The position numbers were made by a program, and so were the translations under genes. From Geobacter metallireducens GS-15 (GTDB taxonomy: Bacteria; Desulfobacterota; Desulfuromonadia; Geobacterales; Geobacteraceae): 32,000 bases of DNA. Below the pieces are notes generated by a model. The model made no database searches. It had not been told where the DNA came from and was given only the letters and a program-made list of their open reading frames with translations. Position 1 is the first letter of the stretch, and each line of letters opens with the position of its first letter. The DNA is taken from contig NC_007517.1 of assembly GCF_000012925.1 (NCBI RefSeq), positions 2,760,001 through 2,792,000 on the forward strand, written 5' to 3'. Positions 1 to 32,000 of the stretch are shown in pieces.

Positions 1-936
1 GTGGCCGACTGGGCGTTTCGCAACCGGCAACCGGCGGGACAGGGGACCGAAACACTCGTCTCGGCAGGTCTCCTTTATCTTCCGCTCCAGACATCGGGGA
101 ATATCCTCGGGGTACTGGGGATCAGGCTGAAAAACGTTGCCGATTATCGGTCTACCCAGCCCCGTCGGCTCCTCGACGCCTTTGTCACCCAGACCGCCAT
201 GGCGCTGGAGCGGGTCCAGCTCTCCCGGCAGGCCGAGCAGACCCAGATCCTCCAGGCCCGGGAAACCCTCGAACGTGCCCTTCTCAATTCCATTTCCCAC
301 GACCTGCGTACTCCCCTCGTTTCCATAACCGGCGCCCTGGACACCCTGCGGGAAAAGGTGCATACCCTGGCCAACGAAGCCCGGATGGAGCTTCTCGACA
401 CCGCATGGGAAGAGGCGGAGCGGCTGAACCGCTTCGTCGGCAATCTCCTCGACATGACCCGTTTGGAGGCCGGGGCGCTCAAGGTGAAGAAGGAGCTGTG
501 CGATGTTCAGGATCTGGTCGGATGCGCTCTGGCTGCTCTCGAACGGCGGATCGGAGGGCGGCAGGTCGATGTACATCTCCCCCCCGATCTGCCGCTCGTC
601 AGGATGGACATGGTCCTGATGACCCAGGTGCTGGCAAATCTGCTTGATAATGCGTTAAAGTACTCGCCACCGGAAAGCGGCATAGAGATATCTGTTCGTG
701 TGAATGACGGGAGGCTCGAAATGGAGGTGGCCGACCACGGTCCCGGAATTCCCGAACAGGACCTGAAGAGGGTATTCGACAAGTTCTACCGAATCCCGAT
801 CCCGGAAGGGTCACGGGGGACCGGCCTTGGTCTCTCAATCTGCAAGGGGATTGTCGAGGCTCACGGCGGCGCCATCCGGGCCGAAAACCGGGCACGTGGC
901 GGATTGAGAGTAATCGTCACGTTAACGATCAAATAG
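1..936 (+). CDS. kdpD: Sensor histidine kinase KdpD, C-terminal part (gene begins upstream of the window)
   Basis: The frame is open from nt 1 to TAG 934-936. A GAF-like segment is followed by H-box SHDLRTPL, N-box LLDNALKYSP and G-boxes DHGPGIP and GTGLGLSIC. An OmpR-type partner starts 10 nt downstream. Confidence 0.8.
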   Translation: MADWAFRNRQPAGQGTETLVSAGLLYLPLQTSGNILGVLGIRLKNVADYRSTQPRRLLDAFVTQTAMALERVQLSRQAEQTQILQARETLERALLNSISHDLRTPLVSITGALDTLREKVHTLANEARMELLDTAWEEAERLNRFVGNLLDMTRLEAGALKVKKELCDVQDLVGCALAALERRIGGRQVDVHLPPDLPLVRMDMVLMTQVLANLLDNALKYSPPESGIEISVRVNDGRLEMEVADHGPGIPEQDLKRVFDKFYRIPIPEGSRGTGLGLSICKGIVEAHGGAIRAENRARGGLRVIVTLTIK

Positions 937-946
937 GGGAGAAGAA

Positions 947-1648
947 ATGCCGAAGGAAAACCGTCTACCGCGGATACTCATAGTCGATGACGAACTGGCG
1001 ATACGGCGCTTCCTCTGCACCGCCCTCGATACCGGGGAGTTTTCCCTCCACCAGGCGGAAAACGGCCATACAGCGCTGGCGGCAGCGGTTGCGACGATGC
1101 CGGACGTGATCCTCCTCGACCTGGGGCTTCCGGATATGGACGGGGTTGAAGTCATCCGACGGATACGGGAGTGGTCCCAGGTGCCGATCATCGTCCTTTC
1201 CGTGCGGGAGCGTGAGGACGACAAGGTGGCTGCGCTGGATGCCGGGGCGGACGACTACCTGACCAAGCCATTCGGCGTCGCAGAGCTTGTGGCCCGGATT
1301 CGCGCGGCACTGCGGCGCGCCTTGCAACAGGTGCCGGAACCCATCTTCCGTTCCGGAGACCTGGAGGTGGACCTGGCGCGCCGGCGGGTAACGGTCGACG
1401 GCAGCGAGTCCCAGCTCACCCCCACCGAGTACGAACTGCTGCGCCTCCTGGTGGTCCATGCGGGAAAGGTCCTCACCCACAGCCAGATTCTCCGGCAGAT
1501 ATGGGGGGTCTCCCACCTCGAGCAACCCCACGTGCTGCGGGTGAACATCAGCAACCTGCGCCGCAAAATAGAAATGGACCCCTCCCGTCCGCGCCACATC
1601 CTCACCGAACCCGGAGTCGGCTACCGGCTCCGGAGCGACGGCAGTTGA
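947..1648 (+). CDS. kdpE: OmpR-family response regulator KdpE
   Basis: ATG 947 is preceded by GGGGAG. Receiver domain (ILIVDDE, LDLGLPDMDG, TKPF) plus winged-helix output (LTPTEYELLRLL, GVGYRL). It lies directly after kdpD. Confidence 0.85.
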   Translation: MPKENRLPRILIVDDELAIRRFLCTALDTGEFSLHQAENGHTALAAAVATMPDVILLDLGLPDMDGVEVIRRIREWSQVPIIVLSVREREDDKVAALDAGADDYLTKPFGVAELVARIRAALRRALQQVPEPIFRSGDLEVDLARRRVTVDGSESQLTPTEYELLRLLVVHAGKVLTHSQILRQIWGVSHLEQPHVLRVNISNLRRKIEMDPSRPRHILTEPGVGYRLRSDGS

Positions 1649-1675
1649 TTTTTCCCCGCCCCCTCCGTGCGTCTG

Positions 1676-3280
1676 CTATTTTTTCGCCGGCGCCTTCGAC
1701 TTCTGATGGGCCAGGTCGAACTGGAGCATCAGGTAGCCGTAATGGATGTCGTCGCCGCTCCCGGCGGCGTCGCGAAAGAACTTCCCGGTGAAGAAGTGGT
1801 CGTAACCGGCAACGAGCGAGAGGTTGCCGTTCACCGCATAGGTCAGGGTAAAATCGGTCTCCAGGCCGATGCTGCGGCTGAATCCCTCCTCCACGTGGTT
1901 GGCAAGGAAGTAGCGCCCCGTGGCGGAGAGGTTCAGTTCCTTCGTGAGGTCGATTCCCCACCCGATGGTGTAGATCTGGAGGCCGCTGGCATGGTGGTCG
2001 CCGACATCGTAACCGAAGCCGCCGATGACTTTCATGTCTCCGAACAGCGGCGTATCGTTGGTCGGATTGCTGAACTCCTTCCGGGACGACACAACCGTGG
2101 CCGCTTCTCCGTCGCCGGAACCGACGGCGTAGCTCAGGAAAAAGTGGCTGTGAAAGCCGGCCATGGAGACATCCATGCCCAGGTCCGCATGGCCGCCGTA
2201 GGCCTGGATGCTCTCGTTCCCGCCGGTGTTCGGATTGAAGAGGCGGCCGGTCTGGTAGACCGGCTCCACCTCAAGGGTTGCCGGCCCCAGCGCTGCCGTT
2301 CCCCGCACTCCCCAGGTGTTCCGGTGTTCGCCTGCGTGATGGTCCCCGGAGCCGGTATCCCGGAAACCGTACGCCTCGATGGCATTCCCTTCCGAAAAGG
2401 TCCACGTGGCGTACCCGCCCGCCAGATTCCCCTTCACCCCATCGGAGAAGGGAGTCGCATACCAGCCCCCCAGGAGGTCCACCGTCAATTGCTCCATGGG
2501 CTTCACCCGCAGCCTCAGCGCGTCGAACGTGAGGCCATCCATGAAGGCATCGCTCCCCAGGATAAAGGTGCTGCCGTACACGAATTCCTGACGGCCAACC
2601 TTGAGGGCCAACCGTTCGGAGTCCGGCACTCTCGCTTCCACAAACCCCTGATACAGGGAAAGCTTGCCGTGCTCCTGGTTCCCCCCCTTGTAGCCGAACC
2701 CCTGGCCTTCCGCATGGAAGTCGAGGTAATCGGTCGGATGCCAGTAGGCGTAGGGCTTTACCCGGTAGAGGAAGCGTCCCTCGCCGTGGCGGGGAGCGTA
2801 ACTGAAGTCGGGAAGCCGGAAGTTGCCGACCCCCTCTCCCCGCAGAAAACCGTTGACACCGATCTTGTACTCGAACGCCGGCACCTCGGGCTTGGCGAGG
2901 ATCGCCTCGATGGCCTCCCGCCGCGTCAGGTACCCCTCATACTTTGGCAACTCGTCCTTCAACGCCTCGTGAAGGGCCGCAATCCGGTCCAGATCTCCCC
3001 GGTCCACCGCGTCTTTTCCCTTCAGGTCGCACTGCCTGACGACCTTCTCCATGACGTAGAGGAGATAGTGCGCCAGTTCGCCTCGTGAAATGGGCTTCCC
3101 TTCCACCAGCACCGAATCCGGGAGCTTTTTTTCCGCGTCATACTTTTTTGCCAGTTCACCTATTTGCTTGCACGACCAGTGGCTGACCGTCACCTGTTCG
3201 GGAATTTCGTCGGCGGCGAAGGCAGGATTCCAGCAGAATGCATAGGCCGTCAGAGACAGGAAAAACAGGGTTCTTCTCAT
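1676..3280 (-). CDS. Outer-membrane beta-barrel protein (alginate-export/porin-like) with an SLH-like N-terminal module
   Basis: Internal ATG at 3280 (aa 147 of ORF 1676..3718) has SD AAAGGAAA. Signal peptide is MRRTLFFLSLTAYAFCWNPAFA/AD. The N-terminal segment SHWSCKQIGELAKKY...ISRGELAHYLLYV resembles an SLH motif and is followed by a charged helical linker. The rest shows alternating beta-strand patterns (LKVGRQEFVYGSTFILG, FDALRLRV). It starts 49 nt after the cbiO stop on the same strand. Confidence 0.6.
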   Translation of the reverse strand: MRRTLFFLSLTAYAFCWNPAFAADEIPEQVTVSHWSCKQIGELAKKYDAEKKLPDSVLVEGKPISRGELAHYLLYVMEKVVRQCDLKGKDAVDRGDLDRIAALHEALKDELPKYEGYLTRREAIEAILAKPEVPAFEYKIGVNGFLRGEGVGNFRLPDFSYAPRHGEGRFLYRVKPYAYWHPTDYLDFHAEGQGFGYKGGNQEHGKLSLYQGFVEARVPDSERLALKVGRQEFVYGSTFILGSDAFMDGLTFDALRLRVKPMEQLTVDLLGGWYATPFSDGVKGNLAGGYATWTFSEGNAIEAYGFRDTGSGDHHAGEHRNTWGVRGTAALGPATLEVEPVYQTGRLFNPNTGGNESIQAYGGHADLGMDVSMAGFHSHFFLSYAVGSGDGEAATVVSSRKEFSNPTNDTPLFGDMKVIGGFGYDVGDHHASGLQIYTIGWGIDLTKELNLSATGRYFLANHVEEGFSRSIGLETDFTLTYAVNGNLSLVAGYDHFFTGKFFRDAAGSGDDIHYGYLMLQFDLAHQKSKAPAKK

Positions 3281-3329
3281 CGGCGATTTCCTTTCCAGCT
3301 TATTAACCACTTTCCATAGGGGAGTGGCG

Positions 3330-4088
3330 CTATCGCCCCCCAGTGCCGCAGACCGGACACCCCTGCATGGAAAAGGGGGGCTCCAGGCGGCATGCCGCCA
3401 GGAGCTCGGCGTTGCGGAAAATCTCCCGGGGCGGGCCGTCGGCCGCCACCACGCCCTCCCTGAGGACGATGGTCCGCTCGCAGAGCTCCAGCACCATGTC
3501 CAGGTCGTGGCTCGTGAATATCTTCGTATGCCGGAACTCGCGGAGAAGCCCCATGAGCTGGCGCCGCGCAAAGGGGTCGAGCCCCGCCGTGGGCTCGTCC
3601 ATGACCAGGATATCCGGCGACATGGAGAGGACCGTGGCGATGGCGGCCCGCTTCTTCTCCCCCCCCGAGAGCCGGTAGGGAGGCTTGTCCCGCAGGTGCC
3701 CGGCGCCGACCCGGGCAAGGGATTCCGCCACCCGCCGCTCCACTTCCCCGGGAGGGAGCCCCAGGTTGAGGGGACCGAAGGCGACGTCCTCTCCCACCGT
3801 CGGCATGAAAAGCTGGTCGTCCGGGTCCTGGAAGACCATGCCCACGGTCCGGCGCACTTCGGCGAGGGTCGTGCGGACCACCGGGGTATCGCCGATCCGG
3901 ACCTCCCCCGCGGTTGGGGGGAGATAACCGTTAAGGTGGAGGAGGAGCGTCGATTTTCCGGCGCCGTTGGCGCCGATCACCGCCACCGATTCCCCGTGGT
4001 GGATGGTGAAGGAAACCCCCCGAAGGGCCTCGGTGCCGTCGGGGTATGAATGGCGGAGATCCTTGACCTCGACGATATGATGACTCAT
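3330..4088 (-). CDS. cbiO: ECF-type Ni/Co transporter ATPase (CbiO/NikO)
   Basis: Internal ATG at 4088 (aa 159 of ORF 3330..4562). Walker [13 protein letters not shown] signature LSGGEKKR, Walker B ILVMDEPT. The ATG overlaps the cbiQ stop (ATGA). Confidence 0.9.
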
Positions 4089-4897
4089 GGGAAGACTCCC
4101 GTTACCAGCACGCCGATCAGGTGCGGCACGTTGACGAAGCGCAGAAGCATGAAGAGGAGACACCACCCTGCCGTGAAGGCTAGCTCGCGCCGTCCGAAAG
4201 AGCACTCGCGCCGCACGTGGAATTCCCCCCGGAACCCCCGGGAAAGCATGGCCATGTGGATCCGCTCGGCCCGGTCCCAGGTGCGGAGAAGGAGGCTCCC
4301 CACCAGGGAGCCGTAGGCCTTGAGACCCATCCCCCGCCCGGCGAAGGAACGCAGCTCCCTGGCCCGGGACATCCGTATCCCCTCGTCCCCCAGGACGAAG
4401 ATATAGCGGTAGAGGAAGAGAAGCTGCACCACGAAGGCCCGGGGCACTCCGAACCGCTGGAGCGCCAGGCAGACCCCGGTAAAGCCGGTCACGGCCACCA
4501 GCACCAGGGCGGCCCCCACGGTGAGCGCGGCGCGAAGGATGATCGACAGAAACGACACCCATCCCCCGGACACCGCCAGGGAACCGAGGGCCAGCAACGG
4601 TTCCCGGTCGAACAGGGGATTGAAGAGACCCACCAGGGCGGCAAAGGGGAGGACCAGCAGGAGCTTCCGAGTCACGATCTCCGGAGGGAGCCCGCTGACG
4701 GCAACCATCGCCAGCGGAAAGATCGCAAAGGGGATGAGGCCCGAAATCTCGTAACGGCTGAAGGAAACCACCGTAATGATATACACGAGGGTGACGAGAA
4801 CCTTGGCCCGGGGGTCGAGCCGGTGGATGGACGAATCGCCGCCGGCCAGGAGGTCGATACGGTTCAGGTCGCGGAGTGCTGTTTCAATGCGTGCCAT
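4085..4897 (-). CDS. cbiQ: ECF transporter transmembrane T component (CbiQ/NikQ)
   Basis: 270-aa polytopic membrane protein (IHRLDPRAKV..., SRARELRSF). It lies between the cbiM-like and cbiO genes and has a 4-nt overlap with cbiO. Confidence 0.85.
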   Translation of the reverse strand: MARIETALRDLNRIDLLAGGDSSIHRLDPRAKVLVTLVYIITVVSFSRYEISGLIPFAIFPLAMVAVSGLPPEIVTRKLLLVLPFAALVGLFNPLFDREPLLALGSLAVSGGWVSFLSIILRAALTVGAALVLVAVTGFTGVCLALQRFGVPRAFVVQLLFLYRYIFVLGDEGIRMSRARELRSFAGRGMGLKAYGSLVGSLLLRTWDRAERIHMAMLSRGFRGEFHVRRECSFGRRELAFTAGWCLLFMLLRFVNVPHLIGVLVTGVFP

Positions 4898-4933
4898 GGG
4901 AGAGAAAGGGGGCCGGACGGAGCCGCGGTGGAA

Positions 4934-5974
4934 TCACGATGCGGCGCGACGGCGCAACAAGAAGCCGACCGCAAAGGCCATCACCAGGGTCAGACCGCCG
5001 CCGGCAATCCCGGAGACCGACGTGCCGAGCCTGTCATCCCCCTTCGCCGCGCCCCTTTTCCGGGCCGCCGGCTCCCCGGCCCCGTCTTCAGTTGGCTTGG
5101 CAAAGGAATACGCGGGGAGAGACGAACTCTTTTTCTGGATTGCTGCCAGGGCGCCATGGACCCCGCCTGTGGGAGAGGCAAGCTCTCCCTTGCCGGTGAC
5201 ACCCGCAATCGCCCACTCGAGGCCGTCAGGCTTCCCGGAGGCATACCGGGAGACTACGCCACCGGTGATCACTGCCAGAGCGAGCAGCGAAACCGCCACC
5301 CACCTGAATCCGGAACCGCTCGTCACGGACCGGCGCGTCGCACCGATGACTTCCGGATGGGCCTTGACCACGAAACCGACCACCGCCGCGGTGACAAGCC
5401 CTTCCACAATGCCGATGGCCAGGTGTATCGGCTGCATCAGGAGCACGAAGGACGAAAAGGGAAGCGCCGAGATTCCCGAAGCTACCGTCTCCAGCACCAC
5501 CGACAATGCCCCGAACTGCAGCCCCACGACCGCGGCCGCAACCGCTGCGGCGGTGCTTCGCCCCTGACCGGAACCGGCTGGGGCAATGGCGCGGTAGATG
5601 AGAGGATAGGCGACAAAGGCGGGGAAAAATCCCAGGTTGACGATGTTGCATCCGAGGGCCAGGAGCCCGCCGTCGGCAAAGAACAGGGCCTGCACCACGA
5701 GGACCGAGGCGATGGTGAGAAACGCCGCGTGGGGCCCCAGGAGCACCGCCAGCAGGAGCCCGCCCCCCAGGTGGCCGCTGGAGCCGGTCCCCGGAATGGT
5801 GAAATTGATCATCTGGGCGGCAAAGACAAAGGCCCCCAACACCCCCATGAGCGGCACTTTCCTCTCGTCCAAATCCTGGCGCACCTTCCGTGCGCAGTAG
5901 GCAATCGTGCCGCCCGCAGCGACCCAGAGGGTACCACCGACCGCCGGGGAAATGAGAGCGTCTGCCATGTGCAT
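4934..5974 (-). CDS. cbiM: CbiM/NikM substrate-capture component fused to a C-terminal PDGLE domain (CbiN/NikN-like function)
   Basis: SD GGAGGA precedes the start. The N-terminus MHMADALISP keeps the Met1-His2 metal-binding start typical of CbiM/NikM. The polytopic core is followed by a ~120-aa extension containing the literal motif KPDGLEW and a terminal TM helix. Confidence 0.85.
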   Translation of the reverse strand: MHMADALISPAVGGTLWVAAGGTIAYCARKVRQDLDERKVPLMGVLGAFVFAAQMINFTIPGTGSSGHLGGGLLLAVLLGPHAAFLTIASVLVVQALFFADGGLLALGCNIVNLGFFPAFVAYPLIYRAIAPAGSGQGRSTAAAVAAAVVGLQFGALSVVLETVASGISALPFSSFVLLMQPIHLAIGIVEGLVTAAVVGFVVKAHPEVIGATRRSVTSGSGFRWVAVSLLALAVITGGVVSRYASGKPDGLEWAIAGVTGKGELASPTGGVHGALAAIQKKSSSLPAYSFAKPTEDGAGEPAARKRGAAKGDDRLGTSVSGIAGGGLTLVMAFAVGFLLRRRAAS

Positions 5975-6009
5975 GAGACAATCCTCCAGCCCTGAAACAT
6001 CACCCGCGA

Positions 6010-6036
6010 GTGTTACGATTTAAACATCAGTAACAC
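6010..6036. promoter_or_regulatory. Candidate NikR operator: GTGTTAC-N13-GTAACAC
   Basis: Perfect 7+7 inverted repeat (6010-6016 and 6030-6036) with a 13-nt AT-rich spacer, 35 nt upstream of the cbiM ATG. It overlaps a plausible TTGTCG-N17-TTAAAT promoter on the minus strand. As I recall, it matches the NikR site class predicted by comparative genomics for delta-proteobacterial nik operons. Confidence 0.55.
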
Positions 6037-6240
6037 CCTGCGACAACAAAAAAGAGCAATTTGCGGTGGCGAGGCGGTTATTCGACACAAAGGGTAGAAA
6101 ACCTGAACCTGGCATTATCGGCAAACTTCTCGAAAATCCGCGACAATCCTTCAATCTCACCCAAAAACGCTAACGAACCTGGATGTACATAGCAAAAAAT
6201 GCGCCGACACAAGCAGCACCTGAGGGTTCAGTAATGACAA

Positions 6241-6268
6241 AAGGCCGGACAAGATATCATCCAGCCTT
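6241..6268 (-). terminator. Putative intrinsic terminator ending the feoB-ideR transcript
   Basis: The minus-strand RNA reads AAGGCUGGA-UGAUAUCUUG-UCCGGCCUU followed by UUGUCAUU. The 9-bp stem has its single non-Watson-Crick pair as G.U on the minus strand only. Confidence 0.45.
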
Positions 6269-6329
6269 CGGAATCCTTTTCCACCCAGGGCCTTGCTTCT
6301 TCTTTATCGCATTTGCCACCACTGGTTCC

Positions 6330-6481
6330 CGGGAGGGGCGGGGCTCTCGCGGAGAAGCGATCCCCGCAAAAAACCACCTATGGAATTAGCGGAGGGAAAG
6401 CCTCGGAAGCCGCTGCTCAGGTGCCACGAAGACCGGCTGGTGACGCTGGATCGGTTCGGAGCGGGAGTCCCGCCCCTCCCG
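6330..6481. other. ~150-nt rod-like imperfect palindrome (candidate structured RNA or DNA element)
   Basis: Arms 6330-6350 and 6461-6481 pair over 21 consecutive positions (19 Watson-Crick plus 2 G.T). The helix continues in register with 3 bp and then 6 bp (6354-6356/6455-6457 and 6358-6363/6448-6453). It lies 35 nt after the ideR stop. Confidence 0.4.
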
Positions 6482-6515
6482 ACATCATGCTCCGACACAA
6501 GGTGACAAAGGGGAA

Positions 6516-7160
6516 TTACTTCCGCACGTGGATCTCCCGGGCCAGGGCGGTGTCAATGGCGAATTCGGAGTAACCGATCCGGAAGATGTACGACGGGAAG
6601 GTCTGCATGAGGTTGATCCGGTTTCCCGGCAGGACCCCCATGGCCATGAGCTTGCGCATCTTGGTGTCGTCCTCGGTGAGGATGTAGGCGATGTCCCCCT
6701 CCTCCCCTGCCTTGAGCTCTGTCAGGGGAACGACGCCGAGATCGCCGCTTTTCCTGGCCGTGTCGCAGCAATCGCCGGGAGGAATGGGCTTGCCGTGGGG
6801 GCAGGTGACCGGGTGGTTGAGCATGGTGCAGACCTTGGCGTCCACCTCCTCGTGGAGCAGATGCTCGAACTCGCACGCCTTGGCCTCGGCGCTGTCGCCG
6901 CGGATGTTGAACACATCCATCATGAGGCGCTCGGCGAGCCGGTGGCGCCGCACCGTCCGCTTCCCCTCGTCTTTCCCCTCGGGCCGCAGGGAGACGCGGC
7001 CGTCCCGCATCTCGATAAAGGCCAGGGAAGCCAGTTCACCATATGCCGGATCGCCGGCCGCAACCGTAATCTCTTCCTTGTCGAGGGAGGGCTTCCCCTC
7101 CTCCTCGCAGGCTATCCAGAGGGCTTCGAGGATCTCTTCCGCTTTTTCGGACAGTTTCAT
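6516..7160 (-). CDS. ideR: DtxR-family metal-dependent repressor with a C-terminal FeoA/SH3-like domain (IdeR-like)
   Basis: Internal ATG at 7160 (aa 57 of ORF 6516..7328) has SD AAGGAGA. Contains RRHRLAERLM, HEEVDAKVCTMLNHPVTCPHGKPIP, and a FeoA-like tail (LTELKAGEEGDIAYI...GVLPGNRINL). The position next to feoB and fur is as reported for Geobacter ideR. Confidence 0.75.
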   Translation of the reverse strand: MKLSEKAEEILEALWIACEEEGKPSLDKEEITVAAGDPAYGELASLAFIEMRDGRVSLRPEGKDEGKRTVRRHRLAERLMMDVFNIRGDSAEAKACEFEHLLHEEVDAKVCTMLNHPVTCPHGKPIPPGDCCDTARKSGDLGVVPLTELKAGEEGDIAYILTEDDTKMRKLMAMGVLPGNRINLMQTFPSYIFRIGYSEFAIDTALAREIHVRK

Positions 7161-7201
7161 GGTCTCTCCTTTATCGATGCACACATGGTGACAGTTCGAT
7201 T

Positions 7202-7384
7202 TTATCGCGTTTTCCCATCTTTTTTCAGAATGCCCTTTAATGCCTTGAGCACTTTCGGCTCGGGGGGGTTCTCGTAGAAACACTTCGGACAGCGCACGGA
7301 CCGGCAGGTCTTCCCGCACCGGCCGCATCCCCTGATCCCCTCTTCCTCGGGGAACTCATGACCGCAGAAGCCGCAGCGAATCAT
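7202..7384 (-). CDS. 60-aa Cys-rich (zinc-ribbon-like) protein translationally coupled to feoB
   Basis: The ATG at 7384 overlaps the feoB TGA (ATGA). The sequence MIRCGFCGHEF...GCGRCGKTCRSVRCPKC has three CxxC pairs plus one extra Cys and a Lys-rich tail. Confidence 0.55.
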   Translation of the reverse strand: MIRCGFCGHEFPEEEGIRGCGRCGKTCRSVRCPKCFYENPPEPKVLKALKGILKKDGKTR

Positions 7385-9372
7385 ACAATCCCCGTCACCA
7401 GGAGGAGTTTGTTCAGCAGGTAGCCGCTCCCGAAGGCCACCACCGAGATGAAGATCGCTAGGATGGTGGCAACCTTGGTGCCGCGCTCTTTCTTCATCAT
7501 CAGGAACTGGGCCACGCACGGGACGAAGAGGGTGAGGGTCACCGCAGCCACCACCAGTTGCCGGCCATCCATGAGCCCCTTGGTCTGGAGGTCATAGAGG
7601 CCGGCAGCGCCGTAGTCGCGCCGGAAAAAGCCGAAGATGAAAGCGACCGCCGCCTCTTTCGGAAGCCCGATGGTCGCCATGACCGGCTCCATCCATACCA
7701 CGAGCTTCTCGAAGAAATGGGTGATCTTGCCGAGCCACAGCATCACCGACGCGAAGATGAAGAGCGGGAGGATCTCCATGAAATACCACTGCATCCGGGT
7801 GTAGGTCTTGGTCATGACGTTGGAGAACTGGGGGAGCCGCATGGGGGGAAGCTCCATGTAGAACATGGGGGTCTCGCCCGGCATGACCCGGGCCGACAGG
7901 AGCCCGATCACCAGGAAGATGACCAGGAGGCAGACTCCCCAGACCGCCAGGGCCCCCGGCGTCTTGGAAAGGAGCGCCATGATGACCCCCAGCTGGGCCG
8001 AGCAGGGGATTGCCAGGGCCAGGAGCACCGTGGCGATGATCCGCTCCCGCACGGTTTCCAGGGTCCGGGTGACCATGGTGGCCATGGTGTCGCAGCCAAA
8101 GCCGAGGACCATGGGGATCACCGCCCGGCCGGTAAGGCCGATCTTCTTAAAGAGCCGGTCCACCAGCAGGGCGAGCCGCGGAAAGTAGCCGCTGTCCTCA
8201 AGGATGGAGAAAAAGAGGAAAAAGGTGGCGACGATAGGAAGGATGATCCCCACGGCATACCGCAGCCCCAGGGTGATGACGCCGTACTCTCCCACGAACA
8301 GCTCCTGGATGATTTCCCACGGCACGATCCCCTTGACGACCCCAGTTATCCACGGGTTGAAATATTTCTCGAAGAGGGTTCCTTCCAGAAAATCCACCAG
8401 GGTGCCAGCGCCGAAAACGCCGACGAACTGGTAGAGCCCGTAGTAGAGGGCCACAAACAGGAGCGGAACGCCGGTGATCGGGTGGACCGCCCAGGAGGAG
8501 AGCCGCTCTCCGAAGGTGATGCGCCGTTTGTCCGGAAATGCGGTGACCCCCGCCAGGAGCCCCTTCACGATACCCTTCCGTTCGAGGGAGAGGTCAAGGT
8601 GGAACGACTCCCGCCGCTCGAAGATCTTCTCCTTCACCTGCTCGGCGATGAGCGGCGCCTGCGCGCCTTCCTGTTCCGCCACGAGCCTGGCGATCTCCTC
8701 ATCCCGCTGGAGGAGCAGGAGCGCCAGGGACTTCTTCGACAGGGTGTAGTCACCGTGCAAAAGTTCGGCAATAGCGGCGATATCCCCCTCCATGCGGCGG
8801 CTGTACCCGAACGTCGCGTGGCGGCCGGCGTCGTAGGAGGCGATGGCCTCACGAATCTCGGGAAGCCCCCGTTTCTTGGCCGTGGCGGCACCGATGACCG
8901 GAATCCCCAGCTTCTCCTGCAGGAGCGGAATGTCGATGGAAAGCCCCATCCGCTCGGCTTCGTCCATGATGTTCACCACCAGAACCACCGGGAGCCCCGC
9001 CTCCACGAGCTGTATGGTCATGGCCAGCATCCGCTCCAGGTTCCGCGCATCGAGGACATGAAGCACCACGTCGGGCCGCTCACCCAGGAGGATCTCCCGC
9101 GCAACCCGCTCCTCTTCGGTTATGGGAAGGATGGAGTACATGCCGGGAGTATCGATGATCTCGTACTGCTCCCCCTCGATGGTGGTGGAGCCGCGGGATA
9201 CCTCCACCGACGTCCCGGGATAGTTGGAAACCGCCACGTAGGCGCCGGTAAGGGCATTGAAGAGAACACTCTTCCCCACGTTGGGGTTCCCCACCAGTGC
9301 CACTCTCTTCCCTCCCGCGGTCGATGCGTTAGCGCTGTCGTGGCAGGAAGGCTTGCGCTTGAATATTCCCAT
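7381..9372 (-). CDS. feoB: Ferrous iron transporter FeoB
   Basis: SD AAGGAG precedes the start. N-terminal G domain (GNPNVGKS, DTPG) is followed by a large polytopic permease domain. 663 aa. Confidence 0.95.
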   Translation of the reverse strand: MGIFKRKPSCHDSANASTAGGKRVALVGNPNVGKSVLFNALTGAYVAVSNYPGTSVEVSRGSTTIEGEQYEIIDTPGMYSILPITEEERVAREILLGERPDVVLHVLDARNLERMLAMTIQLVEAGLPVVLVVNIMDEAERMGLSIDIPLLQEKLGIPVIGAATAKKRGLPEIREAIASYDAGRHATFGYSRRMEGDIAAIAELLHGDYTLSKKSLALLLLQRDEEIARLVAEQEGAQAPLIAEQVKEKIFERRESFHLDLSLERKGIVKGLLAGVTAFPDKRRITFGERLSSWAVHPITGVPLLFVALYYGLYQFVGVFGAGTLVDFLEGTLFEKYFNPWITGVVKGIVPWEIIQELFVGEYGVITLGLRYAVGIILPIVATFFLFFSILEDSGYFPRLALLVDRLFKKIGLTGRAVIPMVLGFGCDTMATMVTRTLETVRERIIATVLLALAIPCSAQLGVIMALLSKTPGALAVWGVCLLVIFLVIGLLSARVMPGETPMFYMELPPMRLPQFSNVMTKTYTRMQWYFMEILPLFIFASVMLWLGKITHFFEKLVVWMEPVMATIGLPKEAAVAFIFGFFRRDYGAAGLYDLQTKGLMDGRQLVVAAVTLTLFVPCVAQFLMMKKERGTKVATILAIFISVVAFGSGYLLNKLLLVTGIV

Positions 9373-9400
9373 CTATGGTCACTCCTTCATGAAATTATGC

Positions 9401-9418
9401 TATTGATATTCACTTTCA
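9401..9418 (-). promoter_or_regulatory. Fur-box-like operator upstream of feoB
   Basis: The minus strand reads TGAAAGTGAATATCAATA, 28 nt upstream of the feoB ATG, and overlaps a TTGAAA -35-like hexamer. It is 16/18 identical to the site at 9917-9934. Confidence 0.5.
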
Positions 9419-9429
9419 ATCACACAAGC

Positions 9430-9459
9430 AAAAAAAGACACGACAGAAATTTTCCGTCG
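9430..9459 (-). terminator. Intrinsic terminator after fur
   Basis: The minus-strand RNA reads CGACGG-AAAAUUU-CUGUCG (with a G.U pair on this strand), followed by GUGUCUUUUUUUGCUU. It starts 13 nt after the fur stop. Confidence 0.7.
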
Positions 9460-9471
9460 CGTACGAACGGA

Positions 9472-9903
9472 CTACGAACGGCATTTCGCGCAGAGGCCGT
9501 AGAGTTCCAGCTTGTGGTGCTTGATGAGAAAGTTGTGGGCCGCCGCCACCTCATCCTGGAGCTTTTCGATGCTCTCGTTCTCAAACTCGATGATGGTGCC
9601 GCATCCCGTGCATACCAGGTGGTCGTGGTGCTCCCCCTCCGAGACGTGCTCGTAGCGGGTCTGGCCGTCGCCGAAGTGGATCTCCCGGGCGATTCCCGAC
9701 TCGGCGAAGAGCTTCAGGGTGCGATAGACCGTGGCGTAGCCGATGTTGGGATGCTTGGCCCTGAGCTTAAGGTACAGTTCCTCGATGCTCAGGTGCCGGT
9801 CGGAGGAAAGAAAGGCGTCGAGGATGATGTCGCGCTGGCGGGTCGACTTGAGACCCTGCCTGGCAATATAGTCCTGGAATATTTTCTGTTTCACCCGTTT
9901 CAT
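9472..9903 (-). CDS. fur: Ferric uptake regulator Fur
   Basis: Internal ATG at 9903 (aa 76 of ORF 9472..10128) has SD GGAG. Contains STRQRDIILDAF, ATVYRTLKLF, HHDHLVCTGCG and a C-terminal CAKC. Confidence 0.9.
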   Translation of the reverse strand: MKRVKQKIFQDYIARQGLKSTRQRDIILDAFLSSDRHLSIEELYLKLRAKHPNIGYATVYRTLKLFAESGIAREIHFGDGQTRYEHVSEGEHHDHLVCTGCGTIIEFENESIEKLQDEVAAAHNFLIKHHKLELYGLCAKCRS

Positions 9904-9916
9904 TTCCGCTCCGAGC

Positions 9917-9934
9917 TGAAAGTGATTTTCAATA
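9917..9934. promoter_or_regulatory. Fur-box-like operator upstream of fur (autoregulation candidate)
   Basis: TGAAAGT-G-ATTTTCA-ATA is a 7-1-7 inverted repeat with 6/7 arm complementarity, 13 nt upstream of the fur ATG. Confidence 0.5.
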
Positions 9935-10018
9935 TAGGACACGGACACGCATTCTGTCAATCTCTTTCTGCATGTAAATTCCGGAACCGTCGCGAACTCC
10001 TTTAATATCCCCTGATGA

Positions 10019-11572
10019 TTAAACGGGTGAAGGATGCCACCAACCATGGTAGCTGAAAGGAACGTGATGGGTAAGATGGGCAATGGCAAGGGGGCCGTCG
10101 GCAACCCTTCCCGCGTCCAAGATGGCAAGAAAGCTTTTTCGGGTATGGCTGTCGTAGACCTCCGTCAGGAGCCACCCCTCTCCGGCCGATTGGCTTGCGT
10201 CCGCAGATGTTCCCGGTTTGGGCACGAAGACCGCTTCGGTGCAGTATTTCCCCCGTCCGAAAGAATATTCGGCGGTGGTTCCGCTCAGGAAATCGACGCG
10301 CATGACAATGGACCAGAAGAACTCGCCGGGAAGGCACTTCACCGCGTAGCCGATGCGATGGCGACGGCAGCGGAGGCGTTCGTCGATGCGTGGCCACTCG
10401 CAGCTCCCCGGGTTCAGGGTCTCCCGACGAACCGTGCAACGGACGGGGTCGATCCGGTACCGCATGATCTCTCCGGGAAAATCGTAGTGTCCCCTACGCC
10501 CTTCCATGACGGCGGAGATGACCGGATCATCTCCCACGAAGTGGTCCGGATTGCGGTAGCCGATGAAGTCGGCAACGGTTTCGCCTCCCTCCTCATAGGC
10601 GTTGAAGGAATGCCACATGTAACACGCCTCGGTCTCCACCAGGCGCGGCTTCCCCTCCCCTTCCCGTTCGACGATCATCAGCAGGTTCCCCCATTCCGGC
10701 CGCCAGCGAAGCGAGGCAAAAAGGCTTCGAAATCCCAGGAGAAATCCCCAGAATTCGATTTCGACAGGGTGAAGGGAGAGGATAAGGTACCGGCCGGAAA
10801 CGATCCAGTCATGCATGTACACATAGCGGGGGAGAGGAAACGTCCGGTGTCGCTTCAGACTTCCGTCGGCCGCGAAGGCAGAGAGATGGAGGAGCGGCCT
10901 CGGGCCGTACTTCACCCCGAAGTGGAGCCATTCCCCGGTGTGGGGATCAAGCTTGGGATGGGCCGAATAGAAGGCAGTGCCGGGGGTCAGCCCCAGATTC
11001 GAAGGACCGGCGGTGGCCAGGGACTCCGGGTCGAGCTCGTACGGAATGTTCCCCTCGTCGAAGGCGTAGAGTTTTCCGCGCCACCAGAAAACTGTTATGC
11101 CCGCCTGGTTCGGAACCGACCCCGCCTGCCAGAAATTGCCCCAGAAACCTCCCGGCTTCTGGGTGCTCCACGTGGGATACAGAAAACGGCCGGCGGCCTC
11201 TTCGGCCACGAATTTCTCCGTCCGGACGTAGCGGTTGCGGTAGCGGACCCCGCCGTCGCCGACTGTGAAGGACTGCACCATTCCATCCCCGTCCAGCAAA
11301 GTCCGCTTGCGCAGCCCGCCTCGGTCGAAAAGCGCCGGGCCGTTGCGGTAGAGAGTCCCCCTGAGGGCGGAGGGAATCGTCCCCTCGATGCGCGCCTCGT
11401 AGTCGTGCTCCTCGCGAAGCGACGTGGCAAGGCCGAGCCAGGGGCGCCCAGAGTCGCCAAAGTCGGGAAAGACCTCCTTTGGTAGAGGCAGATTCCCCGC
11501 GCAGCCGGGCAGGGCGAGGGCAAGCCCCCCTGCACCGGCTAGTTTCAGAAAATCACGACGGTTAATGTTCAT
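10019..11572 (-). CDS. Carotenoid oxygenase (CCO/RPE65) family protein; Tat signal plus lipobox
   Basis: N-terminus is MNINRRDFLKLAGAGGLALALPGC (twin-arginine motif followed by LPGC). All four characteristic His contexts are visible: AHPKLDP, YMHDW, MWHSFNAYEE, SYHGWW. Confidence 0.85.
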   Translation of the reverse strand: MNINRRDFLKLAGAGGLALALPGCAGNLPLPKEVFPDFGDSGRPWLGLATSLREEHDYEARIEGTIPSALRGTLYRNGPALFDRGGLRKRTLLDGDGMVQSFTVGDGGVRYRNRYVRTEKFVAEEAAGRFLYPTWSTQKPGGFWGNFWQAGSVPNQAGITVFWWRGKLYAFDEGNIPYELDPESLATAGPSNLGLTPGTAFYSAHPKLDPHTGEWLHFGVKYGPRPLLHLSAFAADGSLKRHRTFPLPRYVYMHDWIVSGRYLILSLHPVEIEFWGFLLGFRSLFASLRWRPEWGNLLMIVEREGEGKPRLVETEACYMWHSFNAYEEGGETVADFIGYRNPDHFVGDDPVISAVMEGRRGHYDFPGEIMRYRIDPVRCTVRRETLNPGSCEWPRIDERLRCRRHRIGYAVKCLPGEFFWSIVMRVDFLSGTTAEYSFGRGKYCTEAVFVPKPGTSADASQSAGEGWLLTEVYDSHTRKSFLAILDAGRVADGPLAIAHLTHHVPFSYHGWWHPSPV

Positions 11573-11623
11573 GGCAGAATCATGAAATAGACGAGATTTA
11601 TTCCCATCAGTATCAATGGAACG

Positions 11624-11833
11624 ATGGTTAGTTTATTGCTACTATCACCTCATATGGAACATCTTGCCCCATCTCGACTCTACCCCATATTTTTCTCCTG
11701 GCTTGAAGCGCGATCGAGGACGTTTCACCTGGCGTTCAGCACCATCATATTGGCCGGCCTTGGCTATCTCGACTATCTGACGGGCGATTTCAATTTCACC
11801 CTCTTCTATGTGATCCCCAAGATAGTGGACTGA
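11624..11833 (+). pseudogene. Possible remnant: N-terminal membrane module of a sensor/GGDEF-type protein, truncated after ~69 aa
   Basis: The segment ILAGLGYLDYLTGDFNFTLFYVIP resembles the first TM module of many signalling proteins, but the ORF stops immediately after it. The surroundings are AT-rich (21 G/C in the 60 nt 11581-11640). Confidence 0.3.
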
Positions 11834-11877
11834 ACTCAACTATGTAAATTGATTTGCCCCGTTAGATGACCGTCCTC

Positions 11878-12210
11878 TCAAATCAGTTCATACACGATGA
11901 AAACACAAATTATCCCCATCAAGGCAAGGGCAACGAAGAACACTTCTTCACTGGTCCTTTCAAGTGTATGCCGACGTCCCTTCTTCCGCACCCGCAATGC
12001 GGAGTAGGATAGAATGCACGAGGAAAGAAACAACAGAGCATCGAAGGCCAGCAGGTCCTCTCCGAGACTTTTCACATGGGAGAGCTTGCGGCTTATGATG
12101 AGCAGGCTGATGACCGTCAGGCACACCCCAACGAGTGTTGCCGAAACGGTGAAAATGTGAACGGTGATATCGATTTCGACGGCTTCCTTTGAGGGCTCTT
12201 GAAGGGACAT
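11878..12210 (-). CDS. Hypothetical 3-TM membrane protein (110 aa)
   Basis: ATG at 12210 (the track start at 12213 is TTG). It has three hydrophobic helices, visibly lower GC than its neighbours, and no recognisable family. Confidence 0.45.
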   Translation of the reverse strand: MSLQEPSKEAVEIDITVHIFTVSATLVGVCLTVISLLIISRKLSHVKSLGEDLLAFDALLFLSSCILSYSALRVRKKGRRHTLERTSEEVFFVALALMGIICVFIVYELI

Positions 12211-12277
12211 CAATCAACCCCATTCAGACATACCTGATGATTTTCCCCGGCACAAAGGTACTGCCACACCTCCCGTA

Positions 12278-13450
12278 TCACGGGGGAAGCAACCCATCAT
12301 GTGAAAACGGCATAAGCCACGTCTTAAAAAACTTGTAGGGGATGATCCGCAGATCCTTTCCGTGATTGAAGCGGGGCGCCAGGTTTATCTGTGAATCGGT
12401 AACGTAGAGGTAGTTATCGGGAGAGATGGCCAGGGAGTCCGGCCAGTGCAAGCCACCCTGGATAATGGTATTCAGGGTCGGTTCCGACGGCCGGTACCGC
12501 TTGACGGCGTTCTCTTCCAGGGCGGTCAGGTAGAGGTTGTCCTGGGCATCCATGAGCATCCCGTCCGCGGCTCCCGTTTCCGCTATCCGCTCCACGTGGT
12601 TCTCCAGATCCTTCTCAGGCAGCGACGGGTCTTTCAGGAAGGAAGTCCTGATGCGATAGAGGGTACGGCCAACCAGAGCGTGGTAGTAGAGGTACTCCCC
12701 CCGGCTGTCGAGGGCGATTCCGTCGGCGTGGATCTTGGGCACCGTGCCATCTTCGTTCCGCAACTCCTTCCCTTCGATCACGGGCACGTAACCTGGCTCC
12801 GCCTTGGTTGAAGGGTGACCGGAGAGGAGCCTTCGGGCCTTGCCGCTCTCCAGGTCGACCACGACGATGGCGCCTTTCCCCGAATCGGTGATAAAGGCGA
12901 AGTTGCCCTCAGGGTCGATCCGCACGTCGTTCAGGTAGCTTTCATGGGGTGCCGCCGAAGGGGCGAAGGGGATTACCCGCTCGACCTGGTCGGTCTTCAG
13001 GTTGACCTTCACAAGCTTCGCTCCGCCCGGTACCACCCCATTGAAGGCAGGGGATGCGGGGTCGAGAATCCAGAGAAAGTCGCTGTGATCAACAAAAACG
13101 CTCTGCACGCAGATGAAGTGCGCCTCCGGATGGGCCGTTTCATCGGCCCCCCACCGGTTCCAGCCATGATCGGGATAGGGGCGGAGCGACCCGTCGGGGA
13201 GCACCTCGGCCACGGAATAGAGAGGATCCTTGTCCCATCGGGGGAAATTCACAAAAATCCTCCCTTGGCCGGAAACCGCGATCCCCGTTACCTGATCGTG
13301 AAAATACGGGTACTCGAACAGCGCCCCTCGCGCCACCGGCACGGCCTTATCGTGACTGATGGGGTATGTCGCGCAGCCGCCGCTGCACACCAGGATGAAG
13401 AGCGCTAGAAGGACAAAGGGATTCCTTGCGTTTCCGGTCTGTTTTGGCAT
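12278..13450 (-). CDS. Major royal jelly/yellow-family (L-dopachrome tautomerase-related) beta-propeller lipoprotein
   Basis: ATG at 13450 (aa 15 of the ORF) has SD GGGAG. Lipobox is LVCSGGC. MRJP-like blocks are present: DFLWILDPASP, FAFITDSGKGAIVVVDLESGKARRL, ADGIALDS, LYYHAL..RTLYRI. Confidence 0.7.
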   Translation of the reverse strand: MPKQTGNARNPFVLLALFILVCSGGCATYPISHDKAVPVARGALFEYPYFHDQVTGIAVSGQGRIFVNFPRWDKDPLYSVAEVLPDGSLRPYPDHGWNRWGADETAHPEAHFICVQSVFVDHSDFLWILDPASPAFNGVVPGGAKLVKVNLKTDQVERVIPFAPSAAPHESYLNDVRIDPEGNFAFITDSGKGAIVVVDLESGKARRLLSGHPSTKAEPGYVPVIEGKELRNEDGTVPKIHADGIALDSRGEYLYYHALVGRTLYRIRTSFLKDPSLPEKDLENHVERIAETGAADGMLMDAQDNLYLTALEENAVKRYRPSEPTLNTIIQGGLHWPDSLAISPDNYLYVTDSQINLAPRFNHGKDLRIIPYKFFKTWLMPFSHDGLLPP

Positions 13451-13645
13451 GGTTTCTCCCTCTTTTACCATCCAGACTTGCTGGAGCAGCATGAACAGCG
13501 CAATTCAATGTATAGCCCTGATTTCAGGCAAGTCAAATGATCCCTCATCGACGGACGGTGTCCCGGGAATACAAAAAAATCCTCCACGAAAACATATATA
13601 TTTTCCCGAATATAATTGGTAGTATGCGTGCAGGAGGAAATAACA

Positions 13646-13735
13646 ATGGACGAGTTGTTGATAGCGGGAGGTTTTCTGGCTTTCTGGGTTGTCCTCAACA
13701 AGATTATCCTGCCAAGGCTAGGGGTTCCCACCTGA
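13646..13735 (+). CDS. Candidate 29-aa hydrophobic peptide (MDELLIAGGFLAFWVVLNKIILPRLGVPT)
   Basis: It is below the ORF-track size cutoff. AGGAGG (13632-13637) sits 8 nt before the ATG, and TATAAT at 13611-13616 lies upstream. A strong hairpin terminator follows 51 nt after the stop. One predicted TM helix. Confidence 0.35.
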   Translation: MDELLIAGGFLAFWVVLNKIILPRLGVPT

Positions 13736-13786
13736 ATGGCGGACACCTGTTCTTCCGGGAAGAAGAACGAGCAGAGGGATGACGGA

Positions 13787-13813
13787 AAAGGGGCGTGAGA
13801 TTCACGCCCCTTT
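13787..13813. terminator. Bidirectional intrinsic terminator (VOC gene on the minus strand, small ORF on the plus strand)
   Basis: AAAGGGGCGTGA-GAT-TCACGCCCCTTT is a perfect 12-bp stem. It is flanked by a T-rich tail on the plus strand (TCTTCATTT) and by A-derived U residues on the minus strand. Confidence 0.65.
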
Positions 13814-13837
13814 CTTCATTTGTATCGTGTTTCGGTG

Positions 13838-14248
13838 CTACTTCCCGCGGCGGGCCTCCTCCACAACCACCAGATATCCATCGGGGTCGAAGCACCAGAA
13901 CTCCTTGATGCCGTACGGCTTGGTCTCAAGCGGGTAGAAGATCTCCAGTTCCTCCTCCGCAACGGCCTCATAGGTCTCTACGATGTCATCCACCTTCACG
14001 TGGATGGTCAAGCCGACCCCCTTGGGAAACTCGTCGAAACGCTCCTCCAGGGCCGGATGCTCCCGCACCACCGCATCTTCCTGGACGAAGATGATCTCCA
14101 AACGGTCATGTTTCAGAATCAGGTGCTCGGGGGCGCCGCGGGCGGTCAGGGCCCTCATTACATCAAGCTCCAGGATACCCGCGTAGAACGCCTCGGTGGC
14201 GTCCAGATCCACGACGGTCAACTGGATTGAGGCGCCTGTCCCCGCCAT
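13838..14248 (-). CDS. VOC (glyoxalase/bleomycin-resistance/dioxygenase) family protein
   Basis: 136 aa with a typical VOC fold pattern (LTVVDLDATEAFY..LG, EFWCFDPDGYLVVV). The start is 4 nt after the ccdA stop. Confidence 0.8.
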   Translation of the reverse strand: MAGTGASIQLTVVDLDATEAFYAGILELDVMRALTARGAPEHLILKHDRLEIIFVQEDAVVREHPALEERFDEFPKGVGLTIHVKVDDIVETYEAVAEEELEIFYPLETKPYGIKEFWCFDPDGYLVVVEEARRGK

Positions 14249-14252
14249 GATG

Positions 14253-14981
14253 TCACTCCCCCCCGAGCCACTTCATGCTGAACCGCGACAGGATACTCAG
14301 GTAGTTGCTGAAAATCATGACCCCGACGATGATCAGGAAGACGCCGGTAATAATCTCGAAGATCCGGATATGCTTCTTGAAGCGGTTGAAAACGACGAGG
14401 AACTGGTGCATGGCCAGGGACGAGAGGAAAAAGGGAATGGCAAGCCCCATGGAATAGGTCAGGAGGAGAAGAACGCCGCGGGAAACCGTCTCCTCCGTGG
14501 TGGCCACCATGAGGATGGAGGCGAGGATGGGGCCGATACAGGGAGTCCACCCGGCGGCAAAGGCAAGCCCGACAACGAAGCTCCCCAGATAGCCGGCCGG
14601 TTTGCGGTGGACGGTGACCCGCTTCTCTCCCAGCAGCAGATGAATGGGGACCAGACCGGTGACATGGATGCCGAAGATGATGATCAGTATTCCTCCAACC
14701 TTCCGGATAATGTCCATGTGCTCGTGGAGAAACCCGCCGATAAAGGTTGCCGAGGCCCCCAGCAGGACGAAGACAGTGGTGAATCCGGCAATGAAGAGGA
14801 GGGTATGGACGATGGTCTGCTGCCGGACCTTGTGGCTCGGGTGCTCCGCCTGGAGATCGGAGAAGGAAAGCCCCGTGATGTAGGTGATAAAGGAGGGGAT
14901 GAGCGGCAGCACGCACGGAGAGAGGAACGAGAGGAACCCCGCAATGAACGCGCCTAAGAAAGTAACGTGGGATGAATCCAT
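14253..14981 (-). CDS. ccdA: Cytochrome c biogenesis thiol-disulfide transporter CcdA (DsbD-like membrane core)
   Basis: Six-TM protein with the two conserved Cys-Pro contexts (LSPCVLPLIP and GWTPCIGPIL). SD AGAGG precedes the start. Confidence 0.9.
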   Translation of the reverse strand: MDSSHVTFLGAFIAGFLSFLSPCVLPLIPSFITYITGLSFSDLQAEHPSHKVRQQTIVHTLLFIAGFTTVFVLLGASATFIGGFLHEHMDIIRKVGGILIIIFGIHVTGLVPIHLLLGEKRVTVHRKPAGYLGSFVVGLAFAAGWTPCIGPILASILMVATTEETVSRGVLLLLTYSMGLAIPFFLSSLAMHQFLVVFNRFKKHIRIFEIITGVFLIIVGVMIFSNYLSILSRFSMKWLGGE

Positions 14982-14991
14982 GAAGACCTCT

Positions 14992-15135
14992 GCGAGATAG
15001 CGAGATAGCGAGATAGCGAGATAGCGAGATAGCGAGATAGCGAGATAGCGAGGTAGTGAGGTAGTGAGGTAGCGAGGTAGTGAAGTAGTGAAGTAGCTAT
15101 TTTGACTACTTGCTACTTGCTACTTGCTATCTCGC
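14992..15135. repeat. Tandem octamer array (13 units) opposed by heptamer repeats, giving an asymmetric hairpin
   Basis: There are 7 perfect GCGAGATA units (14992-15047), then GCGAGGTA, GTGAGGTA x2, GCGAGGTA and GTGAAGTA x2 (to 15095). A spacer GCTATTTTGA follows, then CTACTTG x3 (15106-15126) and CTATCTCGC (15127-15135), which is the reverse complement of the octamer family. Confidence 0.95.
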
Positions 15136-15639
15136 TTTGCTAAGTTCGTTGTTCAGGAAGGCGATCACCTCGGGGTGGTCCCACTCCATGGCGCCGACGA
15201 CCTTTTTGAGTATAACACCATGGCGGTCGATGACAAAAGTCTCGGGGACACCCGTTGTGCCGTAGAGTTTGCCGACCCGCTTGTCGGCATCCAGAAGCAC
15301 CGGCAGAGTGAAACCGGTCTTGCGGAAGAACTCCTCCACCGCCACCTTCCCCCCCTCATCGATGGAGACGCAGAGCATCCGGAACGGTTTCCCGGCCATG
15401 GCCGCGTTGAGCCGCATCATGGAGGGAATCTCCTCGCGGCAGGGGGGGCACCAGGTGGCCCAGAAGTTCACGATCACCACCTGGCCTTTCAGGTCGGAGA
15501 GCTTCACCACCTCGCCGTTCAGGGTGTTCAGGGTGAAATCGGGGGCAGGGTTCTCCTCGACGGGAGGCTTCGACTCTTTTGAGCATCCCGTAAGGGCCAA
15601 CAGGAACAAGATCGGCAGAATCAGGAAAATCTTTCTCAT
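15127..15639 (-). CDS. TlpA/ResA-family thiol-disulfide oxidoreductase lipoprotein
   Basis: Internal ATG at 15639 (aa 63 of ORF 15127..15825) overlaps the regulator's TGA (ATGA). Lipobox is LALTGC and the thioredoxin motif is WATWCPPC. Confidence 0.9.
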   Translation of the reverse strand: MRKIFLILPILFLLALTGCSKESKPPVEENPAPDFTLNTLNGEVVKLSDLKGQVVIVNFWATWCPPCREEIPSMMRLNAAMAGKPFRMLCVSIDEGGKVAVEEFFRKTGFTLPVLLDADKRVGKLYGTTGVPETFVIDRHGVILKKVVGAMEWDHPEVIAFLNNELSKAR

Positions 15640-17021
15640 TTTTTTCTCTCCGGCGTTGTGATGGAGTATTTCTCCATGCGGTAGATGAGGGTATGACGCG
15701 GTATGCGCAGAAAGCGCGCCGCCGAACTCTGGTTCCAGTTGTTGCGCTCCAGGGCCTCGACGACGATCTCCCGTTCGAGTTGCTCTAGGGAATACCCCTC
15801 GTCGGGGAGGTTGATGACCCGGCATTCCCTCTGGGGAGAGCGCCCACGCCGCACCTTCTCGGGAAGATCGTCGGGGTGGATCGTGTCGGCGTTGCGCATG
15901 ATGAGGATCCGCTCCACGGTGTTCTCCAGTTCCCGCACGTTGCCGGGCCAGCCGTAGGCGGCCATGACTGCCAGGATCTCGGGAGAAAAAGTGACGGAGG
16001 CCCCGCCGTGTTTGGCGGCAAAATGGCGCACGAGCAGCGGGATATCCTCCTTCCGCTCCCTCAAGGGGGGGAGGTGGACGGGAATAACCGAAAGGCGGTA
16101 GAAGAGATCCTCCCGGAAGCGCCCTTCCGCGATGGCTTCCTCCAGGTCGGCGTTGGTGGCTGCCACCACCCGCACGTCGAGCTTGATGGTGTGAGCCCCC
16201 CCGACCGGCTGCACTTCCTTTTCCTGGAGCGCGCGCAGAAGTTTCGACTGGAGCTCCACCGGCAGTTCCCCCACCTCGTCGAGGAAAAGGGTTCCCGCCT
16301 CGGCCTGCCGGAACTTACCCTCCTTGTCCTGCACTGCCCCGGTGAAGGCCCCCTTCACGTGGCCGAAGAGCTCACTCTCAAGGAGATCGCGGGGGATGGC
16401 GGCGCAGTTGATGGCGACGAAGGGTGCGGCGCGCCGCGAGCTCCGGTTGTGAATGGCCCGGGCCACCAGTTCCTTGCCGGTCCCCGACTCACCGGTGATG
16501 AGAACGGTTGCGTCGGTATCGGCCACCCGGTCGATGACACGGAAGACCTCCTCCATGGGAGGGGAAATGCCGATGATGCTGCGGAACTCCTCCCGTTCGG
16601 AAAGCTCCTCCCTGAGGCGCCGGTTCTCCCGGGAAAGCCCCTGCATGTCCAGGGCCTTGCGAACCGTCAGCTTCAATGCCTCCCGATTGAAAGGCTTGGT
16701 AATGAAGTCGTAGGCCCCGGCCTTCATGGCCTCCACCGCCGCTTCCACCGCGCCGAAGGCGGTGATGACGATGACGACCGTGTCGGGGAAGCGCTCCTTC
16801 ACCTCCCTGAGGAGCTGAAATCCACCCATGCCGGGCATCTTCAGGTCGGTCACCACGAGGGTCGGCGCGCCATCCTCGAAGAGGCGAAGCCCCTCCTCGC
16901 CGCTGCCGGCGGTGAGCACTTCGTACCCCTCCTCCTGGAGATTATACTCGAGCACCCGGCGCAGCGACACATCATCGTCAACGATCAGCACCCGCACGGT
17001 TTTCTTCTCGCCATTTGCCAC
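15636..17021 (-). CDS. Sigma-54-dependent response regulator (NtrC/Fis family enhancer-binding protein)
   Basis: GTG start at 17021 lies 6 nt after AAGGAG. Receiver (VLIVDDD..TDLKMPG), AAA+ domain (GESGTGKE, GAFTGA loop, ELFGH) and a C-terminal HTH (SSAARFLRIPRHTLIYRM). Confidence 0.9.
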   Translation of the reverse strand: MANGEKKTVRVLIVDDDVSLRRVLEYNLQEEGYEVLTAGSGEEGLRLFEDGAPTLVVTDLKMPGMGGFQLLREVKERFPDTVVIVITAFGAVEAAVEAMKAGAYDFITKPFNREALKLTVRKALDMQGLSRENRRLREELSEREEFRSIIGISPPMEEVFRVIDRVADTDATVLITGESGTGKELVARAIHNRSSRRAAPFVAINCAAIPRDLLESELFGHVKGAFTGAVQDKEGKFRQAEAGTLFLDEVGELPVELQSKLLRALQEKEVQPVGGAHTIKLDVRVVAATNADLEEAIAEGRFREDLFYRLSVIPVHLPPLRERKEDIPLLVRHFAAKHGGASVTFSPEILAVMAAYGWPGNVRELENTVERILIMRNADTIHPDDLPEKVRRGRSPQRECRVINLPDEGYSLEQLEREIVVEALERNNWNQSSAARFLRIPRHTLIYRMEKYSITTPERKK

Positions 17022-17031
17022 CCGTCACTCC

Positions 17032-18135
17032 TTACAGGGGAAGCCGCACCCGGAACGTTGTCCCCTGCCCCGGCTCGCTCTCCACCGTCACGGTCCCGCC
17101 GTGTCCCTCCACGATCCGTTGGGTGATGGCGAGACCGAGTCCCGTCCCCCCCTCCTTCGTGGTGAAAAACGGCGTGAATATCCTTTCGAGGCTCTCCCGC
17201 GGGATTCCCGCACCGGTGTCGGCAAACGCCAGCTCCACAAGGGGGCGGTCGTCGCCGCTACGCGGGAACATCTTCACCCTCACCGTAACAGTCCCCCCCG
17301 CACCGGTGGCCTGGATGCCGTTCAGCATCAAATTGAGAAAAGCCTGCCGCAGTTTCTCCGGGTCGCCGGTGACCGGCGGCACCTCGTCAGCCTCAAGGCC
17401 AATTCGCACCCCTCGGGCCGCGGCATCGCTGCCGAGAAGAGTCACCAACTCCCGCAGCTCGGCAGCCAGGTCGCAGGTCTTTCTCTCCCCGTCACCAGGA
17501 CGTGACAGCCGGAGAAAATCCTCGACCACCCGGTTCAGGCGATCGGTCTCCTTGAGGAGAATCTCCAGGAACTCGTGCTTCGGATGCCCCGGCTGGAAGT
17601 CGTCCCGAAGGATTTCCGCCGTCCCCCGGATAGAGCCGAGGGGATTGCGGATCTCATGGGCCAGCATGGCCGAAAGCTCTCCAAGGGCCGACAGCCGCTC
17701 GGCCCGGCGCAGTTGTTCCTCGATGCCGATAATGAGGTCTGCCTGGCTCCGGAGCGCGCGGTACGATTCTTCGAGGCGCCGGGCCGCGCGTTCCAGTTCC
17801 TCGCGGCGCTCCCCCTCCTTCTGGCAGAGGAATCCGGTAACTCCCCCCACCACGTTGTAGAGGAGAATCTCCAGGAATTTCTCCAGCTCCAGCGACGGAT
17901 GCACGCCCCACTGAAAGAGGACATGGGGAACGTAAAGGATGCTGACGATGATGGAAGCGGCGAGCCCCCCCCTCAGACCGAACCAGAGGGCGGCCAGAAT
18001 GATCGGCAGGTAGTAGAGCCGCTGGAAGATGTCGTGGAGCGCAGGAAGATGGAGCGGAGTCAGATAATGAAAGAGGCTGATCCCGATGATTGCTGCGGCA
18101 AGAAACAGGATGCGGAGGGGACCTGTCAGCGTCAT
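17032..18135 (-). CDS. Membrane sensor histidine kinase (multi-TM N-terminus, no obvious periplasmic domain)
   Basis: H-box is AHEIRNPLGSI; N and G boxes are LNLMLNGIQAT, DTGAGIP and GTGLGLAI. The stop is 10 nt before the regulator's start. Confidence 0.85.
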   Translation of the reverse strand: MTLTGPLRILFLAAAIIGISLFHYLTPLHLPALHDIFQRLYYLPIILAALWFGLRGGLAASIIVSILYVPHVLFQWGVHPSLELEKFLEILLYNVVGGVTGFLCQKEGERREELERAARRLEESYRALRSQADLIIGIEEQLRRAERLSALGELSAMLAHEIRNPLGSIRGTAEILRDDFQPGHPKHEFLEILLKETDRLNRVVEDFLRLSRPGDGERKTCDLAAELRELVTLLGSDAAARGVRIGLEADEVPPVTGDPEKLRQAFLNLMLNGIQATGAGGTVTVRVKMFPRSGDDRPLVELAFADTGAGIPRESLERIFTPFFTTKEGGTGLGLAITQRIVEGHGGTVTVESEPGQGTTFRVRLPL

Positions 18136-18261
18136 GGTGTGATTATGTAGAGGATGGCCAGCAATAATGCAAGGGAGAAATCGGTCAGGCCCGGCCGGCG
18201 CCGGACCGGGTGAGATAGACCAGACAGACTGAGCCGCCGTGTGACCGGGGCAGAGGGTTCG

Positions 18262-19230
18262 TTAACGGTTGCGGCTCACCACGTAGTCGGCCAGATCGAG
18301 CGCGGCCTGCTTCTCCGTGGAGGCGGGGAACGCCTGGAGGTGCTCCTTGCAGCGGGCAATGTACTCGCCTGCCACCTCGGTGGTGTACTGGATGCCGCCA
18401 TACTTGTGGACCAGGGCGAATACCGCCTCGAAGTCACCCGGCTCCATGACCTCCTTCTCCACGACGGCGGCGATGGTTTCGCGCTCCTCGTCGGTGCACT
18501 TGCGGAGGGTGTGGATGAGCGGGAGGGTGATCTTCCCCTCTTCCAGGTCATGGCCGATCTCCTTGCCGAACTGCTCCTCGCTGGCCGTGTAGTCGAGGGT
18601 GTCGTCCATGAGCTGGAAGGCAATCCCCAGATCCATGCCGAAGTCCCGCAGGGCCAGTTCCTGCTCCGGCGTGGCCTTCCCGAGGATGGCTCCCGCCTCG
18701 CAGGCAGCGGAGAGGAGGACGGCGGTCTTGCTCTTCACCACTTCAATGTACCGCTCCAGCGTCATATCCAGATCGCTCGTGCAGAGGAGCTGGAGGACCT
18801 CACCCTCGGCAATGATGGTGGTGGCATCGGATATGACCTTGAGAACCCGCAGGTCACCGGCCTGAACCATGAGAGAGAACGACTTGGAGAAGAGGAAATC
18901 GCCCACGAGGACCGATGCCTCGTTGCCCCACACCTCGTTGGCCGAGGCGTTGCCGCGGCGCAGGGTCGCGTTGTCCACCACGTCGTCGTGGAGAAGCGTG
19001 GCGGTATGGATGAATTCGATGACGCTCGCCAGGGGCACATGCCGGTCGCCGGTGTAGCCGCACAGCTTGGCGGCGAGGAGCAGGAGCGTCGGCCGGATCC
19101 GTTTTCCCCCGCTGGCGAGAACGTATTCCCCCACTTTGCGGATCAGGTAGACATCCGACTCGAGGTCCTTCTTGAACTGTGCTTCGACGTTTTTCAGGTC
19201 ATCACCGACCAGGGCAAGAGCAGAATGCAT
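18262..19230 (-). CDS. ispB: Long-chain polyprenyl (octaprenyl-type) diphosphate synthase
   Basis: ATG at 19230 with GAGG upstream (the track start at 19236 is GTG). First and second Asp-rich motifs are LLHDDVVD and DDTLD. Confidence 0.85.
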   Translation of the reverse strand: MHSALALVGDDLKNVEAQFKKDLESDVYLIRKVGEYVLASGGKRIRPTLLLLAAKLCGYTGDRHVPLASVIEFIHTATLLHDDVVDNATLRRGNASANEVWGNEASVLVGDFLFSKSFSLMVQAGDLRVLKVISDATTIIAEGEVLQLLCTSDLDMTLERYIEVVKSKTAVLLSAACEAGAILGKATPEQELALRDFGMDLGIAFQLMDDTLDYTASEEQFGKEIGHDLEEGKITLPLIHTLRKCTDEERETIAAVVEKEVMEPGDFEAVFALVHKYGGIQYTTEVAGEYIARCKEHLQAFPASTEKQAALDLADYVVSRNR

Positions 19231-19522
19231 TAACACGACCTCAGGCTAAGATTTGGGCAATACTACGGGAATTACGCCAGTTTTGTCAAAGCTTTTCTGC
19301 CCGCGCAAACCGCCATCCATCGCGGATTGACCGGATTTCAACGCCCAGTTGATTTGCCCGTCGGCCGGCCTCGGCTATACTGAGGGTGGTAGCAACCAGA
19401 CCCGGAAGGGGCTTTCCATGGCACTCACACTTCTTCCCGCGGATTGCCGGGACCGCCGCGGCTCCCCCCGTTCGTCGAGAAAGTACTCGACACCCGCATC
19501 GGGTGGCAGTTATAACCTTTCC

Positions 19523-20197
19523 ATGACCAGACCGAAGCTTGTCGCAATCGCCGTCATCGGGCTTGCCGTGGCGCTTTTCTTCATGTCGGGGCTCGACAGG
19601 CACCTGACCCTTCAATCCCTCAAGGCGAACCGGGAACTTCTCGTATCCTATTCGGAGCAGCACCGTCTCGCCGCGGTCTCGCTCTTTATCGGCATCTACG
19701 TGGTGCAGACCGCCCTCTCCCTCCCCGGCGCCGCGATCCTCTCCCTTGCGGCCGGCGCCATCTTCGGCGCAGTACAAGGCACGGTCTACGCGGTGATCGG
19801 CGCCACCCTCGGCGCCACGCTCGCCTTCCTCGTGACCCGCTACCTTTTCCACGATGCGGTCCAGGAGAAGTTCGGCCATCGCCTCACAACCATAAACCGG
19901 GAGCTGGAAACGGCCGGGCTCAACTATCTCCTCTTCCTGCGGCTCGTCCCCCTCTTTCCCTTTTTCCTCATCAACCTTGCGGCCGGGCTTACCCACCTGC
20001 CGTTGCGCACCTTTATCATCGGCACCCTGGTGGGCATCATTCCCGGCGGCTTCGTCTACGTGAACGCCGGGGCGAGCCTCGCCACCATCTCGAATCCGGC
20101 CGACGCCGCCTCACCGCGGGTGCTCGGCTCCTTTGCCCTGCTGGGGCTCTTTGCCCTGATCCCGGTCATCTACAGAAAGTTCACACGGAGAGCATGA
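19523..20197 (+). CDS. TVP38/TMEM64 (DedA-related) family membrane protein
   Basis: Typical blocks are present: SLPGAAILSLAAGAIFG, YLLFLRLVPLFPFFLINLAAGLT. The start is uncertain: ATG 19523 gives the usual ~224 aa, while ATG 19418 has a better purine-rich SD. Confidence 0.75.
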   Translation: MTRPKLVAIAVIGLAVALFFMSGLDRHLTLQSLKANRELLVSYSEQHRLAAVSLFIGIYVVQTALSLPGAAILSLAAGAIFGAVQGTVYAVIGATLGATLAFLVTRYLFHDAVQEKFGHRLTTINRELETAGLNYLLFLRLVPLFPFFLINLAAGLTHLPLRTFIIGTLVGIIPGGFVYVNAGASLATISNPADAASPRVLGSFALLGLFALIPVIYRKFTRRA

Positions 20198-21154
20198 ATG
20201 GTTGCGGTATTCAAGGAACGGCTGCGCGAAATCGACCCCATGTACGTCACCTTCGAGGGGCTCCAGACCCTCCAGGTGAACCTGGGGAACATCTGCAACC
20301 AGACCTGCGCCCACTGCCACGTGAACGCATCCCCCGCCGGGGACAGGATCATGGGACCGGCGGTGATGGAGAAGATCGTGGGGCTTTTGACCCGTCGCCC
20401 CGGCATCACCCTTGACATCACCGGCGGCTGCCCGGAGATGAATCCCCACTTCCGCGCCCTCGTGGAGAAGACCAGGGGCCACTCTCCCCGCCGGATGGTG
20501 CGGAGCAACCTGACCATCATGACCGAGCCGGGCATGGAGTGGCTGCCGGGATTCTACCGGGACCAGGAACTGGTGGTCATTGCCTCCCTCCCCTGCTACC
20601 AGGAGGAGAACGTGGAACGGCAGCGGGGGCCGGGGGTTTTTGCCCGGAGCATCGAGGCCCTGCGAATTCTGAACGGACTCGGCTATGGCGGCACGCTGGA
20701 GCTCAACCTGGTCTACAATCCGGGCGGCCCCCTGATCCCCGGCTCCCAACGGGAACTGGAAGAGGCCTACAAGATCGAACTCCTGACACGCTATGGCATT
20801 CGCTTCAACAACCTCTACACCATCGCCAACGCCCCCATCGGCCGTTTCCGCGAGTACCTGGAAGCAAAGGGGGCCTACGAGCGCTACCTCGCCATGCTCG
20901 CCACCCGCTTCAACCCCGAGGCGGCCCGCAACATCATGTGCCGGACCCTGGTGAGCGTCGACTGGAAGGGGTTTCTCTACAACTGCGATTTCAACCAGGC
21001 CATCGGCCTTCCCATCACCAGCGGCAGCGGCGAAATCCTCAAGATCGACGACCTGGAGGAGGCGGCCACAACAGGGGCTGAACTCTTCCTGGCCCAGCAC
21101 TGCTACTGCTGCACCGCCGGCGAGGGATCAAGCTGCACCGGTGCGTTGAGCTAA
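20198..21154 (+). CDS. arsS: Radical SAM/Cys-rich-domain protein of the ArsS (arsenosugar biosynthesis, TIGR04167-like) family
   Basis: The ATG directly abuts the TVP38 TGA. Contains CNQTCAHC (CxxxCxxC), DITGGCPEMNP, ASLPCY, QRGPGVF, LVYNPGG and a C-terminal Cys-rich tail (MCRTLVSVDW..YNCDFNQ, HCYCCT..SC). Confidence 0.8.
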   Translation: MVAVFKERLREIDPMYVTFEGLQTLQVNLGNICNQTCAHCHVNASPAGDRIMGPAVMEKIVGLLTRRPGITLDITGGCPEMNPHFRALVEKTRGHSPRRMVRSNLTIMTEPGMEWLPGFYRDQELVVIASLPCYQEENVERQRGPGVFARSIEALRILNGLGYGGTLELNLVYNPGGPLIPGSQRELEEAYKIELLTRYGIRFNNLYTIANAPIGRFREYLEAKGAYERYLAMLATRFNPEAARNIMCRTLVSVDWKGFLYNCDFNQAIGLPITSGSGEILKIDDLEEAATTGAELFLAQHCYCCTAGEGSSCTGALS

Positions 21155-21172
21155 CAAGAAAAGGAGACCACC

Positions 21173-22762
21173 ATGGACAACACCCTCCTCTGGAACCGTT
21201 ACCAATCCCACCTTTTCCACGATCCTGAGTCGGGGCTCATGCTGGACATCAGCAGGATGAACTTCGCGGACGGATTCCTGGCGTCCATGGAGTCGGCCAC
21301 CCAGAAGGCGTTCGCCGAGATGGGGGAGCTTGAGGGAGGCGCCATCGCCAACCCCGACGAGGGGCGGATGGTGGGACACTACTGGCTGCGATCCCCGGAC
21401 CTCTCCCCCACCGATGAAATCGCCGCGGAGATTGGCGAGACCGTGCAGCGGATCAGGGAATTCGCCGCCGCCGTCCACGGCGGGAGCATCGCGGCACCGG
21501 ACGGACGCCCCTTCCGGAAACTCCTCGTGGTGGGGATCGGCGGATCGGCCCTGGGGCCCCAGTTCGTGGCCGACGCCCTGGGGGACGTGGACAACCCGCT
21601 CACCCCCCACTTCTTCGATAACACCGACCCCGACGGCATGGACCGGGTCCTGGCCCAGATCGGGCCGGACCTTGCCGGGACCCTCACGGTGGTCATCTCC
21701 AAGAGCGGCGGCACCAAGGAGACCCGCAACGGCATGCTGGAGGCCGAAATCGCCTACCGCCGGGCGGGACTCCACTTCCCCCGGTACGCCGTGGCGGTCA
21801 CCGGCGAAGGGAGCGAGCTGGACCGGACCGCCACCAGTGCCGGCTGGCTTGCCCGCTTTCCCATGTGGGACTGGGTCGGGGGTCGCACTTCTGTAACCTC
21901 GGCCGTGGGGCTCCTTCCCGCTGCCCTCCAGGGGCTCGACATCGCCGGCATGCTGGAAGGTGCCCGGCTCTGCGACCAACTCACCCGCCGCCCTGACACG
22001 GCCCGCAACCCGGCGGCGCTCCTGGCCCTCATGTGGCACCACGCCACCGGCGGAAAAGGTGCCCGCGACATGGTGGTCCTCCCCTACAAGGACCGCCTCC
22101 TTCTCTTCTCCCGCTATCTGCAGCAGCTCATCATGGAATCCATCGGCAAGGAGCTGGACCGGGAAGGGAATGTGGTCTGCCAGGGGATTTCGGTTTACGG
22201 CAACAAGGGGTCCACGGACCAGCACGCCTACGTGCAGCAACTTCGCGAGGGGGTGAACAACTTCTTCGTCACCTTCATCGAAGTGCTCCGGGACCGGCGC
22301 GGTGCGTCCCTGCCGGTGGAACCGGGGGTGACGAGCGGCGACTACCTGTCCGGCTTTCTCCAGGGAACCCGCACGGCCCTCGGCGAAAAGGGTCGGGAAT
22401 CCCTCACCATCACCATCCCCGAGGTATCACCCCGCACCGTCGGCATGCTCATCGCCCTCTTCGAGCGGGCGGTGGGGCTCTACGCCTCGCTGGTGAACAT
22501 CAACGCCTACCACCAGCCCGGCGTCGAGGCGGGAAAGAAGGCGGCCGGGACGGTGCTGGCGCACCAGGCCGACATCATCGCCCACCTGCGCGGGACCGGC
22601 TCCTCTCTCACGGCCGACGAGATTGCCGCGGCCCTCGGGCGCCCCGACGCGGCGGAGACGGTTTTCAGGACGCTGCTCCACGCCGCGGCCAACCCGGACC
22701 ACGGCATCAGAATGGAGCCGGCGGAGTCTCTCACCGCAAGCCGCTTCTCCGTACGGGATTGA
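21173..22762 (+). CDS. pgi: Glucose-6-phosphate isomerase
   Basis: SD AAGGAGA precedes the start. 529 aa with PGI blocks ([45 protein letters not shown]). Confidence 0.95.
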
Positions 22763-22824
22763 GCGGATACACAGCAGTTTGCCACCCGGCTGATACAGGC
22801 TCTTTGGGGGTAACAGCAGAGTTA

Positions 22825-24045
22825 CTACCGCGGGGGAAGGAACGGCTCCAGGAGAGCCGGATCAAGGGTGGTATCCGGTTTGACCGGAAATCCCGAAACT
22901 GGGTCACGGTCGGCCATCCCGATGGAAAGAATGATTGTGTTTGATTGACCGGAGGCCAGGAGACGGGGCCCCCATTGCAGGAACAGGACACGGTTGTTGG
23001 GGTGATTGAGGGGGACGCGGCTCCCCGGCGGGGCAAAGGAGCCGATCTTGTTGGAAAAATAGACGAGGTCAGGGGTTACGTTCCCCTTCCACTCGATGAA
23101 GTTGGCCATCCCACTGTAGTTATGCTCTTCGCCCGCGGCTTCATTGCCGTAATCGAAATAGCCGGCCCAGTGGTGCTCCTGGGGGTTGATCGTCTCCTCG
23201 TAGGGGACAAGGCGGTCCTTCACCCACCCCACATTGCCGATCGATGACCCATAATTTCCCACCCATGGCTCGTCACCGTAGACATAGTAGTAGCCGCCGG
23301 GATACTGCCCGACATTCGTAATCCGGATCGCCAGCGTGAAATAACGGGCTCCGGCCGTGAACCGGGCAGCCCGGTCGATACGGAACGGCAGACCGTCCAG
23401 TTCCACTTCGTGACTGCTCGTGATAACAAGCTCCTCGGACGTCTGCTTTGCCACCCTGCTATCAAGGAACCGCCACAACGACGGAGCAATGGTAGAGGAC
23501 GGGTTACTCCAGGGGCTTATCGATTCATTAACGTTACACCAGAGGTGAAACCAGCGGTTTCCGTCATAGAACGAGACGCCGGTATCGTTGAGGGTTTCGT
23601 TACCGGCCTGATTCAGATGATACGGCAATTCTCCGCCGACAAAAACTCCCCTTGTCTCCCTGCCGTCGCTGTCGAGATAACGGCTCAGACAGGTGAGAAA
23701 AATGGTTCCGTCGGCGAAATGTCCCTTCACATGGCCACTGCCATCGAAGCGGTACCATTCATGCTCCAGGCGCGTCGCGTCCGTTGCATAGCTGACGTCG
23801 CCCCGGAGAAAACGGAGAAGGGGTTGCGCCGGCAGCGCAAGAACAAGCCGGTTCTCGTCGCCGAGAACCAGATCATCCTTGATCTCCAGCAGGCCATTTC
23901 CCCCCTTGAGTACGTAGATCCCCTCGAAATGCCAGTAGGGACGAAACCGCACCATGCTCGTGCAAACCGCAAACACCACGACGGCCGCAGCACATGCGAT
24001 TCCGACACGGGACGAGAACAGGGAATGCAAAATTCGTTTTACCAT
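22825..24045 (-). CDS. Hypothetical membrane-anchored protein (406 aa), no recognisable domain
   Basis: It has a single N-terminal hydrophobic anchor (IACAAAVVVFAVC) followed by a probably periplasmic beta-rich body (GGYYYVYGDEPWVGNYG). The SD is weak, so the start is uncertain. Confidence 0.55.
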   Translation of the reverse strand: MVKRILHSLFSSRVGIACAAAVVVFAVCTSMVRFRPYWHFEGIYVLKGGNGLLEIKDDLVLGDENRLVLALPAQPLLRFLRGDVSYATDATRLEHEWYRFDGSGHVKGHFADGTIFLTCLSRYLDSDGRETRGVFVGGELPYHLNQAGNETLNDTGVSFYDGNRWFHLWCNVNESISPWSNPSSTIAPSLWRFLDSRVAKQTSEELVITSSHEVELDGLPFRIDRAARFTAGARYFTLAIRITNVGQYPGGYYYVYGDEPWVGNYGSSIGNVGWVKDRLVPYEETINPQEHHWAGYFDYGNEAAGEEHNYSGMANFIEWKGNVTPDLVYFSNKIGSFAPPGSRVPLNHPNNRVLFLQWGPRLLASGQSNTIILSIGMADRDPVSGFPVKPDTTLDPALLEPFLPPR

Positions 24046-24466
24046 TGGTCACTGATCCGCATGATTCCTGAGTTGATACGGTACTTCTACAGGTCGCCAG
24101 AGAGCCACAGTCAAATAACGGTGGCGATTACCAACTATATTGCAAACTGAATACTACTGCACTCGACAACTGCTTGCCATGCAAATGATTTTCATGACAG
24201 TGAGCACATGGACCATCAAGACCACAATCGCGTTGTACGTCAAAAGGCGAAACAGCGGTATGGATACGAACCAAACATTGCCAGTGCCGCTCCCGAATTT
24301 CCATCCAATTGGCTTGAAGCCGCGTCGAGCCAATCTATACTTGAAACGAGACTTGCCTGCCGACCAACCGACACCCCTTGCCATCCGGACATCGGCTTCG
24401 TCCAACGCCTTTCCCGGATACTTTGGGGAACGAATCCCCGGGCGGTTACCACCAGAGGATTAATTA

Positions 24467-26287
24467 ATGGCCCCGAAAGAGAGCCCAGCAACGAAGTCGC
24501 CGGGGAAAGTGCCGAATCTGCAAAGGTTCGCCCATTGGCTCCCGCTGGCGGTTCTGACGGTCGGCCTGCTCCTTACCTACGAACTGTGGAAGCATGAACA
24601 TCAGATCGTTGCCCGGGATCTCCGGGCGAATTTCGATTTTCTCGTGCAGGAAGATCTCACCCTCATAAAACAGCGCATGCAGGCGTACGAGCAGGTGCTG
24701 CGCGGGACGCGGGGATTGTTCACCGCTTCCGAGTCGGTGGAACGCCATGAGTTTCGCGACTACGTGACGGCTCTCGGCCTGGAAGAGTCCTACCGCGGCA
24801 TCCAGGGGGTGGGTTTTACGCAGATCGTACCGGCAGCGCGACTGCAGTCACATATCGAGTCCGTCAGGAAGGAAGGATTCCCCGATTACGCCATCTGGCC
24901 GGACAGGGAACAGGAGATCCATACCTCTATCATTTACCTGGAGCCGTTCTCGGGCCGCAATCTGCGTGCCTTCGGTTACGACATGTTTTCCGAGCAGGTG
25001 CGGCATGCCGCCATGGTACGGGCGCGCGACACCGGCACAGTTGCCCTGTCCGGCAAGGTGAGGCTTGTGCAGGAGACCGGGGAGCGGGAACAGGCGGGGG
25101 TTCTCAGTTATCTCCCTATTTATGCCAACGGCAAGCGCCTCGATTCCGTGCAGTCGCGCCGCTCGGCAATCATCGGGTGGGTTTACTCGCCATTTCGCAT
25201 GGACGACCTCATGGCCGGACTTTTCGGTGGTCGCGCCAACGAAATCGATATCGAGATCTACGACGGGGAGGAAATATCCGAAAAGACACTCTTGCACGAC
25301 TCTGACAAGATCCGCTTCGCCGGGGTCATGGAGGCCCCGCTGCTCGCCATCAAACGGATGGAAATAGCCGGCCGCATCTGGACCGTGGCGTTCCGCTCCC
25401 TACCCCCCTTTGAAAAGCGCCTGAAGAGCAACCAGGCAGGATACGTGGCCGTCACGGGGATCGTGCTGAGCCTGCTCCTGACGGCGATCACCCGGCTTCT
25501 GGCACGCGGACGGTCCCGTGCCATGGAAGCCAGGGAGGCACTGGCCATCAAGCAGAAGCAGCTTGAAGACCTGAATCTCTCCCTTGAACAACGGGTTGCC
25601 GAACGCACCGCGGAACTGGAGCGCCTGAACCGGGAGCTGGAGAGCTTCTGCTACTCCATCTCCCACGAAATACAGGCGCCGATTGCCCGGCTGGATGGTT
25701 TCAGCACGGCAATTGCCGAGTCCGCCAGGGATGCCGGCTCTAACGAGGTGCTCTATCTGGCGGAAAGGCTCGGGGTGGCAAGCCGGAAGTTGAGAGACGT
25801 CATTGACAGCCTGCTGGTTATCTATCGCCTTGGGAGCACCGAGATGGAGATGGTGCCGGTGGATCTCTCTCAGCTTTGCGGCCAGATATTTGACGAACTG
25901 CGGGAACATGAACGCACGATCAAGGTTACCATTGCCCCGGACGTGGTGGTGCAGGGTGATCACCGGATGCTTGAAACCTGCATTCGGCACCTTCTGGAGA
26001 ATGCAGTGAAATACAGCGCCAGGAATCCGGAAGCGGCAGTCGAGTTCGGGGAAATAATACAGACGGGGGAAGCGGTCTTTTTTGTAAGGGACAACGGTGT
26101 GGGGTTCGACATGGCATTTGCCGGCAAGCTCTTCGAGCCTTTCTGCCGCCTCCATTGCGAGTCCGAGTTCGAGGGGAGCGGCACGGGCCTTCCTACCGTG
26201 CAGCGGATCATCGAACGGCACGGCGGGAGAATCTGGGCCGAGGCCACCCCGGGAAATGGGGCAACGTTCTTCTTTACTCTCGGCTGA
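24467..26287 (+). CDS. CHASE-domain sensor histidine kinase (orphan)
   Basis: SD AGAGGA precedes the start. The order is TM, periplasmic CHASE-like region (GVGFTQIV..., YLEPFSGRNLRAFGYDM, RARDTGTVALSGKVRLVQE), second TM, coiled coil, H-box SISHEIQAPI, then the ATPase domain (RDNGVGFD, GTGLPTV). No adjacent regulator. Confidence 0.85.
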   Translation: MAPKESPATKSPGKVPNLQRFAHWLPLAVLTVGLLLTYELWKHEHQIVARDLRANFDFLVQEDLTLIKQRMQAYEQVLRGTRGLFTASESVERHEFRDYVTALGLEESYRGIQGVGFTQIVPAARLQSHIESVRKEGFPDYAIWPDREQEIHTSIIYLEPFSGRNLRAFGYDMFSEQVRHAAMVRARDTGTVALSGKVRLVQETGEREQAGVLSYLPIYANGKRLDSVQSRRSAIIGWVYSPFRMDDLMAGLFGGRANEIDIEIYDGEEISEKTLLHDSDKIRFAGVMEAPLLAIKRMEIAGRIWTVAFRSLPPFEKRLKSNQAGYVAVTGIVLSLLLTAITRLLARGRSRAMEAREALAIKQKQLEDLNLSLEQRVAERTAELERLNRELESFCYSISHEIQAPIARLDGFSTAIAESARDAGSNEVLYLAERLGVASRKLRDVIDSLLVIYRLGSTEMEMVPVDLSQLCGQIFDELREHERTIKVTIAPDVVVQGDHRMLETCIRHLLENAVKYSARNPEAAVEFGEIIQTGEAVFFVRDNGVGFDMAFAGKLFEPFCRLHCESEFEGSGTGLPTVQRIIERHGGRIWAEATPGNGATFFFTLG

Positions 26288-26309
26288 CGCGAACCACCAT
26301 ACAAACAGA

Positions 26310-26337
26310 GGCCGTCACCCCTTCACGGATGACGGCC
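26310..26337. terminator. Hairpin between convergent genes (kinase on plus, small-protein pair on minus)
   Basis: GGCCGTCA-N12-TGACGGCC is an 8-bp stem. The U-tail is weak on both strands (CTCTGTTTGT on the minus strand). Confidence 0.3.
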
Positions 26338-26372
26338 CCATTAATTCTGCGGCAGGCGGATTGCCGGGCTTT

Positions 26373-26606
26373 CTAGCGGCTCTTCACCTCGGCCCTTTCC
26401 CCGAAGCTCTCCTTAACCCCTTTGGCCATGCCGAGCATGGTGAGAACTGCCGGGACCAGCTGGGCCACGATGATCAGGGCGCAGAACCCGAGGAAAATCC
26501 ACACGAACACGCCGCTGTTGTCTTCCCGCGCTCCCGATGCCGCCAGGGCCGACGTTACGCTCCCCATTACCAGTGCCAGTGTGCCGGCTGCAGTTCTCGC
26601 TCTCAT
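26373..26606 (-). CDS. Small secreted/membrane protein, paralog 2 (77 aa)
   Basis: The ATG at 26606 lies 6 nt after AAGGAG. The sequence is MRARTAAGTLALVMGSVTSALA/ASGA..., followed by one TM helix and a charged tail. It is a paralog of the upstream gene. Confidence 0.6.
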   Translation of the reverse strand: MRARTAAGTLALVMGSVTSALAASGAREDNSGVFVWIFLGFCALIIVAQLVPAVLTMLGMAKGVKESFGERAEVKSR

Positions 26607-26668
26607 GGCCGTCTCCTTTCTCATCGTATTCGTATTGTGCCGGTCTCTGACCGGGTTGTTTCCGAAAC

Positions 26669-26887
26669 CTAGCGGGCACCTTCCTCTTCCTTGGCCGAGA
26701 AGAGCCCCTTCACCATGGAACCGAGCAGGACGATTGCCGGGATGGTCTGGAAGGCGACGACGGCGACGCCCAGGGCCAGGAACAGCGGGGCGAGGAATCC
26801 CCCTTCGTCGGCGGCTGCGCCGCTGGCGGCAAGGGCAGAAGAAGCGGTGGCTATCGTAACGATCAGGGCGTTGGCTATGGCTTTCAT
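26669..26887 (-). CDS. Small secreted/membrane protein, paralog 1 (72 aa)
   Basis: The ATG at 26887 is preceded by AAGGAGGA. The sequence is MKAIANALIVTIATASSALA/ASGA..., followed by a TM helix (FLAPLFLALGVAVVAFQTIPAIVLLG) and the tail KGLFSAKEEEGAR. Confidence 0.65.
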   Translation of the reverse strand: MKAIANALIVTIATASSALAASGAAADEGGFLAPLFLALGVAVVAFQTIPAIVLLGSMVKGLFSAKEEEGAR

Positions 26888-26937
26888 GGCATCCTCCTTG
26901 TTTTCCGGTGCTAACTGATTGCTTTTGTCTTTTACAT

Positions 26938-26953
26938 AGCATCGGGTATGCCA
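26938..26953 (-). promoter_or_regulatory. Sigma-54 (-24/-12) promoter for the small-protein pair
   Basis: The minus strand reads TGGCATACCCGATGCT, with GG and GC in the exact consensus register of TGGCAC-N5-TTGCW. The -12 element lies ~50 nt upstream of ATG 26887. Confidence 0.6.
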
Positions 26954-27046
26954 GCAGGATGAAAAAACTTTATTAATTTGTAACCCACTACAATAATTAA
27001 GGAATTATTTGTGGCCTGGGATTGAAAAGGTATTGCGGTCGAGAGT

Positions 27047-27071
27047 GTTTGTATAGGGGGGACATACAAAC
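27047..27071. promoter_or_regulatory. Inverted repeat GTTTGTAT-N9-ATACAAAC, candidate enhancer-binding-protein site
   Basis: Perfect 8-bp arms lie ~95-130 bp upstream of the -24 element, with an AT-rich (bendable) tract in between. Alternatively it is a second stem of the upstream gene's terminator. Confidence 0.3.
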
Positions 27072-27099
27072 GCGGGGGGATGAAACTCATCCTCCCGCG
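27071..27099 (-). terminator. Hairpin downstream of the L,D-transpeptidase gene
   Basis: 13-bp stem CGCGGGAGGATGA-GTT-TCATCCCCCCGCG on the minus strand (one A.C mismatch), followed by TTTGTATGT. Confidence 0.4.
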
Positions 27100-27215
27100 A
27101 AAATTTTACGTAACATACTGATATTACAGAATATTACCCATCGGTACCTGGTGCATATAAAAAGGATACGCCGCATGGACAAAAACAGCCGGCAACGATG
27201 ACGCCCCTGCGGAAA

Positions 27216-28604
27216 TCAGAACGAAACCCTTTCGGGTACCCCGTTCATCCTCTTCAGAACCTGTTGGACCTTGTTCCAGTCTATTCTCTCCTCGACGTGC
27301 TGCTCCTGCGCGATGCTCTTCACCTGTTCATCGAGATTCTCGTAGCGGTTGTAAATGTCCCGGTGCACTTCAAGGAACACCTGTCCCTCGGCAACCGTCA
27401 TCTTTACCGGCTCGTAAATAATCTCTCCGGTGGTCTCCTCTGTCACGGAATTGAAGAAATCCTCCATGAATTCGGGAAAAACCCTGATGCAGCCATGGCT
27501 GCTGAAACTGTAGACCGATTCGGGCGCGTTAGTGCTGTGGATAAGAATTCCTGGTATCGACGTTTTCAGGGCGTATTTCCCGAGAGGGTTTTTCTTCCCC
27601 GGCGGGACAATGGTTTTCACCTCCTTCCCCCGCTCCTTCATCTCCTTCCGGATGGAGGGGGGGACACGCCAGGTGGGATCCTTCACCTTTCCGATGATCC
27701 GAAAATTGCCGGTCGGCGTATGCCAGTCGCGCTTTTCGGGATCATTTACCGGTTTCGGTTTTCCCACGGCGACAGAAAGCACCCGGTCAACCTCTCCGTT
27801 ACGGAAATAGTAGAGAGTGCGATCAGGGATGTTTATGACAATGCCGTCGTCGATCTGGCGGGGGACAATCCGGCGGGTGTCGACACGCAGCACCTGTCCG
27901 GCCCTGAGGGGTTTCTGGGGGTCGATCCGGTTGAGCTGCGCCAGCCGCCGCCAGCTGACCCCGAATTTAGCGCCGATATAGCGCAGGCTTTCACCCTTGC
28001 CAACAGTGTAGGAGAATCTCTTGCCGATGATCACAGAAGACCGTGGTCTGGCGGTTTCGGTCGCTTCGGCCGGTTCCCCCCTCTCCACGGAGCGCATTTC
28101 ACCGGGCTGCGGTTCGGCCGGCTCAACAGGCGCAGGCGCCGATTGGGGATGGAGATGCTCGGTGGGAGGGGCCATAGCCGGGCTTGCAGGAGCAGGGGGG
28201 GGCAAGGGGGAGACGCTGTCCATCGCCGGAGGGGGGAGTTGGTCATCCCAATCAGCGGTCTGCTTCGACACCGCGTCCCGGCTCGACGGCTGTGGTTCGT
28301 CCTTTTCTGCCTGGGCCAGCTCCAGTCGCTCAGAGAGAAGCTTTGCCTTGCCGGCGGCCAGATCGAACAGAACCTCTGCCCGCTTGCGTTCACCCCTGGC
28401 CAGGTGGGATTCCGCCCGGGCCACGGTCTCCTCGATGTTCCAGTACTCCTGGCGCGAAATACTGGAGGCAGACCGCTGCCGCAGCCCGGAAAGCTCCGTC
28501 AATGCCCGTTTTTTAGCAGTGGGAGGCGTCGAACATCCCGCAAAGAGAACTGCCGCCGCCAGAAAGGAAACCGTACCTCCCATCCCGACGCCGACCCGGC
28601 ACAT
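27216..28604 (-). CDS. LysM-domain L,D-transpeptidase (YkuD family) lipoprotein
   Basis: Lipobox is AVLFAGC. A coiled region and a Pro-rich linker precede LysM (YTVGKGESLRYIGAKFGVSWRRLAQLN) and the YkuD catalytic domain with IHSTN...SHGCIRV. The start is uncertain (ATG 28604 chosen; 28583, 28655 and 28661 are possible). Confidence 0.8.
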   Translation of the reverse strand: MCRVGVGMGGTVSFLAAAVLFAGCSTPPTAKKRALTELSGLRQRSASSISRQEYWNIEETVARAESHLARGERKRAEVLFDLAAGKAKLLSERLELAQAEKDEPQPSSRDAVSKQTADWDDQLPPPAMDSVSPLPPPAPASPAMAPPTEHLHPQSAPAPVEPAEPQPGEMRSVERGEPAEATETARPRSSVIIGKRFSYTVGKGESLRYIGAKFGVSWRRLAQLNRIDPQKPLRAGQVLRVDTRRIVPRQIDDGIVINIPDRTLYYFRNGEVDRVLSVAVGKPKPVNDPEKRDWHTPTGNFRIIGKVKDPTWRVPPSIRKEMKERGKEVKTIVPPGKKNPLGKYALKTSIPGILIHSTNAPESVYSFSSHGCIRVFPEFMEDFFNSVTEETTGEIIYEPVKMTVAEGQVFLEVHRDIYNRYENLDEQVKSIAQEQHVEERIDWNKVQQVLKRMNGVPERVSF

Positions 28605-28866
28605 TAATGAGACTCTCTGTGCTGCATTTCCAGACAAGACCTCGTCCCCCTTCATCCGCATACCATACAACAATCCGTATACCACGGAACATTGCACGGT
28701 AACAAGGGATGCTTACGACCACTACAGGAGTCTGGCAGTGGATGCCGACACTGATGGCAACGCCGTGATTCTGTGCCCTTGCCAGGGGACGGACATTCAT
28801 GATAGTTCTGTTTCAAGCGGCATCACCATGCCGCCTTTTACGTTGCACCGCGAAAAAGGAACAATC

Positions 28867-30255
28867 ATGAACGAGACCGGTTTCCTCATTGACACCCATG
28901 CCCACATCGACGGTCACGACTTTGTCGCCGACTTCGACGAGGTGCTTGGCCGCGCCGCCGAGGCGGGGCTCTCCCATATCATCACCGTCGGCGCAGACCT
29001 TGAGTCGAGCCAGGCCGCCTGCGAACTGGCCCGCAAGCACGACCACATCTACTGCGCCGTGGGGGTCCACCCCCACGACGCCTCGCGGGTGACCGAACGC
29101 TGCTACCAAGTCATTCGAGAGTTGGCCCAGGGGAACCCGAAGGTGGTAGCCATCGGCGAGATCGGCCTCGACTTCTACCGGGATCGCTCCCCCCGCGACG
29201 AGCAGGAACGGGTTTTCCGCCACTTCATCCGCCTCGCCCGGGAACTGGCGCTGCCGATCATCGTCCACGACCGGGACGCCCACGACCGGGTCATGGCGAT
29301 CCTGCGGGAGGAAAAGGCCGCCGAAGTGGGGGGGGTGCTCCACTGCTTTTCCGGGGACCTGGCCATGGCGCGCGAATGCGTGGAAATGGGATTTTACCTC
29401 TCCATCCCCGGCACCGTCACCTACCCCTCCAACGAACAGCTCCGCGAGGTGGTGCGCGGCATCAGGACCGAGCACCTGCTTATCGAGACCGACTGCCCCT
29501 ACCTCTCGCCGGTTCCCCACCGGGGAAAACGGAACGAACCGGCATATGTCCGGCTCACCGCCACGAAGGTGGCGGAACTGAAGGGGCTCACCCTGGAGGA
29601 CGTGGGGCGGATCACCTCCCTCAACGCCCGGCGGCTCTTCGGCATCGGCGGCAAGGACCAGGCGGCCCGGATCGCCTACCGGATCAGGAACTCCCTCTAC
29701 CTCAACATCACCAACCGCTGTTCCAACCGCTGCTCCTTCTGCGCCAAGTTCGACGACTTCACCGTGAAAGGGCATTACCTGCAGCTTGACCACGAGCCGA
29801 ACTTCGACGAGGTGATGGCTGCCATCGGCGATCCCGGCCCGGTGGACGAAGTGGTATTCTGCGGCTACGGTGAGCCGATGCTCCGCATCGACCTCATCCG
29901 GGAAGTGGCGGCCGAGCTCAAGAAGCGGGGTCTCCGCATCCGGATCAATACCGATGGCCAGGCGAACCTGGTCCATGGCCGCAACGTCCTGCCGGAACTG
30001 GAGGGACTTATCGACTGCATCTCTGTCAGCCTCAACGCTGCCGACGCCGAAACCTACGCCCGCCTCTGCAACACCCCCTTCGGCACGGCGGGTTTCGACG
30101 GCATCTGCCGGTTCCTCACGGAAGCGACGAAGCATATCCCGAAGGTAGTGGCCACGGCGGTCACCGTGCCGGGGGTTGACATCGCAGCCGTGCGGAGCCT
30201 TGCCGAGACTCTGGGGGTGGAATTCCGGGAACGGGAGTACGCCGAGGTGGGATAG
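28867..30255 (+). CDS. Fusion protein: TatD-family metal-dependent hydrolase plus TatD-associated radical SAM domain
   Basis: Internal ATG at 28867 (aa 283 of ORF 28021..30255) has AAAGGA upstream. The N-terminal half is TatD (LIDTHAHID, GEIGLDF, VHDRDAH, LLIETDCPYL). The C-terminal ~200 aa carry CSNRCSFC (CxxxCxxC) and GYGEP, in one frame with no stop between the halves. Confidence 0.85.
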   Translation: MNETGFLIDTHAHIDGHDFVADFDEVLGRAAEAGLSHIITVGADLESSQAACELARKHDHIYCAVGVHPHDASRVTERCYQVIRELAQGNPKVVAIGEIGLDFYRDRSPRDEQERVFRHFIRLARELALPIIVHDRDAHDRVMAILREEKAAEVGGVLHCFSGDLAMARECVEMGFYLSIPGTVTYPSNEQLREVVRGIRTEHLLIETDCPYLSPVPHRGKRNEPAYVRLTATKVAELKGLTLEDVGRITSLNARRLFGIGGKDQAARIAYRIRNSLYLNITNRCSNRCSFCAKFDDFTVKGHYLQLDHEPNFDEVMAAIGDPGPVDEVVFCGYGEPMLRIDLIREVAAELKKRGLRIRINTDGQANLVHGRNVLPELEGLIDCISVSLNAADAETYARLCNTPFGTAGFDGICRFLTEATKHIPKVVATAVTVPGVDIAAVRSLAETLGVEFREREYAEVG

Positions 30256-30291
30256 CACCTGCCGGAACCGGTATTTTTATTTTAACTAAAT

Positions 30292-30318
30292 AAAGCCTGC
30301 CCTCGGCGGGCTTTTTTT
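30292..30318 (+). terminator. Intrinsic terminator after the TatD-radical SAM gene
   Basis: AAAGCCTGCC-CTC-GGCGGGCTTT (one G.U pair) runs into T7 (30312-30318). Confidence 0.75.
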
Positions 30319-30579
30319 ATTATCGCTGCTGCAACCATTCTCCTTGCATTCATGCGAATCAATCGCACCCGCGCCAATCACAAGCCTAACACCTTAATTT
30401 TACTAACCATTACAACCGCACCACATCCTTGTCATCGATCTTGAGTCCGCCAAACGTATAACTAAATTTTGCATGATTGCGAATTACCGGAACAATCACC
30501 CTCTGGCCACGCAAGCGACCAACATTCATAACCAATCGATTTACTTGAATTTTGTAAAATATACTCAATTTTATAACAA

Positions 30580-30595
30580 TGGTATGCAAGTTGCT
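30580..30595 (+). promoter_or_regulatory. Sigma-54 (-24/-12) promoter for the MFS transporter
   Basis: TGGTATGCAAGTTGCT has GG and TTGC in the exact consensus register. It lies ~60 nt upstream of ATG 30657 in an AT-rich leader. Confidence 0.6.
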
Positions 30596-30656
30596 GAAGG
30601 AGAGATGTATGAAAAATCGTTAAATGTCGCGAACGTCATAAAAGGAGGTATCAACC

Positions 30657-32000
30657 ATGTCGGACACGGTCAAGAACAGGGGATGGCAAGTGACCCTGGC
30701 GGGGACAGGCATCAACCTGGCCCTGGGAGTTCTCTACGCATGGAGCATCTTCAAGGGGGCGATCAAGTCGTCCATCGAAAAGGGGGGCCCCGGCGCATTC
30801 AACTGGGACAAGGCCTCCATCAACGACCCCTACGCAATCTGCTGCCTCGCCTTCGCCTTCTCCATGATCATTGCCGGCAAGGCCCAGGACAAGATCGGTC
30901 CGGCACGCACCGCCCTCATCGGCGGCGTTCTCGTGGGCACCGGCTTTGCCATCCTCTCCCAGAGCAACAGCTACCTAGCCTGGGTAATCGGCTTTGGGAT
31001 CCTGGCCGGCTCCGGCTTCGGCTTCGGGTACTCGGCGGCAACGCCCCCGGCCCTCAAGTGGTTCCCCTCCAGCAAGACGGGTCTCATCGCCGGCATTGTC
31101 GTGGCCGGTTTCGGCCTGGCGCCGGTCTACATCGCCCCCCTCGCCACCTGGCTCCTGGGCTCCGTGGGGATCCAGACCTCCATGCTCATCCTGGCCGCAG
31201 CCTTTGCGATTGTGGTCTGCGGCCTCTCCTTCTTCCTGGTGAACCCTCCTGCCGGGTACGTTCCGGCCGACGCTCCCAAGAGTGATGCCGCAGCCAAGGC
31301 GGCGCCTGCCAAACCGACGGTCAATGCAACGGCGGGCGAAATGCTCAAGTCGGGCAAGTTCTATATCCTCTGGATCACCTACTTCATTGGCGCCGGCGCA
31401 GGCCTCATGGTCATCGGCAGCGTGGCCGGCATCGCCAAGAAGAGCATGGGCTCCATGGCGTTCCTGGCGGTTGCCATCATGGCGCTGGGCAACGCGGGCG
31501 GCCGCGTCGTGGCCGGCATCCTCTCCGACAAGATCGGCCGGATGGCAACCCTCTGCATCATGTTCGTCTTCCAGGCGGCCCTCATGTTCGCCGCCATCCC
31601 CCTCGTGGGGGCCGGGCACCCCAATGCCGTTCTCATCGTGCTCCTGGCCACTTTCATCGGCTTCAACTACGGCGCCAACCTCTCCCTCTTCCCCTCCTTC
31701 AGCAAGGACTACTGGGGGCTCAAGAACTACGGACTCAACTACGGCCTCCTCTTCACCGCATGGGGCGTGGGGGGCTTCGTGATGGGGCGCGTCTCCGAGA
31801 TGCTCAACACCTCGACCGGCAGCTTCACCACCTCCTTCACCCTGGCCGGCTCGCTTCTGATCGGCGGCGCGGTCATGAGTCTCGCGCTGCGGCCGGCCAA
31901 GGCGGCCAAGCCGGCCGAAGTCGCCATTGCCGAGCCTTCAGCCCGTGGCGTGTTCATGGAAAGCTTCATGCGCGGCTGCGCCGACTTCCTCGGCTTCACC
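30657..32000 (+). CDS. MFS transporter, oxalate/formate antiporter (OFA) family; 3' end beyond the window
   Basis: It is not in the supplied ORF track because no stop falls in the window. AAAGGAGG (30641-30648) precedes the ATG at 30657, and 448 stop-free codons run to nt 32000. The product begins MSDTVKNRGWQVTLAGTGINLALGVLYAWSIF... and has about 12 hydrophobic helices and GNAGGRVVAGILSDKIGR. Confidence 0.85.
   Translation, partial: MSDTVKNRGWQVTLAGTGINLALGVLYAWSIFKGAIKSSIEKGGPGAFNWDKASINDPYAICCLAFAFSMIIAGKAQDKIGPARTALIGGVLVGTGFAILSQSNSYLAWVIGFGILAGSGFGFGYSAATPPALKWFPSSKTGLIAGIVVAGFGLAPVYIAPLATWLLGSVGIQTSMLILAAAFAIVVCGLSFFLVNPPAGYVPADAPKSDAAAKAAPAKPTVNATAGEMLKSGKFYILWITYFIGAGAGLMVIGSVAGIAKKSMGSMAFLAVAIMALGNAGGRVVAGILSDKIGRMATLCIMFVFQAALMFAAIPLVGAGHPNAVLIVLLATFIGFNYGANLSLFPSFSKDYWGLKNYGLNYGLLFTAWGVGGFVMGRVSEMLNTSTGSFTTSFTLAGSLLIGGAVMSLALRPAKAAKPAEVAIAEPSARGVFMESFMRGCADFLGFT

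Follow-up and report, generated by a model that had tools for sequence, protein, structure and literature searches.

A paralogous pair of small membrane proteins behind a sigma-54-type promoter in Geobacter metallireducens and its relation to a module heading quinol:cytochrome oxidoreductase operons

The locus described here lies in a window of 32 kb of Geobacter metallireducens GS-15 DNA (the whole stretch that was analyzed) and comprises two small minus-strand genes, A and B (Table 1), both having 100% matches among G. metallireducens proteins, namely GeomeDRAFT_1058 for A and ABB32686.1 for B, the latter being also 79% identical to GSU3410. The initial annotation had placed ORFs of 72 and 77 aa at exactly these positions and had assigned Shine-Dalgarno sequences to them, which were found as AAGGAGGA-N5-ATG for the 72-aa ORF and as AAGGAG-N6-ATG for the 77-aa ORF. 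The two genes are separated by an intergenic gap of 62 nt. A longer ORF of 189 aa (26373–26942) was rejected as an open-frame artefact, since its homologs begin at an internal MRAR with its own Shine-Dalgarno sequence. The pair is flanked by a LysM/YkuD gene and a CHASE kinase gene. On contig L001 the gene order is identical to that of the window locus, and G. metallireducens contains a second copy of the pair with about 97% identity. A signaling link to the convergent CHASE kinase, as initially considered, has to be abandoned, as a kinase gene in this position is restricted to the G. metallireducens/G. hydrogenophilus lineage; orthologous or paralogous pairs elsewhere adjoin UvrD, OmpA/Usp or other genes, and the CHASE kinase is not conserved.

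The paralogy of A and B, initially proposed from a gapless alignment with an offset of two residues, was confirmed by BLASTP (34% identity, E = 7e-11), while the number of identical residues in that alignment had to be corrected from 19 to 21, a count matched by none of 5000 shuffles. The blocks SALAASGA, Q-x-x-P-A and M-x-K-G, which had been singled out in that alignment, are found in both proteins. Values of dN/dS against orthologs range from 0.13 to 0.46 for A and from 0.13 to 0.34 for B. A and B are genuine paralogous coding genes under purifying selection.

Both proteins display the characters of one family, i.e., a length of 70–85 aa, a signal-peptide-like N-terminus, an AxA motif, a polar tip and an invariant Q-x-x-P followed by K-G, and they score 130 bits (B) and 90 bits (A) against the family HMM. 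The predicted signal peptide of A extends to the ALA/AS junction and is followed by the tip SGAAADEGG, one transmembrane helix containing Q47-x-x-P50 and a charged tail; in B, the predicted signal peptide ends at the same junction, followed by the tip ASGAREDNSG and the transmembrane helix FVWIFLGFCALIIVAQLVPAVL. The n-, h- and c-regions and the ALA/AS junction are present in sequence, with the h-region evolving freely and the c-region being fixed. Conservation of the mature part reaches at least 90% across 44 distinct B-type sequences from the loci, and sequence comparison revealed a variable h-region next to a strongly conserved AxA site and transmembrane helix. An AF2 monomer of B, a model of low confidence (mean pLDDT 69, pTM 0.38), contains helices at residues 3–24 and 33–74 with the polar tip in between; a fold search starting from these two low-confidence helices was dismissed as not worthwhile. 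The initial description as signal-peptide and transmembrane proteins fits the variable h-region, the conserved AxA site and transmembrane helix and the two AF2 helices. In fusions of B to a receiver-like domain R (see below) the first hydrophobic segment is kept as an internal helix and can thus serve as an uncleaved transmembrane segment, which argues against obligatory cleavage.

Searches of Pfam, NCBIfam, PHROGs, PADLOC and PDB yielded no curated family matching A or B. In this respect the earlier statement that no family could be named stands; however, the proteins had already been grouped as family 43, "hypothetical protein GSU3410" (Butler 2010). The PDB search returned only chance-level matches to MotA (E about 3), PHROGs gave only weak matches to families of unknown function and neither a holin nor any other annotated phage family, and PADLOC contained no match for the pair. 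The Psp models in Pfam and NCBIfam did not match A or B even at E-values up to 10, and no psp genes (pspA/pspF) were found near any examined locus.

Upstream of the pair, the -24/-12 element reported initially was recovered, and a homologous element occurs family-wide. Its GG and GC doublets are exactly 10 nt apart, as in sigma-54 promoters of the TGGCAC-N5-TTGCW type, and it begins 66 nt before A, which places the predicted transcription start at about 26927–26928 and results in a leader of about 40 nt to the ATG. No sigma-70-like promoter was found in the promoter analysis of the pair. Only 0.12 matches to TGGCAYN6TGCW would be expected by chance in the 32-kb window, compared to the one observed; because at least one match also occurred in 11 of 100 shuffles of the window, the significance of the promoter within the window is modest. 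The decisive evidence is its recurrence in almost all related clusters. In a comparison of about 45 loci (44 clusters for the promoter counts, 36 for the palindrome counts discussed below), 36 of the 44 clusters have a -24/-12 element of the strict pattern 57–78 nt ahead of their first small ORF and six more have a variant of it, at a background frequency of the pattern of 0.094 per kb per strand. The arrangement of A followed by B behind its own sigma-54 promoter is also found in loci L005, L007, L010–L013 and L019.

Further upstream, the perfect 8+8 inverted repeat that had been noted at enhancer distance was located and proved to be conserved across clusters. It begins 114 nt before the promoter TGG, and the core sequence TGTAT-N9-ATACA did not occur in any of 100 shuffles. 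In 32/36 clusters the 17-bp core GTAT-N9-ATAC precedes the -24 element by 102–127 nt, with spacings that group near 103, 114 and 125 nt and so differ by roughly one turn of the helix, and the distant loci L050 and L054 share this layout of promoter and palindrome. Comparison of these sequences supports the inverted repeat as a conserved enhancer-like site. A putative, degenerate distal copy of the palindrome precedes the -24 TGG by 216 nt, and such copies were found at 204–231 nt in 12 of the 36 clusters. Using the IHF consensus cited in PMC7962754, an exact match, a putative IHF site, was located between the two palindromes; a motif similar to an IHF site (..TCAGnnnGTTAC) recurs at the same place in related loci. 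The AT-rich tract described initially is also present and includes a second, weaker IHF-like site; its function may be DNA bending. A palindrome at a distance of ~100–150 nt with a putative bending site in between, as is characteristic of upstream activator sites, is thus found at the locus, an assignment that rests on sequence conservation.

Table 1. Features of the A-B locus (positions refer to the window).
Feature	Position	Strand	Remarks
Intrinsic-terminator-like hairpin	26308..26339	-	13 bp, then TGTTTGT; ends the A-B transcript
B-type small protein gene (GSU3410 family)	26373..26606	-	77 aa
Intercistronic stem CCGGTC-AGA-GACCGG	26640..26654	-	6 bp; doubtful significance, folding z = -0.27
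A-type small protein gene (GSU3409-like)	26669..26887	-	72 aa
Shine-Dalgarno sequence of A, AGGAGG	26897-26892	-	
Sigma-54 -24/-12 element TGGCATACCCGATGCT	26938..26953	-	sole TGGCAYN6TGCW match in the window
AT-rich tract	26960..27010	-	between palindrome and promoter; position conserved in paralogous loci
Second IHF-like site ATTGTAGTGGGTTAC	26994-26980	-	weaker; within the AT-rich tract
Candidate enhancer (UAS), palindrome GTTTGTAT-N9-ATACAAAC	27047..27071	.	perfect 8+8; arms 27047-27054 and 27064-27071; core GTAT-N9-ATAC at 27051-27067
Hairpin abutting the palindrome	27071..27099	-	13 bp, one mismatch; probable terminator of the upstream LysM/YkuD gene
Predicted IHF site TATCAGTATGTTA (WATCARNNNNTTR)	27111..27123	-	exact consensus match between the two palindromes
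Putative distal palindrome copy GTATCCTTTTTATATGC	27153..27169	-	degenerate, one half-site mismatch; weak

The intercistronic stem mentioned in the initial annotation exists, its position having been given three bases off. As it folds no better than shuffled sequences and is kept only in the G. metallireducens clade, it was rejected as a regulatory RNA element. The 13-bp hairpin abutting the palindrome was likewise rejected as the enhancer: paralogous and orthologous promoters with a different upstream gene lack it, and it would be suited to terminate transcription of the YkuD gene. No known RNA families were found in the region 26200–27300.

The closest described counterpart of the pair is GSU3409-GSU3410 of G. 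sulfurreducens, which likewise consists of an A gene (74 aa) followed by the B gene (76 aa) sharing the 79% identity mentioned above. Its promoter (TGGCACGGTCACTGCT) is located 69 nt before the ATG, its palindrome (GTATACCCACCCCATAC) at 114 nt, and the start of the leader is conserved with the window pair, whereas the flanking genes, a beta-eliminating lyase and UvrD, differ from the LysM/YkuD and CHASE kinase genes of the window. An RpoN promoter has been predicted for GSU3409-3410 (Leang 2009), overexpression of RpoN in G. sulfurreducens raised GSU3410 3.31-fold, and among 14 enhancer-binding proteins only Grr1 (EBP6), a name introduced through the citation of an unpublished manuscript, bound the GSU3409 promoter. 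Given these data on the orthologous operon, the regulation of the pair is not new and has in part been published already. Genes of the GSU3409/3410 family are furthermore induced under cobalt stress and on Fe(0). With cobalt, GSU3410, GSU3489, GSU0919, cbcA and cbcB were all upregulated (log2 3.35–3.70), and in a gsu1771 mutant GSU3409/3410 shifted together with GSU0597/0596/3489. The stand-alone pair of G. sulfurreducens and the cbcBA operon, which depends on sigma-54 and BccR, are hence jointly induced. Together with the family-wide conservation of the promoter, the published data on the ortholog support sigma-54 control of A-B.

Comparison across the loci indicates that the ancestral unit consists of A, followed by a pseudo-receiver R and then B, and that it heads operons for quinol:cytochrome oxidoreductases such as cbcBA; judged by the same comparison, the pair in the window derives from this A-R-B module as a stand-alone A-B form. 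In about 20 loci A-R-B adjoins a histidine kinase or an enhancer-binding protein and lies ahead of cbcA/cbcB. In L054 it precedes an NrfCD-type complex, and in L014, L016, L017, L036, L050 and L052 it occurs without cbcBA. The phospho-acceptor Asp is replaced by Gly in R and is kept in BccR (GSU0598). Fusions of R to B were found in two clusters, one with seven members from separate sources. In L028 and L033 a single B gene comes after a CbcL-like cytochrome c/b561 fusion; a YkuD-rhomboid-B arrangement was seen in only four related loci. The head of the cbcBA (Cbc5) operon of G. sulfurreducens, GSU0597-GSU0596-GSU3489, resembles the window locus: GSU0597 is of the A type and GSU3489 of the B type, a sigma-54 promoter precedes the first ORF by 63 nt, and the palindrome is again found at 114 nt. 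This operon is co-regulated with GSU3409/3410 and activated by BccR. In contrast to the operon head, the window pair lacks a receiver-like gene between A and B, downstream cytochrome genes and an adjacent kinase or enhancer-binding protein of the module: neither R nor any cytochrome gene adjoins it, and the neighboring cbcA/cbcB by which Cbc5 (CbcBA) is recognized are absent. The tie of the window pair to the module consequently rests on homology and on the shared promoter architecture. Since all copies of the module have a common promoter and enhancer layout, they are likely to form one regulon. New from this comparison are the conserved promoter spacing, the GTAT-N9-ATAC palindrome, the A-R-B unit and the R-B fusions.

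The explanation that we favor, with slightly more confidence than doubt, is that the locus is a sigma-54-dependent bicistronic operon, a stand-alone copy of the A-R-B module, encoding signal-peptide mini-proteins with a feedback rather than a catalytic role. An NtrC-type enhancer-binding protein would bind GTAT-N9-ATAC about 114 nt upstream, IHF-type bending would take place between palindrome and promoter, and the sigma-54 promoter would fire. The Sec signal peptides of A and B would be cleaved after ALA, leaving single-pass inner-membrane proteins of about 50–55 residues, oriented N-out/C-in; their helices would carry the invariant mid-membrane Gln and Pro, and through these helices A and B might associate. 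In Desulfuromonadia, A-R-B stands at the start of sigma-54-controlled operons encoding cbcBA and other quinol:cytochrome oxidoreductases, and A and B could act there as membrane partners of the pseudo-receiver and the sensor kinase, exerting feedback on the regulon without a catalytic part. Our best guess is therefore that they are a membrane accessory or feedback element of a BccR/Grr1-type regulon.

Small proteins of comparable behavior are known from other systems. In the phage-shock regulon, PspB and PspC exert feedback on the activator that controls them, and like A and B, PspB, PspC and PspG are small inner-membrane proteins from operons depending on sigma-54 and an activator. However, A and B have no sequence similarity to them and no PspA/PspF partners, and their topology differs because of the predicted cleavable signal peptide, so that the resemblance concerns a possible working mode and not membership. 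Proteins of the MgrB, SafA and MzrA type have fewer than 100 aa, are induced by two-component systems and act back on a membrane kinase. This is reminiscent of A-R-B, which is encoded beside a kinase and an activator and includes a pseudo-receiver, yet there is no homology, A and B are a paralogous pair with signal peptides, and the comparison is made by analogy. The gp8 procoat of the filamentous phage M13 is made with a signal peptide that is cleaved off and has a short acidic tip in the periplasm, a single transmembrane helix and a charged cytoplasmic tail, its mature form comprising ~50 aa. The predicted layout of A and B matches this architecture, an analogy for membrane insertion only, whereas A and B lack a PHROGs match or phage context and have a tail of mixed charge instead of a basic one.

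Among the alternatives, A and B might belong to the quinol:cytochrome c oxidoreductases of the inner membrane as small subunits with a role in structure or assembly, with stand-alone pairs supplying extra copies. Single-helix subunits are common in respiratory complexes, A and B paralogs lie inside the cbcBA operons of about 20 loci, the pair is induced together with cbcA/cbcB, and the B singletons of L028 and L033 follow a CbcL-like fusion. One paper moreover terms Cbc5 a pentasubunit complex. What makes this reading rather unlikely is that the module precedes unrelated complexes (the b-type CbcBA and the NrfCD-type of L054), that it is also found without any such complex nearby, that a receiver-like domain, which is no respiratory component, is in every case part of the module or fused to it, and that a cbcBA deletion was complemented by cbcB and cbcA alone under the native promoter.

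The initial annotation had instead considered envelope stress and a two-component membrane-active peptide, ideas which found no specific support, the context pointing to the sigma-54 two-component/quinol-oxidoreductase (cbcBA) regulon. Effectors of membrane or energy stress that stabilize or report on the membrane under several sigma-54 activators, functionally like PspB/PspC/PspG, would agree with a sigma-54-dependent operon for small bitopic membrane proteins and with the induction by cobalt stress and on Fe(0), and several copies with a near-identical mature part suggest one activity with differing regulation. Nevertheless, neither PspB, PspC and PspG nor any Pfam or NCBIfam model matched, pspA/pspF were not found nearby, and the common palindrome points to one activator type and not to many, which renders this a distinctly improbable explanation. 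It is even harder to sustain that A and B damage membranes as holin-like proteins, toxins or a two-peptide bacteriocin. The proteins are small, hydrophobic and paired, and GSU3410 (Q746V8) is named "Holin" in UniProt, but this label finds no backing in PHROGs, PADLOC or the Pfam holin families, and the genes reside on the chromosome in several strongly conserved copies and inside respiratory operons, without conserved lysin, immunity, transporter or phage genes nearby. A holin or phage origin of the window pair itself, whose neighbors are the LysM/YkuD gene and the kinase, was therefore rejected, and a membrane-damaging function is very improbable.

Returning to a feedback role of A and B, a more specific and tentative version, which we consider possible without expecting it to be correct in full, is that A, B and the Asp-less R constitute a hitherto undescribed device, anchored in the membrane, that provides feedback or sensing for sigma-54 two-component systems of the NtrC type; these systems would switch Desulfuromonadia between quinol oxidoreductases as the redox potential falls. 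The Gln/Pro helices might tether R or contact the kinase and in this way set the activity of BccR/Grr1, and stand-alone A-B pairs might tune the dose.

In the sigma-54 operons through which CbcBA and similar complexes come into play, A and B are the products encoded first; they are present in several co-regulated copies and in some lineages are physically fused to the pseudo-receiver. If they take part in signaling, they would offer a handle on how the potential is sensed, and if they are accessory subunits, the assumed composition of these complexes would change. The GTAT-N9-ATAC site provides a simple means of defining the regulon in any Geobacter genome.

The two small minus-strand genes, A (72 aa, GSU3409-like) and B (77 aa, GSU3410 family), are both preceded by strong Shine-Dalgarno sequences, as the initial annotation had noted, and since dN/dS values were 0.13-0.46 for A and B alike, in comparison with orthologues and paralogues, both are considered to be translated genes. 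Their paralogy was confirmed by BLASTP (E = 7e-11); the gapless alignment offset by two residues contains 21 identities rather than the 19 counted originally and was matched by 0 of 5000 shuffles. Gene order on the public contig is that of the window, namely LysM/YkuD, A, B, a convergent CHASE kinase, a 406-aa protein and PGI. The suggested link to the CHASE kinase is unsupported, since this kinase is not a conserved neighbor across the compared loci. For the 406-aa ORF downstream of it, no Pfam hit is recorded in the matching contig. The intercistronic stem described before does exist, but is statistically unremarkable and kept in near relatives only. A second A-B pair of G. metallireducens (locus L005, ABB33706.1) lies elsewhere in the genome between OmpA and Usp genes, with a B 97% identical to, and a 62-nt A-B spacer identical with, that of the window pair; this copy suggests a recent duplication or gene conversion.

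Positions of the A-B operon, its control elements and further features in the window
Feature	Position	Strand	Basis
406-aa ORF	22825-24045	-	
Terminator-like hairpin 3′ of B	26339-26308	-	
B gene, 77 aa	26373-26606	-	identical to ABB32686.1 / GeomeDRAFT_1059
Intercistronic stem	26640-26654		
A gene, 72 aa	26669-26887	-	identical to GeomeDRAFT_1058
Leader start TATGTAAAAGACAAAAGCA	26925-26905		
-24/-12 element TGGCATACCCGATGCT	26953-26938	-	
8+8 inverted repeat GTTTGTAT/ATACAAAC	27047-27071		
Probable LysM/YkuD terminator hairpin	27071-27099		
IHF-like candidate site, exact WATCARNNNNTTR match	27123-27111	-	sequence match
Second sigma-54-like element TGGTATGCAAGTTGCT	30580-30595	+	

The -24/-12 element proposed for the pair is the sole sigma-54 pattern match in the 32 kb (0.12 expected), the core of the inverted repeat was absent from all shuffles, and a search for a sigma-70-like promoter found none. 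In a scripted comparison of 40 genome loci and contigs with individual paralogues, 36 of 44 clusters of A/B-type ORFs carry TGG[CT]A-N7-TGC, its start lying 57-78 nt ahead of the first small ORF; the background is 0.094 per kb per strand. Six further clusters carry close variants (AGGCAC.., TGGCCC.., CGGCAT..), and in the two exceptions B lies directly behind a receiver gene. A GTAT-N9-ATAC palindrome is located 102-127 nt upstream of the TGG in 32 of the 36 clusters, at distances near 103, 114 and 125 nt, i.e., in steps of about one helical turn, and 12 clusters contain a second copy 204-231 nt upstream; in the window, the proximal palindrome lies at 114 nt and a distal copy with one mismatch at 216 nt. 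IHF-like sites occur between these elements. As stand-alone pairs, cbcBA operons (quinol:cytochrome oxidoreductase) and B singletons share the half-sites (C)TGTAT and ATACA, all copies probably respond to the same or very similar activators, with BccR, Grr1 or both as candidates. The prediction that the A-B operon of the window is sigma-54- and activator-dependent is regarded as secure.

The probable LysM/YkuD terminator hairpin abuts the enhancer palindrome, and its formation or read-through could affect activator binding. The leader start is conserved in the paralogous loci L007, L033, L043 and L047 beyond promoter needs and could be a post-transcriptional site. The second sigma-54-like element, about 55 nt before a Shine-Dalgarno sequence and ATG near 30651, lacks an accompanying GTAT-N9-ATAC palindrome.

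In about 20 loci, a kinase and an enhancer-binding protein are followed by A, a receiver-like protein (R), B, CbcA, CbcB and a further cytochrome. Oryzomonas contains A-B-CbcA without R. A-R-B occurs without cbcBA in L014, L016, L017, L036 and L052; in a Syntrophales MAG, where the promoter layout is the same, it lies ahead of an NrfCD-type cytochrome/FeS complex. Some B singletons have a promoter and palindrome of their own and are found behind a CbcL-like gene; others lie between TPR and threonine-synthase genes or behind YkuD and a rhomboid protease. The latter order (LysM/YkuD, rhomboid protease, B) is present in four related genomes (L029-L032, about 1155-4201), the window having LysM/YkuD, A, B; since the small protein is single-pass and carries a helix-breaking Q-x-x-P motif, it and the adjacent rhomboid protease could be a protease-substrate pair. 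Some species have added a third paralogue; a third, more divergent one (78-83 aa, ..PPEDLIGIVFWIFVAYCAIIIVPHG..) lies behind B in some cbcBA operons (L020, L021, L022, L026, about 4250-4520). When 1.84 billion representatives were searched with a profile, 609 clusters emerged at E <= 1e-3, almost all of 60-100 aa; apart from one Syntrophales MAG, their named members belong to Geobacterales or Desulfuromonadales.

R is similar to NtrC-family receivers. Since Gly replaces the phospho-acceptor Asp (CheY Asp57) in GSU0596 and relatives (L008 5535-5927, with homologues in 20 loci), R is considered a pseudo-receiver; the activator BccR retains the Asp. R is joined to a B-type protein in two lineages; two clusters of the profile search consist of R-B fusions (219-220 aa). 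One of them has seven members from independent sources, and on its contig an A gene and the same palindrome/IHF/sigma-54 layout precede the fusion.

For the orthologous G. sulfurreducens pair GSU3409-GSU3410, an RpoN promoter was predicted by PromScan and GSU3410 was up 3.31-fold upon RpoN overexpression (Leang, 2009); among 14 enhancer-binding proteins only Grr1 (EBP6) bound this promoter (Ueki and Lovley, 2010). The first genes of the cbcBA operon are GSU0597, GSU0596 and GSU3489; the operon has a sigma-54 promoter ahead of them and requires the activator BccR; our analysis identifies GSU0597 as A type and GSU3489 as B type. Expression of the stand-alone pair parallels that of the cbcBA operon genes: all are up under cobalt (log2 3.35-3.70) and counter-regulated as one block in a gsu1771 mutant, and GSU3409, GSU3410 and GSU0597 are all down in a csrA mutant. 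Throughout these papers the small proteins are labelled hypothetical. For the orthologue, publications already cover the gene pair, its sigma-54 promoter and the one activator found to bind it, so the window pair represents a further case of a known, uncharacterised kind. The searchable papers contained neither a helically phased enhancer motif common to the whole family nor the A-R-B module, fusions of R to B or a receiver lacking the Asp; these appear to be undescribed.

The earlier statement that A and B belong to no nameable family holds for Pfam and NCBIfam, where searches gave nothing above noise, but B is already listed as the "hypothetical protein GSU3410" family, present in 6/6 Geobacter genomes compared (Butler et al., 2010). 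Searches of PHROGs, PADLOC and PDB sequences yielded no useful match. The conservation profile drew on 44 B-type and 29 A-type sequences, all distinct and taken from the loci. Their hydrophobic stretch at the N-terminus is freely variable. Hardly any change is seen in the AxA site, in the polar tip (ASGAREDNSG in B) or in the helix, which reads FVWIFLGFCALIxVAQLxPAV; Q, P and then a K are invariant in both types. This pattern agrees with the signal-peptide/TM reading made initially and fits a Sec signal peptide, presumably cleaved, ahead of a functional type I TM helix. AF2 places helices at 3-24 and 33-74, with the polar tip between them, at modest confidence. The UniProt name "Holin" of GSU3410 is without support, and A and B are unlikely to act as toxins or holins.

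The association with a pseudo-receiver, which extends to gene fusion, the adjacency of kinase and activator, and the fact that varied complexes or none lie downstream suggest a feedback or sensing role of A and B at the membrane, which in its regulatory logic would resemble PspB/PspC and MgrB-type modulators. A subunit or assembly role in quinol oxidoreductases is kept alive by the operon context of the small proteins with cbcBA and their co-induction with it. It is regarded as secure that the window pair derives from the A-R-B module, of which it is a stand-alone version, and belongs to the regulon that includes cbcBA.
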